NCBI GenBank assembly: GCA_016782425.1
Contig: JADHYN010000006.1
Coordinates: 2,190-66,189 of the forward strand
Length of the DNA stretch: 64,000 nucleotides
Direction: 5' to 3'
Source of the DNA: Candidatus Omnitrophota bacterium
GTDB lineage: Bacteria > Omnitrophota > Gorgyraeia > JABMRN01 > RBG-13-46-9
Shown here: piece after piece, positions 1-64,000 of the stretch
How positions within the stretch are numbered: position 1 is the stretch's first letter
Layout of the letters: every line of letters starts with the position of its first letter
Position numbers and translations under genes: made by a program
The notes under the pieces: model-generated
What the model was told of the DNA's origin: nothing
The model's input: only the letters and a program-made list of their open reading frames with translations
Database searches by the model: none

Positions 1-641
1 TTATCGATAAGTGCGATGACCTGGTAAGAAACATAAAAGCGGTAAATACAATAACTTCCAAGGATGACAAACTTTTCGGTTATAATACCGACTGCCAGGG
101 GTTTATAGAAACATTGATAGGGAAAAATCCCGGGGATCTCAATTTTAAGTCAGACGGAAAAGACGTATTTGTATTTGGCGCAGGCGGGGCAGCCAAGGCG
201 GTTATATACGGTTTGATAAACTCCGGCGCAAAAAGGATTATAATAGCCGATATCGATGAAGCCCGGGCGGAAAGATTGGCTCAAGCCGTTACCGAGAAGG
301 AAAACGTAAGTTCTGTAATAGCGGTTGTAAAGGACAAGGCCAAATACGAAGAGTTTATATCGAAAGCAGACCTCTTGGTCAACGCAACACCGTGCGGTAT
401 GAAAGAAAGCGACCCGCCACTTTTCGATTATAGATATATTCACGAAAAACTTTATATCTTTGATCTGATTTACACTTCTCTAACGCCCCTTACAAAAGAG
501 GCAACCTCCCGCGGTGCTAAAGCGGTTAACGGTTTAAACATGCTTCTATACCAGGCCGGCGCGGCCTTTAAGATCTGGACAGGCGTTAAGGCCCCGCTTG
601 AGGTCATGAGAGGGGCACTTTTGGAAAATATTAAAAAATGA
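1..641 (+). CDS. aroE: Shikimate 5-dehydrogenase, C-terminal part (5' end cut by window edge; codons in frame 3)
   Basis: The frame is open from the window start. Translation reads ...KAVNTITSKDDKLFGYNTDCQGF... followed by a GAGGAAKAV Rossmann motif. ORF-track 114..641 is the in-frame tail. Confidence 0.85.
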   Translation, partial: IDKCDDLVRNIKAVNTITSKDDKLFGYNTDCQGFIETLIGKNPGDLNFKSDGKDVFVFGAGGAAKAVIYGLINSGAKRIIIADIDEARAERLAQAVTEKENVSSVIAVVKDKAKYEEFISKADLLVNATPCGMKESDPPLFDYRYIHEKLYIFDLIYTSLTPLTKEATSRGAKAVNGLNMLLYQAGAAFKIWTGVKAPLEVMRGALLENIKK

Positions 642-1408
642 GTATCCTTTATCTTTTTATCATAGGCGCTATTGTCGGTAGTTTGATGAACGTGTGTATT
701 TATAGACTGCCGAAGGGCCAGTCTATAGTAACGCCGCGTTCTCATTGCCCTTCATGCGGTCACGCGATAGCGTGGTTCGACAATATTCCAATACTCAGTT
801 TTTTGATATTAAAGGGAAGATGTAGATCCTGCAGAAATAAGATTTCCCCAAGATACGTTGTTGTCGAAGTTCTTTCAGGGGTGGTGAGCGTCTTACTTTT
901 CTTGCGTTTTGGATTGACGGCTAAATTTTTTATTTTATGGTATCTTTCGTGCGCCCTCATCGTGGCGTCGTTTATTGATCTTGAAATTCGCGAGATACCC
1001 GATATTATTACGCTACCCGGCATAGTAATCGGGATGTCGCTGGCAGCTTTGCATCCGCCGCTTATGGGTAGTGCCGGAAATCTTTCGTCTTTTGTAAACT
1101 CTTTTCTCGGGGTTATCGTAGGCGGGGGGAGCATTTACATTCTCGGTTTCATAGGTGAATTTATCTTCAAAAAAGAAGCCATGGGAGGAGGGGACGTTAA
1201 GTTGCTTGCGATGATCGGCGGTTTTATCGGTTGGAAACTCATCCTGCTTACCTTTTTTCTTGCGCCATTTTTTGGTTCTATAGTGGGTATTTTTCTCAAA
1301 ATAAAAGAGGGAAGGGCTATCATTCCGTACGGACCGCATCTGTCATTGGCAGCATTTGTAGCTATATTTTACGGAAATGCAATCCTAAAAAAATTATTTT
1401 TATTATAA
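638..1408 (+). CDS. pilD: Prepilin (type IV leader) peptidase, A24 family
   Basis: N-terminal CPSCGH...GRCRSCR zinc-knuckle, multiple TM segments, GGGDVKL aspartyl-protease motif. ATGA overlap with aroE. Confidence 0.85.
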   Translation: MSILYLFIIGAIVGSLMNVCIYRLPKGQSIVTPRSHCPSCGHAIAWFDNIPILSFLILKGRCRSCRNKISPRYVVVEVLSGVVSVLLFLRFGLTAKFFILWYLSCALIVASFIDLEIREIPDIITLPGIVIGMSLAALHPPLMGSAGNLSSFVNSFLGVIVGGGSIYILGFIGEFIFKKEAMGGGDVKLLAMIGGFIGWKLILLTFFLAPFFGSIVGIFLKIKEGRAIIPYGPHLSLAAFVAIFYGNAILKKLFLL

Positions 1409-1413
1409 ATAAA

Positions 1414-1445
1414 GACACAACTTATGGAGGCCGAAAGCCGACATA
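1414..1445 (+). repeat. Post-stop element, copy 1 (GACACAACTTATGGAGGC-CGAAA-GCCGACATA)
   Basis: It shares an 18-nt identical core plus GCCGACATA with 35789..35832. It starts 5 nt after the pilD stop. Confidence 0.7.
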
Positions 1446-1472
1446 CAAAGAAAAAATTCAAAAGACGATGTC

Positions 1473-1493
1473 CTTGACATTTATGATGTCAAG
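1473..1493. promoter_or_regulatory. Palindrome CTTGACAT-N5-ATGTCAAG, 27 nt upstream of the aroC ATG
   Basis: Perfect 8-bp inverted repeat containing TTGACA on both strands. A related palindrome lies at 49616..49640. Confidence 0.5.
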
Positions 1494-1520
1494 AACAGTG
1501 CTCATTGAAGGAGGAGAAAC

Positions 1521-2648
1521 ATGAATATACGATACCTGACCGCGGGCGAGTCGCATGGAAAGGCGCTTATCTCGATTATAGAAGGAATCCCGAAAGGTCT
1601 CAAGCTCGATGTTAAATTTATAAACCAGGAACTTGCCAGGCGGATGAAGGGTTTTGGACGCGGCAAGAGAATGCGGATAGAAAAAGACAAGGTCGAAATT
1701 CTATCCGGCACAAGAAAAGGTAAAACCATAGGAAGCCCCATAGCCCTTGTCATTCAAAACAAGGATTTTAAGATAGAAAAGCTGCCTTCGATCAGCTGCC
1801 CGCGACCCGGACACGCTGATTTGGCCGGCGTCCTTAAGTTTGAAGAAAAAGACATAAGAAACATCCTGGAAAGGGCAAGTGCCCGCGAGACAGCCTCCAG
1901 AGTAGCAACAGGCGCCATTGTCAAGCTTCTGTTAAGAGAGTTCGGCATAGATTTCATGAGCCATTCTGTCATGATAGGAGGCGTCGCCTCGGAAAAAAGT
2001 TTTTCATCCAGCAAAATGAAAAGCCTGGCGGAGAAGTCTCCCGTAAGATGTATCGATAAAGACGCATCGCGGCTTATGTGTAACGAGATAAGAAAAGCAG
2101 CCAAAGACGGCGATACGTTAGGCGGCATCTTTGAGGTTATCATTAAAGGCACCCCACCCGGCCTAGGTAGCTACACGCAATGGGACAGGAGACTTGACGG
2201 CAATCTCGCGAGGGCCGTCATGTCAATTCCGGGTATCAAAGGCGTAGAGATAGGTGCCGGGTTTGGAATGGCGTTTGAACGCGGTTCGACGGTTCATGAT
2301 GAAATCTTTTTCAGCAAGAAAACGAAGAAATTTTCCCACAGGAGCAATAATGCAGGGGGGTTAGAAGGCGGCATCACAAACGGAGAAAACATAATGATAC
2401 GCGCCGTCATGAAACCGATAGCTACGCTTAAGAATCCCCTGGATTCCGTCGACATAAGAACCGGGAAAAAGAAAAAAGCGCAGGTGGAAAGGGCCGATGT
2501 ATGCGTCGTGCCCTCTTGCGGCGTTATCTCCGAAGGCGTCTCTGCCATAGAGGTAGCACACGCCATGAACGAGAAATTCGGCGGCGATTCTCTCAGTGAA
2601 ATGAAGCGTAATTACGAGGGATACATTAAACAAGTGGGAAAAATATAA
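1521..2648 (+). CDS. aroC: Chorismate synthase
   Basis: MNIRYLTAGESHGKALISIIEGIPKG N-terminus and full-length family similarity. GAAGGAGGA RBS upstream. Confidence 0.95.
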   Translation: MNIRYLTAGESHGKALISIIEGIPKGLKLDVKFINQELARRMKGFGRGKRMRIEKDKVEILSGTRKGKTIGSPIALVIQNKDFKIEKLPSISCPRPGHADLAGVLKFEEKDIRNILERASARETASRVATGAIVKLLLREFGIDFMSHSVMIGGVASEKSFSSSKMKSLAEKSPVRCIDKDASRLMCNEIRKAAKDGDTLGGIFEVIIKGTPPGLGSYTQWDRRLDGNLARAVMSIPGIKGVEIGAGFGMAFERGSTVHDEIFFSKKTKKFSHRSNNAGGLEGGITNGENIMIRAVMKPIATLKNPLDSVDIRTGKKKKAQVERADVCVVPSCGVISEGVSAIEVAHAMNEKFGGDSLSEMKRNYEGYIKQVGKI

Positions 2649-2669
2649 AAGTAATACACGAAACAAGTA

Positions 2670-3182
2670 ATGAAGAACATCGTATTAGTAGGCTTCATGG
2701 GGACCGGTAAAACGGTAGTTGCCAAAACACTTGCAAAGCGGCTGGGCATGAAGTACGTGAGCACGGATGATCTCATTGAAGAACGAGAAAAGGTTTCCAT
2801 ACCGGATATATTCTCCAAAAAGGGAGAGAAATATTTTAGAGAAGTGGAAAAGAACGTTATAAAAGACGTCTCGCTCATGGAAAATATGGTGATCGATGCT
2901 GGCGGGGGTGTTGTCATAAACGCCGAGAATGTAAAAAATCTTAATAAAAAAGGTGTTATTATATGCCTCTGGGCAGAGCCGGAGGTAATCCTCCAGAGAA
3001 CAAAGCATCATACCAAGACGAAGAGGCCACTGCTTAATGTTCGTGAGCCCCTGGGCAAGATAGAGGAATTGCTTGCGTTTAGAAAATCGTTTTACGAAAG
3101 AGCGGATTACCACATACGTACCTCCGGAATGTCCGTGGATAAAGTCGCGGATGAAGTAGAAGGGATCATAAAGAATGCGTAA
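2670..3182 (+). CDS. aroK: Shikimate kinase
   Basis: GFMGTGKT P-loop, about 170 aa, aro-gene context. Confidence 0.9.
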   Translation: MKNIVLVGFMGTGKTVVAKTLAKRLGMKYVSTDDLIEEREKVSIPDIFSKKGEKYFREVEKNVIKDVSLMENMVIDAGGGVVINAENVKNLNKKGVIICLWAEPEVILQRTKHHTKTKRPLLNVREPLGKIEELLAFRKSFYERADYHIRTSGMSVDKVADEVEGIIKNA

Positions 3183-4206
3183 GAGTATTAGCAAAGAAAT
3201 TGCCCTGGTGCTCGAAGGCTACAAGCACATATCGGAGATGGCAGGAAGTGCGATGTTTATCCACGACACTGACGGCTGGATTTTCGACCTAAATAAAAAC
3301 GCCGAACATCTTACCGGTTATACCAGAGGTGAACTTTTAAGGATGAACGTGCGCGATTTGCACACGTCTATAGAAAAAAAGGTGTCTAATAAAAAATTAG
3401 CCGTTATCAGCAGGGCAAAAAAACAGGTCGCTTTTGAATCCAAATTCAAAAGAAAAAACGGCAGGGTAATAGATGTAAGAATAAAAGCCGACAAGTTTAA
3501 GTTTAAAAAAGATTTTTTTATTATCGGTATCGTAAAAGATATAACAGCGTATAAAAAATTTGGAAAGAAAAGAAGAAAAAAAAGGGATATGCCGAAACAC
3601 CTGAACGATAAATTCTCTAAATTGCTGAAACACCTCGGTGCAAAATACATAGAGTATGCCCATGTCCTCGTGGACGTTGCGGAGTCGAGAGATCCCTATA
3701 CAGTAAGTCATTCCATAAAGGTAACGAACTATGCCGTAGCGCTGGCCCGATATATCGGGCTCTCCAAAGAAGCCATAGAAGTTTTAAAAATAAGCGCCAT
3801 ATTGCATGATATAGGCAAGATAGGCGTAAAACCGTCTATATTGATGAAACCATCTTCCTTAAACGAAGAGGAATATAAAGAAGTAAGGAGGCACCCGATC
3901 CTTAGTGCGGAAATCATAAAACCTATTAAGCTGATGGATGAATTGGTGCCGATAATAAAACACCACCACGAAAATTATAACGGCACGGGCTACCCCGATG
4001 GTTTAAAAGGTGAGGAGATCCCTTTGGGTGCACGTATTCTCGCCATAGCCGATGTCTACGATGCGCTTACAACTGATAGGGCATATCGGAAGGCTTATCC
4101 CTTCGGAAAAGCTACGAAGATCATGACCGAAGCCAGCGGAAAAAAATTTGATCCGGTACTTCTAAAAGCCTTTATGGCCTGTTTGCGCCCCAAAAAAATA
4201 AGGTAA
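3175..4206 (+). CDS. PAS-domain HD-GYP family phosphohydrolase (probable c-di-GMP phosphodiesterase-type signalling protein)
   Basis: N-terminal PAS-like segment. C-terminal HDIGK ... HHHENYNGTGYPDGLKGEEIPLGARILAIADVYDALTTDRAYR. Confidence 0.8.
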   Translation: MRKSISKEIALVLEGYKHISEMAGSAMFIHDTDGWIFDLNKNAEHLTGYTRGELLRMNVRDLHTSIEKKVSNKKLAVISRAKKQVAFESKFKRKNGRVIDVRIKADKFKFKKDFFIIGIVKDITAYKKFGKKRRKKRDMPKHLNDKFSKLLKHLGAKYIEYAHVLVDVAESRDPYTVSHSIKVTNYAVALARYIGLSKEAIEVLKISAILHDIGKIGVKPSILMKPSSLNEEEYKEVRRHPILSAEIIKPIKLMDELVPIIKHHHENYNGTGYPDGLKGEEIPLGARILAIADVYDALTTDRAYRKAYPFGKATKIMTEASGKKFDPVLLKAFMACLRPKKIR

Positions 4207-4209
4207 GAA

Positions 4210-5070
4210 ATGGAAATAAAAAAGATAGACATAAATAATACTGAATATCCCGAAAACCTTAAGAATATATTTAATCCCCCCAGAAAGTTGTACGTTAACG
4301 GAAATATTCTTCCGCAGGATAAGGAAGCAATAGCGATAGTCGGCACAAGACGGGCTACATATTATGGGTTGGAGCAATGCGAAAGACTTGCTTACGACTT
4401 GGCGATAAAAGGGATAACGGTTATTAGCGGCATGGCGCGCGGGATTGATACTGCCGCACACAGGGGGGCGCTTAAAGGAGGCGCGAGGACAATAGCTGTT
4501 CTCGGAAGCGGTCACAACCACATTTATCCACCGGAAAACAAAAAACTATATGACAAAATTACCGAAAACGGGGCCGTTATATCGGAATTTCCTCCGGATA
4601 CACCCCCTTTTAAAACAAACTTTCCCAAAAGAAACAGGATTATAAGCGGGATGTCAAAAGGTGTTGTCGTGGTTGAGGCTCCGAGGCGAAGCGGCGCCTT
4701 GATAACAGCGGATTTTGCCCTTGAACAGGGCAGGGAAGTATTTGCGATGCCAGGCAACATAAGTTCCACAAGAAGTAACGGTACAAACCGCCTTATAAAG
4801 GAAGGGGCAAAACTCGTAGAGAATTTCCAGGACATTCTCGATGAACTCAGTTACGTAATTAATATTAAAGATGTAACCAGCGATGAAATTTCGCCCATGG
4901 CGTCTTATGAGAAGATAATATTTGAGATTTTAAGCGACAAGCCAAAAAGAATCGATGAAATTTATGAAAAAACAGATCTCCCGACAGGCAAGGTCTCGGA
5001 AGCGTTACTTAAACTGGAACTTAAAAAGTTAATCAGGATGTTACCCGGAGAAAATTTTGTGAGGTTATAA
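4210..5070 (+). CDS. dprA: DNA-processing protein DprA (Smf)
   Basis: IVGTRRATYYG ... SGMARGIDTAAHRGAL Rossmann-like core plus C-terminal winged-helix tail. Confidence 0.9.
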   Translation: MEIKKIDINNTEYPENLKNIFNPPRKLYVNGNILPQDKEAIAIVGTRRATYYGLEQCERLAYDLAIKGITVISGMARGIDTAAHRGALKGGARTIAVLGSGHNHIYPPENKKLYDKITENGAVISEFPPDTPPFKTNFPKRNRIISGMSKGVVVVEAPRRSGALITADFALEQGREVFAMPGNISSTRSNGTNRLIKEGAKLVENFQDILDELSYVINIKDVTSDEISPMASYEKIIFEILSDKPKRIDEIYEKTDLPTGKVSEALLKLELKKLIRMLPGENFVRL

Positions 5071-5072
5071 AA

Positions 5073-7088
5073 ATGCCAAAAGCAGCTGTCATAGTAGAAT
5101 CGCCGGCCAAGTCAAAAACGATCAACAAAATTTTAGGGTCCAATTATATCGTGCTTTCCAGCATGGGCCATATCGTGGACCTTCCGAAGAATAAAATGGG
5201 CATTGACGTGAAAAATGATTTTGAGCCGGAATATATCGTAATACCGGAAAGAAGAAAATACATGGCAAAATTAAAGAAAGAAATAAAAAAGATAAATGAA
5301 ATTTACCTTGCCGCTGATCCGGACAGGGAAGGTGAGGCCATAAGCTGGCATCTTAAAAACCAGCTGGGCAAGGGGAGAAAGGTATACAGGGTCACGTTCG
5401 ACGAAATTACGGCCTCGGCTATAAAAAAGGCCTTTCTAAACCCACACTCGATCGACATGAAGCTTGTCAGTGCCCAGCAGACCCGCCGCATTCTCGATAG
5501 GATTGTCGGCTACAGCATAAGCCCGATTCTCTGGAGAAAAGTTACAAGGGGACTATCGGCCGGTCGCGTACAATCCGTAGCCGTGAGGCTTGTAGTCGAA
5601 AGAGAAGCGGAAATCAGAAAGTTTATACCCAAAGAATACTGGGAGATAGAAGCCCGCCTCCGGAAAAAAGAGGATGAACGCCGGTTGTTTACGGCCAAAT
5701 TAGATAAAATTAACAAAAAATCCTTTCACATCAAGAATGAAAAAGAAGGAAGAGATATCCTAAAGGAGATAAAGAGAAACGAATTTATCGTATCGAATAT
5801 AAAAGAACAGAAAAAAAGGAAATCGCCCCAGGCACCGTTCACCACTTCAAAATTACAGCAAGATGCTTTTTACAAATTGGGATTTTCCGTTCACAAGACC
5901 ATGAAAATTGCTCAACAGTTGTATGAAGGCGTGGAATTAAAAGGTAAAGAAAGCATCGGGCTTATTACATATATGCGAACCGATTCCGTAAGGGTTTCAG
6001 AGGATGCCCAAGTAGCAGCAAAGAAGTATATACTCACCGCCTACGGAGAAAAATATTATCCCCATAAGCCGAATATCTATAAGTCAAAAAAGAGTGCGCA
6101 GGAGGCCCACGAATGCATAAGGCCGAGCGGACCTTCGAGAGAACCACACAGCATAAAAAGTTTCTTAACACCGGATCAATTTAAGCTATACGAACTTATC
6201 TGGAAGAAATTTATATCAAGCCAGATGGTTCAAGCGATTTATTCGGTAACGAGCGTCGAAATAGAAGCAGGTAAGTATCTTTTTAAGGCGTCCGGTACGA
6301 AAGTTGTTTTCGACGGTTTTACAAAACTGTATCCGCCCACTGACGTCACAAAAGAAGACGAAAGACGAAAAGTGCTCTGGAAGATTCCTGTACTCGTCGT
6401 CGGCGAGCACTTGGATCTTGTAAAACTTACTCCGTCCCAGCACTTTACAAAGCCACCACCCCGCTATTCGGATGCCTCGTTGGTAAAGGCACTGGAGGAA
6501 AAAGGAATAGGAAGACCGTCCACTTACGCCCCGATTATTTTTACGATTATCAGACGCAATTACGTCAAGCGCATAAGGGGATATCTATCTCCCACGGAAC
6601 TGGGAGAGATTGTCAATACCCTTTTGGTAAAACATTTTCCGAAGATAATGGATGTCAATTTTACGGCGAAGATGGAAGACGAACTTGACGGCATTGAAGA
6701 AGGAAGGGTTGACTGGCTTGATGTTCTCGAAAGTTTTTACAGCCCGTTTATGCATAATGTGGATGAAGCGAAAAAACGCATGAAGAGCATAAAAAAGGAA
6801 GGCGTAAAAACGGATGAAATTTGCGACCTGTGCGGAAAACCCATGATTATTAAATGGGGAAGACGTGGCAAGTTTTTAAGCTGTTCGACTTTTCCAAAAT
6901 GCAAATTCGCCAAATCAATCACTACAGGCGTGAAATGCCCCAGCCCCGACTGCGACGGCGAGCTCATAGAAAGACGCTCAAAAAGAGGCACCTTCTACGG
7001 CTGCACGAAATACCCGGCGTGCAAGTATACATCCAGGTCATTACCGAAACAGGGAGAGGATAAAACCGAAGAAAAAACACACCACTAA
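5073..7088 (+). CDS. topA: DNA topoisomerase I
   Basis: Toprim N-terminus IVESPAKSKTI, the YMRTDS active-site Tyr region, and C-terminal CxxC...CxxC zinc ribbons. Confidence 0.95.
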   Translation: MPKAAVIVESPAKSKTINKILGSNYIVLSSMGHIVDLPKNKMGIDVKNDFEPEYIVIPERRKYMAKLKKEIKKINEIYLAADPDREGEAISWHLKNQLGKGRKVYRVTFDEITASAIKKAFLNPHSIDMKLVSAQQTRRILDRIVGYSISPILWRKVTRGLSAGRVQSVAVRLVVEREAEIRKFIPKEYWEIEARLRKKEDERRLFTAKLDKINKKSFHIKNEKEGRDILKEIKRNEFIVSNIKEQKKRKSPQAPFTTSKLQQDAFYKLGFSVHKTMKIAQQLYEGVELKGKESIGLITYMRTDSVRVSEDAQVAAKKYILTAYGEKYYPHKPNIYKSKKSAQEAHECIRPSGPSREPHSIKSFLTPDQFKLYELIWKKFISSQMVQAIYSVTSVEIEAGKYLFKASGTKVVFDGFTKLYPPTDVTKEDERRKVLWKIPVLVVGEHLDLVKLTPSQHFTKPPPRYSDASLVKALEEKGIGRPSTYAPIIFTIIRRNYVKRIRGYLSPTELGEIVNTLLVKHFPKIMDVNFTAKMEDELDGIEEGRVDWLDVLESFYSPFMHNVDEAKKRMKSIKKEGVKTDEICDLCGKPMIIKWGRRGKFLSCSTFPKCKFAKSITTGVKCPSPDCDGELIERRSKRGTFYGCTKYPACKYTSRSLPKQGEDKTEEKTHH

Positions 7089-7089
7089 C

Positions 7090-7962
7090 ATGGAACGCTA
7101 CATAGAAAAATTTAAAAACTACCTGGTAGTCGAAAAGAATTATTCTACGCATACGGTAAAGAATTACCTGGCGGATCTGGCCGAGTTTTCGTCTTTTTTA
7201 TCCGGTAAAGATATAAAAGAGGTTGATTATCTCGCCATAAGGAAGTTTCTTGCTTATTTCAGGACAAAGGGAATATCAAAGCGCTCGGTTGCAAGGAAAC
7301 TTTCAACTCTAAGGACGTTTTTCAGATTTCTTTGCCGGGACGGCTATACAAAAAATAACCCAATTGCAAACATATCAACCCCCAAATTAGATAAGCGCCT
7401 ACCCATTTTTCTCGACGAGAAGCGCATCTTGCAGCTTATAACGGCGCCGGATAAAAAAACTTTTCAGAGCGCGCGTGACCGGGCCATACTCGAGACGTTA
7501 TATAGCACGGGCATAAGGGTAAGTGAGCTTGTGGGGATCGATATTGACGATATAGATTTCATAAGCGGGGTAGTCAAGGTATTGGGAAAAGGCAGGAAAG
7601 AAAGGCTTGCGCCGATAGGCGATAAAGCGGTAAATATTATACGTGAATACATGGATTACAGAAACAGAAAAAAGAGGACCGATAAAAAAGCCCTTTTCTT
7701 AAATAAATCCGGCAGCCGCATCACCCAGAGGGGCGTAAGGCGCACCGTCGAGAGGTACATAAAAGTTTTGAGCATCAAAGAACACATTTCGCCGCATACA
7801 TTCCGTCACTCTTTTGCAACGCACCTTTTAAACAGGGGCGCTGATCTTCGAAGCGTTCAGGAACTCCTGGGCCACAAGAATCTTTCGACAACACAGATTT
7901 ACACGCACGTAACAATAGACCACCTAAAATCGGTTTATGACAAAGCACATCCGAGGGCATAA
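7090..7962 (+). CDS. xerC: Tyrosine site-specific recombinase XerC/XerD family
   Basis: HTFRHSFATHLL and LGHKNLSTTQIYTHV catalytic motifs. Conserved dprA-topA-xer neighbourhood. The C versus D assignment is uncertain. Confidence 0.8.
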   Translation: MERYIEKFKNYLVVEKNYSTHTVKNYLADLAEFSSFLSGKDIKEVDYLAIRKFLAYFRTKGISKRSVARKLSTLRTFFRFLCRDGYTKNNPIANISTPKLDKRLPIFLDEKRILQLITAPDKKTFQSARDRAILETLYSTGIRVSELVGIDIDDIDFISGVVKVLGKGRKERLAPIGDKAVNIIREYMDYRNRKKRTDKKALFLNKSGSRITQRGVRRTVERYIKVLSIKEHISPHTFRHSFATHLLNRGADLRSVQELLGHKNLSTTQIYTHVTIDHLKSVYDKAHPRA

Positions 7963-7971
7963 AAGCAAAAA

Positions 7972-9246
7972 ATGACGATTTACGATGTATTCTTTCTTGT
8001 TTTTTCGATAATATATCTGCCCTACCTTGCCATAAAAGGCAAGGCGCACAGGGATTTCCGAGAGAGATTCGGGAAATTGCCCTCTCTTTTTAAAGAAATA
8101 AGTTCCAGAAGACCGATATGGGTACATGCTGTTAGCGTTGGCGAGGTGCTTGCCGCGAAAAATTTTGTAGAGATGCTATCCACAAAGTTTCCCGATCGAA
8201 AGATCGTTCTTTCGACGACCACAAAAACAGGAAACACGGTGGCAAGGAAGATATTAAAAGGAGATATTTTAAAATTTTATTTTCCCCTCGATTTTAGTTT
8301 TGTCGTAAAACGAGTAGTAAACACCATTAATCCGTCTATTCTGATTATAATGGAAACAGAGGTATGGCCCAATCTTATTCTGGAGCTGTCAAGGAGGAAA
8401 ATACCCATAATGCTCATAAATGGCCGCATTTCAGACAGATCGTTTAAAGGATACAGGAAAATAACATTTTTCTTTAATAAAATTATTAAAAAAATGAGCT
8501 GCTTCTGCATGCAGACCAAGATAGACGCCGAGCGAATAAAAACGTTGGGTGCCCCGGAAACAAGCGTCAGGGTAACCGGAAACATGAAGTTTGATGTAGA
8601 AGCCTCAAAGGATAGCGGTCGTCGCCACGAGGTAAACAAATCGGACCTGGGAATCACAGAGTCCGACGAACTTATTATAGCCGGTAGCACGCACGGCGGT
8701 GAAGAAGAAATCGTGTTAGAGACGTACAATAAGCTCACGAGAAAATTCACAAACCTCAGAATTCTTATAGCACCCCGCCACATAGACCGGGTAGGCACAA
8801 TAAAAAGACTGGTTGAACAAAAGGGTTTCGAGGGGGTATTGCTATCGCGGTTCAGGAAAGGGCCGAAAAAATCAGTTTCGAAAAAAGCCGTTCTTATTTT
8901 GGATACACTCGGGGAGCTCAGCCAGCTTTACAGCCTGGCAACAATCGTTTTCATGGGCGGAAGCCTCGTAAAAAGGGGCGGGCATAATATAGTGGAGCCT
9001 GCAATGTTCGGAACGCCCATCGTATTCGGGCCTTACATGCACAATTTTAGAGACATGGCAAGATTGTTTCTGGAGCGCGAGGCTGCGATGAAAGTTAAGG
9101 ATAGAGATGAATTATTGGAGACTCTGGAGACATTGCTTCGAGATGAGAACAAACGAAACGTCCTCGGACGCAATGCGAAGGAACTGATAAATAAATCAAA
9201 GGGCGCTACCTCGAGAAACTTGCGCGAGGTAACCGAGCTTATTTAG
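7972..9246 (+). CDS. waaA: 3-deoxy-D-manno-octulosonic acid (Kdo) transferase
   Basis: WVHAVSVGEVLAA motif, about 424 aa, LPS-gene context. Confidence 0.9.
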   Translation: MTIYDVFFLVFSIIYLPYLAIKGKAHRDFRERFGKLPSLFKEISSRRPIWVHAVSVGEVLAAKNFVEMLSTKFPDRKIVLSTTTKTGNTVARKILKGDILKFYFPLDFSFVVKRVVNTINPSILIIMETEVWPNLILELSRRKIPIMLINGRISDRSFKGYRKITFFFNKIIKKMSCFCMQTKIDAERIKTLGAPETSVRVTGNMKFDVEASKDSGRRHEVNKSDLGITESDELIIAGSTHGGEEEIVLETYNKLTRKFTNLRILIAPRHIDRVGTIKRLVEQKGFEGVLLSRFRKGPKKSVSKKAVLILDTLGELSQLYSLATIVFMGGSLVKRGGHNIVEPAMFGTPIVFGPYMHNFRDMARLFLEREAAMKVKDRDELLETLETLLRDENKRNVLGRNAKELINKSKGATSRNLREVTELI

Positions 9247-9261
9247 GGGGTTGTTGAGAAG

Positions 9262-9729
9262 ATGAAAGTCAAAGACGTAATGACAAAAAATGTTGTAAAA
9301 GTCAAGCTCTCGACAGGGATCCGCCAAATTTACAATATCTTCTGCGAGAAACACATAGGCGGAGTACCCGTTGTAGACGGCGAAGACAGACTCATTGGCA
9401 TGGTCACGAAAACAGAACTTTTGGATGTTTTGATTCCTGATTACTTCGGCATGTTAAGCGACTTCCTTTTTATAGACGACTTCGGAGCCCTGGAGGAAAA
9501 ACTCGAATCCATACCCCCGCTTGAACTTTTTATAGCGGAGGATCTCATGATAAGAAACGCCATCTCGATAAATGAAGACGCCTCACTTATGAAAGCACCG
9601 GTTCTCATGAGCAATCATAATGTAAGAAGGTTGCCTGTCGTGACGAAAGATAATAAGCTTATAGGTATTATCACGCGAATGGACGTCTGCAACGCGCTTT
9701 TCAACGGAAGGAGGGCTCCGCACTTATGA
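9262..9729 (+). CDS. CBS-domain pair protein
   Basis: Two CBS repeats (VMTKNVVKV..., MIRNAISINED...RRLPVV). ATGA overlap with the downstream permease. Confidence 0.8.
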   Translation: MKVKDVMTKNVVKVKLSTGIRQIYNIFCEKHIGGVPVVDGEDRLIGMVTKTELLDVLIPDYFGMLSDFLFIDDFGALEEKLESIPPLELFIAEDLMIRNAISINEDASLMKAPVLMSNHNVRRLPVVTKDNKLIGIITRMDVCNALFNGRRAPHL

Positions 9730-11000
9730 TATTTGCACATGTTCTCGCCCTGGCCATATTTCTTGCTACATTTTATTTTATTATTTCCGGTAAGCTCGAC
9801 AGAACAATAGCGAGTTTCGCAGGTGCTATCGTCATGGTTACCGCGGGAATAAGCCTCGGGTTTTACTCTCAGGAAGAGGCTTTTCACGCGATAGACTTCA
9901 ACATGATGGGGCTTTTGGTCGGAATGATGGTCATCGTAAGCGTTTGCAAAAAGACGGGCTTTTTTTCTTACGTGGCGATAAAAGCGGCAAAGGCCTCCAG
10001 GGGATCACCCCTTCGGCTCATGGTCATGATGGGTTGCATCACGGCTTTTCTTTCGATGGCCCTTGATAATGTTACGACCATAATTCTGGTTATCCCCATA
10101 ACTATTCTTATCTGCGACATTCTCGGTATAAGCCCGCTCCCCTTTATAATAACAGAAATTGTATTGTCTAACGTAGGCGGCGTTGGCACGATGGTGGGAG
10201 ATCCGCCCAACATGATGATAGCCTCCAGCGCGAATCTTTCCTTCAACGATTTCCTCATACATCTCTTACCGATTGTTCTGGTTACCATGGTTCTCAGCCT
10301 GGTTGTATTAGCCGTGGTTTTCAGAAAAGAAATCATAAAAAAGCCCAAAGACTTCCGGCCCATACTGGAGATCGATGAAAAAGCCGCCATACGCGACAAG
10401 AAAAGCCTAAAAAAGGTAGCCCTCTCTCTTTTTATAGTTTTTGTCTTATTTTTGCTACAGAAAAGATTGGGTTTAAGCCATTCTTTTATAGCGTTCATAG
10501 GCGCGGGCATAGTTATGGTCCTTGTAAGGCCGAATGTCGAGGAAGTGCTGAAAAACATAGAATGGCCCATATTCGTTTTCTTCGCATCTTTATTCATTAT
10601 CGTAGGTGGGCTTGAACAAACGGGGTTTTTAAATATGGTAGCCGATAGGATCGTTGCCATAGCCACGACAAATTACGGACTGGCAAAACTTTCCATCTTG
10701 TGGTCATCGGCGTTTTTTGCATCAGTCGTAGATCGCATTCCCTTTACCACGGCCATGATACCCATAATAAAACATGTTGGCGAACTCGGCGTTAATGTGG
10801 ATTCCTTGTGGTGGATTCTTGCTTTGGGAGTCGGATTCGGCGGTAACGGTACGCCAATAGGATCTATTGTAGGGGTGGTCGGATTGGCAATGAGCGAGAA
10901 GACCCGCGCTCCCATAGACTTCAAAACGTGGTTTAAGACGGCAACAGTTGTCATGCTGGTTACTATAATTTTTGTTAGCTTTTTGATCGCAATCATATAA
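9726..11000 (+). CDS. ArsB/NhaD (CitMHS/SLC13-like) superfamily permease
   Basis: About 11 TM segments. GDPPNMMIAS and GGNGTPIGS hairpin-loop motifs typical of this ion-transporter superfamily. Confidence 0.7.
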   Translation: MIFAHVLALAIFLATFYFIISGKLDRTIASFAGAIVMVTAGISLGFYSQEEAFHAIDFNMMGLLVGMMVIVSVCKKTGFFSYVAIKAAKASRGSPLRLMVMMGCITAFLSMALDNVTTIILVIPITILICDILGISPLPFIITEIVLSNVGGVGTMVGDPPNMMIASSANLSFNDFLIHLLPIVLVTMVLSLVVLAVVFRKEIIKKPKDFRPILEIDEKAAIRDKKSLKKVALSLFIVFVLFLLQKRLGLSHSFIAFIGAGIVMVLVRPNVEEVLKNIEWPIFVFFASLFIIVGGLEQTGFLNMVADRIVAIATTNYGLAKLSILWSSAFFASVVDRIPFTTAMIPIIKHVGELGVNVDSLWWILALGVGFGGNGTPIGSIVGVVGLAMSEKTRAPIDFKTWFKTATVVMLVTIIFVSFLIAII

Positions 11001-12061
11001 TGGCTCTAAAACAGTACATACAAGATTTAATGAACGATAAGAAGAGCGATCCGTTATCGCAGATTATCAAACTCTGCCTTTTAATTTCTTCTTATATCTA
11101 CGGGGTTCTCGCAATCTCTCATCATTTTTTTTATAAAGTTAATCTACTAAAAAGTTACAAGTCAAAAATTTCCGTCATAAGTGTCGGAAATATTACTTTA
11201 GGAGGTACGGGAAAGACTCCATTTGTGATAATGCTCGCTAAAGAATTAACCAGAAAAAAAAGAAGTGTAGCCGTGCTTATCCGGGGATACGGAGAAGACG
11301 AATGGAAGCTTCTGGAAGATAGATTGGCCGAAGACGCCGTAAAGGTGCTTGTAGGCCGGGACCGCGTTAAATCCGCCAGGAAAGCCGAAACACTCGGTGT
11401 AAACAGTTTAGTTCTCGATGACGGCTTCCAGCACAGGCGTTTAAGAAGAGATTTGGATATAGTGCTTGTTGATTCGACAAATGCTTTCGGCAATAAGCAT
11501 CTTTTTCCAAGAGGCATTTTAAGGGAACCAGTCGCCGGTTTAAAAAGAGCCGATGTCATCGTTTTAACCAAGATGGATAAAGGAAAAGACAGAGCCCCCC
11601 TGGTAGAAAGCGAGATAAAAAAAATAGCTCCCGGAAAACCCGTCATAAAAACCGTTCATAAGCCTAAGAATCTTTTTGATATAGCGAGAGGAGAGATAAA
11701 AGAACTTTCCTTTATTAACAAGAGAAATGTGTGCATGATTTCGGCGATTTGTGATCCGACTTATTTTCGGCATACGATAAATCATACCGGTGCGGGGGTG
11801 AAACTTGAATTTGTTTTTCCGGATCACTACCCGTATAAAAGAGAGGATCTGGACAATATTTTTAAAGCGTGCAGAAAAAAAGGCATAAACACCGTTATCA
11901 CCACCGAAAAAGATGCCGTTAAATTGAAAAAGTTCTCTCCATCAAAAAGCGGTTGTCAAATACTGGCCCTGGGCGTAGAGCTTGAAATCATCGAGGGGAA
12001 AGAAGTATTAGATGATGTATTATCTAGACTATATATGCGCGATTCTCGTAAGAATACTTAA
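11000..12061 (+). CDS. lpxK: Tetraacyldisaccharide 4'-kinase
   Basis: VGNITLGGTGKTP P-loop, DDGFQH motif, about 350 aa. Confidence 0.9.
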   Translation: MALKQYIQDLMNDKKSDPLSQIIKLCLLISSYIYGVLAISHHFFYKVNLLKSYKSKISVISVGNITLGGTGKTPFVIMLAKELTRKKRSVAVLIRGYGEDEWKLLEDRLAEDAVKVLVGRDRVKSARKAETLGVNSLVLDDGFQHRRLRRDLDIVLVDSTNAFGNKHLFPRGILREPVAGLKRADVIVLTKMDKGKDRAPLVESEIKKIAPGKPVIKTVHKPKNLFDIARGEIKELSFINKRNVCMISAICDPTYFRHTINHTGAGVKLEFVFPDHYPYKREDLDNIFKACRKKGINTVITTEKDAVKLKKFSPSKSGCQILALGVELEIIEGKEVLDDVLSRLYMRDSRKNT

Positions 12062-13958
12062 TCTGATTTTGCACGTTCTTCCCATAAAGTTTAATTTATG
12101 GCTGGGAAGGCAATTCGGAACAGTTGTGTATCTTGTGAACACGGATAGGCGTATTATAGGATATACAAACTTAAGAGCCGCTTTTTGTAAGGAGAAGACG
12201 CCCGGCGAGCTTAAAAGGCTTATTAAGAATGTCTATAAAAATTTGACCCAGACCTTTTTGGAGATTCTATCGCTTACGAAGGTAAACAAAAAATACATTA
12301 ATAAATATATAGAAGTAATAAATGCCGAAGATAAATACCAATATGCTAATCATCCCCACGGCGTGATACTTCTAACGGCACACTTCGGAAACTGGGAATT
12401 ATCCGGCATCGTAAGCTCCATCAAGGGTTTTCCGCTTGTGATTCTTGCCAGAGAACAGAAGATGAAAAGGCTTAACGAGCTCATAAATAGACTCAGAGAA
12501 TCAAAGGGCTCAAAGGTCGTTAGGAAAGGCATTACGACAAAGTATATCGTAAAGGCCTTGCACGAAGGCAAGATCATCGGCATGACGGGTGACCAGGATG
12601 CCGGGAAGATGGGTATACTCGCCGATTTCTTCGGAAGACCGGCCTCTACTGCTTCCGGAACAGCCAGGATCGCAGCGAAAACAGGCGCCATTATATTGCC
12701 CGCTTTTATGGCAAGAATAAAAGGGCCGTATCACAGGTTGGTACTGGAAGAGGCGATCAAGATTAAAAAAGGCGAAGACATAGAACCATACCTGGTGCGA
12801 TACAACAAACTCCTAGAAAAGTATGTAAGGATGTATCCCGATCAGTGGCTGTGGCTTCATAGGAGATGGAAATCCAGCCCCATTAAGAAAGTTATCATTC
12901 TTAGCGATGGAAAAACAGGGCACCTCAATCAGGCGCTGGCGGTTTGCAGGGAACTCAAAAGATACAGAGCCCGATCAGGCTATGGGCCGGAAGATACCGA
13001 GGTACACGTCGAAGAAGTCCGGTTTAAGAATACGCTGGCAAAATGGTTACTCAACTTCGTGAGTATTTTCTGCAGCAGAAATTGTCAGGGGTGCATGCGT
13101 TGCGTGAGGGTCTGCCTTGCGAAGGATTCCTACGAAAATTTAATGAAAAGATACTGCGATATCGTCATAAGCTGCGGTTCCAGCGTAGCGAGTTTAAATA
13201 AATTTTTATCGGTGGAAAACAACGCAAAAAATGCCGTTATAATGAAGCCTTCCGTCTTAGGATTAAATAAATTTAACATGGTAATCCTTCCCCGCCATGA
13301 CTCTACCGGCCGCCGGCGGGACCACGTGATAGTAACAGATACCGTTCCTAACTTGATAGACGAGAGTTCCGTTTTGGAAGCCTCGAGAAAAATCGCGAGT
13401 TTAACAAAACTGGAAAGATCTAAAAAGATAGGCGTTCTTTTAGGCGGGGATAATTCGGATTTCGCCTTGACTGACGACATAACAGAAGCGCTTTTGAATA
13501 ACGTTATCAGCGCTTCAAGAAAACTGGATTTTGATTTATTGTTTACGACCTCACGCCGAACTTCCAGAGAAGCTGAAAAAGCCGTGAAGGACAGGTTGTA
13601 TCAGGAGAAATGTTGCAAGTTTCTGGTGATAGCAAACGAAAAAAATATTCCAAATGCCGTTAGCGGCATTCTAGGCCTTTCGGACGTCGTGGTAGTTTCG
13701 GGTGAAAGTGTTTCCATGATTTCGGAAGCCATATATAGCAAGAAGACGGTGGTTGTATTCAGATTAAAAAAGAAAAGAAAGAGAGTTTCAAAGTTCGAAA
13801 AAATGCTCGACAACCTGGAAAAGAAAGGATATATAACTGTTGCGGATGCCGAAGAACTTTCTGACGTTATAGCAAGAAGCCTTCATGCGCCCAAAAAACA
13901 GGGCCTACCCGAAGACCACCATAATATTTATATGCATATGTGGCGGCTGGGGGTATAA
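12012..13958 (+). CDS. Fusion protein: LpxL/HtrB-type lipid A late acyltransferase (aa 1 to about 295) plus ELM1/GtrOC1 (DUF1022) putative glycosyltransferase domain (aa about 296 to 648)
   Basis: N-terminal half has HFGNWELSG and GDQD motifs and ends YPDQWLWLHRRWK. C-terminal half has ILSDGKTGHLNQALAV, VILPRHD, GVLLGGDNS and TTSRRTS motifs of the ELM1 family. It overlaps the lpxK 3' end by 50 nt. Confidence 0.8.
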   Translation: MMYYLDYICAILVRILNLILHVLPIKFNLWLGRQFGTVVYLVNTDRRIIGYTNLRAAFCKEKTPGELKRLIKNVYKNLTQTFLEILSLTKVNKKYINKYIEVINAEDKYQYANHPHGVILLTAHFGNWELSGIVSSIKGFPLVILAREQKMKRLNELINRLRESKGSKVVRKGITTKYIVKALHEGKIIGMTGDQDAGKMGILADFFGRPASTASGTARIAAKTGAIILPAFMARIKGPYHRLVLEEAIKIKKGEDIEPYLVRYNKLLEKYVRMYPDQWLWLHRRWKSSPIKKVIILSDGKTGHLNQALAVCRELKRYRARSGYGPEDTEVHVEEVRFKNTLAKWLLNFVSIFCSRNCQGCMRCVRVCLAKDSYENLMKRYCDIVISCGSSVASLNKFLSVENNAKNAVIMKPSVLGLNKFNMVILPRHDSTGRRRDHVIVTDTVPNLIDESSVLEASRKIASLTKLERSKKIGVLLGGDNSDFALTDDITEALLNNVISASRKLDFDLLFTTSRRTSREAEKAVKDRLYQEKCCKFLVIANEKNIPNAVSGILGLSDVVVVSGESVSMISEAIYSKKTVVVFRLKKKRKRVSKFEKMLDNLEKKGYITVADAEELSDVIARSLHAPKKQGLPEDHHNIYMHMWRLGV

Positions 13959-13965
13959 AGTTGCC

Positions 13966-16056
13966 ATGAATATATTGCAAATAATTTCTAAATTGGATTC
14001 AAGTGATCCGGCGCAGGACGCTATATCCTCAACGAGGGCTTTTACTCTTAAGGGGCACAAGGTTATCGTAGTTTCACCGAAGAGCCCCCTTGTAAAGGAG
14101 ATAGATGAAGTCGGCGCCAGGTACCGCGCAATATCCATCACCAGCAATATTTTTCTAATTCCCATGGCCATTTTCAGGTTATCGCAGATTATTTCAAAAG
14201 AAAACATACAGATCGTGCATGCGCGGGACGGTATATCCTCTTTTGTAGCATTTTTTGCCTCGAGGCTTACAGATACGATTTTAGTCACCACGGCATACCG
14301 GCATTCCGTAAAAAGTCTTTTTGACAGATCGCAGTTTTGGGCGAAGCGCGTAATCTGTTTTAGCGAAAGCGAAGCGCGACGTCTTACAAAAAACAATCTC
14401 GTTCCGCACAACAAGCTGCGCGTCGTCGAACCTTTTATCGACGGCGATAAAATCGCCTGTTTGCGGTTGGACAATCCTCGCGGTTATTTTGTCATAGGAG
14501 CGGTAATACCGTTATTTTCGCATGAATCGGTCCAGAATTTCATAAGAACCGTTTCGATTCTGTCAAGAACAATTCATAAGATAAAGGTTTTTGTTGCCGA
14601 CAGTTCATTCATGCACGGAAAGGACCACGTAGAAAAATTAAAACTTCTCATTCGAAGGCATTCGCTCAGCGATGTTGTCACATTTTTATCCGACCCAGAG
14701 GACATGAAATTGATGTTCGGAGTGGATTTATCAGTACAGATTAATGTAGACGAAAACATATCCGCAAGGCCTTTGTTGCAGGCCCAGGCGTGCGGCATAC
14801 CGGTTGTCGCAACCCGCGCTGACTGGGTAAAAGATTATTTAGAGGATAATAGAACAGCTATAACCTGCCAGGCAGGCAATCCGAGAGACCTGGCAACGAC
14901 AATACTCGATTTATACAGAGACGAAAAACGCCGGGAAGAGATAAAGAACGCGGCAAAGGACTTTGTAAAAGAAAAGTTTAACATAAAAAAAGTAACACAG
15001 TCCACGTTAAATCTTTATGAAGACACCCTATCGAGCATGAACATACTGATTATAAAAATAGGGGCGCTCGGAGATGTGATACTGGCGACCCCGTCAATCA
15101 GGGCCGTAAGAGAAAAATTCCCAAAATCGAAGATAAAACTTCTCATAGATCTGGACAACAGGGAAGTTTTCATGAATTCCCCCTTTGTAGATGAGATGAT
15201 AGTGTGCGATTTTCGCCAAAGAGACAAGGCACTCGGCGGGCTTTTGCGCGTTGCCCGGAAACTGCGCGCCGAGGGATTCGACACCGTCATCGATTTGCAG
15301 AACAACAAAAAGAGCCATCTCTTGTCATTCCTCTCGTCTGCACCCAAAAGGTACGGCTACGATAACGGGAAATTGAGTTTTTTATTGAATCGAAAAATCA
15401 AGGATGCAAACATTCCGATGGACCCGGTGGAGCATCAGTCGAAAGTGCTGGGTTTATTAGGAATATACGAGATCGACAAAAGCCTGGAACTCTGGCCCAC
15501 AAAAGAAGACGAGGCATGGGCGAGGAATTTTCTTGAGTCTCACTGGGTCAAGGGCAATACAAAACTTGTAGCCTTCAATATCGGTTCCAGCCCGAGATGG
15601 ATTACCAAATTATGGCCGGTTGAAAACTTTGTGGAAATCTGTAACAGACTTGGCAAGGATTTTGGTATCCGCGTTATATTAATCGGGCGCGATAAAAGCG
15701 AACCGCGTATAGATGATTTCTTAAGAGACGCCAAATCGAAGCCCATTAAGTCGCTGGGCAAGACAAACATACCACGGCTGGCTTCCCTTATCAAAAGATG
15801 CGACCTTTTGTTAAGTTCCGATAGCGCCCCCATACACGTGGCAGCCAGTGTAAAAACGCCTTTTATTGCCCTTTTCGGACCGACAGATCCCCGAAGGCAC
15901 GTTGCGCCTGTGAATAAATACGTTATTATCAAAAAGGATTTTCCGTGTATACCGTGTTACCGCACCCATTGTGACAGGGGATATGTATGCATGCGTTCTA
16001 TAAAGCCGGACGAAGTATATAATAAAATAATAGAGATGCTTAAAGTCTCCGCCTGA
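13966..16056 (+). CDS. Fusion protein: GT4 (GT-B) glycosyltransferase plus GT9 heptosyltransferase-like domain
   Basis: I chose ATG 13966 because ORF-track start 13885 overlaps the upstream gene. The second half begins with an in-frame Met at 15037 (MNILIIKIGALGDVILATPSIRAVREKFP) and contains SDSAPIHVAA and FGPTDP GT9 motifs. Confidence 0.8.
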   Translation: MNILQIISKLDSSDPAQDAISSTRAFTLKGHKVIVVSPKSPLVKEIDEVGARYRAISITSNIFLIPMAIFRLSQIISKENIQIVHARDGISSFVAFFASRLTDTILVTTAYRHSVKSLFDRSQFWAKRVICFSESEARRLTKNNLVPHNKLRVVEPFIDGDKIACLRLDNPRGYFVIGAVIPLFSHESVQNFIRTVSILSRTIHKIKVFVADSSFMHGKDHVEKLKLLIRRHSLSDVVTFLSDPEDMKLMFGVDLSVQINVDENISARPLLQAQACGIPVVATRADWVKDYLEDNRTAITCQAGNPRDLATTILDLYRDEKRREEIKNAAKDFVKEKFNIKKVTQSTLNLYEDTLSSMNILIIKIGALGDVILATPSIRAVREKFPKSKIKLLIDLDNREVFMNSPFVDEMIVCDFRQRDKALGGLLRVARKLRAEGFDTVIDLQNNKKSHLLSFLSSAPKRYGYDNGKLSFLLNRKIKDANIPMDPVEHQSKVLGLLGIYEIDKSLELWPTKEDEAWARNFLESHWVKGNTKLVAFNIGSSPRWITKLWPVENFVEICNRLGKDFGIRVILIGRDKSEPRIDDFLRDAKSKPIKSLGKTNIPRLASLIKRCDLLLSSDSAPIHVAASVKTPFIALFGPTDPRRHVAPVNKYVIIKKDFPCIPCYRTHCDRGYVCMRSIKPDEVYNKIIEMLKVSA

Positions 16057-16077
16057 GGCGGAGACTTTTGGTATTTT
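16044..16077 (+). terminator. Intrinsic-terminator-like hairpin AGTCTCCGCC-TGA-GGCGGAGACT followed by TTTGGTATTTT
   Basis: Perfect 10-bp stem whose 3-nt loop is the stop codon (16054..16056), followed by a T-rich tract. Same CTCCGCC-N3-GGCGGAG motif as 47833..47864. Confidence 0.6.
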
Positions 16078-16088
16078 ATATTTCATAT

Positions 16089-17192
16089 ATGAGAATATTA
16101 ATACTAACAACACATCTCGACATAGGCGGGGTTTCGAGTTATACCATTAACCTGGCAAAGGGGTTAAAGAAAAAGGGTTTTTCCGTCTACGTAGCCTCAA
16201 GTGGGGGAGAACTTGTAAAAACGCTGGAAGAAAACGGCATTCCGCACATCTTTCTCAATATAAAGACAAAATTCGAATTTCATCCAAAAGTCTTTTTTGC
16301 ACTTTTTAAATTACTGATGTTTATAAACGAAAACAAGATCGACCTTGTTCATGCGCAGACAAGGGTAACACAGGTTGCGGCATATTTGCTTTCCAGACTT
16401 AGCAAAGTCGCCTACGTGAGCACCTGCCACGGGTTTTTCAAAAACACCAGAATCGGCAGAAAGATATTTGGTTCCTGGGGCGACTATGTAATCGCAATAA
16501 GCGATGCGGTAAAAGACCACCTTGTAAAGGATCTCAACGTAAAAAAAGACAAAGTCTTTCTTATATACAACGGCGTGGATACGAGGGCATTTTCCGGTCG
16601 CGTTGGCGATGAAGAAAAAAATATTTTACGGCACAGTCTCGGATTTGAAAAATCTCCCATCATCGGTTCCGTCTCCAGGCTTTCACCGGTCAAGGGTCTC
16701 AGGCATCTTTTCTTCGCAATGAAAGATATATTGAGGGAAATACCGGAAGCACGGCTTCTTTTGGTCGGAGAAGGGCCGTCAAAGGAATACCTGATGGAAC
16801 TTGCCAAAAATTTAGACATTGAAAATAGCGTGTTTTTCGCGCTGAGTACCACCAACACCCAAAGGTTTTTATCAATTATCGACGTATTCGTGTTTTATTC
16901 TTTGGAGGAGGGATTGGGCCTTTCACTTCTGGAGGCCTTGGCGTCCGGAAAACCCTGCGTTGCTTCCTCTATAGGCGGCGTTTCATCCATTATCGAAGAC
17001 GGCGTAACGGGAATTCTCGTTCCCCCAAAGGATACCCACGCGCTTAAAGAAGCCGTAATAAAAATCCTGAAGGATAAAAAACTCAGCCATTCCCTGGCTG
17101 AAAAAGGAAGACGCCTCGTGAAGAATAAGTTCTCTTTAGATCAAATGCTTGAAAGGGTTGTAGAAGTGTATGAGAGGGCAAGCCGGAAATAA
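16089..17192 (+). CDS. Glycosyltransferase family 4 (GT-B)
   Basis: MRILILTTHLDIGGVSSY N-terminus and EGLGLSLLEALASGKPCVAS motif. ATG 16089 is preferred to the TTG at 16068. Confidence 0.85.
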   Translation: MRILILTTHLDIGGVSSYTINLAKGLKKKGFSVYVASSGGELVKTLEENGIPHIFLNIKTKFEFHPKVFFALFKLLMFINENKIDLVHAQTRVTQVAAYLLSRLSKVAYVSTCHGFFKNTRIGRKIFGSWGDYVIAISDAVKDHLVKDLNVKKDKVFLIYNGVDTRAFSGRVGDEEKNILRHSLGFEKSPIIGSVSRLSPVKGLRHLFFAMKDILREIPEARLLLVGEGPSKEYLMELAKNLDIENSVFFALSTTNTQRFLSIIDVFVFYSLEEGLGLSLLEALASGKPCVASSIGGVSSIIEDGVTGILVPPKDTHALKEAVIKILKDKKLSHSLAEKGRRLVKNKFSLDQMLERVVEVYERASRK

Positions 17193-17979
17193 ACGATTTC
17201 TCGCCTTAATACTGGTAATAGTAGTTGCCCTGCTTTTCTGGGCAGGAAAGCTTTTTCTGGACGAGGTATATGTGCCGGTTATTATCATGTATCACTCTGT
17301 CGGCGACGAGACTTCGACGCTTGACGGTTACGGCCAGAAACTGAACGTAAGCCCGGAAACTTTTGCAAAACAGATGAAGTTTCTAAAAATGCGTGATTAT
17401 AACGTAATCCCGCTTGCCGAATTTATCGAAAGAATAAGAGAAGATGAGGAAATACCGCCCGGGACAATAGCCATAACTTTTGACGACGGCCTTAAAAATA
17501 ATTTTTTACACGCCTACCCCGTTTTGAAAAAATACAATTTTCCCGCGACAATATTCGTCACCACGCAATTTGTAGGAAAGAAGAAGTTTCTTACCTGGGA
17601 AGACATGGAAATCATGCAGAATGACAACATATCTATAGGAAGTCATACCATCTCGCATAAATGGCTGCCGTCGTTGGACGAATCGAGCCTTCGCAGGGAA
17701 CTTGTCGGTTCGAAAAAAATATTGGAAGACAGAACAAACCGCAAAATAAAAACCCTGTCATATCCACTGGGAGGCTATAACGATGCTGTTAAAAAAATGG
17801 CTAAAACTGCCGGATATATAGGTGCCGTAGCCACAAACCCGGGAAGAAAACAACCAAAAAATGATCCTTACGTTCTTAAAAGAATCAGAATATCCATGAC
17901 ATCGGATAACCTTATTACCTTTTGGATAGAGACAAGCGGGTATTACACGTTTATAAAAGAGATAAGGGACGAAGACTGA
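17170..17979 (+). CDS. Polysaccharide deacetylase (NodB homology domain), N-terminal membrane anchor
   Basis: TFDDGLKNNF ... ATIFVTTQFVG ... IGSHTISH motifs, with an N-terminal TM helix. Confidence 0.85.
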   Translation: MRGQAGNKRFLALILVIVVALLFWAGKLFLDEVYVPVIIMYHSVGDETSTLDGYGQKLNVSPETFAKQMKFLKMRDYNVIPLAEFIERIREDEEIPPGTIAITFDDGLKNNFLHAYPVLKKYNFPATIFVTTQFVGKKKFLTWEDMEIMQNDNISIGSHTISHKWLPSLDESSLRRELVGSKKILEDRTNRKIKTLSYPLGGYNDAVKKMAKTAGYIGAVATNPGRKQPKNDPYVLKRIRISMTSDNLITFWIETSGYYTFIKEIRDED

Positions 17980-17994
17980 AATAAAATATAAAAA

Positions 17995-19032
17995 ATGATA
18001 AAAGAATACAAGCGTATACTGATAGTAGAGGTTAACTGGCTCGGCGACGTTCTCTTTTCCACGCCATTCATTCGTGCCGTCCGCGAAAAATTTAAAAATG
18101 CCCACATTACCTGCATGATTGCGCCTCGCACAAAAGAAATATTGGAGCACAATCCCCGCATAGACGAATTGATAATTTACGACGAGAAAGGCACGCATAA
18201 AAGTTTATTGGGGAAGTGGCGCCTTGTGTCACAGTTACGGAAAAAAGAATTTGATCTTGCCGTTCTTTTGCACAGGTCATTCACAAGAGCCTTTATGACG
18301 TACCTCGCCGGCATTAAAGAACGCGCCGGCTATAGAACGAAAAAAAGGGGTAGTCTCCTTACACATCCTGTCGAGGCACCTTGGGAACCCTTGCACAAGG
18401 TAGAGTATTTCTTAAAGATCGCCAAGTCTCTCGGGTGTAATATTTCCAATAAAGATTACGAATTTTTCATAACTGGTAACGAAAGGGAATACATCGAGAA
18501 AGAATTATCCAAAACCGCTGTCGAAAAAGAGGATTTTTTGGTTGTTATAAATCCGGGCGGCAACTGGGCTCCGAAAAGATGGGACGAAGAAAATTTCGCC
18601 AGTATAAGCGACATTCTAATATCGAAATATAAAGTGAAGGTGGTTGCCTCCGGCGCGGAAAAAGACATAGAAAGAACCACGCGGATAAAAAAAAGAATGA
18701 AAGAGAATCTCATAACGTTCGCCGGCAAGACAAACTTAAAACAACTCGGCGCTCTTCTGGAAAGGGCAAATGTTGTTATCTCGAGCGATTCCGGTCCGAT
18801 GCACATAGCCGTTACAATGAAATCCAACGTTATAGCATTATTCGGGCCCACTTCACCGCGCCTTACAGGACCGTATGGCAACGGCAGTTACAGGGTAATA
18901 CAAAAGAACGTAGAATGCGAAATTCCGTGCTACGATCTGGCATGCGACAATTATAGATGCATGAAGGCGATAACAGTTGATGACGTTCTGGAAGTTTTCG
19001 ATCACCTATATTCTTCGGTAAAACAGGAATAA
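17995..19032 (+). CDS. Glycosyltransferase family 9 (heptosyltransferase-like)
   Basis: RILIVEVNWLGDVLFSTPFIRAVR, NPGGNWAPKRW, SSDSGPMHIA and FGPTSP motifs. Confidence 0.85.
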   Translation: MIKEYKRILIVEVNWLGDVLFSTPFIRAVREKFKNAHITCMIAPRTKEILEHNPRIDELIIYDEKGTHKSLLGKWRLVSQLRKKEFDLAVLLHRSFTRAFMTYLAGIKERAGYRTKKRGSLLTHPVEAPWEPLHKVEYFLKIAKSLGCNISNKDYEFFITGNEREYIEKELSKTAVEKEDFLVVINPGGNWAPKRWDEENFASISDILISKYKVKVVASGAEKDIERTTRIKKRMKENLITFAGKTNLKQLGALLERANVVISSDSGPMHIAVTMKSNVIALFGPTSPRLTGPYGNGSYRVIQKNVECEIPCYDLACDNYRCMKAITVDDVLEVFDHLYSSVKQE

Positions 19033-19036
19033 TCTT

Positions 19037-21127
19037 GTGGCAAAGATCGATAAGATAAGGGTAAAACGCATCCTGGTGATTACACTCAGCAATATAGGCG
19101 ATGTTATCCTTACCACCCCTGTCGTGGAAACCTTGCTCAAGGAATTTCCGGCTTCCCGGTTGGATGTCATGGTGGGGCCCAACGGGAAAGAAATTTTTGA
19201 AGCTCACGAGAAAATCAGGGACACGATAATATACGACAAAAAGGCCTCGGCACTTACTAAATCCAGGCTTTTTATCGCATTGTGGAAGAAAAGATACGAC
19301 CTTGTAGTGGATTTGCGCAATACAATTCTGCCGCTTGTCCTCGGCGCAAGATTCATCACGAATCCCCTCAGGCATAAGAGTAAAGGCAGGATGCACAAAA
19401 AAGACGTTCACCTCTGGCGCTTGCAGGAAATAGGTATTGATACATCGGAGGGTTCATTTTACATCCCTATCAAAGATGATGACAGGAAATATATAGAGAA
19501 TATTCTGGAAGGGTTTAAAGGAAAACCCTTTGTCGTAGTAAGCCCGGGCGCAAAAAGCCACCTGAAAAGGTGGCCCCTTAAGAATTTCGCCAAACTCTCT
19601 GATCTGCTGAAACAGGACCTCGGATATGAAGTAGTGCTGGTGGGCGACGAAAACGACAAAATCGTAATAGAAAGAACTTTATTCTACATGAAGACAAGCC
19701 CGGTTAATCTTATCGAGAAGACTAACATACGAGAGCTTGCACATTTAATAAAGAAAAGCAAATTACTCATAACAAACGACAGCGCACCTCTACACGTCGG
19801 TAGTGCGGTGGGCGCTTCTATGCTTTCATTTTTCGGACCCACTGACTATAAAAAATACGGCCCGGTTACGAAAGCCGAAAACAGGGTCTTGCGTAAAGAT
19901 ATAGAATGCTCACCGTGCGAGGTCCCGCAGTGCATAAAAACACTGAATAAATACGAGTGCCTTAAGACGATTTCTGTCGAGGAGGCGTTCCTGGCGGCAA
20001 AGGAGCTTATATCTGAACCGTTTGCAATTTCCAATTCAACCTGTCCCCATCGTAATGATAACACCTATGGGGACAGGTTGAACGGGGAATCGCAAACGGT
20101 TCATAAACGCATCCTCCTCACGCGAACGGATAGAATCGGCGACGTGGTTCTCTCAACCCCTGCCATTAAAGCCATGAGGGATAAATATCCAGACGCCCAC
20201 ATTGCATTCATGGTAAGGCCATACGCGAATGACATTGTAGAGGGTAATCCGTATCTGGACGAGGTAATAATCTACGATAAATACGGAAAGCACAAGAGCC
20301 TCTTCGGCACGATTCTCTTCGCGCTGGGGCTACGAAAGAAAAAATTCGACATGGCCATAATACTGCATCCGACTAACCGCGTGCATCTGATTTCGTATCT
20401 TGCAGGCATTCCGGAAAGAATCGGATATGATAGGAAGCTTGCGTTTTTCCTGACAAAAAAAATTCCGCATTCCAAGCAGGAAGGTAAAAAGCACGAGTTA
20501 GAATACACGCTCGATCTCTTAAAATCAATAGGAATCAAGGCAAAGGATAAAGAACTTTTTGTCCCCGTACAAGAGAGGAATATAGAGACGATCGAAAAAC
20601 TGCTTGACGAACATCACATAGGCAAGGATATACCCCTCATCGCGGTAAACCCCGGAGCAAGCTGCCCGTCCAAAAGATGGCCTCCCAAAAAGTTCGCCGT
20701 TATTTGTGATAATCTGGCAAGCAGATACAAAGCCAGGATATTGATAGTGGCCGACGAAGCAAATACCGAATTCGCAAGCGCCGTAGCAAAGGCTATGAAA
20801 TACGAACCCGTAAACCTTGCCGGTAGGACTAGCGTTGGTGAATTGGCAGCCCTTCTTTCAAAATGCAGACTTTTTATATCAAACGATTCCGGACCTGTCC
20901 ACATTGCATGCGCCGTCGATATACCCACGATCTCCATCTTCGGAAGAAAAGACCCGGGCCTTTCGCCGAAACGGTGGAGGCCAACCGGCCAGAAAAGCAC
21001 GGTTTTCCACAAAGATGTTGGCTGCAACCCTTGCCTTGCCCATAACTGTAAGATCGGCTTTAAGTGTCTCGAAGCAATTACCCCATCAGAGGTCTTCGAA
21101 AAAGCCGAGAGGCTTCTTCTTGATTGA
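19037..21127 (+). CDS. Tandem double GT9 (heptosyltransferase-like) fusion protein, GTG start
   Basis: Two complete GT9 units: ILVITLSNIGDVILTTP...NDSAPLHV...FGPTD, and ILLTRTDRIGDVVLSTP...NDSGPVHIA...FGRKDP. They are joined by a linker encoded by the palindrome at 20015..20102. Confidence 0.8.
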   Translation: MAKIDKIRVKRILVITLSNIGDVILTTPVVETLLKEFPASRLDVMVGPNGKEIFEAHEKIRDTIIYDKKASALTKSRLFIALWKKRYDLVVDLRNTILPLVLGARFITNPLRHKSKGRMHKKDVHLWRLQEIGIDTSEGSFYIPIKDDDRKYIENILEGFKGKPFVVVSPGAKSHLKRWPLKNFAKLSDLLKQDLGYEVVLVGDENDKIVIERTLFYMKTSPVNLIEKTNIRELAHLIKKSKLLITNDSAPLHVGSAVGASMLSFFGPTDYKKYGPVTKAENRVLRKDIECSPCEVPQCIKTLNKYECLKTISVEEAFLAAKELISEPFAISNSTCPHRNDNTYGDRLNGESQTVHKRILLTRTDRIGDVVLSTPAIKAMRDKYPDAHIAFMVRPYANDIVEGNPYLDEVIIYDKYGKHKSLFGTILFALGLRKKKFDMAIILHPTNRVHLISYLAGIPERIGYDRKLAFFLTKKIPHSKQEGKKHELEYTLDLLKSIGIKAKDKELFVPVQERNIETIEKLLDEHHIGKDIPLIAVNPGASCPSKRWPPKKFAVICDNLASRYKARILIVADEANTEFASAVAKAMKYEPVNLAGRTSVGELAALLSKCRLFISNDSGPVHIACAVDIPTISIFGRKDPGLSPKRWRPTGQKSTVFHKDVGCNPCLAHNCKIGFKCLEAITPSEVFEKAERLLLD
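20015..20102. repeat. 88-nt intragenic extended palindrome encoding the GT9-GT9 linker
   Basis: Outer arms GAACCGTTTGC / GCAAACGGTTC (11 bp, perfect). Inner arms TTCAACCTGTCCCCA / TGGGGACAGGTTGAA (15 bp, perfect). 18-nt loop. No stop codon in the gene's frame. Confidence 0.85.
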
Positions 21128-21153
21128 CAATATCACAATATATATGATAGAAT
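21124..21153 (+). promoter_or_regulatory. Sigma70-like promoter candidate TTGACA-18 nt-(TGa)TAGAAT
   Basis: Consensus -35 overlapping the upstream stop codon, and an extended -10. Only 9 nt separate the -10 from the ATG at 21163, with no SD, so the mRNA would be leaderless or nearly so. Confidence 0.5.
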
Positions 21154-21162
21154 TATTGGCCT

Positions 21163-22173
21163 ATGAAATCCCAGAGTTTCGCAAAACTTAAGACTATTAT
21201 TTCGAATTTCAAGGATAAGAAGATTCTCGTTATAGGGGATCTTATTCTTGATGAATTCATATGGGGCAAGGTCTCGCGCATATCGCCGGAAGCACCCGTT
21301 CCCGTGGTATGGGTAAAAGACGAAAGCTTCATGCCCGGAGGAGCCTCGAACGTGGCGAATAATATTAATTCACTAGGCGGTAAGGCATATTTAGTAGGCG
21401 TTGTAGGTAACGACGAAAGAGCCGGAATATTAAAAGGTGAGTTAGAACATAGGGGCGTTAACATTGATGGTATCTTTGCCGACAGCCAGAGACCGACAAT
21501 CCTTAAAACGCGCGTTATCGCGCACCAGCAACAGGTTGTACGCATCGATAAGGAGAAGGTAGACCCCCTGAAAGACAGCACTATAAGGAAGATTTCCAAC
21601 TTTGTAGAAGACGTTATCAACGAAATAGACGGTTTGATCGTGGAGGATTATGGCAAGGGTCTAATTACACCGAAACTCCTCGACAGGATAGTTCCCCTGG
21701 CAAGAAGAAAAAAGAAAATCATAGCCGTTGACCCAAAAGAAGAACATTTTGCTTATTACAAGGGTGTCACGCTTTTGACGCCGAATAACGCCGAGGCTTC
21801 TCGCGCTGTAGGTTTTGAAATAAAGGACAAAGGATCGCTTAAAAAAGCAGGCCTTGAACTTCTTAAAAGATTAAAATTACGTGTTTTACTCATTACACTT
21901 GGGGAAGACGGAATGATGGTTTTTGAGGAAGGAAAACCTCCAAGAAAAATAGAAACGCTTGCCCAAGAGGTTTTTGACGTCTCAGGAGCAGGCGACACCG
22001 TGGTAAGTACTTATATGCTTTCACTCTTATCAGGTGCAAATCCCATTCAGGCAGCTCATATAGCCAATTGTGCCGCCGGAGTTGTGGTAGGCAAAATTGG
22101 CATAGCGGTTATTACAGAAGACGAAATTATAAAAAGAGTAAAGGAAGAAATAGAAAAGGCAAAACTTTCATGA
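21163..22173 (+). CDS. hldA: D-glycero-beta-D-manno-heptose-7-phosphate kinase (RfaE domain I only)
   Basis: ILVIGDLILDEFIWGKVSRISPEAPVPVV and DVSGAGDTV (PfkB/ribokinase family). No adenylyltransferase domain is attached. Confidence 0.85.
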   Translation: MKSQSFAKLKTIISNFKDKKILVIGDLILDEFIWGKVSRISPEAPVPVVWVKDESFMPGGASNVANNINSLGGKAYLVGVVGNDERAGILKGELEHRGVNIDGIFADSQRPTILKTRVIAHQQQVVRIDKEKVDPLKDSTIRKISNFVEDVINEIDGLIVEDYGKGLITPKLLDRIVPLARRKKKIIAVDPKEEHFAYYKGVTLLTPNNAEASRAVGFEIKDKGSLKKAGLELLKRLKLRVLLITLGEDGMMVFEEGKPPRKIETLAQEVFDVSGAGDTVVSTYMLSLLSGANPIQAAHIANCAAGVVVGKIGIAVITEDEIIKRVKEEIEKAKLS

Positions 22174-22174
22174 G

Positions 22175-22309
22175 CCCCGTTAGATCTCAAAAGATTCTAA
22201 TTAGGGGTAGATTCTTTAGATAATTTTTGTTCAAGTCGAGAATCATTTGAGACAAGGGAATTAGAATGCGCATAACGAATAAACCAGTTCGAAAGGAGAT
22301 CTAACGGGG
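22175..22309 (+). promoter_or_regulatory. Structured kdsB leader: 14-bp perfect inverted repeat CCCCGTTAGATCTC / GAGATCTAACGGGG bracketing 107 nt
   Basis: The left arm starts 1 nt after the hldA stop. The right arm overlaps the 3' end of the AAAGGAG RBS and ends on the first base of the GTG start. Nested stems ATTCTAATT/AATTAGAAT and GATTCT/AGAATC. Confidence 0.6.
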
Positions 22310-23106
22310 TGAGGGCAATAGGCGTAATACCGGCAAGATGGAAAGCCTCGAGATTCGAAGGCAAGGTGCTGGCAAATCTCCTGGGAAAACCCCTGATACA
22401 GCACGTCTGGGAGAGGGCAAAGGAATCCAGAATGCTGGACGACTTGATTATCGCAACCGACAACGAAGAGGTAATAAAGGTTGTCGAAGGTTTCGGAGGA
22501 AAGGCCGTTTACACATCCAAGGATCAACCCTCCGGCACGGACCGCATCGCTGAAGTGATAAACCCTCTTGAGGTCGAAGTAATAGTAAATATACAAGGCG
22601 ACGAGCCCCTTATGCACCACGCCATAATAGATAGTCTGGCAAATACGCTTCTAGAAGATAAAACGATACCAATGGCAACGGCAGTAAAAAAGATAGACAG
22701 AATAAAGGATGTGCTGAATCCGAACGTCGTAAAAGTCGTAATCGACAAGGATGGCTATGCGCTTTATTTTTCAAGAAGCCCCATTCCTTATGTCCGCAAG
22801 ACGGACGAACCCCAATCGATGCTGGATATCCATTCCTGGTTTCCCGGACATTTATCCGAAGAGGAATTGCGCGTTTACTACAAACACATAGGTATTTATG
22901 CCTATACGAAAGATTTTTTATTTACTTATACAAATCTACCGAAGTCCAAACTGGAAGAAACAGAAAAACTAGAACAGTTAAGGGCAATCGAAAACGGCTA
23001 CAAAATAAAGACAATCGAAACGGAATTCGACACCGTGGGTGTTGATACGCCCGAGGATTTAAAAAAAGCCGAAGAGATACTAAAAGAGCAGGGTAATAAG
23101 ACATGA
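22309..23106 (+). CDS. kdsB: 3-deoxy-manno-octulosonate cytidylyltransferase (CMP-Kdo synthetase), GTG start
   Basis: IPARWKASRFEGKVLA and IQGDEPL motifs. Kdo operon context. Confidence 0.9.
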   Translation: MRAIGVIPARWKASRFEGKVLANLLGKPLIQHVWERAKESRMLDDLIIATDNEEVIKVVEGFGGKAVYTSKDQPSGTDRIAEVINPLEVEVIVNIQGDEPLMHHAIIDSLANTLLEDKTIPMATAVKKIDRIKDVLNPNVVKVVIDKDGYALYFSRSPIPYVRKTDEPQSMLDIHSWFPGHLSEEELRVYYKHIGIYAYTKDFLFTYTNLPKSKLEETEKLEQLRAIENGYKIKTIETEFDTVGVDTPEDLKKAEEILKEQGNKT

Positions 23107-23918
23107 CTACAGAGATAAACGTGAAAAATGTCAAAATAGGCGGGGAAAATCCGATTGTTCTTATCGCGGGTCCGTGCGTTATCGAATCGGAAAAAAGTGC
23201 CGTGCGACACGCTAATGCAATAAAAAAGATAGCAGATAAAATAGGCATGCCTTTTATTTTCAAATCCAGTTACGACAAGGCAAACCGTTCCTCCATCCGC
23301 TCTTATCGGGGGCCGGGGCTCAAAAAGGGCCTGGCGATTTTAAAAAAAGTAAAGCAGTCGGTAAAAATCCCGGTCTTGAGCGACGTTCATTCGCCGAAGG
23401 AAGTCGATGAAGCAAAGCGCATACTGGATATAATTCAGATACCAGCGCTTCTTTCCCGTCAGACCGATCTCATTCTTGTAGCCGCCAAGACAAAAAAGCC
23501 GATAAACATCAAGAAAGGGCAGTTCCTTTCGCCGTGGGACATCCGAAATGTCATAGAGAAGGCAGAATCCGCCGGGAATCGCAATATAATGATTACGGAA
23601 AGAGGAACAAGTTTCGGGTACAACATGCTGGTTAGCGATTTTCGTTCTATTATCATCATGAAAAAATTCGGCTATCCAGTCTGCTTTGACGCTTCGCACT
23701 CGGTTCAACTTCCGGGAGGATTAGGCACGAAAAGCGGGGGACAAAAAGAGTTTATAGCCCCGCTTGCTTCCTGCGCGGTTATGTGCGGTATAGACGCCGT
23801 ATTTATCGAGGTTCATGAAAATCCGAAGAAGGCTTTGAGTGACGGGCCGAACATGATGAAATTAAGTACCCTGGAAAAATTTGTAAACAGGATAAAAAAA
23901 TTGGAGATCGTCAGATGA
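23103..23918 (+). CDS. kdsA: 2-dehydro-3-deoxyphosphooctonate aldolase (Kdo-8-P synthase)
   Basis: IAGPCVIES, KSSYDKANRSS and DASHSVQLPGG motifs. ATGA overlap with kdsB. Confidence 0.9.
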   Translation: MTTEINVKNVKIGGENPIVLIAGPCVIESEKSAVRHANAIKKIADKIGMPFIFKSSYDKANRSSIRSYRGPGLKKGLAILKKVKQSVKIPVLSDVHSPKEVDEAKRILDIIQIPALLSRQTDLILVAAKTKKPINIKKGQFLSPWDIRNVIEKAESAGNRNIMITERGTSFGYNMLVSDFRSIIIMKKFGYPVCFDASHSVQLPGGLGTKSGGQKEFIAPLASCAVMCGIDAVFIEVHENPKKALSDGPNMMKLSTLEKFVNRIKKLEIVR

Positions 23919-24027
23919 ACCCCGTTTTTCCTAGAAGCATCATAATAATTGGCATAAGGAGGAACGGGAATAGTTTGGCAAAGATTGAAATCAGAAAGTA
24001 ACATTGAAAGGAAAGGAAGAACGGGGT
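23919..24027 (+). promoter_or_regulatory. kdsD leader bracketed by ACCCCGTT / AACGGGGT (8-bp inverted repeat)
   Basis: The left arm starts immediately after the kdsA stop. The right arm overlaps the GTG start at 24026. Same architecture and same AACGGGGTGA start context as kdsB. Confidence 0.4.
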
Positions 24028-24997
24028 GAAGAGATCAAAAACGCAAGAAGGCGCCAGGAAAGTTCTTAACATAGAAGCCAAGGCTATTTTGGAGCTTGCC
24101 AAAAGGATCGATAAAAATTTCGAAAAGGTAATAAATTTTCTGACGAAGATCAAGGGCCGGATTATCGTGACCGGAATGGGAAAACCCGGTTTCATCGCCC
24201 AGAAGATCTCGGCAACTCTATCCTCTACAGGAACACCTTCCTTATACCTGCATCCTGCCGAGGCGTTGCACGGCGATCTGGGAAGGGTGACAAAGGAGGA
24301 TTGCCTTCTTGTTTTTTCTAATAGCGGCGGGACCGAGGAACTCGTAAAACTTTTGCCTATCGTTAAAAAGATCGGCGCGCGCCTCATAGCCGTTGTCGGC
24401 AATACGAAATCCGTGCTTGCCAGAAATGCCGATTTTACCCTGGATGTTTCCGTAAAGAAAGAGGCCTGCTCGCTAGGATTGGCACCGACTACATCCACCA
24501 CTGCGATGCTCGCGATGGGCGATGCACTTTCGGTGAGCCTTTTGGGCAAAAAGGGTTTTAAAGAAAAAGATTTCGCCCTCTATCACCCCGGAGGAACGCT
24601 GGGTAAAAGATTACTTTTAAAAGTAGAGGATATCATGCGTACGGGCACAGCAAGCCCGTGCGTCAGGGAAAACACGCCCGTGAGAGATGTTTTATTGAAA
24701 ATCACGAAGGCAAGGGCCGGATCAGCAAGCGTTGTGAACACCGCTGGCATCTTAACGGGATTATTCACGGACGGCGATCTCCGAAGACACTTAAGCGGCA
24801 AGGTAAATATAGCCAACAAAAAAATAAAAGAGGTCATGACAAAAACTCCCACTACGATAAGAAAGGACAAGCTCGCCGCGGAGGCATTCCAGATCCTCCG
24901 CTCAAAGAAAATAGACGAAATCCCAGTCATCGACAAGAAGGGAAAACCCATAGGCCTCCTCGACGTGCAGGACATCCTGAAAGCGGGGCTTGTATAA
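24026..24997 (+). CDS. kdsD: Arabinose-5-phosphate isomerase (KpsF/GutQ family; SIS plus two CBS domains), GTG start
   Basis: VTGMGKPGFIAQKISATLSSTGTP SIS motif and a C-terminal CBS pair. Confidence 0.9.
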   Translation: MKRSKTQEGARKVLNIEAKAILELAKRIDKNFEKVINFLTKIKGRIIVTGMGKPGFIAQKISATLSSTGTPSLYLHPAEALHGDLGRVTKEDCLLVFSNSGGTEELVKLLPIVKKIGARLIAVVGNTKSVLARNADFTLDVSVKKEACSLGLAPTTSTTAMLAMGDALSVSLLGKKGFKEKDFALYHPGGTLGKRLLLKVEDIMRTGTASPCVRENTPVRDVLLKITKARAGSASVVNTAGILTGLFTDGDLRRHLSGKVNIANKKIKEVMTKTPTTIRKDKLAAEAFQILRSKKIDEIPVIDKKGKPIGLLDVQDILKAGLV

Positions 24998-25515
24998 TGG
25001 GCATAGCGGAGCGCGCCAGAAAGATAAAACTTCTTTTGTTGGATGTCGATGGCGTTCTCACCGACGGAAGGATAATCATAGGAAGTTACGGAGACGAAAT
25101 CAAAAACTTCGATGTGGCCGACGGACTTGGCATCATACTCATGCAAAGAGCCGGCATAAAATGCGCCATCATAACGGCGAAAAACTCAAAGATAGTCAAG
25201 ATACGCGCCAAGCATCTCGGAATAAGCAAAATCTACGAAAATCATTATAAGATAAAATCTCTAAAAGATATTGTAAGAAGATTCAAGGTAAAAGAAGACG
25301 AGATTTGTTTCGTTGGTGACGATTTAATTGACATACCGATTTTGAAAAGAACCGGACTTGCCGTGGCGGTACCAAACGCTGTCAAGGAGGTAAAGGATAT
25401 AGCGCACTATGTGACCGAGAATAAAGGCGGACGGGGCGCCGTAAGAGAAGTATGCGAAATAATCCTAAAATACCAGGGCAAGTGGGAAGAAATAACAAAA
25501 AGATATTTCGAATAA
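24997..25515 (+). CDS. kdsC: 3-deoxy-D-manno-octulosonate 8-phosphate phosphatase
   Basis: LLLLDVDGVLTDG HAD motif and GDDLIDIP. TAATG overlap with kdsD. The upstream 113 codons of ORF-track 24658..25515 are judged spurious. Confidence 0.85.
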   Translation: MGIAERARKIKLLLLDVDGVLTDGRIIIGSYGDEIKNFDVADGLGIILMQRAGIKCAIITAKNSKIVKIRAKHLGISKIYENHYKIKSLKDIVRRFKVKEDEICFVGDDLIDIPILKRTGLAVAVPNAVKEVKDIAHYVTENKGGRGAVREVCEIILKYQGKWEEITKRYFE

Positions 25516-25516
25516 A

Positions 25517-25873
25517 ATGTACGAGATAAAAATCACGGACGAATTTTGCGGGGCACATAAATTACGCGGTTACAAAGGGGAATGCGAAGCGCTTCACGGC
25601 CACAACTGGAAAACAGAGATCAGCGTGTACTCAAAAACTACCGGCAAAAACGGCATGGTGATGGATTTTAAAATTCTGAAAGATAGATTAAAAGGTGTTT
25701 TATCATCTATTGACCACAAATATTTAAACGATCTAGCGTATTTTAAAAAGAAAAATCCTACCTCAGAAAACATAGCAGAGTTTATACATAAAAATTTATC
25801 CCGGTATATAAAGCAAAAGATAAAGGTGTCTGTTTGGGAAACTGCCACCTCATGCGCAAGTTTCGAGAAATAA
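25517..25873 (+). CDS. queD: 6-carboxy-5,6,7,8-tetrahydropterin synthase
   Basis: FCGAHKLRGYKGECEALHGHNW motif, 118 aa. Confidence 0.9.
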   Translation: MYEIKITDEFCGAHKLRGYKGECEALHGHNWKTEISVYSKTTGKNGMVMDFKILKDRLKGVLSSIDHKYLNDLAYFKKKNPTSENIAEFIHKNLSRYIKQKIKVSVWETATSCASFEK

Positions 25874-25882
25874 CAAATAACA

Positions 25883-26548
25883 ATGAAACGAGCCATTGTC
25901 CTTCTATCCGGGGGAATTGATTCGGCGACCACGTTATTCCTGGCCAAGAAGAAAGGATTCCGACCCCAATCCTTGATTTTTGATTACGGCCAGAGGCACA
26001 GAAAAGAAATAGAATTTGCGAAAAAACTTGCCAAGCGCGCACGCTCCCCTTATAAGATATTAAAGCTTTCCTTTCCGCAAAAAAGCACCTCTCTCGTCGG
26101 CAGGAAGAGGGAAATTCCGCTTCGCAGATCTTTAAAAGAGATCAAAAAAAGAATTCCCTCGACGTATGTACCCGCGCGGAATCTCGTTTTCCTAAGCATT
26201 GCCGCCTCGTTTGCCGAAAGCATGGCCGCGCGCGCTGTATTTATAGGTGCCCACACGGAGGATTATTCGGGTTATCCCGATTGCAGGAAAGAGTTTTTCA
26301 CCGTGTTTAAAAAAGCGATCACCGCGGGCACAAAAGACGGAAAGAATCTCAGGATTTACGCGCCCCTGGTGAACAAAAACAAAAAGGAAATTATAAAACT
26401 CGGCATCAAGTTAAAAGTTCCGTTTGAATTTACGTGGTCGTGTTATACCGGTGGCAAGAAACCGTGCGGTGTCTGCGACAGCTGTTTTTTCAGAAAAAAA
26501 GCATTTAAAGAATTAGGGATAAACGACCCATATTTTAAAGAAAAATGA
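25883..26548 (+). CDS. queC: 7-cyano-7-deazaguanine synthase
   Basis: AIVLLSGGIDSAT PP-loop and a C-terminal CxxC...CGVCDSC zinc site. Confidence 0.9.
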   Translation: MKRAIVLLSGGIDSATTLFLAKKKGFRPQSLIFDYGQRHRKEIEFAKKLAKRARSPYKILKLSFPQKSTSLVGRKREIPLRRSLKEIKKRIPSTYVPARNLVFLSIAASFAESMAARAVFIGAHTEDYSGYPDCRKEFFTVFKKAITAGTKDGKNLRIYAPLVNKNKKEIIKLGIKLKVPFEFTWSCYTGGKKPCGVCDSCFFRKKAFKELGINDPYFKEK

Positions 26549-27228
26549 AAGAAGCCCGAATATCGGAGATATTTCTTTCACTGCAGGGCGAGGGAATATA
26601 CGTAGGCATACCCCAGGTTTTTGTGAGATTCTACGGCTGTGGTCTCTCATGCGTTTTTTGCGACACAAATCCGGATTCTTACAAAATCTTTAAAAGGGAC
26701 GCGCTTATAAGCAAGCTCTTGGAATACAAAGATCCGTATCACTCGGTCTCCCTTACCGGCGGAGAACCACTCGTCCAGACAGATTTTATCGAGGATTTTT
26801 TACGTGAATATAAAAAATTTTACAAGAAACAATTTTATCTCGAGACAAACGGGATACTTTACAAAAAACTTTCCAGGGTAATCGAGTATATCGACATAAT
26901 TGCGATGGATTTTAAGCTTCCTTCCTCGACCGGCATGAAGGCTTTCTGGGAAGAGCACGAAAGATTTCTGGAGATTGCCAGAAAGAAAAAGACCTTTGTG
27001 AAAACGATTGTTACGGCAAGAACCGAATCCAAGGATATAATACGCATGGCCGAGATAACGAAAAAGGTAGCCCCGCATGTACCGGTTGTGCTACAACCCG
27101 TTACGACTCTCATCGAAAGCGAAAAAGTCCGCAGTAAAGATTTAGAACATTTTCGCAATATAATAGCAAGCTTCATGCCTCGCATAGAGGTGATTCATCA
27201 GGTACACAAGATGATCGGGGCAAGGTGA
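26545..27228 (+). CDS. queE: 7-carboxy-7-deazaguanine synthase (radical SAM)
   Basis: EIFLSLQGEGIYVGIPQVFVRFYGCGLSCVFCDT. que operon context. Confidence 0.85.
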   Translation: MKEARISEIFLSLQGEGIYVGIPQVFVRFYGCGLSCVFCDTNPDSYKIFKRDALISKLLEYKDPYHSVSLTGGEPLVQTDFIEDFLREYKKFYKKQFYLETNGILYKKLSRVIEYIDIIAMDFKLPSSTGMKAFWEEHERFLEIARKKKTFVKTIVTARTESKDIIRMAEITKKVAPHVPVVLQPVTTLIESEKVRSKDLEHFRNIIASFMPRIEVIHQVHKMIGAR

Positions 27229-27235
27229 GGATCGC

Positions 27236-27634
27236 ATGAAAAAGAAAAAGTCTTCATATCAGGGCCTGCAGCAAAACATACGAAAACTACAACTGCCAAA
27301 AATAGAGGTCTGGGAGAATAAGTACAAGGATAAGGATTACACCGTACATCTCCAGACAGGCGAATTTACATGTATATGCCCCAAAACAGACCTTCCGGAT
27401 TTCGCGAATCTCTACATCGATTATAAACCCGATAAGATGTGTGTGGAACTTAAGTCCTTCAAGATGTATATTACTGCTTTTCGTAACGTCGGCATATTTC
27501 ACGAACACGTTACAAATCGCATTCTGGATGACTTTGTCGCCGCTTCAAAACCCCGCTGGGCGAAGATACGCGCCGAATTCAACCTCCGCGGCGGTATAAA
27601 GACGACAGTAGAAAGGGAATATAAGCGGATTTGA
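27236..27634 (+). CDS. queF: NADPH-dependent 7-cyano-7-deazaguanine reductase (type I)
   Basis: FTCICPKTDLPDFANLYIDY and the QueF motif E(L/S)KSFKMY...HE. Confidence 0.9.
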   Translation: MKKKKSSYQGLQQNIRKLQLPKIEVWENKYKDKDYTVHLQTGEFTCICPKTDLPDFANLYIDYKPDKMCVELKSFKMYITAFRNVGIFHEHVTNRILDDFVAASKPRWAKIRAEFNLRGGIKTTVEREYKRI

Positions 27635-28674
27635 TGCGGCGCGCGATGAAAATACGCTACGAAATCGATCCCCACAACAGACTAGTTTTAAAATCCGGCA
27701 AACCTTCCCCGCTTAAAACATACCGCGCCGTCTTAGACGGGACGTTCAAAATCGACCGAAATAATTACCTCATCTATCATATCAAAAAACCCAGCCCCGT
27801 TAGATCGAGAACATCTAATGGGGCAAGCCCCGTTTTTTTAGACAAAAGACTCCCGCAACAAATAAAACTAAAGGGAAGCTGGTCACTGGCGAAAAATTAT
27901 AACCTGATCTATACCCTGGATAAATGGCAAAACCAGGTTTACGGAAACAGGCTCATATTAAAAAGCGGCTTCATGAATGCCGCAGAAGATAAGCTGATCT
28001 TCGCGTTAAAGAAAACTGAAGGCCGTCGTAAAGAACGTATCTATATCCTGGCTATTTCGGGTTCGTGGCATGCGGATAAATTTAACAGACTTACTTTTCT
28101 CGTTGAAAGAGAACCCCTCGGGCATAAGCCCATTGCGCTTAAAGCCGGATGGAAGGTAAATAAAAATAACGAGATTATCTACAGATACTGTAAAGAAGGA
28201 ATGATCCGTTCCGTGACGTTCAAGGGCCGCTGGGATATCATAAGAAAACACAGACTTTTCTATTCCCTGGATAAGAGCAAGGATTCCACCTTCGAGTTTA
28301 GAGTCGGCACGGCCTCTTACGACAAAAGAGGCAACCTACGATATCAGATCGGAATAGGCAGTTCGTATAGAAAAAGGTTGAAGGCAAGGCTGGTTACCCT
28401 TTTCGGAAAATGGAAAATAGATGATAAAACAGGCTTTATCTTTGAAATGTCCTACGGAAAGAATAAAATCCATTCCATCACATTCGGCGCTTCGATAAAA
28501 TTAAATAAAGATTATACGCTTGAAGTTGATTTAAAAGACAGGAAAAACCGCCCCCTCGGAATAAAATTCACCCTCTCCAGAACATTTTTTAAAAATCAGG
28601 CAAAGGCGTTCATAAGCCTCATAAAAGAAAGGTCAAAACTTACCGTAATCGCCGGTACTGGGTTCCTTTTTTGA
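27634..28674 (+). CDS. Hypothetical basic beta-repeat protein (seven repeats of about 45 aa); no signal peptide seen
   Basis: The ATG overlaps the queF TGA (TTGATG). The motif h-x-G-x-W-x-h-x4-N-x-L-I-Y-x-L recurs seven times (for example LKGSWSLAKNYNLIYTL, LKAGWKVNKNNEIIYRY, FKGRWDIIRKHRLFYSL). C-terminus is ...AGTGFLF. Confidence 0.6.
   Translation: MRRAMKIRYEIDPHNRLVLKSGKPSPLKTYRAVLDGTFKIDRNNYLIYHIKKPSPVRSRTSNGASPVFLDKRLPQQIKLKGSWSLAKNYNLIYTLDKWQNQVYGNRLILKSGFMNAAEDKLIFALKKTEGRRKERIYILAISGSWHADKFNRLTFLVEREPLGHKPIALKAGWKVNKNNEIIYRYCKEGMIRSVTFKGRWDIIRKHRLFYSLDKSKDSTFEFRVGTASYDKRGNLRYQIGIGSSYRKRLKARLVTLFGKWKIDDKTGFIFEMSYGKNKIHSITFGASIKLNKDYTLEVDLKDRKNRPLGIKFTLSRTFFKNQAKAFISLIKERSKLTVIAGTGFLF
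27794..27839 (+). repeat. In-frame intragenic copy of the CCCCGTTAGA hairpin, plus a terminator-like GGGGC-AA-GCCCC-GTTTTTTT
   Basis: GCCCCGTTAGAT-cgagaac-ATCTAATGGGGC: 12-bp stem with one G-U on the + strand. It encodes SPVRSRTSNGASPVFL, between repeat 1 and repeat 2 of the protein. Confidence 0.75.
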
Positions 28675-28688
28675 TTCGGTTTTTTATA

Positions 28689-28717
28689 TTGCACGCGTAT
28701 TTAATATATGATAATAT
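28689..28717 (+). promoter_or_regulatory. Sigma70-like promoter candidate TTGCAC-17 nt-TAATAT
   Basis: Lies in the 55-nt spacer. The -10 ends 12 nt before the ATG at 28730 and there is no SD, so the leader would be very short. Confidence 0.4.
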
Positions 28718-28729
28718 ATTACCCTATCA

Positions 28730-29623
28730 ATGAAGATTAAGACCAAGCGCTATTACTTGTATTATCTCGCCGCGATAAGCGGCTTTATCATTGCCATTCT
28801 TCCCTTGAGGCTGGGATTGTATCTTGCGAATCTGGCCGGAGGAATAGTCTTCGCGGTTGCGGGAAAAGAACGCAAGGAAGCGCTTAATAATCTTAGAAGC
28901 TCCTTTCCGGAAAAAAGCGATTCGGAAATCGAGGAGATCGCGAAAAAGGTTTTTTCTAACCTCTGCAAAAATGCCGTAGAATTAATAAACACATATAAAT
29001 TAAACCGAAAAAACCTGGACAGGTGGATAAAAACAGAAGACCTTGAAAAGGCAGAACGCGCTCTTTCAAAAGGAAATGGTATCATTATACTTGCTTCGCA
29101 TTTCGGAAATTGGGAACTCCTATCTTTTTGTTTTACACTAAGAAATCATGCGACTAGCGTTATTGCTCGCCGGATATACTTTGATAAATACGAGCATTTT
29201 ATAAACAGGGTAAGACGTTCCAAGGGTGTTAAAGTTATCTACAGGGATGAGTCACCCAGAAAGATTTTAAAGGCTCTGAAGAATAACGAAGTGTTAGGGA
29301 TTTTGGCTGATCAGGATATCGATAGTGTCGATGGCGTTTTTGTGGATTTTTTCGGAAAACCGGCATATACGCCGAAAGCCCCGGTAGCCCTTGCGTTTGC
29401 AAGCGGAGCGCCGCTAGTGCCCGCTTTTGTGGTAAGAGAGGGAAATAGCCGTAGGCTTGTTATCGGAGACGAAATCAATCTGGTAGAGAAGTCTAACAAG
29501 GAAGAAACAATTAAATTTAATACCCAGCGGTGGTCGCGTATCGTGGAATCTTTTATAAGAAAATATCCAGAGCAGTGGGTTTGGATGCATAGAAGGTGGA
29601 AGACAAAGCCGGATGGTCGTTAA
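28730..29623 (+). CDS. LpxL/LpxM-type lipid A late acyltransferase (second paralogue)
   Basis: HFGNWELLS, ADQD and YPEQWVWMHRRWK motifs. N-terminal TM helix. Confidence 0.8.
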   Translation: MKIKTKRYYLYYLAAISGFIIAILPLRLGLYLANLAGGIVFAVAGKERKEALNNLRSSFPEKSDSEIEEIAKKVFSNLCKNAVELINTYKLNRKNLDRWIKTEDLEKAERALSKGNGIIILASHFGNWELLSFCFTLRNHATSVIARRIYFDKYEHFINRVRRSKGVKVIYRDESPRKILKALKNNEVLGILADQDIDSVDGVFVDFFGKPAYTPKAPVALAFASGAPLVPAFVVREGNSRRLVIGDEINLVEKSNKEETIKFNTQRWSRIVESFIRKYPEQWVWMHRRWKTKPDGR

Positions 29624-29626
29624 AAA

Positions 29627-30418
29627 ATGAAGCTTTTGAAGAACCGGAAAATATTGTTCGTGGCGATTTTGGCAACCCTTATCGCGGTAAACGGGTTTTT
29701 CAAAAGAGAACATGTTCCCGTTGCCCCAAAAGTCGAAAATGAAAGTTTGAAAGAATCTCTCTCGGAAATCAAACAGGAAGTGTATTCTTTCAAGGTAGAG
29801 GGTTTCAACAAGGATAAAAAAGTGGAGTGGGAACTTGAAGGCGAATCAGCCACCGTCGTATTTGACAAGATTAACATAAAGAACCTGAAAGCGGTGTATC
29901 ACGGTAATGAGGTGACGTTCGAACTTTTTGCCGACACGGCAGTTTACGACAAGAAGACACAGGATATAGAGTTGAAAGACAATATTGTCGGTAGAAGCTC
30001 GGACGGCGGCGAACTCGTCACCGATTTTGCAAAATGGAGCACCAAAAAAGAGGAAATCACCACCGACTCGTACGTTATCGTTAAAAGGGAAAACCTAATT
30101 TGCAGGGGAAAGGGGCTCGTCACAAGGCCCCGCTTTAAATGGGTATCGTTTAACGCAGAGATCGAAGTGGATTTCGGCGAGGACAAAAAAATCACCTGCA
30201 ACGGTCCTTTTGAAATAGACCACGAAAAAAATATAGCGATTTTTAATAACAATGTCAAAGTTGCCGATAAAGATAGCGACATGTTTAGCGATAAGCTCAC
30301 CGTTTTTTTCGATCCCCAGACCAACGAGGTCAAACGCGTTGTTACCGAAGGCAACGTAAAAGTGACGCACAGGGGTCCTGTCGAGGATATAGGGAATATA
30401 GGAAAGGTTTCTTTTTAG
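29627..30418 (+). CDS. lptC: Membrane-anchored LptC/LptA (OstA-like beta-jellyroll) LPS-transport protein
   Basis: N-terminal anchor ILFVAILATLIAV. LptC-like core followed by LptA-like IFNNNVKV...SDKLTVFF...TEGNVKVTH. Directly upstream of lptB. Confidence 0.6.
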   Translation: MKLLKNRKILFVAILATLIAVNGFFKREHVPVAPKVENESLKESLSEIKQEVYSFKVEGFNKDKKVEWELEGESATVVFDKINIKNLKAVYHGNEVTFELFADTAVYDKKTQDIELKDNIVGRSSDGGELVTDFAKWSTKKEEITTDSYVIVKRENLICRGKGLVTRPRFKWVSFNAEIEVDFGEDKKITCNGPFEIDHEKNIAIFNNNVKVADKDSDMFSDKLTVFFDPQTNEVKRVVTEGNVKVTHRGPVEDIGNIGKVSF

Positions 30419-30420
30419 CC

Positions 30421-31143
30421 ATGCATTTACTGGAAATAGAGGGGTTGGTAAAAGAATATTCAGGAAGGCGCGTTGTAGACGGCGTGAATATAAATGTAAA
30501 ACGCGGCGAGATAGTAGGGCTTCTCGGGCCGAACGGCGCCGGAAAAACAACCACTTTTTACATGGTAACGGGCATAATTCCTCCCCAGAGCGGTAAGATT
30601 ATCTTTGACAAAAAAGATATAACAAACATGTCGATGCACCGCAGGGCAAGAAGCGGCATCGGCTATCTTTCCCAGGAACCGTCCATTTTCAGAAAGCTTA
30701 CCGTTGAGGAGAACATAATGGCGATCTTGGAGACGCTTGACTTCCCCCGGAAGGAGCGGAAAAACCGCCTGGACGAACTTCTGGAAGAGCTTAAAATATC
30801 CCATTTAAGAAAAAGTAAGGCCTATACCCTCTCCGGAGGAGAGCGAAGGCGCCTCGAAGTAACACGCGCCCTTGTAACGAATCCCATGTTTATATTGCTG
30901 GACGAGCCGTTCAGCGGAATCGATCCAATCGCTGTTTACGATTGCCAGGAGGTAATCAAGGAATTAAAGGAGAAAAATCTGGGAATACTCCTGACGGATC
31001 ACAACGTCAGGGAAACGCTCGTCATCACGGACCGATCCTACCTGATGTCCGAGGGGAAAATTCTGATATCCGGCACCAAGGACGAGCTTATTACCAATCC
31101 CAAGGCCAGAGAGATATATCTTGGCGAAAAATTTACTATGTGA
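30421..31143 (+). CDS. lptB: LPS export ABC transporter ATP-binding protein
   Basis: GLLGPNGAGKTT Walker A, LSGGERRRLEVTRAL signature, ILLDEPFSGIDP Walker B. Confidence 0.9.
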   Translation: MHLLEIEGLVKEYSGRRVVDGVNINVKRGEIVGLLGPNGAGKTTTFYMVTGIIPPQSGKIIFDKKDITNMSMHRRARSGIGYLSQEPSIFRKLTVEENIMAILETLDFPRKERKNRLDELLEELKISHLRKSKAYTLSGGERRRLEVTRALVTNPMFILLDEPFSGIDPIAVYDCQEVIKELKEKNLGILLTDHNVRETLVITDRSYLMSEGKILISGTKDELITNPKAREIYLGEKFTM

Positions 31144-31160
31144 TATACTACTAACTCGCT

Positions 31161-32435
31161 ATGAAAACACGCATAAAAAATTTAAATGATTGCATGAAAC
31201 TCTTTCAGGTTGAAATACCACATGATTTGGTCGAAAAGACGGCTAAAGAGGTGTACGGGGAAATAAAGAAAGTGGCCAAAATTCCCGGATTCCGCGTCGG
31301 TTCTGCGCCGCAGGATCTCTTGGAAAAGCACTACTCCAAAAATGCCGAAGAGGAAATCCTGAAAAAGTTGATTCCGGCCGGATACAGAAAGGCCCTGGAT
31401 GATCACAGGGCCGATCCCATCGGCCCTCCGCGCGTTTTTAACATCAATTTTCAAAAAGGAAAACCGCTTATTTTCGAGGCCGAGGTCGCCACAAGACCCG
31501 TCTTTAAACTAAAGAATTACAAGGGCATTAAGGTTACGAAAAAAAGGATCTCCGTTTCGCAGCAGGAAACTGACGAGTCATTTTCGCGCTTACGAAACAT
31601 GTATTCAAAATATAACGACCTCCAAGGACCCGTAAAGAAAGGCGATTACGTCGTTTGCGACGTGGAGGTATTCGCCAACGGTAAGCCCATAAGCAAGAAA
31701 AACAAAAGTATGTGGATATCGGCAGACAAAAACGCCTCTTTGCTCGGCATGGGCGAAGATCTCATAGGGCTCGCAAAAGGCCAGACGAAAGAAATCAAGA
31801 AGAAACTACCCGATAACTATCCTGATAAAAAATACGCGGGTAAACTCGCCAAATTCAAGATTCTGGTAAACGAGATCAAGGAAAAGAAGCTCCCGACGTT
31901 GGATGACGAGTTTGCCAAGAATCTTAATTCAGACAATCTGGAAACGCTAAAAAAAGAAGTAGAATCGCAGCTTTTGATGCGGAAAGAAAATGCGTTAAAA
32001 ATAAACATGCAAAACCAGATCCTGGAAAGGCTTCTCAAGGATGTTAGGTTCCAGGTACCGGCGGGTCTAGTGGGACGGCAGAAAGAAGTTTTTGTCAGAC
32101 GTCTGGAAACAGAACTTTTGCAAAAAGGCCTGCATAAAGACGACATAGAGAAGAAAATAAAGGAACTGGATCCAAAGCTCGAACAGAATGCCAGGGATAA
32201 GGTGCAGCTTTATTTTATCCTGGATTATATTGCCGTAAAAGAAAAAATAGAATTAAACGAGAAAGACATAAACGAGAGGCTAAAGGCAATTGCCATGTCT
32301 TTAGAGCAGTCCGCGGACGAGGTAAAAAAATATTACGAGAAAGAAAAACTCTTGGGCGGACTTGCCGAAGAGATAAAAGAGGGTAAGGTTTTGGAGTTTT
32401 TACTGAAAGAAGCGGAAATCAAAGAGGGAGGTTAA
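31161..32435 (+). CDS. tig: Trigger factor
   Basis: N-terminal ribosome-binding motif GFRVGSAP, a PPIase middle domain, tig-clpP synteny. Confidence 0.9.
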
Positions 32436-32436
32436 C

Positions 32437-33033
32437 ATGAGTATACTAGTCCCCATGGTTATAGAACAGACCGGCAGAACAGAACGCGCATACGATATTT
32501 ATTCGAGACTCCTTAAAGACAGGATAGTTTTTATCGGCACACCTATTGACGACAACATAGCCAATATCATGATTGCGCAGCTACTTTTCCTGCAGATGGA
32601 GGATCCGGAGAAGGATATAGATGTTTACATAAACACCCCGGGCGGCCACGTGACAAGCGGCCTTGCAGTTTACGACACGATGCAATTTGTAAAACCGGAC
32701 GTGAATACATATTGCGTCGGCCAGGCGACCAGCATGGGCGCATTACTTCTTGCCGCAGGCGCGAAAGGCAAACGTTACGCCCTTCCGCACGCTCGTATCA
32801 TGATACATCAGCCGTGGGGTGGAGTACAAGGGGCCGCCGCGGACATAAACATCCAGGCGAAGGAAATCCTAAGACTCAAGGAAAAGATCGAAAATATCCT
32901 CGCCAAGCACACAAAGCAGCCGATGGAAAAAATAAAAAAGGACACAGACAGGGACTATTTCATGTCTCCGGAAGAAGCCAGAGACTACGGCATCGTGGAC
33001 GAAGTAATCGCATCGATTAAGAAGAAGAAGTAG
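32437..33033 (+). CDS. clpP: ATP-dependent Clp protease proteolytic subunit
   Basis: [31 protein letters not shown] (active-site Ser), RIMIHQP. Confidence 0.95.
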
Positions 33034-33057
33034 CTATAAGCTTTAAGCTATAAGCTT
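33031..33057 (+). repeat. Tandem AAGCTATAAGCTT direct repeat starting in the clpP stop codon
   Basis: TAGCTATAAGCTT-TAAGCTATAAGCTT. Member of the AAGCTATA(A/G)G family that recurs between 33 and 49 kb. Confidence 0.7.
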
Positions 33058-33071
33058 GGAGGAAGACAAAT

Positions 33072-34160
33072 ATGGGAGAAAAACGTTATCTGCTAACCCC
33101 CGGACCGACGCCTGTTCCGGATGAAATTATAAAAGCCATGGCTCAGCCTATAATTCACCACAGGACGCCGCAATACAGGGATATCGCCAAGACCGTAAAT
33201 GAGGGCCTCAAGAAAATTTTTAAAACCGACAACAATGTGTTAACATTTACCTCAAGCGGTACTGGCGCGATGGAAGCAAGCGTTATTAATACGCTTTCGC
33301 GGGGGGATACGGCGATCGTGGTAAGGGGTGGAAAATTCGGCGAGAGATTTACCGAAATATGCACCGCCTACGGCGTAAAAGCAGTTCCTATTGACATAGA
33401 ATGGGGTAGAGGGCCGGAACCTCAAGCGATAGAAGAGGCCCTTAAAAAAGCTCCCAACGCTAAGGCTCTTTTTATGCAGCTATGCGAGACATCCACCGCT
33501 ACGGTATACGACGTCAAATCGATAGGGAACATTACAGGAAAGACTGGTGCCATTTTGATAGTGGATGCGATAAGCGGCCTCGGAGCAGACGAATTTAACA
33601 TGGACACATGGGGTGTCGACATAGCAATCGGCGGCTCGCAAAAAGCATTCATGATTCCGCCGGGTCTTTCTTTTACCGCCATAAGCAAAAAAGCGTGGAA
33701 CTTAGTAAGGCAATCAAATCTTCCGAAGTACTATTACGATTTTAACAAGTATGAACGACTTATGGAGAAATCAGACAGCCCGTGGACGCCGGCCATAACG
33801 CTTATGATAGGTTTGGAGAAGGCGATTTCCATGATTTTAGAAGAGGGAGTGGATAAATTTGTCGAAAGGCATAAACTCGACGCGGAATTTGTCCGGAAAA
33901 CCGTAAAGGATATGGGGCTTGAACTTTTTTCTAAATTCCCGTCGAATGCCGTTACAGCCGTAAAAGTTCCCAAGGACATCGATACCTCAAAGTTAATCAA
34001 ATCACTCAAGTCCGAAGGCGTTACGTTTGCGGGCGGACAGGGCGAGCTGAAAGGAAAAATTTTCAGAATCGCGCACATGGGAGGAATCGCAAGAAAAGAT
34101 CTGGAACACGCACTTGCGAAATTAAAAGAGGTGCTTAAGAAAGAAGACGTAAAACTCTAG
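33072..34160 (+). CDS. Class V aminotransferase (AGXT/serine-pyruvate family; probable phosphoserine aminotransferase role given the adjacent serA)
   Basis: LLTPGPTPVPDEI N-terminus and GGSQKAFMIPPGLSF (PLP Lys). Upstream of serA. Confidence 0.8.
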   Translation: MGEKRYLLTPGPTPVPDEIIKAMAQPIIHHRTPQYRDIAKTVNEGLKKIFKTDNNVLTFTSSGTGAMEASVINTLSRGDTAIVVRGGKFGERFTEICTAYGVKAVPIDIEWGRGPEPQAIEEALKKAPNAKALFMQLCETSTATVYDVKSIGNITGKTGAILIVDAISGLGADEFNMDTWGVDIAIGGSQKAFMIPPGLSFTAISKKAWNLVRQSNLPKYYYDFNKYERLMEKSDSPWTPAITLMIGLEKAISMILEEGVDKFVERHKLDAEFVRKTVKDMGLELFSKFPSNAVTAVKVPKDIDTSKLIKSLKSEGVTFAGGQGELKGKIFRIAHMGGIARKDLEHALAKLKEVLKKEDVKL

Positions 34161-34196
34161 GCGGAAATAACAAAATAAATTCACCGGAGGTTATAA

Positions 34197-35783
34197 ATGG
34201 CGATAAAGATACTAATAAGCGATCCGTTGGCGGAAGAAGGTATAGCTATACTGAAAAAAGAGAAGAGTTTCAGGGTAGACACGAAATACAAGCTGCCTCC
34301 CGATGAACTCAAGAAGATTATTCCGGAATACAACGTCCTTATCGTGCGAAGCCAGACAAAGGTTACAAAAGATATACTAAAGCACGCGAAAAAACTTAAG
34401 CTTATCGGAAGAGCCGGAGTCGGACTTGATAACATAGACGTGAACGAAGCTTCCAAGAAAGGCATCATTGTCATGAACGCCCCTGGCGGAAATACGACTT
34501 CGACTGCAGAACACACCCTTTCGTTACTATTGTCGCTGGCACGGAATATACCCCAGGCGAATTCCTCCCTTAAAAAAGGCGAGTGGAACAGGAAGAAATT
34601 CATGGGGGTGGAACTCTACGGGAAGACCCTGGGAATCATAGGATTCGGCCGGATTGGAACGGACGTGGCGAGGCATGCCTTAAGTTTTAAAATGAAGGTA
34701 ATAACATACGACCCATTTTTGATTGACGAAAAGGCTAAATCCCTGGGCATCGAACCGGTAAGCCTAGACGTACTATTTAAAAGATCGGATTTTATAACTG
34801 TACACACCCCCCTTACGGATGACACCTATCATATGATAGGTGAAAAAGCGTTTAAAAAAATGAAAAAAGGTATCCGGATCATAAATTGTGCAAGGGGCGG
34901 TATCGTAGACGAAAAAGCCCTTGTTAAAGCGATAGAAGCCGGCGTCGTGGCGGGCGCTGCTCTGGATGCGTATGAAAAAGAACCGCCGGGACAGAGTAAG
35001 CTCGTCCAGATGGATAAAGTCGTGACAACCCCGCATCTTGGAGCCTCAACGGAGGAGGCACAAATCAACGTCGCTATCGACATAGCGCACAGTATAACAG
35101 ATGCCCTTATCAAGAGGAGTATCCGCAATGCCGTTAATGCCCCTTCCATAGGGCCCGAACTCCTGGAAGTTATTGAACCATACCTCTCCCTCGCCGAAAA
35201 AATGGGTAGCATGCATGCCCAGCTTGCGGAAGGCCGCATCAAAAAGGTAAAAATAAAATATGTCGGCGATGTAGTAAAATATGACGTGAGCCACATCACG
35301 CGTTCCATCGTGAAGGGAATGCTTAAACCCGTGTTGGAGGAGAGCGTAAATTACGTCAACGCCCTCGTCATCGCGCGCGAAAGAGGTATTAAAATCAACG
35401 AAGGAAAAACAGAAGAGATCGAGGATTTTGCGAATCTCATAGCCATCGAGGTGGAAACCGATAAAATAAAAAACTCCATAGTTGGAACGCTCTTTACGAA
35501 AATCGATCCGCGCATTATAAAAATAAATCAGCTTTACGTTGACGCCGTTCCGGAGGGCCACATGCTTGTTATCTATAATCAGGATAAACCCGGAATAGTC
35601 GGCCAGATCGGAAGCGTCCTCGGCAAGAATAGCATAAACATTGCCGGCATGACCTTCGGCCGTGCCAAGCGAGGCGGAGCGGCTGTCACTGTTTTAAACG
35701 TCGACAGCGAAGTTCCCGAGAGTGTTTTGAATAAAATAAGAAAGGCAAAATATATAAAAGAGGTAATGCCCATAAAACTATAA
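34197..35783 (+). CDS. serA: D-3-phosphoglycerate dehydrogenase (long form with ASB and ACT domains)
   Basis: GIIGFGRIGTDVA NAD motif, HLGAST, and a C-terminal ACT domain (DKPGIVGQIGSVLG). Confidence 0.9.
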   Translation: MAIKILISDPLAEEGIAILKKEKSFRVDTKYKLPPDELKKIIPEYNVLIVRSQTKVTKDILKHAKKLKLIGRAGVGLDNIDVNEASKKGIIVMNAPGGNTTSTAEHTLSLLLSLARNIPQANSSLKKGEWNRKKFMGVELYGKTLGIIGFGRIGTDVARHALSFKMKVITYDPFLIDEKAKSLGIEPVSLDVLFKRSDFITVHTPLTDDTYHMIGEKAFKKMKKGIRIINCARGGIVDEKALVKAIEAGVVAGAALDAYEKEPPGQSKLVQMDKVVTTPHLGASTEEAQINVAIDIAHSITDALIKRSIRNAVNAPSIGPELLEVIEPYLSLAEKMGSMHAQLAEGRIKKVKIKYVGDVVKYDVSHITRSIVKGMLKPVLEESVNYVNALVIARERGIKINEGKTEEIEDFANLIAIEVETDKIKNSIVGTLFTKIDPRIIKINQLYVDAVPEGHMLVIYNQDKPGIVGQIGSVLGKNSINIAGMTFGRAKRGGAAVTVLNVDSEVPESVLNKIRKAKYIKEVMPIKL

Positions 35784-35788
35784 ATGAG

Positions 35789-35832
35789 GACACAACTTAT
35801 GGAGGCTGTAGGCCGACATAAGTTGTATGTCC
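35789..35832 (+). repeat. Post-stop element, copy 2 (GACACAACTTATGGAGGC-TGTAG-GCCGACATAAGTTGTATGTCC)
   Basis: Same core as 1414..1445. Here ACAACTTATG / CATAAGTTGT close into a hairpin. It starts 5 nt after the serA stop. Confidence 0.75.
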
Positions 35833-35838
35833 GAATTT

Positions 35839-35997
35839 ACCCCACACCCAGGAACTCAAAATGGGTAGAAGGCACATAGCTATAGGCAATAGTAAATAAT
35901 ATTAAAAAAAATATATTTATATATGTCTACTTTTACAAAAAATTCTTCTGACGGAATCTACAAAAGAATTTTTTGTATGAGTTCCTGGGTGTGGGGT
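35839..35997. repeat. 20-bp perfect inverted repeat ACCCCACACCCAGGAACTCA / TGAGTTCCTGGGTGTGGGGT bracketing 119 nt of AT-rich cargo
   Basis: The arms are at 35839..35858 and 35978..35997. The cargo holds a 14-bp hairpin (35934..35947 / 35964..35977) and a weaker one (GTAGA...TCTAC, 35865..35930). Related termini occur at 60777..60882 and 63390..63409. Confidence 0.8.
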
Positions 35998-36017
35998 CAT
36001 TAAAAAAAGGTGAGAAT

Positions 36018-37268
36018 ATGACGAAAAAGAAAGCGAACATAATCCGCATTATTGACGTTACAAATAGAGACGGCGTTCAGACATCGCGGCTTGGCCTTGC
36101 AAAACTGCAGAAGACCATGATAAACATGTATTTAAATGACATGGGTGTATACCAGAGCGAGTTTGGGTTTCCGGTTACCCACCACGAGACAAACTATCTG
36201 AACGCAAATTTGGAATTAGCCAAAAAAGGCGCTTTGAAGCCCATTGTCCTCGAGGGTTGGATAAGGGCTATCGAGGACGATGTTGTCACTGCCACCCAAA
36301 TGACGGATGTCAAGCACCTGAATCTCTCCATTTCCACTTCAGACCAGATGATCAAAGGAAAATTCAAGGGGAAATATACAAAAAAGGACGTTATTAAAAA
36401 CATGGTAAAGGCTGCCAAGGTTGCCAAAAGAAAGAACATAAAGACGATAGGTGTCAATGCCGAGGATGCTTCGCGAAGCGACATGAGCTATTTGATAGAA
36501 TTTTCACTAGCGGCAAAAGAAGCCGGCGCGACGAGAATCAGGTATTGCGATACGCTCGGATTCGATGACCCCTTCAGTATATACGAAAGGGTGGCGCATC
36601 TTGCGTCGAGTGTAGAATTGCCCATAGAGCTGCACTGCCACAACGATCTGGGTATGGTCGTGGCGTGTAGCATAGCAGGCGCAAAGGCTGCTATTGATTC
36701 AGGTGTAGATGCATACATAAATACAACTGTAAACGGCATGGGCGAGAGAGCCGGAAACGCCGATCTTGCCAGCGTTATTCTGGCGATTAAACATTCGAGC
36801 GGTTTCAGGGGTAAATATAAGCTGGACGAAAAAATAAACCTGAAGAAGGTATGGAAGATTGCCACCTACGCCTCATACGCATTCGGCATACCCATTCCGG
36901 TCAATCAAGTGGCGGTCGGGGCTAACGCTTTTGCGCACGAATCAGGCATACACGCCGACGGCGCTTTAAAGGACAGACGGAACTACGAACTTTACGACTA
37001 CGAAGAGCTTGGTCGCGGGGAGCCCGAGATTATAGATACCGGGAGAAAGATCACGGCGGGCGAATACAGCGGTATCAAAGGCTTTAGGAACGTTTATGAC
37101 AAATTGGAAATCAAGTTTAAAAACGAAAAACAGGCAGCGGAGATCCTGGAGCTTGTTCGTTACGCTAACGTTCACACGCAAAAGCCGCTTACCGAAGACG
37201 AGCTTCGTTTTATTGCGACCTACCCGGTGATAGCAAAGAAAATCTTTACCATGGCGCCGCTTAAGTAA
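36018..37268 (+). CDS. HMGL-like (isopropylmalate / homocitrate / citramalate synthase family) enzyme, specificity unknown
   Basis: TIM-barrel family features (HCHNDLGM, HESGIH), but the N-terminal substrate motif reads DVTNRDGVQT rather than DTTLRDGEQ. Start ATG 36018 has a GGTGAG RBS. Confidence 0.7.
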   Translation: MTKKKANIIRIIDVTNRDGVQTSRLGLAKLQKTMINMYLNDMGVYQSEFGFPVTHHETNYLNANLELAKKGALKPIVLEGWIRAIEDDVVTATQMTDVKHLNLSISTSDQMIKGKFKGKYTKKDVIKNMVKAAKVAKRKNIKTIGVNAEDASRSDMSYLIEFSLAAKEAGATRIRYCDTLGFDDPFSIYERVAHLASSVELPIELHCHNDLGMVVACSIAGAKAAIDSGVDAYINTTVNGMGERAGNADLASVILAIKHSSGFRGKYKLDEKINLKKVWKIATYASYAFGIPIPVNQVAVGANAFAHESGIHADGALKDRRNYELYDYEELGRGEPEIIDTGRKITAGEYSGIKGFRNVYDKLEIKFKNEKQAAEILELVRYANVHTQKPLTEDELRFIATYPVIAKKIFTMAPLK

Positions 37269-37317
37269 GCAATAAGCCGTAAGTTTCAAGCTATAGGTCC
37301 AGAGGAAAGGTAAAGGT

Positions 37318-38016
37318 ATGAAAAAGTACTCGATAGTTATTATTTTGCTTTTGGCATGCGCTTTCTTGTTTACACAGGCCTCTTTCGCCGAGGAAAAGGT
37401 AGGATTTGTAAAAAAGGTATGGCGGGATATTTTAGATCTTGTCAAAAAACCCGTTGAAGCAGTAATCCCTAAACCGACGCCTGAAGCGAAGCCGGAAACC
37501 AAGCCGGAAGTCGCCCTCGAAAGCAAACCCGAAACTGAATCCGAAGCCGGGGTTAAAGTCGAATTCGAGTCTAAAATCGAACCCGGAGCCGAACACAAAG
37601 TCGAAACTAAAGTATCCGGCATCAGTGAAACGCCGAAAGAAGAAATTATAGAGAGAATAAAAGGTATGCTGGAAGTTTCGCCGGAAGTACCGAATTTTAT
37701 CCCGGAGTTAAAAATTACCCGCGGTAAGGACGATGAAATCCTCAAGGTTGAATATAAGGTTGGCGGCGTATTAAAGGAAATAGAAGAACTGGAAAAAGAA
37801 ATTCTCATAAGAGTTTACAACCGCATAAACAATGAACGCATAAGGATACAGACCCAAAGAATTCAACGTCAGCTCGAAGCGATAAGGGCTTCACAGAATA
37901 TTCCGAAACCACCACCACCGGTTTATACCCCTCCGGTTATACCGAAGGCTCATAGACCGCCGCCTATGCCACCGAAGCCGCCGCCTACGCCGCCGAAGCC
38001 GCCGCCGCAAAGATAG
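37318..38016 (+). CDS. Secreted hypothetical protein with acidic KPE-rich region, helical middle and polyproline C-terminus
   Basis: Signal peptide MKKYSIVIILLLACAFLFTQASFA. PEAKPETKPEVALESKPETESE. C-terminal PKPPPPVYTPPVIPKAHRPPPMPPKPPPTPPKPPPQR. Confidence 0.6.
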   Translation: MKKYSIVIILLLACAFLFTQASFAEEKVGFVKKVWRDILDLVKKPVEAVIPKPTPEAKPETKPEVALESKPETESEAGVKVEFESKIEPGAEHKVETKVSGISETPKEEIIERIKGMLEVSPEVPNFIPELKITRGKDDEILKVEYKVGGVLKEIEELEKEILIRVYNRINNERIRIQTQRIQRQLEAIRASQNIPKPPPPVYTPPVIPKAHRPPPMPPKPPPTPPKPPPQR

Positions 38017-39309
<1,293 letters not shown>

Positions 39310-39313
39310 AAAG

Positions 39314-39375
39314 ATATAAGCTATAAGTGATGCGAAAATAGCCTGCAACCCATACGCAAATATAGCTTATAGCTA
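39314..39375. repeat. Imperfect hairpin built from AAGCTATAAG-family arms (TATAAGCTATAAGTGATGCG ... CGCAAATATAGCTTATAGCTA)
   Basis: TATAAGCTATA pairs with TATAGCTTATA, and TGCG with CGCA. It starts 5 nt after the purA stop. The left arm matches 48988..49003. Confidence 0.6.
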
Positions 39376-39393
39376 AATTAGGAAGAAGAAGTA

Positions 39394-41493
39394 ATGTTGA
39401 TACTCGCCCCCATAAGTTCGATAGCAGCGCTTTTATTCGCGAGTTTCCTGGTATACAGGATAATGAAAACATCGCCCGGCGATGAAAACATAAAAAGGAT
39501 ACAGAAGGCGATCCAGGAAGGCGCTACTTCTTACATAAAGAGGCAATATACCGTTATAAGCATTTTCTTCGCAATTGTTTTTGTTTTATTATTCACTTTA
39601 TCAAAGAAAGGTTACCTTCCTATATTTGTACCATTTGCGTTTCTGACCGGCGGATTTTTCAGCGGGCTTTCCGGGTTCATAGGCATGAAGGTGGCCACGC
39701 ACGCCAATGCGAGAACTACGAACGCCGCCAGGGAGAGTTTAAATAAGGGTCTCAGGGTTGCCTTTTCGAGCGGAACGGTAATGGGGCTTACGGTCGTAGG
39801 GTTAGGGCTTCTCGACCTTTCGATCTGGTATTACGTACTCGACTATTATTACACTCACATAAATATTGTATCCGATGCCGCGCTTCGAATACAGTACATA
39901 ACAAGCACCATGCTTACATTTGAGATGGGAGCGAGTCTAATGGCGCTTTTCGCGCGCGTGGGAGGCGGTATCTATACGAAAGCAGCGGACGTCGGAGCGG
40001 ACCTTGTGGGCAAGATCGAGGCGGGAATTCCGGAAGACGATCCGCGCAATCCCGCTGTTATTGCAGATAACGTCGGCGATAACGTCGGAGACATTGCGGG
40101 TATGGGCGCGGATTTATACGAGTCTTACGTGGGTTCCATCGTAGCGACGATGGTACTGGCTGTGGCCGGAGGCTTTGGTGTAAAAGGCGTCATGATTCCG
40201 CTTGTCCTGGCTTCCGCAGGGGTTATATCCAGCATTATCGGAACATTGTTTGTTAAAACAAGAGAAAAAGCCGAACAGGGAGAACTTTTACTTGCGCTAA
40301 GGAGAGGTATTTTCACGAGTGCAATTTTCATTGCAATATTTGCCTTTTTCATAATAAAAACGTTATTGCCGTATAACATGGGAGTTTATTGGGCCGTTCT
40401 TTCGGGACTTCTGGCGGGATTACTTATAGGTCTTTCAACCGAATTCTTTACCTCTGACAGATACGCGCCTACGCGCTCAATAGCAGAGGCTTCTTTGACA
40501 GGCGGTGCGCCTGTTATAATCAGAGGACTCGCCGTCGGCATGTTATCAACTGCTGTTCCGATTTTAACCGTAGGTGCTGCTATCCTGGCGAGCTATTATT
40601 TCGCATCGAGCGGTGTTGAATCGGCGTTCAAGTTCAGCGCCGGTCTTTACGGCGTGGGAATTGCCGCCGTAGGCATGCTTAGCACGCTCGGAATCACGCT
40701 CGCTACGGACGCGTACGGGCCTGTTGCAGATAATGCCGGAGGCATTGCCGAGATGTCACGCCAAGATCCCAAAGTAAGAGAACGTACAGATGCCCTGGAT
40801 GCACTGGGAAATACGACAGCGGCGACGGGAAAAGGGTTTGCCATCGGCAGCGCTGCCCTCACCGCCCTGGCATTAATAGCCGCCTACAGGGACGAAATAC
40901 ATTTGTTAGGCAAAGAGGTTACAGTGAGCCTTTTAAATCCGCAGGTAATGGTCGGATTGTTCATAGGAGGGATGTTGCCGTTTCTATTTTCCGCCCTAAC
41001 AATGAAAGCTGTTGGTAGGGCCGCTCAAACTATCGTCGAGGAAGTACGACGTCAGTTTAGAGAGATAAAAGGCCTCATAGAAGGAAAAGCCCAACCGGAT
41101 TACGCGCATTGCGTTTCGATATGTACGGGTGCGGCGCAAAAAGAAATGATTTTGCCGAGTATTCTGGCTATAACGAGTCCCATCGCAATAGGACTTTTAC
41201 TAGGCGCAGAAGCAGTCATAGGACTTTTAGTCGGAGCGTTGGTTTGCGGTTTTGTTGTTGCGATATTCATGGCCAATGCCGGCGGCGCATGGGACAACGC
41301 GAAAAAATACGTCGAAAAAGGTGCATTCGGCGGAAAGGGTTCCGCTTCTCATAAGGCATTGGTTGTAGGAGACACGGTGGGTGATCCGTTTAAGGATACT
41401 TCCGGGCCGAGTCTCAATATTTTAATAAAGCTCATGTCCATGGTTTCGGTGGTGTTTGCTTCCTTTATTCTGGCGAACACGCTGATAAAATAG
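39394..41493 (+). CDS. hppA: Membrane-bound proton/sodium-translocating pyrophosphatase
   Basis: [27 protein letters not shown] and [21 protein letters not shown] motifs. Ala in GNTTAA suggests the K+-dependent subfamily. Confidence 0.95.
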
Positions 41494-41498
41494 TTGGC

Positions 41499-41527
41499 TT
41501 GACTATAAAATATATAAGTGCTATATT
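41499..41527 (+). promoter_or_regulatory. Sigma70-like promoter candidate TTGACT-17 nt-TATATT
   Basis: Lies in the 62-nt spacer upstream of the OmpA-like gene. An AAGGAGG RBS follows. Confidence 0.5.
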
Positions 41528-41555
41528 GTGTTGATATTAAACCAAGGAGGCCGTT

Positions 41556-42197
41556 ATGAAAAAGACAATGATATTGTTATCAGTAATCACGTTGCTTGTA
41601 ACGACAGGTTGCGCCATTAATATTTACAAAAAAAGCCCGAGGGATAAAGCCAAAATAGACCAGTTGAGCACCGAGGTCGAGAGATTAAGTGAACTGAGAG
41701 CGAGCGAAAAACAAGAATTTGAATCGATAAAAAGGGAACTGGAAAAACAGTTAAAGGGAAAGGTCGGTCTTGATCTGGGTGAAAGAGGCCTTGTTATAAC
41801 GCTTGCCGATAATATACTTTTTGATTCCGGCAAGGGCAAAATTAAAGAAAAGGCATATCCTATACTTGATAAAATAATAGCTGTAATAAGAGCGAAAGCC
41901 GTCGAGAAAAATATAGGCATAGAAGGACACACGGACAATGTACCGATTAAATATTCGGGATGGAAGTCCAACAGGGAGCTTTCAACGGCCAGGGCCAACA
42001 ATGTTTATCATTATCTTGTAAACGGCGGCCTCGAACCCTCGAAACTCACAACGATGGGATACGGCCAGTTTCGTCCCATTGCCACCAACGATAGCCCCGA
42101 AGGCAGGGCGAAGAACAGGCGCGTCGAGATAGTAATTCTTCCCCAATACCCCAAGAAGTCCATTGGCGAGTTTGAGGAACAGAATTGGGTAAAATAG
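41556..42197 (+). CDS. OmpA/MotB-domain lipoprotein (Pal-like)
   Basis: Lipobox LLVTTGC, a coiled-coil linker, and a C-terminal OmpA-like domain (GHTDNVP...NRELSTARA...NRRVEI). Confidence 0.8.
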   Translation: MKKTMILLSVITLLVTTGCAINIYKKSPRDKAKIDQLSTEVERLSELRASEKQEFESIKRELEKQLKGKVGLDLGERGLVITLADNILFDSGKGKIKEKAYPILDKIIAVIRAKAVEKNIGIEGHTDNVPIKYSGWKSNRELSTARANNVYHYLVNGGLEPSKLTTMGYGQFRPIATNDSPEGRAKNRRVEIVILPQYPKKSIGEFEEQNWVK

Positions 42198-42898
42198 ACC
42201 AATCGAAACTGCCAAAACACGTAGCCATCATACTGGATGGCAACGGTCGATGGGCGCGGAAGCGCCACCTTCCAAAGATAGCCGGCCATTATGCCGGTAT
42301 GAAAAGTGTAGAAGAAACAATAAAATCGGCAAAAGATATCGGCATAAAAATTTTAACCCTTTATGTCTTCAGCACGGAAAACTGGAAAAGACCCAAAAAA
42401 GAGGTAGATGCGCTCATGAAACTTTTGGAAGAGTATATCGACCTCAAGGCAGATAAATTAGCTAAAGAAGGCGTAAGGGTGCATGCGATAGGCAGGATAA
42501 GCCGTCTTCCGCGGGCAGTTCAGATAAAGCTGGGACAACTCGAAGAAAAGACCATAAACAATAAGTTGATTCTCGTAAACTTCGCGCTCAATTACGGAGC
42601 GAGAACCGAGATCGTGGACGCCGTAAAAAAGATATGCGAGGAAGCAAAGCGTGGGACTATTGATACCGACGATATTTCCGAAAATAATTTTTCCGACTAT
42701 CTTTATACAACCGGCATACCGGATCCGGACCTTCTCATCAGAACAAGCGGGGAAATGAGAATAAGTAATTTCCTGTTATGGCAGATTTCTTACGCTGAAA
42801 TTTATGTAACAAAGAAACTGTGGCCGGACTTTAAAAGACGAGATTTGAAAAGGGCCGTTCTGAATTACCAAAATAGAGAAAGAAGATATGGCGAATAA
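42185..42898 (+). CDS. uppS: Undecaprenyl diphosphate synthase
   Basis: HVAIILDGNGRWA, FSTENWKRP and RTSGEMRISNFLLWQ motifs. Confidence 0.95.
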   Translation: MGKIDQSKLPKHVAIILDGNGRWARKRHLPKIAGHYAGMKSVEETIKSAKDIGIKILTLYVFSTENWKRPKKEVDALMKLLEEYIDLKADKLAKEGVRVHAIGRISRLPRAVQIKLGQLEEKTINNKLILVNFALNYGARTEIVDAVKKICEEAKRGTIDTDDISENNFSDYLYTTGIPDPDLLIRTSGEMRISNFLLWQISYAEIYVTKKLWPDFKRRDLKRAVLNYQNRERRYGE

Positions 42899-43712
42899 TA
42901 TCTTAAAAAGGGTTATCACCTCTTTTGCTATAGTCTTTGCGGTGTGGGGCATAACGTTTCTTCTCCCGAGCTGGGCCTTCTGTCTTTTGGTAGTCCTTTT
43001 TATAGGATTTGCGCTTAATGAATTTTTTTCTATAGTAGAAAGCAAGGGACTTTTTGTCTATAAATACTTCGGGATCGTTGCGGGAATCACGCTCCCAATA
43101 GTTATATACCTCCATCTCGGCGAAGGCCACGCGAATCTGGAGCCGTTTTTTATCATTATCGCATGCCTTTTTACCTTTGTCCTTCAGCTGGTGAGAAAAG
43201 ACGGCGCGAAAGACCATCTTACGAGTATTGCGGTTACGCTTTTTGCGCTTTTTTACATAAGCTGGTTCTTTTCGTTTTTTATAAAGATAAAGTATTTGCC
43301 GGACGGGGCCAAGCTCGTAAGCTTTCTTATTGTCGTGACGAAAACAGGCGACATAGGCGCTTATTTCATAGGAAAAAAATTCGGCAAAAGCCCTCTAATC
43401 CCGCGCATAAGCCCCCTCAAGACAAAAGAAGGAGCAATCGGCGGGCTTGTTTTCAGCGTAGCATTTGCGGCTCTCTGTAAAGATTTCCTTGCGGACTTTT
43501 CGTATCCGCACGTTCTTTTACTCGGATTTCTATTAGCGATAATCGGGCAGGTTGGAGATCTGGCAGAAAGCCTTTTTAAGAGGGATTTTTACGTCAAAGA
43601 TTCGGGCGGGAATTTACCGGGGCTCGGCGGCGTGCTGGACTTAGTGGATAGCCTTCTTTTCACAGCTCCCATATTTTATTTCTACCTGAAAATTTTATCA
43701 TTCCCGTTATGA
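42888..43712 (+). CDS. cdsA: Phosphatidate cytidylyltransferase
   Basis: Multi-TM protein with the C-terminal signature SLFKRDFYVKDSGGNLPGLGGVLD. Confidence 0.85.
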   Translation: MANNILKRVITSFAIVFAVWGITFLLPSWAFCLLVVLFIGFALNEFFSIVESKGLFVYKYFGIVAGITLPIVIYLHLGEGHANLEPFFIIIACLFTFVLQLVRKDGAKDHLTSIAVTLFALFYISWFFSFFIKIKYLPDGAKLVSFLIVVTKTGDIGAYFIGKKFGKSPLIPRISPLKTKEGAIGGLVFSVAFAALCKDFLADFSYPHVLLLGFLLAIIGQVGDLAESLFKRDFYVKDSGGNLPGLGGVLDLVDSLLFTAPIFYFYLKILSFPL

Positions 43713-44851
43713 AAAAAGTCGTTATATTAGGTTCGACGGGTTCGGTAGGCAGAAATGCCCTCGGTGTCATAGCGAAAAATAAAGATGCCTTCAAGGTTGT
43801 CGGTCTTGCCGCACACAAAAACGTCAAACTCCTTGCCAGGCAGGCAAAGCGTTTTAAACCGCGCTTGTTGGCGCTCGGCGATGATTCGCAATATAATAAT
43901 TTAAAACACGAATTAAAAAAACCGCAAAAGATTCTTAAGGGCGCCGAAGGTATCCAGGAGATCGCGTCTATGCCGGAAGCAGACATAATTCTTGTTGCAA
44001 TAAGTGGAACATCCGGCATACTCCCCGTCATATCCGCCATCAAAGCAAAAAAACAAATCGCACTTGCCAACAAGGAATCGATAGTGAGTGCCGGAGAGAT
44101 CATCATGAGTATGGCAAGATCCCGCCGGGTGGAAATCATACCCGTCGATAGCGAACACAATTCCATATTTCAATGCATTAAGGAAGAAAAAAAGCGTGAC
44201 ATAAACAAGATTTTTCTCATGGGAACGGGCGGCCCTTTAAAGGATGTTTCTAAAAGCATTTTTAATAAATTGAAAGCTTCACGAATCCTGGCACACCCCG
44301 TATGGAGAATGGGTAAAAAAATATCGGTGGATTCGGCCACCATGATGAACAAGGGGCTTGAGGTTATTGAGGCAAGCCATCTTTTCGGCATGGAGGTTTC
44401 CATGATCAAGGTTCTCCTTCACCCCGAAGCTATTATACATTCAATGGTAGAGCTTACGGATGGAAACATAATTGCCAATCTTTTTTACCCCGATATGCGG
44501 ATACCCATTTCTTATGCCTTAAATTATCCGAGAAGAATACCGTCGAAATTGCCTAAAATTAATTTCTCAAAGATTAAAAATATCTCGTTTCAAATGCCCA
44601 ATAATAAAAAATTTCCTGCTCTCGAATTATGTTATAAAGCTGCCAGAAGGCGCGGCACATATCCTGCCTGCCTTAATAGTGCCAACGAAGAAGCCGTTAA
44701 ACTTTATTTGAAAGGAAAAATCAGTTTTACCGGTATCGTGAGTACCGTAAAAAAAGTATTGTCACGGCATAAAAATATCGTAGCACCCTCACTGGATGAG
44801 ATTCTTTATGTCGATAAATGGGCCAAGGAAGAGGTAAAAAGATCGTGTTGA
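43709..44851 (+). CDS. dxr: 1-deoxy-D-xylulose-5-phosphate reductoisomerase
   Basis: ILGSTGSVG, LANKESIV, DSEHNSIFQC and MNKGLEVIEA motifs. Confidence 0.95.
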   Translation: MKKVVILGSTGSVGRNALGVIAKNKDAFKVVGLAAHKNVKLLARQAKRFKPRLLALGDDSQYNNLKHELKKPQKILKGAEGIQEIASMPEADIILVAISGTSGILPVISAIKAKKQIALANKESIVSAGEIIMSMARSRRVEIIPVDSEHNSIFQCIKEEKKRDINKIFLMGTGGPLKDVSKSIFNKLKASRILAHPVWRMGKKISVDSATMMNKGLEVIEASHLFGMEVSMIKVLLHPEAIIHSMVELTDGNIIANLFYPDMRIPISYALNYPRRIPSKLPKINFSKIKNISFQMPNNKKFPALELCYKAARRRGTYPACLNSANEEAVKLYLKGKISFTGIVSTVKKVLSRHKNIVAPSLDEILYVDKWAKEEVKRSC

Positions 44852-45912
44852 CATTTTTGATTGTCCTGGTATTTTTTAGCATTTTGATAATCGTCCATGA
44901 GTTCGGGCACATGCTGATGGCAAAAAGGGTAGGCGTGAAAGTCGAGAGGTTTTCCTTGGGGTTAGGAAAGAAAGTCTTTGGCATTAAAAGAGGCGGTACA
45001 GAATACGTTATATCGGCTTTTCCGTTCGGAGGTTACGTGAAACTGGCCGGCGATAACCCGGTCGAATGCAAGGGAACGGCCGATGAATTTTTTTCAAAAA
45101 GCCCCCTCAAGCGTTTTTTAGTTATAATCGGCGGGCCTTTTACGAATTATATTTTTGCGTTTGTTCTTTTTACGGCTATTTTTATGATCGGCGTTCCATC
45201 TCTTACGACACGGGTCGGCAGGCTTCTTCCTGATTATCCCGCCCAAGTAAGCGGCGTAAAAGAAGGGGATTTAATCTTCGAAATAGACGGAAAAGAGGTT
45301 GTGTACTGGGAGGATCTCGTGGGGATTGTGCAAAAAGACACAAGAGGCATACCCCTGAAATTTAAGGTAAAAAGACGTTCGAGAATTCTGACCTTCTGGA
45401 TAGCGCCTAAGGTTATAAAAACAAAGAATATATTCGGCCAGGAAACAACCGTCGGGATGATAGGAATCGCCCCCAAAGAGGAAATAATATTCGTAAAACA
45501 CAATCTCCTCGAAGCAGTAACACTGGGTGGCAAAAGACTTATTGCGCTTACCAACCGCACGTATAAAGGGCTCTGGCTTCTTATAACAGGAGGGTTGCCC
45601 GTAAGAGAATCGCTAACCGGACCCATAGGAATAGCTTTTCTTATAGGCGAAGCGGCAAAACTTGGGATTGTGCACCTTCTAAGTCTCATGGCCTACATAA
45701 ATATAGCGCTTGCGGTCTTTAATCTTCTACCCTTTCCCATATTAGACGGTGGACATATCCTGTTTCTTGCGGTAGAGAAGTTACGCGGAAAGCCGCTTAG
45801 CGTTCGCACGCAGGAGACCGTAAGCCAGGTGGCGTTATATATTTTGATTGCCTTTGCACTTTTCGTAACCTGGAACGACATCACGAAATTCCTGCCTTTT
45901 ATGAGGAAGTAA
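44818..45912 (+). CDS. rseP: RIP metalloprotease RseP (site-2 protease, M50)
   Basis: HEFGHM zinc motif, internal PDZ domain, NLLPFPILDGGH. The true start may be the GTG at 44845, since ORF-track start 44818 overlaps dxr. Confidence 0.85.
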   Translation: MGQGRGKKIVLTFLIVLVFFSILIIVHEFGHMLMAKRVGVKVERFSLGLGKKVFGIKRGGTEYVISAFPFGGYVKLAGDNPVECKGTADEFFSKSPLKRFLVIIGGPFTNYIFAFVLFTAIFMIGVPSLTTRVGRLLPDYPAQVSGVKEGDLIFEIDGKEVVYWEDLVGIVQKDTRGIPLKFKVKRRSRILTFWIAPKVIKTKNIFGQETTVGMIGIAPKEEIIFVKHNLLEAVTLGGKRLIALTNRTYKGLWLLITGGLPVRESLTGPIGIAFLIGEAAKLGIVHLLSLMAYINIALAVFNLLPFPILDGGHILFLAVEKLRGKPLSVRTQETVSQVALYILIAFALFVTWNDITKFLPFMRK

Positions 45913-45915
45913 GTG

Positions 45916-46023
45916 AAATATCAAAAAGTAAATATCAAAAATCAAAAATGAATATAAAATATGCAAAAATATTTTTGGTTTTTAATCTGCGTTTTTGATA
46001 TTTGACTTTTGATTTTTGATTTA
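45916..46023. repeat. About 108-nt low-complexity hairpin whose arms are ATCAAAA(A)/TTTTGAT repeats, with central palindrome CAAAAATATTTTTG
   Basis: 45920..45941 ATCAAAAAGTAAATATCAAAAA pairs with 45992..46013 TTTTTGATATTTGACTTTTGAT (one indel, one mismatch). A perfect 14-nt palindrome lies at 45964..45977. Confidence 0.7.
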
Positions 46024-46031
46024 AAAATAAT

Positions 46032-47090
46032 ATGGTCAAGAGACGTAAGACACTAACGATTAAAGTAGGCGGCGTAAAAATAGGGTCGCGTTTTCCCGTC
46101 AGCATCCAATCCATGACCAAGACCAAGACGCATGATGCGGAAAAGACAATCGCCCAGATACGCCGTTTGGAAAAAGCCGGCTGCGAAATCGTGCGAATCG
46201 CGGTTAAAGATTCGAAAGATGCCGAGGCCATAAAAAAAATAAAAAGAAGAATTAACATCCCTCTTGTCGCAGATATACATTTTGACTGGCGCCTCGCTCT
46301 TCTATCCATAAAAAACGGAGCAGACAAGATACGCGTAAACCCCGGGAATATATCAAATCCGAATCACCTCAAGGAAATAATTAAATCCGCGCGAAAACGG
46401 AAGATACCAATAAGAATAGGAATTAATTCAGGCTCGTTACCCAGAGCAATAAGCGAGAGACACCCCCGGCGGACGACGAAACTCGTGGCATTTGCACGAA
46501 AGTATATAAACTTCTTTGAAAAAAACAGGTTTCGCGATATAATAATTTCGCTGAAATCCTCGGATATTCCAGAAACAGTAAACGCTTATAGGAAGTTAGC
46601 CGCTCTTTGTAATTACCCTTTTCATCTAGGAATCACTGCAGCCGGCACCCCTGATAACGGAATTGTGAAATCAAGCATCGGTATAGGGTCGCTACTTCTT
46701 GACGGCATAGGAGACACGATAAGGGTTTCCCTTACAGGCGATCCGGCCGAAGAAATTATAGCAGCCAAAAGAATCCTCCGCGCTTTACAACTTCGGAATT
46801 TCGGGTCCGATATAATCTCATGTCCTATGTGCGGACGTTGCCAGGTAGATTTAGCGAAGATAGTAGGTGATTTAGAACATAAGCTTATAGCTTATGGCTT
46901 ACAGTTTACAGCTAAAAGGCCTACAACCATCGCATTAATGGGGTGTGAAGTAAACGGTCCGGGCGAAGCAGGTGATGCTGATATAGGAATAGCATTCGGT
47001 AAAAACTCAGGGGTTTTGTTTAAAAAAGGGAAAATTATAAAGAATATAAAACCGAAAGACGCAGTAAAAGAACTGATTAAAAATCTATAA
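46032..47090 (+). CDS. ispG: 4-hydroxy-3-methylbut-2-en-1-yl diphosphate synthase
   Basis: VQSMTKTKT, PLVADIHF, HLGITAAG, SCPMCGRC and GCEVNGPGEA motifs. Confidence 0.9.
   Translation: MVKRRKTLTIKVGGVKIGSRFPVSIQSMTKTKTHDAEKTIAQIRRLEKAGCEIVRIAVKDSKDAEAIKKIKRRINIPLVADIHFDWRLALLSIKNGADKIRVNPGNISNPNHLKEIIKSARKRKIPIRIGINSGSLPRAISERHPRRTTKLVAFARKYINFFEKNRFRDIIISLKSSDIPETVNAYRKLAALCNYPFHLGITAAGTPDNGIVKSSIGIGSLLLDGIGDTIRVSLTGDPAEEIIAAKRILRALQLRNFGSDIISCPMCGRCQVDLAKIVGDLEHKLIAYGLQFTAKRPTTIALMGCEVNGPGEAGDADIGIAFGKNSGVLFKKGKIIKNIKPKDAVKELIKNL
46878..46896. repeat. Intragenic AAGCTTATAGCTT-type hairpin CATAAGCT-TAT-AGCTTATG inside ispG
   Basis: Perfect 8-bp stem made of the same AGCTTATAGCT motif seen in intergenic spacers. 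It is followed by GCTTACAGTTTACAGC. Together they encode HKLIAYGLQFTAK. Confidence 0.65.
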
Positions 47091-47111
47091 CTTATAACTT
47101 AAAACTGTAAT

Positions 47112-48863
47112 ATGAAGTGGACAGAAACCTTAATACCTACACTTCGGGAAGATCCCCAGGACGCCGAAGCTGTAAGCCACAAGCTTATGGTGAGGGCGGC
47201 CCTCATAAGAAAACTTACCGCCGGAGCCTATTCTTATTTACCCCTTGGCTTTAGAATTTTGAAAAAAGTCGAAAATATTATAAGAGAGGAGATGAACATT
47301 GCCGGCGCGATAGAACTTCTTTTACCTGCTATTCAACCCGTTGAGCTTTGGAAGAAAACCGGAAGATACGACATTTTAGGAGATGTTCTTATAAAGTATA
47401 AAGACAGACACGGTAAGCTTGTGGCTCTCGGGCCGACGCACGAGGAGATAATAACAGACCTTGTTGCGAAAGAAATAAACTCTTATAAAAGCCTGCCCAA
47501 GACTTTATATCAGATTCAGACGAAATTCAGGGATGAAATAAGGCCGCGTTTCGGCGTAATAAGAAGTTCCGAATTCATCATGAAGGACGCCTACAGTTTT
47601 GACGTGGACGAAAAGAGCCTGGAAAAAAGCTACAAGAAGATGTACGACGCTTATTGCAGAATTTTCAAAAGGTGCGCTATTCCATATATTGCCGTCGAAG
47701 CAGACCCCGGTATCATGGGAGGAAATATCTCCCATGAATTCATGGTGCCTTCGGAGATAGGAGGAGATGAAATAGTAATTTGCAAAAAGTGCGACTATTC
47801 TGCAAGTACCCACGTTGCGGCATGCAAAAATCTCCGCCAAAGGCGGATCCGCCTCGGGCGGAGAAAATCCCTGCCTGAGCGCCGAAGCCTTGGCGAAGGC
47901 GGGAAAATTGATAAGATTAAAGAGGTTGATACGCCCAACACAACGAGCGTCGAAGGAGTAAGCAAGCTCTTAAGGGTAAAGCCTTCCCAGCTCATAAAAA
48001 CGTTGATTTATCTTGCAGATGGAAAACCCGTCGCTCTTCTTGTAAGGGGAGATTATGAAGCCAATGAGGTAAAGTTTAAAAATCACCTAAAAGCCGATAC
48101 ATTGGTGATGGCTGATGATAAGATCATACAGGATGTAACAGGTGCCCCCATGGGGTTTTCCGGGCCGGTCGGCTTAAAAATAAAGATGTTTGCCGATTTC
48201 AGTATTGAAGCCATACAGAATGCGGTTACGGGCGCGAATAAAAAGGATAAACACCTTGTAAATGTTAACATCGACAGGGATTTTAAACCGAATGCCTGGC
48301 TTGACGCAAGGGTTATTAAACCAGAAGATCGGTGCCCGCATTGCGGCGGAAAAATAGAAATAAAACACGCAATAGAAATTGGCCATACATTCAAACTGGG
48401 AACCAAATATTCAAAGGCACTAGGTGCGAATTTCTTGGATAAGGATGGCAAATCTCACGCCGCCATAATGGGTTGTTACGGTATAGGCGTAAACAGAATT
48501 TTAGCATCGAGTATCGAAGTAAATAATGACAAAGACGGGATTATCTGGCCAAAATCCATAAGCCCGTACGAGATCGTGGTCCTCCCCTTAAATACGAAAA
48601 ACGAAAATTTGCAAAAGTTCAGCGAGAAACTATACAAAGATATGTGCAAGGCAGACATGGATGTGATCATCGATGACCGCCGAGAACGTGCAGGCGTCAA
48701 ATTCAAAGACGCCGACCTGATAGGCTTCCCAATTCAGGTGATTATAGGCGAAAAGAACCTCGAAAAAGGTAAGGTAGAGATTAAGACACGGAAAAACAAA
48801 AAGTCCGAACTCATTGATAGTAAAGGTATTATGAATAGATTAAAAACCCTTGACAAGATATAA
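47112..48863 (+). CDS. proS: Prolyl-tRNA synthetase (bacterial type with INS editing domain)
   Basis: Class II motifs (FRDEIRPRFGVIRSSEFIMKDAYSF, GCYGIGVNR) and the anticodon-binding C-terminus. Confidence 0.9.
   Translation: MKWTETLIPTLREDPQDAEAVSHKLMVRAALIRKLTAGAYSYLPLGFRILKKVENIIREEMNIAGAIELLLPAIQPVELWKKTGRYDILGDVLIKYKDRHGKLVALGPTHEEIITDLVAKEINSYKSLPKTLYQIQTKFRDEIRPRFGVIRSSEFIMKDAYSFDVDEKSLEKSYKKMYDAYCRIFKRCAIPYIAVEADPGIMGGNISHEFMVPSEIGGDEIVICKKCDYSASTHVAACKNLRQRRIRLGRRKSLPERRSLGEGGKIDKIKEVDTPNTTSVEGVSKLLRVKPSQLIKTLIYLADGKPVALLVRGDYEANEVKFKNHLKADTLVMADDKIIQDVTGAPMGFSGPVGLKIKMFADFSIEAIQNAVTGANKKDKHLVNVNIDRDFKPNAWLDARVIKPEDRCPHCGGKIEIKHAIEIGHTFKLGTKYSKALGANFLDKDGKSHAAIMGCYGIGVNRILASSIEVNNDKDGIIWPKSISPYEIVVLPLNTKNENLQKFSEKLYKDMCKADMDVIIDDRRERAGVKFKDADLIGFPIQVIIGEKNLEKGKVEIKTRKNKKSELIDSKGIMNRLKTLDKI
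47833..47864. repeat. Intragenic tandem hairpin CTCCGCC-AAA-GGCGGA|TCCGCC-TCG-GGCGGAG inside proS
   Basis: Two adjacent TCCGCC-N3-GGCGGA units. The central GGCGGATCCGCC is itself a perfect palindrome. Same motif as the terminator hairpin at 16044. Confidence 0.75.
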
Positions 48864-48878
48864 GTGATATAGTAATAT
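48850..48878 (+). promoter_or_regulatory. Sigma70-like promoter candidate TTGACA-17 nt-TAATAT overlapping the proS stop
   Basis: Consensus -35 with a 17-nt spacer. It lies upstream of a short hairpin/terminator and the rimP-nusA-infB operon. Confidence 0.4.
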
Positions 48879-48923
48879 ATTCAGGTATTATTTAGCACTC
48901 AATTAAGGAGGGAGTGTTAGTGG

Positions 48924-48953
48924 AAGAGTGGGAAAAACCCACTCTTTATTTTT
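48924..48953 (+). terminator. Rho-independent terminator AAGAGTGGG-AAAAA-CCCACTCTT-TATTTTT
   Basis: Perfect 9-bp stem, 5-nt loop, T-rich tail, 60 nt after the proS stop. Confidence 0.75.
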
Positions 48954-49010
48954 AATGAGCACATAACTTATGCGACTGAAAGGAGTGTAAGCTATAAGTG
49001 CGAATTAATC

Positions 49011-49049
49011 CCGAGCCCCGTTAGAAATTATTTTCTAACCGGGCGAGGG
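49011..49049. repeat. CCCCGTTAGA-family hairpin (CCCGAGCCCCGTTAGAAA-TTAT-TTTCTAACCGGGCGAGGG)
   Basis: 18-nt arms with 3 mismatches. It lies 16 nt upstream of the rimP ATG. Confidence 0.65.
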
Positions 49050-49064
49050 ATCTATCAAAAGCAT

Positions 49065-49523
49065 ATGGAAGAAGTAATAGAACGAGTAAACCAAGTTATC
49101 GAGCCTATAGCGAATGAACGCAAATACTATGTTGTGGATGTTACGTATAGGCGCGAAGGTGGAAAGCTCCTGTTAAGAATCATACTGGATAAAGAAGGTG
49201 GCATAGCGATAGATGAGTGCAGCAGGCTGAATAATGAGCTTGGTGAACTTTTAGACAAGGAAAACCTGATCGAGGAACCATATACGCTGGAGGTATCATC
49301 CCCTGGCCTGGACAGAGGGCTCAAGACGGATAGAGATTTTGCGTGGGCCGCAGGCAAAAAGGTAAAGATAAGCACGTATGCACCCCTTGATGGAAAGAAT
49401 GTATTTAGAGGGACCCTTTTGGGCTTGGGAGACGGCACTATCGTTGTAGAAGAAAACGGTATCTCAACGGAAATTCCAAGGGATAAAATATCAAAGGCTA
49501 GATTAAATGAGGCCATGATTTAG
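49065..49523 (+). CDS. rimP: Ribosome maturation factor RimP
   Basis: About 150 aa with the EVSSPGLDRGL motif. rimP-nusA-infB synteny. Confidence 0.85.
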   Translation: MEEVIERVNQVIEPIANERKYYVVDVTYRREGGKLLLRIILDKEGGIAIDECSRLNNELGELLDKENLIEEPYTLEVSSPGLDRGLKTDRDFAWAAGKKVKISTYAPLDGKNVFRGTLLGLGDGTIVVEENGISTEIPRDKISKARLNEAMI

Positions 49524-49553
49524 GAAAATTTTTTTAAAATTTTCCTAAATCAT
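49515..49553. repeat. Hairpin ATGATTTAGGAAAA(TTTT)-TTT-(AAAA)TTTTCCTAAATCAT containing the rimP stop codon
   Basis: A 14-bp perfect stem plus 4 A-T pairs. The TAG at 49521..49523 sits in the 5' arm. Confidence 0.75.
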
Positions 49554-49615
49554 AAAGCCGAATTTATCCCGAAGGCACGAAGTACCTTAAGGGATCTCAT
49601 ATTGGGATTGCTTCG

Positions 49616-49640
49616 CCCTTGACATTGAAAATGTCAAGGG
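49616..49640. promoter_or_regulatory. Palindrome CCCTTGACATT-GAA-AATGTCAAGGG, 23 nt upstream of the nusA ATG
   Basis: Perfect 11-bp inverted repeat with the same CTTGACAT/ATGTCAAG core as 1473..1493. Confidence 0.5.
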
Positions 49641-49663
49641 TTCGCAATGACAAAGAGGTAAAT

Positions 49664-50884
49664 ATGAACGATGAAATTTTGACGATAATAGATTCAATCG
49701 AAAGAGAAAAAGGCATACCCAAAGACGTGCTTTTCGAAGCCATAGAGTCTGCCTACTTGAGCGCCGCCAGGAAGATTCTGGGTAAACATACCACAGATAT
49801 CACGGTTGCCATCGACAGGAAAACAGGCAAAATAAAGGTCACAAGTGGTGGTAAAAAGGTTGAATCCGGTGAATTCGGAAGGATAGCCGCACAGACCGCA
49901 AAGCAGGTAATTATTCAGAAGATAAGAGAAGCGGAGAGGGAAATCATCTTTGACGATTACCATAAGAGGATCGGGGGCATAGTTACCGGTTCTGCGCATC
50001 GGTTTGAAAGAGGAAATATAATCGTGGACCTTGGTAAAACAGAGGCGATTTTGCCAAGATCGCAGCAATGCCCCAACGAAAGGTATAAACAGGGTGACAG
50101 GATCCGCGCCTACGTTTTAGAGGTTACGAAAACAAACCGCGGACCGCAGATTATCCTTTCCAGGTCTTCGGTGACATTTGTAAAAAAACTGTTCGAACTA
50201 GAGGTGCCGGAGATCACAGAGGGCATAGTCGAAATAAAATGTATATCGCGCGAAGCCGGCGAAAGGACTAAAATGGCGGTTTATTCCAAGGACGAAAAGG
50301 TAGATCCTGTGGGCGCCTGCGTCGGCATGAGGGGAAACAGGGTAAAAGACATCGTGAGGGAGCTTCACGGCGAAAAAATTGATATCGTGCGCTGGAATGC
50401 GGATACGACCGAATATCTGAGGGCAGCCCTCTCGCCAGCCGAGATTTCAAAGGTCAAAATCGACAAGGAGAAAAAATCTATCGAGGTTATCGTAAAAAAT
50501 GACCAGCTTTCCATAGCCATAGGCAAACACGGTCAGAATGTAAGACTTGCGTCTAAGCTCATCGGCTGGGAACTCGATATAAGATCTGCCGAAGAGAAGA
50601 AAGAAGAGAAACCCAAAGAAAAGGCCGAGAAGAAAATCGAGAAAAACCTCGAGAAGAAAAATGAAAAGACTAAAGCGATAAAAATAGTGGATGGCGTAGG
50701 TAAGAAAGCCCAGGAAATGCTATTGGTGGCCGGTTTCGATACGCTCGAGAAAATTGTCACCCTAAGCGTGGATGATTTGACGAAGTTGGATGGTATAGGG
50801 AAAAAGACGGCCGAGAAAATAATAAATTTCGCGAAAGAAAAGACAAAAAGCGATAAAAAAGAACCAAAAGGTAATAAAAAATGA
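49664..50884 (+). CDS. nusA: Transcription termination/antitermination factor NusA
   Basis: MNDEILTIIDSIEREKGIP N-terminus, S1 and two KH domains, C-terminal HhH. ORF-track start 49619 lies inside the palindrome and is rejected. Confidence 0.9.
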   Translation: MNDEILTIIDSIEREKGIPKDVLFEAIESAYLSAARKILGKHTTDITVAIDRKTGKIKVTSGGKKVESGEFGRIAAQTAKQVIIQKIREAEREIIFDDYHKRIGGIVTGSAHRFERGNIIVDLGKTEAILPRSQQCPNERYKQGDRIRAYVLEVTKTNRGPQIILSRSSVTFVKKLFELEVPEITEGIVEIKCISREAGERTKMAVYSKDEKVDPVGACVGMRGNRVKDIVRELHGEKIDIVRWNADTTEYLRAALSPAEISKVKIDKEKKSIEVIVKNDQLSIAIGKHGQNVRLASKLIGWELDIRSAEEKKEEKPKEKAEKKIEKNLEKKNEKTKAIKIVDGVGKKAQEMLLVAGFDTLEKIVTLSVDDLTKLDGIGKKTAEKIINFAKEKTKSDKKEPKGNKK

Positions 50885-52923
50885 GCATAAGAGTTCACAA
50901 ACTTGCAAAAAAGCTCAACATAACAAGCAAGGACCTTATCGAGAAGCTTAAAAAGCTTGGCGTGAAGGTGAAAGGCCACATGAGCGCGCTCGATGAGGAA
51001 ACTGTCGAGATCGTGCGGCACAAACTTGAACCAAAAAAACAAGAAAAGAAAGCCGAAGTCAAGGCCAAACCGAAGGCAAAACCCGTCGAGGCGAAACCCC
51101 TCAAGAAAGAACAGGTCAAGGTAAAGCCTGCAGTACTCTTTGAGAAAAAACCACTTAGAGTTTTAGAAGTAGAACTTCCTTTGACGGTAAAGCAACTCGC
51201 GACAAAAATAAACACGAAGCCAAACGATCTTATAAAGACCCTTATAAAAAAAGGCATATTCGCGACTTTGAATCAGAACCTAGATAATGATATTACTTTC
51301 GGAATAGCGCGGGAATGCGGCTATGAAATAAAAGAAGCACCGGGCTTGGAAGAGGAGCTTCTGAAAGAACACAAGGAAGTAGAGCCTCACGAAGAGAAAA
51401 AAGGCTCGGTTGTAAGAGCGCCCATAGTAACTTTGATGGGGCATGTTGACCACGGAAAGACATCTCTTCTCGATTACATAAGAAAGACAAAAATAGTGGC
51501 TAAGGAAAAAGGAGGCATAACCCAGCACATTGGCGCGTACGAAGTAAGCATCGCCGACAAAGGAAAAGTCACGTTTTTAGATACTCCCGGTCACCAGGCC
51601 TTCACCGCCATGAGAGCAAGGGGTGCCAGCGCAACGGACGTCGTGGTTCTCGTGATTGCTGCCGATGACGGCATAATGCCGCAGACCGTAGAAGCCATAG
51701 ATCACGCTAAAGCAGCGAACGTTCCCATTGTTGTAGCCATTAATAAATGTGATTTGCCGAATATAAGTCTGGACAAAGTGAAAAAACAGCTTTCCGAACA
51801 CGGGTTAATGTCGGAAGAATGGGGCGGAAAGACGATTACCGTGCCGCTTTCGGCAAAGACAGGAGAAGGCGTAGACCAGCTTCTTGAGATGCTTCTTCTG
51901 GAAGCGGAGCTTTTGGAATTAGGAGCCAACCCAAACTTGCGGGCGCGCGGAGTCGTTATAGAAGGTAAACTCTCGCCGGGTCAGGGCCCTGTTGCAACGA
52001 TACTTGTAAAAAACGGAACACTCAAGACCGGCGATGTCATCTTGAGCGGACTCCATTATGGCCGCGTGAAAGCCATGATTAATGACAGGGGAAAACGCAT
52101 TGACAAAGCACCGCCTTCTACGCCCGTAGAAATACTCGGTCTTTCAGGTGTTCCGGAAGCAGGAGACGAATTTTTCGTTGTTAAAGACGAAAAGAAAGCG
52201 CGGATACTCTCCTTATTAAAACAGGAAGATAAAAGGCTGACGAAGATTGGCGGAATGAAAAGAATGAGCCTCGAAGACCTTTACGCGCATATAAAAGACG
52301 GAACGGTTAAAGAACTCAAGGTTATTATAAAAGGCGACGTCCAGGGTTCGATAGAAGCTTTGAAAAACGTGCTGGAGGAACTTTCTACCAAAGAGGTAAG
52401 GCTTAACGTTACCCACATGGGGGCTGGCAACGTTAACGAGTCGGACGTAATGCTAGCCCTTGTATCCAACGCTATCGTCATAGGGTTTCATGTAAAGGTG
52501 GACTCGAAAGCCGAAGAGATCGCCAAGAAGGAAATGGTCGATATAAAATTATACGATATTATTTACGAAGCGGTTGCGGATCTCAGGGCAGCCCTGGAAG
52601 GTTTATTGGAGCCTATTATGAAAGAAATATTCTCAGGGAGGGCCCAAGTGAGACAGGTTTTTCAAGTTTCAAAAGTCGGAACGGTAGCCGGCTGTTATGT
52701 CGCAAAAGGTGTTATCACGCGTTCAAACAACGTTAAACTCATAAGAAAGAAGGAAGTTATTTTTAAAGGAAAGATAAAATCTCTGAAACACTTAAAGGAC
52801 GACGTAAAAGAGGCAAGGGAAGGATTCGAGTGCGGAATATCTTTAGCCGGGCATGGTAACATAAAAGTGGGCGACATTATAGAGAGTTTCAGAATTGAGA
52901 AGATAATAAGGAGGCTCAGTTAA
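50881..52923 (+). CDS. infB: Translation initiation factor IF-2
   Basis: GHVDHGKTSLLD, DTPGH and NKCD GTPase motifs. ATGA overlap with nusA. Confidence 0.95.
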   Translation: MSIRVHKLAKKLNITSKDLIEKLKKLGVKVKGHMSALDEETVEIVRHKLEPKKQEKKAEVKAKPKAKPVEAKPLKKEQVKVKPAVLFEKKPLRVLEVELPLTVKQLATKINTKPNDLIKTLIKKGIFATLNQNLDNDITFGIARECGYEIKEAPGLEEELLKEHKEVEPHEEKKGSVVRAPIVTLMGHVDHGKTSLLDYIRKTKIVAKEKGGITQHIGAYEVSIADKGKVTFLDTPGHQAFTAMRARGASATDVVVLVIAADDGIMPQTVEAIDHAKAANVPIVVAINKCDLPNISLDKVKKQLSEHGLMSEEWGGKTITVPLSAKTGEGVDQLLEMLLLEAELLELGANPNLRARGVVIEGKLSPGQGPVATILVKNGTLKTGDVILSGLHYGRVKAMINDRGKRIDKAPPSTPVEILGLSGVPEAGDEFFVVKDEKKARILSLLKQEDKRLTKIGGMKRMSLEDLYAHIKDGTVKELKVIIKGDVQGSIEALKNVLEELSTKEVRLNVTHMGAGNVNESDVMLALVSNAIVIGFHVKVDSKAEEIAKKEMVDIKLYDIIYEAVADLRAALEGLLEPIMKEIFSGRAQVRQVFQVSKVGTVAGCYVAKGVITRSNNVKLIRKKEVIFKGKIKSLKHLKDDVKEAREGFECGISLAGHGNIKVGDIIESFRIEKIIRRLS

Positions 52924-52936
52924 CACGAATTAGCAC

Positions 52937-53046
52937 GTTTCGAAGGACGAAAGGATGAAAGACGAAAGATGATTCGTCCCTCGTCTTAGCGAACGAAGTA
53001 AGTGGTCGTCCCTGCCTGCCGGCAGGCAGGCGTCGTCCATCGTAAC
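52937..53046. repeat. GACGA/TCGTC-repeat hairpin element, long copy (contains the 20-nt perfect palindrome CCTGCCTGCCGGCAGGCAGG at 53011..53030)
   Basis: Outer arms GTTTCGAAGGACGA / TCGTCCATCGTAAC (12 of 14 paired). It shares CGAAGGACGA, GA(T/A)TCGTCCCTCGTC and CCATCGT...CGTAACG blocks with 58519..58589. Confidence 0.7.
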
Positions 53047-53063
53047 GAGGAAGATATTATATT

Positions 53064-54050
53064 ATGAAGAGACTACTAAGCGGTATGAGACCTACGGGAA
53101 GCCTGCACCTTGGTCATCTTGTAGGCGCGTTGGATAACTGGGTGAAACTCCAAGAGGAGTACGAGTGCTTCTATATGATCGCTGATTGGCATGCTTTAAT
53201 GAGCGAGTACGAAAACCCTAAAACGCTTGAGAAAAATTCCATGGAGATGCTGGCAGATTGGATAAGCTGCGGCATCGACAGCAAAAAAAGCACGATTTTT
53301 GTCCAGTCCCATATCAAGGAACATCTGGAATTAAACATGGTTTTTTCATGTTTCGTGCAGCTGCCTCTCTTGGAGCGGAATCCTACTTATAAAGAACAGC
53401 TGAGGGAACTGACGGCGAGAAACCTCATGACTTACGCTTTTTTGGGTTACCCCGTTCTTCAGGCTGCAGATATACTTGTTTATAAAGCGTCGGTAGTGCC
53501 CGTCGGCATGGATCAGGCGGCGCACCTTGAATTGACGCGGGGAATAGTTCGAAAATTCAACAATCTATACGGGAAGCTGTTGCCAGAACCCAAGACGCTG
53601 CTTACCGAAACGCCGAAGCTTTTGGGTATTGACAATAGGAAAATGTCAAAATCCTTCGGGAACACGATAGCACTTTCGGATAAACCCGAGACTGTAAAAA
53701 AGAAAGTCATGAAGATGGTAACAGACCCTGAAAAAATTCATCTGGACGATCCTGGACACCCGGACATTTGCAATGTCTCTTTTTATTATAAGGTGTTTGC
53801 GCCCGAGAAAATTAAAGAAATTTCCAAGATGTGCAGCCAGGGGAAAAGAGGATGCATTAAATGCAAGGAAGCTCTGGCAGAGATCTTGATAAAACGACTG
53901 GAACCCATACGCAAAAAAAGAGAAAGATATCTTGCCGATAAAAAAGTATTGCTTGATATACTGAAAAAAGGAAACGCCAGGGCAAGAGACGTCGCTCTGG
54001 ATACCATGAAAGAGATCCGGAAAAAAGTCGGGGTTTTCCATGACATATAA
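53064..54050 (+). CDS. trpS: Tryptophanyl-tRNA synthetase
   Basis: SGMRPTGSLHLGHLVG (HIGH) and KMSKS motifs, 328 aa. Confidence 0.95.
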   Translation: MKRLLSGMRPTGSLHLGHLVGALDNWVKLQEEYECFYMIADWHALMSEYENPKTLEKNSMEMLADWISCGIDSKKSTIFVQSHIKEHLELNMVFSCFVQLPLLERNPTYKEQLRELTARNLMTYAFLGYPVLQAADILVYKASVVPVGMDQAAHLELTRGIVRKFNNLYGKLLPEPKTLLTETPKLLGIDNRKMSKSFGNTIALSDKPETVKKKVMKMVTDPEKIHLDDPGHPDICNVSFYYKVFAPEKIKEISKMCSQGKRGCIKCKEALAEILIKRLEPIRKKRERYLADKKVLLDILKKGNARARDVALDTMKEIRKKVGVFHDI

Positions 54051-54768
54051 AGTCCAGCTGCCGGTATTTGAGGGACCGCTCGATCTTTTGTTATATCTGA
54101 TAAAGAAAGACGAGATTAACATATCTGATATTCCGATCGCAAAGATTACGAACCAATACCTCGAATACCTGGAAGTGATGAAACTTTTGGATCTCGAAAT
54201 AGCCGGTGAATTTATTCTAATGGCAGCGACACTCATGCACATAAAAAGTAAAATGCTGCTTCCTCTTGAAGAGAAAGAAGAGGAAGCCGAAGAAGAGCTC
54301 GATCCGCGGGAGGAGCTTGTTAAGAAGCTCTTGGAATACAGAAAGTTCAAAGAGGCCGCCGATAGCCTTAAAGATATACAGGCTAGACAGCGGGATAGTT
54401 TCACAAGGTTGCCCGGCGGTGAAAAACCTCAATTAGAAGACGAAGATTCGTATTTTGAGACAAGCCTCTTTGATCTAATAACCGCGTTCAGCAAGGTTTT
54501 AAAAGAAATTCCGAAAGATGCCTTTCACAAGATTGTCGAAGACGAATTTACGGTAAGCGATAAAATACATGATATATTTCACTTGCTTGTCGATAAGCCG
54601 GTTATTTATTTTAGCGAGCTTTTTAAAAATGCGAGGGGTAAAGTCGAAATAGTAGCAATCTTTCTGGCCCTCTTGGAATTGGTGAAATTAAAAGAGGTAA
54701 TTGTTAAACAAAAGGATTCTTTCGGAGAAATAGAAGTGACGAGGAACCCCGAATGGCAAAAGAGATGA
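54040..54768 (+). CDS. scpA: Segregation and condensation protein A
   Basis: FEGPLDLLLYLIKKDEINISDIPIAKIT N-terminus. scpA-scpB pair. Confidence 0.85.
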   Translation: MTYKVQLPVFEGPLDLLLYLIKKDEINISDIPIAKITNQYLEYLEVMKLLDLEIAGEFILMAATLMHIKSKMLLPLEEKEEEAEEELDPREELVKKLLEYRKFKEAADSLKDIQARQRDSFTRLPGGEKPQLEDEDSYFETSLFDLITAFSKVLKEIPKDAFHKIVEDEFTVSDKIHDIFHLLVDKPVIYFSELFKNARGKVEIVAIFLALLELVKLKEVIVKQKDSFGEIEVTRNPEWQKR

Positions 54769-55367
54769 CAAAAAAGGTAATAGAGGCACTTCTTTTTGTT
54801 AGTGAAAAACCACTTACAATAGAGGATTTCAGGCAAGCCCTTGACGGGTTGGATGAGGAAGCAATAAAGCAAAACATAGAGAAACTGCGCGAAGAGTACG
54901 CTAAAGAACAGAGAAGCTTCAGCATAGCGGAACTGGCAGGCGGCTACCAGATAGTGACAAATCCGGAATTCGCCCCATGGATCGGCAAGCTCTTCAGGCG
55001 GGACGAGATAAAATTCTCGGGGCCCTCCCTTGAGACACTAGCTATCATAGCGTATAAGCAGCCGCTAACGCGAAGCGAAATAGAAAGAATAAGAGGAGTC
55101 AATGTGGAAGGCGTTCTCAAGACATTGCTGGACAAAAATTTAATAAAGATAAGAGGAAGAAAGGATGCCCCCGGAAGGCCTATCACGTACGGCACGACGG
55201 ATGAGTTCCTCCAGCGTTTTGGTCTCAAGGGATTGGAGCAACTGCCGAAGCTCCGTGATTTCACGGAACACGATTTGGATTTTGATAAGGAAAATGAAAA
55301 AGTAAAAATAAAGGTAGAACAATCAAAGGAGGTCGATGAAGATGCACCTGGACAACAGTCGGCGTAA
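54753..55367 (+). CDS. scpB: Segregation and condensation protein B
   Basis: IEALLFVSEKPLT and AYKQPLTRSEIERIRGV winged-helix repeats. Confidence 0.85.
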   Translation: MAKEMTKKVIEALLFVSEKPLTIEDFRQALDGLDEEAIKQNIEKLREEYAKEQRSFSIAELAGGYQIVTNPEFAPWIGKLFRRDEIKFSGPSLETLAIIAYKQPLTRSEIERIRGVNVEGVLKTLLDKNLIKIRGRKDAPGRPITYGTTDEFLQRFGLKGLEQLPKLRDFTEHDLDFDKENEKVKIKVEQSKEVDEDAPGQQSA

Positions 55368-56406
55368 GATAGACCGAATAGACAAAAAAATTGTGGATAT
55401 CTTAAACGAACGCGCCAAAGAGTCTCTTAAAATAAGAAGAATTAAGAAAAGATTGAAAAAGGGTATTTTCACCCCACGTAGGGAAAAAGACGTCTATAAA
55501 AAAGTGTTAAAGAGAAGCAAAGGACCGCTTTCCCCGGGATCGATCAAAGCCATTTACAGGGAAATTATGTCCGGATCACTTGCACTGGATAAGCCGCTAA
55601 ACGTAGCCTATCTCGGACCGGAGGCAACTTTTACCCACATAGCGGCACTTAGAAAATTCGGCGCGTCCGTAGATTATCTCGAATGTAAAAGCATAAGGGA
55701 GGTGTTCACCGAAGTTGAACGTGGCAGAGCCGACTACGGCGTAGTTCCCATCGAAAATTCCACCGAAGGCGCAGTAAACCACACGCTCGACATGTTCATA
55801 GATTCCGAACTTAAAATCTGTTCCGAAGAATATTTGCCTATAAAGCATAACATCTTGAGCAAGCACAAGCGAGTATCTTCGATAAAAAAAGTTTATTCTC
55901 ATCAACAGGTTTTCGCGCAGTGCCGCGTATGGCTTGAGAAAAATCTGCCAGGTGTTAAAATGGTTTCGTATGCCAGCACGAGCGAGGCAGCACACCATGC
56001 CACACTCGGCAAGGGTAGCGCTGCCATTGCAAGCGAATTGGCGGCAAAGGAATATGGCTTGAACATACTGGCTCGCTCTATCGAAGATTCGTCACATAAT
56101 ATTACACGCTTCTTAATCATGGGAACCCAGGAGGAAGAGCCTACAAAGGACGATAAAACATCTATAGTGTTCTCAATGAAAGATAGATCAGGTGCCTTAC
56201 ATGACGCGCTTACAGCTTTCAAGAAAAACAGGATAAATCTCACGAAGATAGAATCCAGGCCTTCGCGACTTAAGGCATGGGAATACTACTTCTTCGTGGA
56301 CATGGAAGGTCACCACAAGGATAAAAGGGTCGAAAAAGCCATCTCGGAACTCGGGAAGGGTTGCACATATCTTAAAGTGCTCGGCTCATATCCTATTGGA
56401 AAATAA
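55336..56406 (+). CDS. pheA: Bifunctional chorismate mutase / prephenate dehydratase (P-protein) with ACT domain
   Basis: N-terminal CM_2 helix (RRKIDRIDKKIVDILNERA), PDT core (VAYLGPEATFTH, ENSTEGAV), C-terminal ACT (TKIESRPS). Confidence 0.85.
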   Translation: MKMHLDNSRRKIDRIDKKIVDILNERAKESLKIRRIKKRLKKGIFTPRREKDVYKKVLKRSKGPLSPGSIKAIYREIMSGSLALDKPLNVAYLGPEATFTHIAALRKFGASVDYLECKSIREVFTEVERGRADYGVVPIENSTEGAVNHTLDMFIDSELKICSEEYLPIKHNILSKHKRVSSIKKVYSHQQVFAQCRVWLEKNLPGVKMVSYASTSEAAHHATLGKGSAAIASELAAKEYGLNILARSIEDSSHNITRFLIMGTQEEEPTKDDKTSIVFSMKDRSGALHDALTAFKKNRINLTKIESRPSRLKAWEYYFFVDMEGHHKDKRVEKAISELGKGCTYLKVLGSYPIGK

Positions 56407-56408
56407 AA

Positions 56409-57497
56409 ATGAAAAAAATAGCAAGAAACAACATATTTAAAATAAAGCCGTACATACCGGGAAAGCCCATAGAAGAATTGAAGAGGGAACTCGGTCTGAA
56501 AGAGGCGATTAAACTCGCTTCTAACGAGAATGCGTTTTCTCCTTCAAGGAAGGCAATCCGTGCGGCCCAGAAGGCCATTCGCACGGCTAACCGTTATCCC
56601 GACGGCGGTTGCTTTTATCTTAAAAAGGCGCTAGCGCGAAACCTCGGGGTGAAGCCGGAGAATGTCTTCGTTGGTAACGGTTCCGACGAGATTATAGTCC
56701 TCTCGCTTATCGCGTTCCTGAAAAAACGGGATGAGGTAATAATCGCCAAACCCACGTTTCTTATATACGAGATCGCCTCGAAGATTCATGGCGCAAAGAT
56801 AAAGTTCGCGCCGCTTAAGAATTTCAGATACGATGTGAAGGCCATCGCGGGTCTTATAACGGACAGGACAAAGTTGATTTTCATTGCTAATCCGGACAAT
56901 CCGACAGGTACCTATATTACAACCGACGAGGTTGACTTTCTCCTCCGACGAACACCAAGGAAGACCATATTGTTTTTCGACGAAGCGTATTTCGAATTCG
57001 CAAAAGATATAAAAAATTACCCCAGAACCATGAAGTTTCTTAAAGATAGAAACATTATAATAACGCGAAGCTTCTCAAAAATATATAGCCTTGCCGGTTT
57101 GAGGGTCGGCTACGGCATAGCCAAAAAAGGGATAATAGATTGCCTTAATCGCGCCAGGGAACCTTTCAACGTGAATTCCGTTGCCCAGGCAGCGGCACGA
57201 GCCGCCCTCGGCGATAAGAAACATGTTGAAAAGACCTTGAAGTTTGTAAAAAAGGGCAAGTCCTTTTTGTGCGGGGAGTTTGATTCTCTGGGTATAAAGT
57301 ATGTACCGAGTGTTACGAATTTTCTGCTTATCAATGTAGGTAAAGAGTCGAAAAAGATTTACAGGGAACTTTTGAAAAAAGGAGTTGTTGTAAGAGAGAT
57401 GAGCGCCTGGAAACTCGATAATTTCATACGGGTGACAATTGGCACCATGAGTGAGAATCGCAAGTTTATCAGGGCGCTAAAGGAGAGCTTGCAATGA
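56409..57497 (+). CDS. hisC: Histidinol-phosphate / aromatic aminotransferase (class II)
   Basis: LASNENAFSPS and RSFSKIYSLAGLRVGY (PLP Lys). Aromatic-pathway context. Confidence 0.85.
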   Translation: MKKIARNNIFKIKPYIPGKPIEELKRELGLKEAIKLASNENAFSPSRKAIRAAQKAIRTANRYPDGGCFYLKKALARNLGVKPENVFVGNGSDEIIVLSLIAFLKKRDEVIIAKPTFLIYEIASKIHGAKIKFAPLKNFRYDVKAIAGLITDRTKLIFIANPDNPTGTYITTDEVDFLLRRTPRKTILFFDEAYFEFAKDIKNYPRTMKFLKDRNIIITRSFSKIYSLAGLRVGYGIAKKGIIDCLNRAREPFNVNSVAQAAARAALGDKKHVEKTLKFVKKGKSFLCGEFDSLGIKYVPSVTNFLLINVGKESKKIYRELLKKGVVVREMSAWKLDNFIRVTIGTMSENRKFIRALKESLQ

Positions 57498-58510
57498 TTA
57501 TAGTATTAAGACCGGGTGCCACCGAAAAAGAGGTCAAACACATAGTAGACAAAGTGAAGAAACTCGGATTAAAGCCCTGGGTTTCCAAGGGCCAGGAGCG
57601 GACCATTATAGGAGTGATAGGCGCGGAAGACGTTATCCGCGTTGCGCCGCTGGAGGTCTTCCCCGGCGTCGAAAAGGTAATACCTATCCTGAAGCCGTAC
57701 AAGCTTGTTTCGCGGGATTTCAAAAAAGAAAACAGTGTCATAGATTTGGGTGGTGGCGTGAAAATAGGCGGCGAGGAAATTATAGTTATGGCTGGTCCGT
57801 GTTCGGTGGAAAAGAAAGACCTTCTTATAGATATAGCAAAAAGCGTAAAAGAGGCCGGTGCCAAAGTTTTACGCGGCGGTGCATTCAAACCCCGAACCAG
57901 CCCTTACAGTTTCCAGGGGCTGGGCGAAGAAGGGTTAAAATATTTAAAAAGAGCCAAAGACGAAACAGGGCTTTTAACAGTTACGGAACTGATGGACTTG
58001 CGCGATCTTGAACTCGTAGAGAGGTACGCGGATATTATACAGATAGGTGCAAGAAACATGCAGAATTTCGACCTCTTAAAAGAAGTAGGCCGCTCTAAGA
58101 AACCAGTGCTTCTTAAAAGGGGGATGTCAAATACGATAAAGGAATTTCTCATGTCGGCCGAATACTTACTCTCCGAAGGCAATTTCAACGTGATCCTGTG
58201 CGAGCGCGGCATCAGGACTTTTGAGGACGCGACGCGCTTTACGCTTGATATAAGCGCCGTGCCGCTTGTTAAAAATTTGAGCCATCTACCGTGCATTATC
58301 GACCCTTCACATGCAACGGGAAAATGGGGTTTGGTATCACCGTGCGCTAAAGCAGCGGTAGCAGCAGGATGCGACGGCCTTCTTATAGAGGTTCATCCCA
58401 ATCCTGAAGAAGCCATGTCTGACGGTGCGCAGTCCTTGTATCCGGAGAAGTTTGAAAAATTAATGGATGAGCTTAAAAAGGTTGCAGCGGCAGTGGGGCG
58501 GAGTATTTAG
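57494..58510 (+). CDS. aroF: 3-deoxy-7-phosphoheptulonate (DAHP) synthase, type I-beta with N-terminal ferredoxin-like regulatory domain
   Basis: An approximately 70-aa N-terminal domain, then AGPCSVE, LRGGAFKPRTSPYSFQG and DPSH motifs. Confidence 0.85.
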   Translation: MIIVLRPGATEKEVKHIVDKVKKLGLKPWVSKGQERTIIGVIGAEDVIRVAPLEVFPGVEKVIPILKPYKLVSRDFKKENSVIDLGGGVKIGGEEIIVMAGPCSVEKKDLLIDIAKSVKEAGAKVLRGGAFKPRTSPYSFQGLGEEGLKYLKRAKDETGLLTVTELMDLRDLELVERYADIIQIGARNMQNFDLLKEVGRSKKPVLLKRGMSNTIKEFLMSAEYLLSEGNFNVILCERGIRTFEDATRFTLDISAVPLVKNLSHLPCIIDPSHATGKWGLVSPCAKAAVAAGCDGLLIEVHPNPEEAMSDGAQSLYPEKFEKLMDELKKVAAAVGRSI

Positions 58511-58518
58511 TATGCACA

Positions 58519-58589
58519 GTTACGAAGGACGAGAGACGATAGACGAAGGACGAATCGTCCCTCGTCCCTCATCCATCGTCCCTCGTAAC
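58519..58589. repeat. GACGA/TCGTC-repeat hairpin element, short copy
   Basis: GTTACGAAGGACGA...GACGAAGGACGA-A-TCGTCCCTCGTC...TCGTCCCTCGTAAC. The inner (12-nt) and outer (14-nt) arms each have a single mismatch that is A-C on the + strand (G-U on the - strand). Confidence 0.75.
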
Positions 58590-58603
58590 GTAGAGTTTAA
58601 GAT

Positions 58604-59446
58604 ATGGCAATGTTTAACAAAATCACGATAGTTGGTGTCGGCCTTATCGGAGGCTCGATAGGTTTGGCAGTTAAGAAGAAAAAGCCTGCCTGCCGTGTTA
58701 TGGGAGTCTGTAGAAGGGAGCTTTCGCGCAGAAAAGCACTTAAATTTAAGGCAGTTAATAAAGCCACGCTTAATTTCGAGGAGGCCGTCTCCCGGGCGGA
58801 TCTGGTTATCATCGCATCTCCTGTAGGTAAGATAGAGGCACTTGCCGGGCGCGCAGTTAAATCTATGAAAAAGGGGGCGATTCTTACGGACGTAGGGAGT
58901 TCCAAAAAACAAATTGTGCGAAGAATCGAAGCTTTAGCATCTAAAAAGGTAAATTTTATAGGTTCCCACCCTATGGCAGGTTCCGATAAAAGCGGCGTGG
59001 AGAATGCCGACGGCACGATTTTTAAAGGTGCTTCGCTTATTCTTACTAAAACAAAAAAAACCGACATGAAATCCTTAACCCGTTTAAAGAGATTCTGGAG
59101 GAGTCTCGGTTGTAGAGTATTTGTTTTATCTCCAGAAAGGCACGATTCGTACGCATCTTTGGCAAGTTACCTACCCCATGCGGTCTCTTATGCACTTTCG
59201 GCTTCACAGACGAAAGATTCAATAAAACTTACAGCAGGCAGTCTTAGAGATACAACCAGGGTTTCTTCTTCTGATGCGGAACTCTGGAGCGATATATTCC
59301 TTAGTGCTAGAGGAGACGTTTTAAGGGCGATCAAAATTTTCTTAAAGAACCTGAAAATGATCGAAGGCGCTGTAAAGAAAAAAGACGGGAAAAAATTAAA
59401 GCAAATTCTGGGTAAAGCAAAGAAAATTCGCGATCAAATAGAATAG
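58604..59446 (+). CDS. tyrA: Prephenate dehydrogenase
   Basis: ITIVGVGLIGGSIG NAD motif and GSHPMAGS catalytic region. Confidence 0.8.
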   Translation: MAMFNKITIVGVGLIGGSIGLAVKKKKPACRVMGVCRRELSRRKALKFKAVNKATLNFEEAVSRADLVIIASPVGKIEALAGRAVKSMKKGAILTDVGSSKKQIVRRIEALASKKVNFIGSHPMAGSDKSGVENADGTIFKGASLILTKTKKTDMKSLTRLKRFWRSLGCRVFVLSPERHDSYASLASYLPHAVSYALSASQTKDSIKLTAGSLRDTTRVSSSDAELWSDIFLSARGDVLRAIKIFLKNLKMIEGAVKKKDGKKLKQILGKAKKIRDQIE

Positions 59447-60120
59447 TGAAAAAAGTTAGCCTAATAGCGATAGACGGTCCCGCAGGTAGCGGAAAAAGCA
59501 CTGTCGCAAGAGAAGTAGCAAAAAGACTGGGATTTTTATATATCGACACGGGCGCCATATACAGAGCACTCACGCTAAAGGCCATAAACGAAGGATTGGA
59601 TTTCGGCGACAAAGAAGCGCTCATCGCTCTTTCTCAAAGGACTGATATTGAACTAGAAGACTCAAGCGATTTTTTGAAGGTCTATCTGGACAAAAAAGAC
59701 GTAAGCGAAAAGATAAGGATGATGGAAGTTAGCCGAAAAGTAAAGATTGTCGCCGCGTTAAAAGGAGTACGGGATAATATGGTAAAACTCCAGCGCCGGC
59801 TCGGCAGAACATCTTCGGGCGCCGTCCTGGAGGGCCGCGACATCGGCACGGTTGTATTTCCGGACGCCGCGCACAAGTTTTATCTGGACGCAACCTTCGA
59901 AACGAGGGCAAAAAGACGTTTTGATGAATTAAAAAAGAAGGGTTTTGGGATTTCCCTGGAAGAGATAAAAAACGACGTAGAGACAAGGGATAAGACAGAT
60001 ATGACGCGAAAAGTCGCCCCGTTAAAAAAAGCCAAAGACGCGATAGCAATAGATACGACAAACATGACAGTCGAAGAAGTCACAAAAAAAGTGCTCTGGA
60101 TTGTCAAAAGCCAGCGATGA
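59446..60120 (+). CDS. cmk: Cytidylate kinase, GTG start overlapping the tyrA stop
   Basis: IAIDGPAGSGKSTVA P-loop and YIDTGAIYRA. Confidence 0.9.
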   Translation: MKKVSLIAIDGPAGSGKSTVAREVAKRLGFLYIDTGAIYRALTLKAINEGLDFGDKEALIALSQRTDIELEDSSDFLKVYLDKKDVSEKIRMMEVSRKVKIVAALKGVRDNMVKLQRRLGRTSSGAVLEGRDIGTVVFPDAAHKFYLDATFETRAKRRFDELKKKGFGISLEEIKNDVETRDKTDMTRKVAPLKKAKDAIAIDTTNMTVEEVTKKVLWIVKSQR

Positions 60121-60728
60121 TATATTTTATTTCCAGGATTCTTTTTAAGATCCTTTTAAAAACTGTTTTTAGATTTGAAATTAACGGCAGCGGAAATATA
60201 CCCAAAAAGGGTCCTTTTATAATGGTATCGAACCATGTGAGCTATGCCGACCCTGTCGTCATGGGCGTGGCGTGCAACACGGTTCCTATCAACTTTATGG
60301 CAAAAAGGGAGCTCTTTGACATACCTATTTTTAACCTGTGGTTCAAAGCTGTCGGCTGCATACCCATTGAACGCAATTCGGCTAGCTCCGCAGCTTTAAA
60401 AAAAGCGGTACAAAAATTGAAGCAAGGAATGGCTCTCGGAATATTTCCGGAAGGGCGCCGCTCCCCGGACGGAAAACTCCGGAAAGCGGAACCCGGAGTC
60501 GGATTGATTGTCGCGAAAACAGGGGTACCCATAATCCCTCTTTATATTTCAGGAACAGAGAAGGCGTTACCGATAGGCAAGAAAACCTTAATGCCGTGCA
60601 AGATTACAGCGAAGATCGGAAAAACAGTCGATATAAGCCAGAGTATGAAGCTCCTTGAGAAAAGAAAGATTTATGAATCCATAGGCGAGAAAATAATAGG
60701 CGCCATTTCGAGACTAAAAGATGAATGA
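60117..60728 (+). CDS. plsC: 1-acyl-sn-glycerol-3-phosphate acyltransferase
   Basis: NHVSYADP (HX4D) and FPEGRRS motifs. Confidence 0.85.
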   Translation: MIYFISRILFKILLKTVFRFEINGSGNIPKKGPFIMVSNHVSYADPVVMGVACNTVPINFMAKRELFDIPIFNLWFKAVGCIPIERNSASSAALKKAVQKLKQGMALGIFPEGRRSPDGKLRKAEPGVGLIVAKTGVPIIPLYISGTEKALPIGKKTLMPCKITAKIGKTVDISQSMKLLEKRKIYESIGEKIIGAISRLKDE

Positions 60729-60730
60729 AG

Positions 60731-60766
60731 CCATAACCTATACCTGCAGGCAGGTATAGGTTATGG
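60731..60766. repeat. 17-bp perfect hairpin CCATAACCTATACCTGC-AG-GCAGGTATAGGTTATGG, 2 nt after the plsC stop
   Basis: Perfect inverted repeat. The centre CCTGCAGGCAGG resembles the 53011 palindrome. No T-tract follows. Confidence 0.75.
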
Positions 60767-60776
60767 GGCTGAATTC

Positions 60777-60882
60777 ACCCCCCACCCAGCACAAATTGGG
60801 TGGTATGCAGATGTTAGCTAATGAATTTTATAAATGCAAATTTTAAGCACAAAATGGATTGGATAAATGCTGGGTGGGGGGT
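60777..60882. repeat. 15-bp perfect inverted repeat ACCCCCCACCCAGCA / TGCTGGGTGGGGGGT bracketing 76 nt of AT-rich cargo
   Basis: The arms are at 60777..60791 and 60868..60882. The terminal motif is related to 35839..35997. AATTC is present on both flanks. Confidence 0.75.
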
Positions 60883-60968
60883 CCAATTCGACCCCATGGA
60901 CGAGAATAGCAAGAAATATGAATTTGCGAATTTTTTTAATTTTCGTAAATTCAAATCTCATTGGAAAG

Positions 60969-61829
60969 ATGCGTAAGACAAAGATAATCGTTTCTTCCCG
61001 ATCGGGTTTCTGTTTTGGTGTCCAAAGGGCGCTTAACATTGCCAAAGGCGCGCTCAAGAAAGGAAAAACAGTTTATTCGCTGGGCCCTATTATACACAAC
61101 CCGCAGGTTGTGAGAGACTTTTCTAAAAAAGGGCTGAAAGTTATAAGCGATATAAGGAAGGTCAATTCAAAAGGTGTGGCGGTCCTTATTCCGTCTCACG
61201 GCATAAGCCCGGACGTATTGAGGAAAAAAAGGATTGCGTGTATCGATACGACATGTCCGCTCGTGGGCAGGGTGCAAAAAATAGTACAGGACTTTAAAAG
61301 AAAAGGATACTTTGTCATCATAGCCGGCGACAGAAAACACCCTGAGGTCAAGGGATTAGTGGGCATGGCCGGAAAAAATTCGCATGTTGTAAAAAACAAA
61401 AAGCAGGCAAGGGCACTGGGTCTAAAATCGAAAAAAGTAGCCCTGATATCGCAGACCACTGCGTCTATTTCAAATTTTAAGGATGTTTTATCAGAAATTG
61501 CGAAGAAGGATTTTACGGAACTGGTGAGTTTTAATACTGTATGCAAGGATACGATACAAAGACAAAAAGAAGCCTCTTCCATAGCCAAGAGGGTCGATAC
61601 AATGTTTGTAATCGGCGGAAAAAATAGCGCCAACACATCAAGGCTTGCAAAAGCCTGTAAAAAAGTAAACGATAATACGTACCATATCGAGTCAGGGGAG
61701 AATTTAAAAATGGATTATTTACGAAATAAAAAGACTATAGGAATAGCAACAGGGGCATCAACGCCCCCACGCGCTATAAACGAAATAATAAAGAGAATAA
61801 GGAGGTTCGATGCAAATGGTGGAAAATGA
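60969..61829 (+). CDS. ispH: 4-hydroxy-3-methylbut-2-enyl diphosphate reductase
   Basis: GFCFGVQRAL, TTCPLV and GGKNSANTSRL motifs. ATG 60969 chosen, because ORF-track start 60867 lies inside the inverted repeat. Confidence 0.9.
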   Translation: MRKTKIIVSSRSGFCFGVQRALNIAKGALKKGKTVYSLGPIIHNPQVVRDFSKKGLKVISDIRKVNSKGVAVLIPSHGISPDVLRKKRIACIDTTCPLVGRVQKIVQDFKRKGYFVIIAGDRKHPEVKGLVGMAGKNSHVVKNKKQARALGLKSKKVALISQTTASISNFKDVLSEIAKKDFTELVSFNTVCKDTIQRQKEASSIAKRVDTMFVIGGKNSANTSRLAKACKKVNDNTYHIESGENLKMDYLRNKKTIGIATGASTPPRAINEIIKRIRRFDANGGK

Positions 61830-63384
61830 AATCAACGAAAAACGAAAGTCGGAAAAGGAAGAATTGCTCTACGAAAAATCGATTATCCGTCTGGAAGAAG
61901 GGCAGATAGTAAAGGGTAAGATTGTTGCCGTTACGCCCAAAGAGGTAATTGTGGACATAGGTTATAAGTCCGAAGGCATTATCCCGAAAAGCGAATTTAA
62001 TTCTGCCGAGATTCTGAAGGTTGGTGACGAGATAGACGTACTGCTTGAGGCCAAGGAGAACGAGGAGGGAAGGGTTGTGCTTTCCAAAGAGAAGGTAGAG
62101 CGCGCCCGCGGTTGGGATAGAATCATAAAAGAATTCAAGGAAGGCGATGTCATAGAAGGGAAAATCACAAAGAAAATCAAAGGTGGTTTCATGGTTGACG
62201 TCGGTGCGGAAGCATTCCTGCCCGCAAGCCAGGCCGTACTGCGGGAATCAGAAGGCACAGGACAGACCTTGGAATTCAAAATATTGAAGATCAACAGAAT
62301 ACGCAAAAACGTAGTTCTCTCAAGGAAAAGCGCTCTTTATCACAAGAAAGAAGCGGAAAGAAAGAAAGTCATTGCTTCTCTTGAGAAGGGTATGATTGTC
62401 AAGGGCCTAGTTAAGAACATTACGGATTTCGGCGCTTTTATCGACATTGGAGGCGGCATGATAGGGCTTCTTCACATCGCGGACATGAGCTGGGGCAGGG
62501 TTAATCATCCGAGCGAAATTGTCGCTATCGGTGACGAAGTAGAAGTGATGGTCCTGGATTTCAAGAAGGATGAGATGAGGGTTTCTCTGGGAATCAGGCA
62601 GAGGACAAAGGATCCATGGGAGGATATTGAGACGAAATACCCCAAGGCGACGAGAGTTACGGGAAAAGTCGTAAATCTGGCGCCCTACGGCGCGTTCATA
62701 GAACTGGAAAAGGGGATCGAGGGGCTCGCCCATATTTCCGAACTTTCCTGGACAAAGAGGTACAGCTCTCCAGGCGAGCTTCTTGCCATTGGCGATAGAG
62801 TAGAGGTCATGGTTTTGGACATAGACAGGGCTAGCAGGAAGATTTCCCTCGGAATAAAACAGCTCGAGCAGGATCCGTGGCAGGGTATAGAAGACAGATA
62901 CGAAGTCAGCCAAAACGTGAAAGGCAAGGTAAGGCATATAACCGATTACGGCATCTTCATTGAGCTAGAAGAAGGGATAGACGGGCTTGTACACGTCTCC
63001 GATCTTTCGTGGACAAAAAAGATAGCCCACCCAAGGGACGTCATGAAAAAAGGAGATAAAGTAGAAGCGATAATCCTTTCGGTTGACGGGTTGAACAGGA
63101 GAATAGCTCTGGGCATAAAGCAACTTACGCCCGACCCGTGGGATGACATACAGACTCGATATACTCCGGGTACCGTGTTAAAAGGTAGCGTCGCAAAGAT
63201 AACAAACTTCGGAATGTTCGTGGAACTGGAGAAAGACCTGGAGGGTTTGCTCCACATATCGGAAGTAGAGATTGCGGAAAGCCAGAGACTGGAAGACAAG
63301 TTTAAAGTCGGCGACAAAATAGACGTGAAGGTATTGCGCGTTGACGGCGTGCAGAAAAAGATCGCCCTGAGCATGAAGACGTAA
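61810..63384 (+). CDS. rpsA: 30S ribosomal protein S1 (six S1 domains)
   Basis: Repeated G.V...T.FGAF(I/V)(E/D)L..G.EGL.HIS motifs. ispH-rpsA synteny. Confidence 0.9.
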   Translation: MQMVENEINEKRKSEKEELLYEKSIIRLEEGQIVKGKIVAVTPKEVIVDIGYKSEGIIPKSEFNSAEILKVGDEIDVLLEAKENEEGRVVLSKEKVERARGWDRIIKEFKEGDVIEGKITKKIKGGFMVDVGAEAFLPASQAVLRESEGTGQTLEFKILKINRIRKNVVLSRKSALYHKKEAERKKVIASLEKGMIVKGLVKNITDFGAFIDIGGGMIGLLHIADMSWGRVNHPSEIVAIGDEVEVMVLDFKKDEMRVSLGIRQRTKDPWEDIETKYPKATRVTGKVVNLAPYGAFIELEKGIEGLAHISELSWTKRYSSPGELLAIGDRVEVMVLDIDRASRKISLGIKQLEQDPWQGIEDRYEVSQNVKGKVRHITDYGIFIELEEGIDGLVHVSDLSWTKKIAHPRDVMKKGDKVEAIILSVDGLNRRIALGIKQLTPDPWDDIQTRYTPGTVLKGSVAKITNFGMFVELEKDLEGLLHISEVEIAESQRLEDKFKVGDKIDVKVLRVDGVQKKIALSMKT

Positions 63385-63389
63385 GTAGA

Positions 63390-63409
63390 CCCCACACTTC
63401 CGTGTGGGG
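63390..63409. repeat. Short-loop member of the ACCCCACAC family: CCCCACAC-TTCC-GTGTGGGG
   Basis: Perfect 8-bp stem, 5 nt after the rpsA stop. Same terminal sequence as the arms at 35839/35978. Confidence 0.7.
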
Positions 63410-63416
63410 AATGCAC

Positions 63417-63447
63417 GCCCCGTTAGATGTGACACATCTAACGGGGC
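63417..63447. repeat. CCCCGTTAGA-family hairpin GCCCCGTTAGATGTG-A-CACATCTAACGGGGC
   Basis: 15-nt perfectly complementary arms. Confidence 0.8.
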
Positions 63448-63457
63448 ACGAAGGATA

Positions 63458-63480
63458 CCACAGGTGGAAGCCTCCTGTGG
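63458..63480 (+). promoter_or_regulatory. Hairpin CCACAGG-TGGAAGCCT-CCTGTGG abutting the tyrS RBS
   Basis: 7-bp stem. The 3' arm overlaps the GGAGG at 63479..63483, 8 nt before the ATG at 63491. Confidence 0.45.
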
Positions 63481-63490
63481 AGGTGGGAAA

Positions 63491-64000
63491 ATGAAATCGC
63501 TTGAAGAACAATTAAATCTCATTAAGCGGGGTACTGTTGAAATTATCCAACAGGATGAGCTTAAGAAAAAGCTTGAGCATTCAGTCAAAACCAAGAAACC
63601 CCTTATCATAAAAGCCGGCTTTGATCCGACTGCGCCAGATATCCATCTTGGCCATACGGTTCTCTTACGAAAGCTCAAACATTTTCAGGACTTGGGGCAT
63701 AAAGTAATTTTCCTAATAGGAGATTTTACAGCGATAATCGGAGATCCATCCGGCCAATCCCAAACCCGAAAAACCCTTACTTTCGATGAAGTTAATAAGA
63801 ACGTAAAGACCTACCTAAAACAAGTTGGCAAAGTATTAAGACTTGACAAAAAGGTATTTGAAGTTCGGTATAACAGCGAATGGTTTGGAAAAGGGACCAG
63901 TAGCACGACCATGGTCCTCACAGAATTTTTGAGAAAAATCGCAGCAAAATATACCGTGGCAAGGCTTATCGAACGAGACGATTTTTCCAAAAGATTAAGG
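63491..64000 (+). CDS. tyrS: Tyrosyl-tRNA synthetase, N-terminal part (3' end cut by window edge)
   Basis: Hand translation gives [19 protein letters not shown]...[47 protein letters not shown] (HIGH motif). The frame is open to the window end. It is absent from the ORF track because no stop is reached. Confidence 0.85.

Follow-up and report, generated by a model that had tools for sequence, protein, structure and literature searches.

Palindromic repeats that are translated in frame as part of a protein are best known from Rickettsia. These Rickettsia palindromic elements (RPE), reportedly described by Ogata et al. in 2000, are small palindromic families whose copies lie both between genes and in frame inside unrelated protein-coding genes, where they add a segment of peptide at positions compatible with the fold and are retained at orthologous sites in related species. 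The repeat family that we present here comes from a different phylum, the Omnitrophota, and shares all of these traits: it is a multi-copy palindromic repeat, with in-frame copies in unrelated open reading frames. It differs from the RPE in its length (75–90 nt, against about 100–150 bp) and in its placement, most copies being intercistronic and set precisely against the stop codon of the upstream gene, with 3 of 16 loci in frame. The family behaves like the RPE but is not filed as one of them: RPE families are known only from Rickettsia, the host here belongs to the Omnitrophota, and Rfam gave sub-threshold matches to generic hairpin models.

A second set of close relatives is formed by the REP, BIME and REPIN sequences of Enterobacteria and Pseudomonas, imperfect palindromes in the transcribed spacers between co-directional operon genes, which make stable stem-loops beside stop codons and show covariation between their two arms. 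The REP between malE and malF is said to have been the subject of work by Newbury et al. in 1987, and Liang, Rudd and Deutscher reportedly found in 2015 that REPs close to stop codons affect translation. The Omnitrophota family has the same features, and one of its copies even lies between a solute-binding-protein gene and a permease gene, as at malE-malF. Thirteen of its copies are extragenic, between co-directional genes, but REPs are extragenic by definition and this family is sometimes translated, the three intragenic loci departing from that definition. A REP is moreover a palindrome of 20–40 nt with a GTAG-like 5′ tetranucleotide, whereas the Omnitrophota copies run to 75–77 nt, have the termini TGAACC or TGTACC and lack any GTAG-type 5′ motif; the element is about twice as long, with a stem in two tiers and a conserved internal loop.

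[quoted passage not shown] With these the Omnitrophota family has in common its terminal inverted repeats, which here make up the whole element, its presence or absence at orthologous sites, its folding as RNA and its occasional in-frame fusions with host reading frames. The differences are that the Omnitrophota element is one whole hairpin rather than a core between two terminal inverted repeats, and that neither a target-site duplication nor a parent insertion sequence was identified for it.

Here we describe a copy of this family inside a gene for a tandem GT9 glycosyltransferase, in a 64,000-nucleotide stretch of an Omnitrophota contig, hereafter the window. We regard it as probable that the palindrome at 20014–20103 is a copy of a small palindromic repeat, translated as part of the protein and inherited at orthologous positions, and that it entered a gene that was already fused. 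The family is new, resembling both RPE and REP, and is a new example of a known phenomenon.

Results and discussion

The host gene encodes a 696-aa protein in which two complete GT9 units had been recognised from the letters alone, and profile searches bear this out: PF01075 matches in two stretches (244.5 bits, cut-off 22), TIGR02195 matches the second half (270.9 bits, cut-off 134.6) and an RfaQ-type model matches the first (Table 1), scores that place the protein in GT9. An Omnitrophota MAG protein (P0001) matches it at 100% identity, and both the two-unit architecture of the host protein and the LPS-core neighbourhood of its gene, which reads lpxK, GT4, deacetylase, GT9, the tandem gene (GT9x2), hldE-like and kdsB, are those of an ordinary Omnitrophota tandem GT9. 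In AlphaFold2 models, the pLDDT of unit 1 is mostly above 85, with a final helix at residues 314–325, and that of unit 2 is above 88 across most of the unit; residues 328–354, between the two, fall below 50 and carry no secondary structure. The linker is thus predicted to be a disordered spacer that separates two GT9 units, each of which folds on its own. Because none of the start codons ATG, GTG and TTG occurs in frame between the element and the conserved N-terminus of unit 2, separate translation of the second GT9 half is unlikely.

Table 1. Coordinates of the host gene, the palindrome and the comparison sites in the window
Feature	Position	Strand	Basis or remark
Tandem (fused) GT9 heptosyltransferase-like protein, 696 aa	19037..21127	+	ORF list; Pfam PF01075 twice; TIGR02195
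GT9 unit 1, residues 1–326	19037..20014	+	RfaQ-type model, residues 8–282; AlphaFold2
GT9 unit 2, residues 357–696, starts HKRILLTRTDRIGD	20105..21124	+	TIGR02195, residues 359–694; AlphaFold2
Separate single-unit GT9 gene, 345 aa, directly upstream of the tandem gene	17995..19032	+	ORF list; profile matches
90-nt imperfect palindrome TGAACC...GGTTCA	20014..20103	+	Encodes linker residues 327–356, in frame
Outer stem, 5′ arm (TGAACCGTTTGC.AATTTC)	20014..20032	+	RNA fold
Inner stem, 5′ arm (TTCAACCTGTCCCCAT)	20035..20050	+	RNA fold
Enlarged loop	20051..20066	+	Family comparison
Inner stem, 3′ arm (ATGGGGACAGGTTGAA)	20067..20082	+	RNA fold; family alignment
Outer stem, 3′ arm (GGGAAT.GCAAACGGTTCA)	20085..20103	+	RNA fold; family alignment
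3′ end of the tandem gene with conserved promoter-like TTGACA-18-TAGAAT	21110..21153	+	Four-species alignment; promoter scan; empty site
Spacer between peptidase-A24 gene and aroC, without family copy	1396..1522	+	Comparison with bin17; covariance model

The linker had been described as the product of a nested inverted repeat, and direct reading of the sequence agrees. The outer arms, GAACCGTTTGC at 20015–20025 and GCAAACGGTTC at 20092–20102, pair in 11 of 11 positions, the inner arms, TTCAACCTGTCCCCA at 20035–20049 and TGGGGACAGGTTGAA at 20068–20082, pair in 15 of 15, and an 18-nt loop lies between the 15-nt arms. A repeat search extends the arms to 20014–20050 and 20067–20103 (37 nt, 89% complementary, 16 nt apart), which makes this the longest inverted repeat of the window. 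The linker is encoded wholly by the palindrome: codon 327 is the in-frame GAA at 20015, and the peptide EPFAISNSTCPHRNDNTYGDRLNGESQTVH falls exactly between the two units. As RNA, the palindrome has a minimum free energy of −56.5 kcal/mol, against −21.4 ± 3.1 for 200 shuffled sequences, none of which folds as well (z = −11.2). An intrinsic terminator was considered and rejected, the hairpin being followed by TAAACGCATCC with no run of T and a terminator scan giving no site at 20014–20110. A known RNA family was rejected as well, since the overlapping matches in Rfam 15 are generic hairpin models of miRNA precursors and STnc400, all below their gathering scores. From inspection by eye, we infer that no slippery heptamer that might signal a frameshift precedes 20014.

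In the sequence-only reading, the palindrome was likened to the intergenic hairpins said to fill the window's spacers. The kinship with intergenic hairpins stands in related genomes, where copies occupy operon spacers, but not in the window itself: no further copy of either arm occurs there, and a covariance model of the family run over the window returns one match, the linker copy (87 bits), the next best scoring 19 bits. In the genome collection, an exact-pattern scan found eight copies in CP070780.1 (bin17) and seven in JAUWBJ01 (CSMAG_1317), and the covariance model added three, for at least 18 copies in the sampled DNA of these two related genomes and 16 independent loci in all sampled DNA; the counts are small, the family being carried by three genomes, of which 8–22-kb loci were sampled. 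The consensus, of about 75 nt (75–77), reads TG[A/T]ACCGTTTGCGATTTcccg-TTCAACCTGTCCCC-GCAAG-GGGGACAGGTTGAA-cgggAAATCGCAAACGGT[T/A]CA, and all copies fold at −52 to −71 kcal/mol. The linker copies depart from it in their loop, 20 nt separating the CCCC and GGGG runs against 5–6 nt in ordinary copies.

The ordinary copies sit in the spacers of dapA-dapB (in both genomes), leuC-leuD, pgk-tpi, oppA-oppB, galT-gap and pepA24-aroC, among others, and their geometry is precise: the TGA of the element is the stop codon of the upstream gene in six copies at five loci, and for 10 of the 13 intercistronic copies the ATG of the next gene lies 10–19 nt beyond the element. The three in-frame loci are the GT9x2 linker, a BioH-BioC linker and an OppD/F ATPase, the last showing 14 extra aa, net, when compared with 8j5q_D. 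Outside these genomes, the inner-stem pattern matched four contigs in a metagenome scan, all representing one locus with a different palindrome around the same 14-nt stem; the viral, plasmid and phage collections gave no match, and a concatenated 85-aa query of the translated element gave no candidates among public proteins. The family belongs to a narrow Omnitrophota clade.

Whether the element had made the fusion was one of two readings proposed from the letters, the other being an in-frame insertion like those of Rickettsia. If the hairpin had once separated two GT9 genes, read-through of it would have produced the fusion, and there is some ground for such a view, for ordinary copies of the family sit exactly between adjacent genes and the element is open in one frame, so that a change of frame could in principle join its neighbours. 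Against it, more than 100 Omnitrophota homologues at 45–50% identity are tandem GT9 proteins, all fused already, with short and unrelated linkers in place of the element. The best 120 of 1102 homologue matches are all fused (556–1070 aa, the 556-aa one being shortened by the end of its contig) and nearly all lack the linker of the window protein, their linkers differing in both length and sequence. The clade yielded no split GT9 pair. A parallel is offered by BioH-BioC, where fusion by the element was rejected in its turn, fused homologues without it existing (P0122 and P0123). The comparison with orthologues thus turned up fusions lacking the element, the two-unit architecture is ancestral, and these homologues show the GT9–GT9 fusion to be older than the element; fusion by read-through is very improbable. 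In-frame insertion is instead borne out by the multi-copy family, by the two further in-frame copies and by the differences in presence and absence between genomes.

The copy in the linker is orthologous in three species (the window and loci L001 and L018), with the loop enlarged in each; among Omnitrophota tandem GT9 proteins, this palindrome in the linker is confined to the window, bin17 and CSMAG_1317 lineages. In the tree, the proteins of bin17 and CSMAG form a group with a further homologue, P0004, at 100% bootstrap, and the window protein falls outside this group. P0004, although nested, has no element, and its reading frame is intact as far as its contig reaches; by tree parsimony alone, the absence is most simply a loss. 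A remnant of the element in the short P0004 linker was sought and rejected, as the alignment score was no better than that of 36% of shuffles. In a sister lineage (P0003), a different structured repeat occupies the same position of the linker, also in frame. That long GT9x2 linkers in Omnitrophota are generally encoded by palindromes was rejected, the linkers of P0022 and P0112 not being so; among the long linkers checked, P0003 was the one other with a structured repeat.

Differences between genomes are seen at other sites too. At the 3′ end of the tandem gene, bin17 carries a second, ordinary 75-nt copy, from which the gene takes its final 18 codons and its stop, and the same site is empty in the window, CSMAG and P0003; in this one clear comparison, the filled site also has 32 extra AT-rich nucleotides. 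The two filled operon spacers of bin17 that allow comparison flank aroC, and the window has no copy in either; the one towards the peptidase-A24 gene contains in bin17 a complete copy together with two partial arms. Many of the copies are followed by a loose RAACGATACA motif, and the 40-nt flanks of 16 copies gave no consistent direct repeat. Because no such target-site duplication was found and no associated transposase was seen in the sampled 8–22-kb loci, it is solely these between-genome differences that suggest mobility of the family.

The nucleotides of the linker copy have changed in a manner quite unlike those of the surrounding gene. Between the window and bin17, third codon positions are 82.8% identical in the element and 43.5% identical in the rest of the gene, and over the three codon positions identity is 86/83/83% in the element against 76/87/44% elsewhere. 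Where the amino acid is the same, the codon is also the same in 20 of 21 cases within the element, against 220 of 482 outside it (Fisher p = 3.7e-6), and the element ranks second among 686 sliding windows in nucleotide identity. The stems change in pairs: six of 32 pairs across the family are compensatory (columns 6/93, 14/85, 15/84, 17/82, 21/78 and 22/77, in the outer stem), and in the linker copies themselves GC..GC in the window corresponds to GA..TC in bin17 and CSMAG. With synonymous sites nearly fixed and changes in the stems compensated, what is constrained, on the evidence of these alignments, is the hairpin, as DNA or as RNA, together with the invariant sequence of its inner stem, and not the peptide. 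In the stems, U·G mismatches are about as many as A·C, which gives no strand signal and leaves action as RNA inseparable from action as DNA.

A palindrome rather than a conserved peptide had been the expectation set beforehand, and it was upheld, the peptide being confined to three close relatives in which the nucleotides, synonymous sites included, are conserved. A peptide under selection, with palindromic coding as an incident, would fit the conservation of the linker peptide, which at 72% identity between the window and bin17 equals that of the remainder of the protein. Yet substitutions fall evenly over the codon positions of the element, the peptide is predicted to be disordered and the same nucleotide element is present in non-coding spacers. 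A palindrome created by faulty assembly is opposed by the presence of the orthologous copy in three independent assemblies, among them a closed chromosome of 1.43 Mb. We consider a selected peptide or an assembly artefact to be extremely unlikely.

The pattern within the stem bears on a possible role at the level of DNA, in which the inner stem GGGGACAGGTTGAA would be a site of binding or cleavage for a nucleoid protein or for a transposase of the HUH/RAYT type, recognition of which would keep the linker copy in place. In the alignment of 16 sequences, 13 of 14 core pairs of the inner stem never vary, the remaining pair (33/66) having three one-sided changes, and the outer stem covaries; this suggests a constraint that is sequence-specific in the inner stem and structural alone in the outer one. 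Nearly every copy leaves an asymmetric internal loop unpaired, and at two loci in L006 the full copies have partial arms beside them, an arrangement like that of clustered or nested insertions. Such a site is nonetheless doubtful, given that the family has neither a conserved GTAG-type 5′ motif nor a target-site duplication and that one copy alters the inner stem in a compensatory way (TGTACCC/GGGTACA).

Alternatively, the host may have adopted the hairpin in the mRNA, either to pause the ribosome after unit 1 while it folds co-translationally or as a determinant of RNase processing or stability that would set the level of message on its 5′ and 3′ sides. The compensatory changes in the stem would suit such a role, as would the near-invariance of synonymous sites across lineages that are saturated elsewhere in the gene and the very stable fold of all three orthologues, at −55 to −58 kcal/mol. 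Read on the sense strand, the loop is GNRA-like (GCAAG, GTAAG or GTGAAG) at 13 of the 15 ordinary loci (binomial p = 0.007), even where the internal loop is flipped, although this bias is confounded with the direction of replication. However, the GNRA-type loop is gone from the linker copies, the second half has no start codon, so that unit 2 could not be translated on its own after cleavage, and the nested P0004 lineage does without the element, its frame intact up to the end of the contig. We hold adoption in the mRNA to be a tentative possibility. It overlaps in part with the reading of the linker copy as an inherited insertion.

A more ambitious and rather improbable proposal makes the whole family a module that the host uses at the boundaries of cistrons and domains: a sequence-specific, GNRA-capped hairpin that would offer a TGA stop in one frame and a disordered linker in another and keep stop and start adjacent, so that a change of frame by one nucleotide would switch between coupled and fused genes. 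Recognition by a trans-acting factor would then account for the frozen synonymous sites in the GT9 gene.

To return to an inherited, translated insertion, which we prefer, the tree is most simply explained by one insertion into the existing interdomain linker, in the one frame free of stops, in the common ancestor of the window organism and the bin17, CSMAG_1317 and P0004 lineages. The loop would then have been enlarged by 15 nt, and the P0004 lineage would later have lost the element. That these 30 codons serve as a disordered spacer would explain why the insertion was tolerated. The family itself may act in cis, much as REP elements do, by forming a very stable stem-loop; folding would bring the stop codon and the downstream start close together in space, so that translational coupling could survive the insertion, and the hairpin could also be a barrier to 3′ exonucleases or a site of ribosome pausing. 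Because one lineage lost the element, the linker copy is probably not needed for GT9 function. Most likely it is a tolerated relic that keeps the cis property of the family; the frozen synonymous sites are unlike those of a purely neutral relic and point to function or to gene conversion.

Conclusions

The phenomenon of palindromic repeats translated in frame now extends to the Omnitrophota, a poorly known and largely uncultured phylum. A single linker that holds two unrelated structured repeats in sister lineages, and has been cleared in a third, is a natural experiment on how linkers absorb selfish DNA, and conservation of nucleotides past the point of synonymous saturation makes a constraint on the nucleic acid directly measurable within a coding region. 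In the intercistronic copies, the geometry is very regular, the hairpin having the stop codon within its 5′ base and the start 10–19 nt past its 3′ base, and suggests a way in which hairpins could enter tightly coupled operons without breaking translational coupling. For annotation, linkers and C-terminal tails of this kind are derived from repeats and are not evidence of recent gene fusion.

Results

A palindrome translated between two GT9 units

The tandem GT9 gene (GT9x2) carries a palindrome whose arm pairs and 18-nt loop are, on direct reading, just as the sequence-only reading had described them, and an inverted-repeat search lengthened the arms to 37 nt at 89% complementarity, the longest inverted repeat of the 64-kb window. 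Its RNA fold has an energy of -56.5 kcal/mol (z = -11.2 against shuffles). As that reading also held, the linker is encoded by the palindrome, which supplies residues 327-356 in frame, exactly between the two GT9 units. In an AlphaFold2 model based on an alignment of 30 homologues, both units folded confidently, and residues 328-354 fell below pLDDT 50 without secondary structure. No start codon belonging to unit 2 was seen in the sequence; the gene is therefore expected to yield one polypeptide, and separate translation of the second half is unlikely.

An Omnitrophota MAG encodes a protein identical to that of the window. Among 1102 homologues, the 120 best without exception have the tandem GT9 architecture, most with lengths of 665-724 aa and identities of 45-50%; in their alignment the GT9 units are conserved, the linker differs in length and sequence, and a window-like linker peptide is confined to the closest relatives. 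Fusion of two genes by the element, the first origin that had been proposed for it, is therefore rejected, and by this alignment the GT9-GT9 fusion evidently predates the palindrome.

Two further features of these genes are recorded here. In P0112, a distant homologue, unit 1 rather than the linker has a lineage-specific insertion that contains a small GC-rich inverted repeat. A strong sigma-70-like promoter match (TTGACA, 18-nt spacer, TAGAAT, TG upstream) overlaps the GT9x2 stop codon and keeps its TTGACAAT core in all four species compared, so that the downstream hldE-like kinase gene may have its own promoter at this predicted site.

Features and their coordinates (L-numbers are sampled loci)
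Feature	Location	Strand	Description
GT9x2 ORF	window 19037-21127	+	696 aa, two GT9 units
Outer arms	window 20015-20025, 20092-20102		GAACCGTTTGC with GCAAACGGTTC
Inner arms	window 20035-20049, 20068-20082		TTCAACCTGTCCCCA with TGGGGACAGGTTGAA
Lengthened arms	window 20014-20050, 20067-20103
Enlarged loop	window 20050-20067; L001 11013-11032		bin17 sequence ATCGCAGCGATGGTACCTGT
Promoter match	window 21124-21153
Other window hairpins	63413-63451, 60726-60773, 49512-49556, 47830-47865, 16036-16074		example GCACGCCCCGTTAGATGTGACACATCTAACGGGGCACG
AT-rich palindrome	window 49515-49553		perfect, 18/18
aroC-side copies, bin17	L006 5900-6045, 4690-4790	-	full copies flanked by partial arms
Tail examples	L011 6534-6544; L013 1898-1908; L009 6955-6966		right flanks
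Longer palindrome family	L008 2946-3041; L020-L023, e.g. L020 955-1042		GGGGTCAGGTTAMTTT-TTCAACCTGTCCCC-loop-GGGGACAGGTTGAA-AAAKTAACCTGACCCC
OppD/F copy	L016 2277-2352	-	inside first ABC ATPase domain, between Q-loop region and signature motif
P0003 linker repeat	L002 10973-11091		120 nt; TGTCATYCTGAGG...CCTCRGGATGACA ends; three internal hairpins
P0003 repeat pieces	L002 4085, 9368-9990, 13973-14116, 16807-16937
P0112 inverted repeat	L025 1929-1969		TTGCCGCCTGCCTG / CAGGCAGGAGGAAA
LpxK repeat, bin17	L001 1938-2058		three tandem 36-nt palindromic units

A repeat family in Omnitrophota

The closest relative of the window protein (P0002, 73% identity) comes from CP070780.1 (bin17), a closed Omnitrophota chromosome of 1.43 Mb, whose GT9x2 gene has the palindrome at the same place and, at its 3′ end, a second, shorter copy that makes up its final 18 codons and stop codon. 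An inner-stem pattern scan, run on a single genome for each GTDB species, detected 8 copies in bin17 plus 7 in a further Omnitrophota MAG, JAUWBJ01 (CSMAG_1317), and also matched an unrelated palindrome in a betaproteobacterial MAG; a covariance model (R1), built from 16 aligned copies, added 3 more. No copies were found in plasmid, phage and viral collections. The ordinary copies are 75-77 nt long, with an outer stem TGAACCGTTTGCGAT / ATCGCAAACGGTTCA, an internal loop that remains unpaired, an inner stem of 14 bp and a loop of 5-6 nt. Fold energies of all copies run from -52 to -71 kcal/mol, compensatory changes are seen at 6 of 32 pairs (e.g. TGAACC..GGTTCA vs TGTACC..GGTACA), and 13 of the 14 inner-stem pairs are invariant in the 16-sequence alignment. 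The idea that the linker hairpin is of the kind filling the spacers of the window did not hold: arm searches and R1 found no second family copy there (linker copy 87 bits, next best match 19 bits), and the other window hairpins show no sequence kinship to the family (at most 19 bits with R1).

Many copies are followed, directly before the downstream start codon, by a loose non-palindromic tail (~RAACGATACA); either the element may be asymmetric, at about 86 nt, or it may have inserted beside a preferred leader sequence. The betaproteobacterial palindrome belongs, together with copies on soil metagenome contigs, to a different, longer family that also contains the exact 14-nt inner stem, which may reflect chance, a common recognition motif or transfer.

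Ordinary copies sit between co-directional genes: dapA-dapB (an orthologous site in bin17 and CSMAG_1317), leuC-leuD, pgk-tpi, oppA-oppB, galT-gap, pepA24-aroC, aroC and the next gene, DUF72 and an HhH-GPD gene, rluD-aroA, and a pilin-like gene and a TPR gene. In six copies at five loci the upstream gene ends on the element itself, whose initial TGA serves as its stop codon; at one further locus a TAA directly abuts the element, and the downstream ATG lies 10-19 nt past it in 10 of 13 copies. Around bin17 aroC, partial arms (TGAACCGGATTTGCGAAA and GGAAAATCGCAAACGGTTCA at one locus, TGAACCGA and GAACGGTTCA at the other) stand beside the full copies, and the TGA of one fragment is the aroC stop codon; this looks like nested or repeated insertion.

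Besides the GT9 linker copy, two copies are translated, in a BioH-BioC fusion and in an OppD/F protein. The former shares the reading frame of the window copy, giving EPFAISISTCPRKGDRLNGKSQTV, and because fused homologues without the element exist, it is an insertion into an existing linker. The latter, with a compensatory change in its inner stem and a net gain of 14 residues over M. tuberculosis OppD, lies within an ATPase domain, so in-frame copies are not limited to interdomain linkers. The ordinary 75-nt form is stop-free in only one of three sense frames, which is the frame used for the 3′ half of the element in each of the three translated copies. The bin17 LpxK gene, in the LPS gene cluster of GT9x2, also has a structured repeat within its coding sequence, at its start and in frame as SSSGGGRTSIN x3; the LpxK of the P0003 lineage is ~35 aa shorter.

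History and conservation of the linker copy

The linker copy occupies the same codon in the window, bin17 (L001) and CSMAG (L018), and a 15-nt loop enlargement is common to all three. In a neighbour-joining tree, bin17 and CSMAG grouped at 98% bootstrap with another homologue, P0004, beside them at 100%, and the window protein fell outside this group. The linker of P0004 is short, no significant DNA remnant of the element was found in it, and the simplest history would be that the element inserted once, in the common ancestor, and was later lost from P0004. In the fifth clade member, P0003, the corresponding linker position is taken by a different structured repeat, also read in frame (-69 kcal/mol, z = -6.1). 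Pieces of this repeat turn up again in intergenic spacers of the P0003 genome and to either side of a GIY-YIG gene, a 93-aa ORF that separates the GT9 gene from GT9x2. In two more distant homologues the linker contains no palindrome. At the 3′ end of the gene, where bin17 alone has a copy, the window, CSMAG and P0003 each show a clean empty site. Both spacers flanking aroC hold copies in bin17, whereas those of the window are empty, so copies of the family have been gained or lost since the divergence of these species. A multi-copy family, with translated copies in unrelated genes and with filled and empty sites, supports the other proposed origin, an in-frame insertion like the Rickettsia palindromic elements (RPE).

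The enlarged loop resembles scrambled outer-arm pieces of the family (ATCGCA, GCGAT, GGTAC), and may be what is left of a second copy that entered there and later lost most of its length.

Conservation of the linker as a peptide, which the sequence-only reading had named as the observation that would count against it, was tested between the window and bin17, and the opposite was found, with the nucleotides conserved even at third codon positions. Amino-acid identity is 72% both in the element and in the rest of the gene; nucleotide identity is 83.9% vs 68.8%, identity at codon positions 1/2/3 is 86/83/83% vs 76/87/44%, and identical residues use identical codons in 20/21 vs 220/482 cases (Fisher p = 3.7e-6). 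The element ranks second of 686 sliding windows by nucleotide identity, its differences are concentrated in the enlarged loop, and its stem changes are compensatory. It is thus the nucleic acid, and not the peptide, that is under constraint. The enlarged loop is unique to the linker copies and would not survive conversion of the whole element by ordinary ones, which makes such gene conversion unlikely.

Discussion

The linker copy arose when a member of the repeat family inserted, in frame, into a linker that is disordered and permissive, and it has been retained under nucleotide-level constraint. In behaviour the family is like RPE, from which it is set apart by taxon and not by sequence comparison, and like bacterial MITEs fused in frame (reviewed, together with RPE, in PMC10969869), although no target-site duplication was seen at its copies. 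Its intercistronic copies resemble REP elements, but its size and 5′ motif fall outside those that define REPs. The element has no Rfam match above threshold, and a full-text literature search returned nothing relevant on palindromic repeats in Omnitrophota; the family is new, and the kind of phenomenon, RPE-like and in-frame MITE-like, is already known.

An intrinsic terminator was rejected for the element by sequence reading and a terminator scan. The loss of the element from P0004, as placed by the tree, argues that the hairpin is not essential for the GT9x2 gene. A GNRA-like loop on the sense strand at 13 of 15 ordinary loci (p = 0.007), a bias confounded with replication direction, hints at strand-specific action; stem mismatches gave no strand signal. 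We infer that the family acts in cis as a stable hairpin. The cases of the malE-malF REP and of REPs near stop codons suggest, by analogy, that such a hairpin could also serve as an exonuclease barrier or a pause site. The regular placement between stop and start codon suggests that folding would hold these two codons close, so that operon coupling would survive the insertion.

Follow-up and report, generated by a model that had tools for sequence, protein, structure and literature searches.

Short imperfect palindromes located between genes, at gene ends, are characteristic of the REP, BIME and REPIN-RAYT systems and of the terminal inverted repeats of TIRYT genes (Di Nocera et al. 2013, PMC3733652; Quentin et al. 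2018, PMC6006769). REP and BIME sequences occur as head-to-head inverted doublets able to fold into larger hairpins and they persist for long periods with drifting stems; in all these respects they resemble the element described here. REP termini sometimes supply the stop codon of a neighbouring gene, and the nesting of REP doublets inside longer palindromes has been documented (PMC3733652). The terminal repeats of TIRYT genes share a GGGGWSAS motif, with which GGGGTCAC at the clamp edge of some copies of the present element can be compared. Class 3 Y1 genes, most of which come from Planctomycetes, have atypical hairpins with a 5' foot on either side.

A second group of comparable elements, the MITEs, includes Correia/NEMIS of Neisseria, ERIC, RUP and Nezha. 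They are like the present element in being non-coding, 100–300 bp in length and bounded by terminal inverted repeats, and in inserting beside genes with which they are co-transcribed, their hairpins being possible RNase III substrates. They also share with it a presence or absence that differs between relatives and a tendency to break short-read assemblies. Intervening sequences of 23S rRNA, and the short, uncharacterised ORF-less rRNA insertions of CPR bacteria (Tsurumaki et al. 2024, PMC11270868), show a further likeness in that a long helix closes an AT-rich interior at a hairpin tip. Rickettsia palindromic elements (RPE) are palindromic repeats that can be located in-frame inside ORFs. To our knowledge, no dispersed intergenic family that includes intervening sequences has been described.

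The element considered here lies in a 64-kb stretch of DNA from an Omnitrophota bacterium (the window), in which an earlier note had drawn attention to a perfect 20-bp inverted repeat around 119 AT-rich nucleotides. This repeat is the core of a palindromic insertion of about 220 bases between two housekeeping genes; the larger element (35784–36000), including an upstream hairpin at 35788–35832, had been missed. It belongs to a widespread and apparently undescribed family of small non-coding repeat elements. Unlike REPs, the arms carry no GTAG or CGTC tag and their foot is NTGAG, not CnGA, only the small hairpin at 63385–63409 being preceded by GTAG. At about 45 nt the arms are also longer, a tandem G.A mismatch is fixed in them, and between them lies a separate GC clamp whose hypervariable cargo measures 6 to 135 nt. 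In contrast to MITEs, foot, arm and clamp form three nested layers of inverted repeats, the interior is unconserved between many copies of the same genome, no clean target duplication of fixed length is evident, and a 12-nt terminus is common to several phyla; we know of no parent insertion sequence. Finally, the window copy lies in an mRNA spacer and not at an rRNA helix tip, as 23S intervening sequences do, and its excision by RNase III would be putative.

The insertion between serA and the HMGL-like gene

Pfam matches confirmed the flanking genes as D-3-phosphoglycerate dehydrogenase (serA) and an HMGL-like or homocitrate-synthase-like gene, and a single insertion of about 217 nt lies between them (Table 1). 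It consists of an ATGAGG foot, a REP-like arm hairpin, a GAATTT linker, a clamp reading CCCC...GGGG with its cargo, and a closing TCAT which is the complement of ATGA in the left foot. The TAA that follows the insertion is identical to the serA stop codon that precedes it. The left arm is matched by the covariance model R1 at 35780–35843 with 71.3 bits, and the right-hand arm hairpin of full-length relatives is missing; a mirror-image truncation, CATGAG/CCCC, occurs at locus L100. The short spacer of the ancestral arrangement persists on the downstream side of the insertion, as the region with the ribosome-binding site and start codon.

Table 1. Positions of the serA-HMGL element, its flanks and the other family members in the window
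Feature	Position	Strand	Details
serA stop codon TAA (left flanking TAA)	35781–35783	+	ORF 34197–35783; Pfam 2-Hacid_dh / PGDH_inter / ACT
Left arm	35784–35838	+	ATGAGG foot 35784–35789; arm hairpin; GAATTT linker 35833–35838
Left arm hairpin, stems		+	Outer 35788–35792 / 35828–35832; inner 35793–35801 / 35817–35825
Left arm hairpin, irregularities		+	Tandem G.A 35802–35803 / 35815–35816; 2-nt bulge 35826–35827
Left inverted-repeat arm, 20 bp	35839–35858	+	Clamp core CCCCACACCCAG at 35840–35851
AT-rich cargo	35859–35977	+	Conserved AATGGGTAG 35860–35868; AT hairpin 35934–35977
Internal hairpin	35934–35977	+	14-bp perfect stems 35934–35947 / 35964–35977; abuts right clamp arm
Right inverted-repeat arm, 20 bp	35978–35997	+	
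Closing TCAT and right flanking TAA	35997–36003	+	TCAT 35997–36000; TAA 36001–36003; from comparison with full-length copies
Ribosome-binding site GGTGAG and HMGL-like ATG	36009–36020	+	ATG at 36018; Pfam HMGL-like / HCS_D2
Second, full-length member	60725–60962	+	ATGAAG foot; arm hairpin 60731–60766; GGCTGAATTCA; clamp and 76-nt cargo 60777–60882
Second member, continued	60725–60962	+	TCCAATTCGACC; degenerate right arm hairpin; closing CTCATT 60957–60962
Simple hairpin, short clamp relative without cargo	63385–63409	+	CCCCACAC-TTCC-GTGTGGGG, preceded by GTAGA
Member without CCCC clamp	1405–1506	+	AATAAAG, arm hairpin, CTCATT, GAAGGAGG, ATG
Member with different central clamp	48951–49051	+	AATGAGC, arm, GCGAATTAAT, hairpin CCCGAGCCCCGTTAGAA...TTCTAACCGGGCGAGGG
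Member overlapping rimP stop codon	49503–49600	+	AT-rich arm hairpin 49515–49553, GCCGAATTTA, small central hairpin, TCTCAT

The arms of the inverted repeat, ACCCCACACCCAGGAACTCA and its reverse complement, are 100% complementary, they are the only two occurrences of the 20-mer when up to three mismatches are allowed, and the repeat was reproduced in none of 100 dinucleotide-preserving shuffles. The 12-nt clamp core within it also bounds elements at no fewer than 118 loci, as described in the last section. Folding energies of the 159-nt module are -64.2 kcal/mol (z = -10.4) for the + strand and -65.4 kcal/mol (z = -11.6) for the - strand, and the spacer over its entire length folds with -90.3 kcal/mol. 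The perfect repeat falls in the range for MITE termini (about 15–30 bp), full-length copies carrying outer foot and arm repeats in addition, and both the module (159 nt) and the composite (217 nt) lie within the size range of non-coding MITEs (70–300 bp).

Two hairpins had been proposed for the interior. The 14-bp perfect stem is present and is kept, with compensatory changes, in both homologues of the module (L065 and L066, see below). The pairing of GTAGA (35865–35869) with TCTAC (35926–35930) exists in the sequence and forms in the - strand fold, but the + strand minimum-energy fold lacks it and the homologues have not kept it, so that the three-way junction suggested earlier is no conserved feature. 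Alignment with L065 and L066 revealed no conservation in the middle part of the cargo. Its start reads AATGGGTR in the homologues, and the loose likeness noted between the cargo starts of the two long window copies holds and extends to these. The tiny cargo ORF MGRRHIAIGNSK, already found unconvincing, was rejected because neither start codon nor peptide is conserved: the ATG is missing in the second window copy and at L128 and L129, while L065 and L066 encode different peptides. The element is shown to have no coding capacity.

Empty sites, which the earlier note had suggested looking for, were found in four related species (L005, L006/7, L008 and L009) whose serA genes are 76–82% identical to that of the window. 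Only 12–20 nt, holding the ribosome-binding site, separate the serA stop codon from the HMGL start in these species, compared with 234 nt in the window. The site is therefore empty there, and the element is shown by sequence comparison to be an insertion relative to all four. Four independent short-read assemblies of the source organism break at 35782/36005, and the contigs of L128 and L129 end inside their own copies of the element. The break points were rejected as evidence for an empty allele because they fit a repeat, population heterogeneity or coverage dropout alike. The existence of a repeat family suggests why metagenome assemblies of Omnitrophota break at such spacers.

Other copies, homologues and covariation

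Model R1 detected five arms in the window, which also holds two clamp modules; in the syntenic DNA of the four relatives (76 kb) it detected not a single one. Four of the five arms point in the direction of the genes, and where a right arm is not missing it is degenerate. In the second member, the TGA stop codon of a plsC-like gene (60726–60728) lies inside the foot, and a ribosome-binding site and the ispH ATG at 60969 follow its closing sequence. R1 matches it on both sides (60721–60782, +, 43.9 bits; 60878–60965, -, 27.1 bits), and its clamp, noted earlier for related termini around a different 76-nt cargo, is a 15-bp inverted repeat. In the ORF called from 60867, the Pfam LYTB match does not begin until residue 40; recognition of the repeat insertion corrects such gene calls, and the ispH start is 60969, not 60867. 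The small hairpin seen at 63390–63409 was likewise found, with an 8-bp stem and the 4-nt loop. Among the remaining members, the arm hairpin of that at 1405–1506 is 87% identical to 35780–35820, and R1 matches those at 48951–49012 and 49503–49570 with 41.7 and 46.3 bits, respectively. The family shows that long spacers in the otherwise very compact Omnitrophota operons are structured repeat-family insertions and not regulatory leaders.

Other spacers of the source genome also carry tandem hairpins. Separately, a CCCCGTTAGA hairpin at 27795–27823 occurs inside a lineage-specific ORF as an in-frame insertion, in one side family only; it is like RPE in this location, and the sequences are unrelated.

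The 159-nt module, interior included, is homologous to elements at rpmA-obg (L065) and ribH-nusB (L066) in other Omnitrophota (blastn, 69% identity over 166–178 nt); with respect to transcription the three are oriented alike. The larger architecture recurs in Omnitrophota and in MAGs labelled Planctomycetales or Planctomycetia, where full-length copies are pseudo-symmetric palindromes of 250–300 nt that have the clamp between two covarying arm hairpins. R1 matches flank the clamp as +/- pairs at L014, L021, L030, L039, L040, L050, L053, L065, L123 and others, an arrangement corresponding to the inverted doublet of REP/REPIN; in the window the second copy has both arms and the serA-HMGL copy the left arm only. 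At L014 (6944–7090) both arms surround a cargo-less clamp, CCCCACACCCAG-AATTAA-CTGGGTGTGGGG. In all, R1 found 43 arms in Omnitrophota and Planctomycetales/Planctomycetia loci and none in the searched loci of other phyla.

In the arm alignment A2, 91.5% of cells are paired, compared with 69.6% in shuffles and 25–34% when the partner is slid, and there are 76 double-change cells against 19.5 ± 3.6 in shuffles; G-U pairs account for 8 of 352 cells. Arm hairpin and clamp helix are shown to keep their base pairing through compensatory changes, and the element is shown to be part of a dispersed family. In the Planctomycetales genome ERP125453_co1_410, as in the window, copies have conserved clamps and arms around wholly different cargos.

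Downstream of the closing CTCAT(T), RAAGGAGG typically begins within 1–3 nt, and ATG comes next. T-R-A flanks are common in other copies, with a middle base that often differs between the two sides, and the flanking T-N-A could be a target duplication or, equally, the outermost pair of the palindrome. Direct repeats of 4–9 bp abut seven clamp elements, against a chance expectation of about 0.5; counted at 3–9 bp, and with varying length, they occur at eight.

Origin and possible function of the element

Among the three candidates of the earlier note, a MITE-like element, a structured sRNA gene and a protein-binding cruciform, the evidence favours the first. We consider, with fair probability, that 35784–36000 is a partly decayed, non-autonomous nested palindromic repeat, similar to a MITE or to a REP doublet (REPIN/BIME), which entered the serA-HMGL spacer of 12–20 nt in this Omnitrophota lineage. 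The empty site in four relatives, copies at unrelated loci, multi-copy families with the same termini and the contig breaks support this reading. The unit originally envisaged has to be revised: the 159-nt module is only part of a nested composite, about 217 nt in length and with a REP-like arm, and its full-length relatives, as pseudo-symmetric double-arm palindromes, have more in common with a REP doublet or BIME than with a simple MITE. The element is a member of this family and not a regulatory RNA specific to serA or HMGL. Against mobility, the cargo differences within a genome are atypical of recently transposed MITEs; together with the conserved clamp and arms they suggest old copies under selection, or some other way of generating cargos.

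The full-length design runs, from the outside inwards, from an (A)ATGAG foot through an arm hairpin, an imperfect palindrome with the conserved tandem G.A mismatch, to a GAATT linker, the GC-rich clamp CCCCNCACCCAG and a variable apical cargo; the second half mirrors these parts and ends in CTCAT(T). The window copy has kept left arm, clamp and cargo and lost the right arm. Spread may have occurred through recognition of the hairpin, or of single-stranded DNA, by a trans-acting enzyme, the leading candidate being a Y1 HUH transposase of the RAYT/TIRYT type and the alternative a transposase producing a 3-bp T-N-A duplication. Within the serA-HMGL transcript a compact multi-helix fold of about -90 kcal/mol is predicted, and this fold would bring the serA stop codon and the downstream ribosome-binding site together, which is probably why the insertion is tolerated. 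A secondary role as an mRNA-stabilising hairpin or RNase III processing site may have followed.

In line with the earlier note, Pfam detected no transposase or reverse transcriptase among the window proteins scanned, and the sole recombinase is an XerC/D-type gene (7090–7962) in a dprA-topA context. No autonomous element with the same termini was found in the window or among the fetched related loci. Crude screens of the fetched loci, including a regular-expression search of six-frame translations for HUH and Y motifs, yielded nothing and revealed no RAYT or TIRYT gene linked to the elements. Two further candidates were discarded: the 342-aa product of a lineage-specific ORF (27646–28674) matches nothing in Pfam and resembles a repetitive beta-rich protein rather than a transposase, and the paired clamps 1–3 kb apart at L122 enclose ribosomal protein genes, not a transposase.

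It is possible, if clearly less probable, that the element is a selected cis-acting RNA of whatever origin, acting as an intercistronic stabiliser, an RNase III site or a device coupling stop codon and ribosome-binding site, an explanation compatible with a mobile origin. The elements lie exactly between stop codon and ribosome-binding site, the structure is very stable, and the three homologues with asymmetric interiors share their orientation relative to transcription. The gene-like orientation of four of the five window arms, along with the missing or degenerate right arms, could reflect selection at the RNA level, and covarying stems with conserved loops and G.A motif are expected of old constrained copies. 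Helix tips are the typical site of RNase III-excised intervening sequences, and clamp modules are tolerated at 23S helix tips (L102, L117) and in RNase P P12 (L082). However, the genes next to the copies are functionally unrelated, G-U pairs are almost absent, and the four sister species lack the element. Since full-length copies are palindromic, their two arms would also differ as RNA in one transcript, G.A becoming C.U.

The scarcity of G-U pairs would fit recognition at the DNA level, either as a cruciform or as a symmetric site bound by a dimeric protein of the host; nucleoid proteins, recombinases and gyrase-type REP binders would be examples. The pseudo-symmetric design, the recombinase-core-like 12-6-12 arrangement of the cargo-less centre at L014, and a 12-nt clamp that is conserved around a wholly variable interior also fit. 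We nevertheless regard such a site as unlikely: the only recombinase in the window is the housekeeping XerC/D-type gene, most copies in the source genome are without one arm, which should destroy the symmetry, and clamp length and loop vary, as in the 8-4-8 hairpin at 63390–63409.

An independent sRNA gene, 6S-like or other, with its own promoter in or beside the repeat, is very improbable, even given the strong predicted structure. Rfam searches, 6S RNA included, gave no match in the window at gathering thresholds and only chance microRNA-type matches when relaxed (E up to 10), and the elements in 18 related loci did not correspond to any Rfam family either. Promoter matches in the window scan were as frequent as in shuffled sequence. 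One sigma-70-like match does lie inside the cargo on the minus strand (TTGTAA, 17 nt, TATATT), but as judged from the alignments its hexamers are not conserved in L065 or L066. No terminator-like site was found at the element, TCATTAAAAAAA following the right arm with no U-tract, and the unconserved middle of the cargo, the wholly different cargos and the unrelated neighbouring genes of the copies, which share no conserved promoter, also argue against such a gene.

That an idiosyncratic hairpin, or the intrinsic terminator of serA, arose in place directly downstream of this gene, in a genome with tandem hairpins in other spacers, is barely credible given the missing U-tract and terminator-type site, the empty sites in four relatives, the arm-model counts, the clear homologues at other loci and in other genomes, and the membership of both clamp and arm in families.

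Three resemblances to known motifs did not hold. Two failed on inspection: judged by the order of core and inverse core in integron attC sites, the CCCCGTTAGAT repeats do not qualify, since GTTAGAT fits GTTRRRY but the order is reversed, and the 3' strand of the tRNA T-arm-like GGGGTTCAATTC is not complementary. An 11-nt GNRA tetraloop receptor (UAUGG / CCUAAG) in the arm hairpin was rejected because the Y-R covariation is that of ordinary pairing.

The clamp in other phyla

The clamp pattern CCCCNCACCCAG...CTGGGTGNGGGG was found at at least 118 loci in many phyla, where by our own estimate chance would yield a few matches, or up to a few tens in GC-rich genomes. A viral contig scan for the element gave one match, so that it is not phage-associated, and metagenome scans gave no match with a first pattern and two short contigs (L128 and L129) with a second. 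A literature search for the clamp returned only unrelated primer sequences, and the clamp is absent from the supplements of the REP survey.

We tentatively raise the idea, which we think rather doubtful, that the module of CCCCNCACCCAG, cargo and CTGGGTGNGGGG constitutes a single cross-phylum family at hairpin tips. The module would nest centrally in REP-like palindromes of Omnitrophota and of MAGs labelled Planctomycetales or Planctomycetia, would spread as a multi-copy repeat in CPR bacteria and Alphaproteobacteria, and would explain some of the short, hitherto unexplained ORF-less insertions at 23S helix tips in CPR bacteria and the extended RNase P P12 in Nitrospirota. Its conservation might be due to a 12-bp helix read by a widespread enzyme, a transposase or RNase III, or to a cargo-loading mechanism; a mechanism loading heterogeneous DNA between two fixed half-sites would explain both the differing cargos and the cargo-less forms. 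The sharing of the 12-nt clamp between phyla could also be partly convergent, or be an effect of the choice of search pattern. If the link is true, intergenic palindromic repeats and rRNA intervening sequences would be tied to one kind of element and the origin of the short CPR rRNA insertions would become testable. Arm model R1 and the clamp pattern together provide a concrete signature for surveying the family in poorly studied phyla.

Among the matches listed, the two arms are complementary at the free clamp position N in 116 of 120 elements, with each of the four base-pair types represented. Clamp modules at 23S rRNA helix tips are confined, among the same matches, to the CPR loci L102 and L117, and one further module lies in the P12 helix of RNase P (L082). 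Multi-copy families with conserved interiors, present in both orientations and often at contig ends, were seen among the listed matches in Kiloniellales, in Patescibacteria RA.bin82, in Niyogibacteria and in the JAZDOX Omnitrophota genome.

The serA–HMGL insertion and its central module

The credible genes of the window are all housekeeping genes on the forward strand, with their best protein matches in Candidatus Omnitrophota MAGs. The window was compared with the serA regions of four related Omnitrophota, with serA proteins 76–82% identical, and the gene order from clpP to ispG is kept. In all four relatives 12–20 nt, with the ribosome-binding site inside them, separate the serA stop from the HMGL start, and the empty site for which the earlier note had proposed a search is thus present. 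The corresponding spacer of the window measures 234 nt, and about 217 nt (35784–36000, the window composite) are therefore lineage specific. This comparison identifies the composite, bordered by TAA on the left and right, as an insertion.

The description given earlier of the central 159-nt module (35839–35997) largely held. A perfect 20-bp inverted repeat, ACCCCACACCCAGGAACTCA at 35839–35858 and its exact reverse complement at 35978–35997, encloses an AT-rich interior (the cargo) of 119 nt, and the 14-bp internal stem (35934–35947/35964–35977) is present. The 20-mer occurs at two sites only, even with up to three mismatches, none of 100 shuffles yielded a match, and the module folds far more stably than shuffled sequences (z = −10.4 and −11.6, one value per strand). 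Confirmed too were the related copy at 60777–60882, in which 76 nt lie between the halves of a 15-bp repeat, and the small hairpin at 63390–63409.

True homologues of the module, including the interior, occur in two other Omnitrophota genomes (L065 and L066), and all three share one orientation relative to transcription. A closing helix of 19–20 bp is conserved among them, with two compensatory positions, and they retain an AATGGGTR motif and an AT hairpin adjoining the right half of the inverted repeat. The cargo middle differs, and the three-way junction proposed earlier is therefore not conserved.

Genes, homologues and further family members
Feature	Position	Strand	Remark
serA	34197–35783	+	left neighbour of window composite
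HMGL-like/homocitrate-synthase-like gene	start 36018	+	right neighbour of window composite
Second copy	60725–60962	+	full length
Window member	1405–1506		no CACCCAG clamp, or other hairpin in clamp slot
Window member	48951–49051		CCCCGTTAGA hairpin in clamp slot
Window member	49503–49600		no CACCCAG clamp, or other hairpin in clamp slot
Homologue L065			between rpmA and obg
Homologue L066			between ribH and nusB

Nested palindromes in a dispersed family

The GC-rich inverted repeat, here termed the clamp, was sought with the pattern CCCCNCACCCAG, 75–135 nt, CTGGGTGNGGGG in one genome per species, and it matched at least 118 loci; our estimate puts the number due to chance at a few, or at up to some tens where genomes are GC-rich. 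Among the matches listed, the position N left free in the clamp can pair across the two halves in 116 of 120 elements, with each of the four base-pair types represented. The flanks are also conserved in Omnitrophota loci and in MAGs that carry a Planctomycetales or Planctomycetia label; from outside to inside they read (A)ATGAG, the arm (a hairpin of roughly 45 nt), GNCYGAATTnnA and the clamp; a mirror image of the same parts follows, terminating in CTCAT(T). The left side of the window composite is complete, with ATGAGG at 35784–35789, the hairpin at 35788–35832 and GAATTT at 35833–35838. On the right, the clamp runs straight into TCAT (35997–36000), so that the right arm has been lost; locus L100 carries the mirror-image truncation.

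A covariance model of the arm detected five arms in the window and, among the matches listed, 43 in Omnitrophota and Planctomycetales/Planctomycetia loci; it detected no arm in the four relatives (76 kb of syntenic DNA) or in the CPR, Kiloniellales and Nitrospirota loci searched. These matches place the element in a dispersed family. Within its full-length second copy begins the longest ispH (lytB) ORF, at ATG 60867; since the Pfam match starts at residue 40 of that ORF, and a ribosome-binding site and ATG 60969 follow the closing CTCATT, the true ispH start is probably 60969.

Alignment of 22 arms indicates that the helices of the element retain base pairing: pairing holds in 91.5% of the hairpin cells, compared with 69.6% after column shuffling and 25–34% when the partner is slid, and double-change cells number 76, compared with 19.5 ± 3.6. 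The boxes TTAYGGAGC and GCGACRTAA are invariant, along with a tandem G·A mismatch. G-U pairs are almost absent, and the two arms of one element would be different sequences within a single RNA. These two features suggest that, as for REP sequences, base pairing is important in both strands or when the DNA is single-stranded.

Cargos in some genomes are wholly different from copy to copy, and at L014 6944–7090 both arms surround a cargo-less CCCCACACCCAG-AATTAA-CTGGGTGTGGGG. Among the matches listed, high-copy families of Kiloniellales, Patescibacteria RA.bin82 and Niyogibacteria, which often lie at contig ends, have well-conserved cargos. Direct repeats of 4–9 bp adjoin seven clamp elements of the matches listed, above chance; the T-R-A flanks common in other copies are indistinguishable from the outermost palindrome pair. 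A 142-nt clamp element of Patescibacteria RA.bin82 (L012 2126–2341) begins 2 bases past the 3' end of a tRNA gene. At L040 3945–4210, the 14-nt GAAAATTAAAATGA at the left boundary recurs 6 nt beyond the right end, and this second occurrence covers the start codon of the next gene; either a long target duplication or chance in low-complexity sequence may explain the pair.

Modules with the same clamp also occur in 23S rRNA of CPR, where they replace the tips of two different helices (L102 601–732, L117 6151–6287) at positions ~275–295 and 1752–1777 of the Rfam LSU model, and a third lies just upstream of a 23S gene (L045 2016–2162). They look like intervening sequences, and short, ORF-less, uncharacterised insertions have been reported in CPR rRNA genes (PMC11270868). 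In two Nitrospirota MAGs (L082 4683–4785, L073 64–169) such modules extend P12 of RNase P, which reads CCCCGCACCCAG...CUGGGUGCGGGG with an extra apical insert (83 nt in L082). As the C-run is partly ordinary P12 consensus, this likeness could be convergence; the data allow the intergenic, 23S and P12 modules to be one family.

Nature of the element

The best-supported reading of the window composite is a partly decayed, non-autonomous nested palindromic repeat, kin in kind to MITEs and REP doublets. The MITE-like candidate raised earlier survives in part: most defining features of MITEs are present, but no clear target duplication of fixed length was seen, and no parent insertion sequence was found in the window or the fetched loci. 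REPs carry a defining GTAG or CGTC tag, whereas the element has neither tag nor a demonstrated RAYT. It is therefore filed as a variant of known element kinds that belongs to no named family.

Such a repeat would have spread through a trans-acting enzyme recognising the hairpin, for which RAYT/TIRYT-type Y1 transposases readily suggest themselves. The repeats associated with these enzymes are imperfectly palindromic, occur as head-to-head doublets and may be nested within longer palindromes (PMC3733652). One class of the Y1 genes, marked by atypical hairpins at its flanks, occurs chiefly in Planctomycetes (PMC6006769). The window and, in an HUH/Y-motif screen, the fetched loci yielded no Y1 HUH gene. 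Transposase and reverse transcriptase genes were likewise not found in the window, as stated earlier, or in the fetched loci examined. Viral contigs hardly ever carry the clamp. Insertion between formerly coupled genes may have been tolerated because of a compact fold, predicted at −90.3 kcal/mol for the whole spacer, in which the complementary ends ATGA and TCAT would draw the stop codon and ribosome-binding site together. The element may plausibly play a secondary part in the RNA, stabilising it or serving as a site for RNase III.

The suggested structured sRNA gene fared poorly: Rfam, 6S RNA included, yielded no family for the element in the window and 18 related loci, and promoter-like matches are at background level and not conserved. 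The small cargo ORF, already judged unconvincing, is not conserved among copies, and the element codes for no protein. A terminator scan found no terminator-type site at the composite. Downstream of proS (48864–48950) lies a canonical intrinsic terminator, AAGAGTGGGaaaaaCCCACTCTTTATTTTT, with a family arm (AATGAGC...) directly 3' to it; this genome therefore uses ordinary U-tract terminators, unlike the repeat hairpins.

Contig breaks and other hairpins

The serA–HMGL spacer interrupts four short-read assemblies made independently from the same organism; three Logan contigs stop at 35782, and an ENA scaffold carries 100 N from 35782 to 36005. Such breaks are compatible with a repeat, with heterogeneity in the population and with a gap in coverage linked to the hairpin, and their positions do not discriminate among the three. 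Other short-read contigs from public assemblies likewise stop at or inside elements (L128 3' end, L129 5' end), which suggests that palindromic elements systematically interrupt contigs and leave scaffold gaps in MAGs of Omnitrophota.

A CCCCGTTAGA-type hairpin (GCCCCGTTAGATcgagaacATCTAATGGGGC, 27795–27823) lies within a 342-aa ORF (27646–28674) that has no Pfam match and is missing from relatives L006 and L009, where queF directly precedes the lipid A acyltransferase gene. A palindrome may have inserted in frame here, in the manner of Rickettsia RPEs, or the gene may be mis-called. A perfect inverted repeat of 14 bp, CCCCGTTAGATCTC, brackets 107 nt (22175–22309) in the interval separating a pfkB-family kinase gene from kdsB. 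Its right half overlaps the GGAG ribosome-binding site and GTG start of kdsB, and a 10–12-nt word of it forms simple hairpins at 49016–49043 and 63417–63447. The CCCCGTTAGATCTC repeats are a second clamp family, behaving like the CCCCNCACCCAG family. A separate hairpin family with GGACGA/TCGTCC-type words (CGAAGGACGAAAGG...CGTCCCTCGTC) occupies two spacers (52924–53063, 58511–58603), and in the extremely AT-rich rseP–ispG spacer (45913–46031, 17% GC) nested inverted repeats of ATCAAAAA-type words are predicted to form one long imperfect hairpin.
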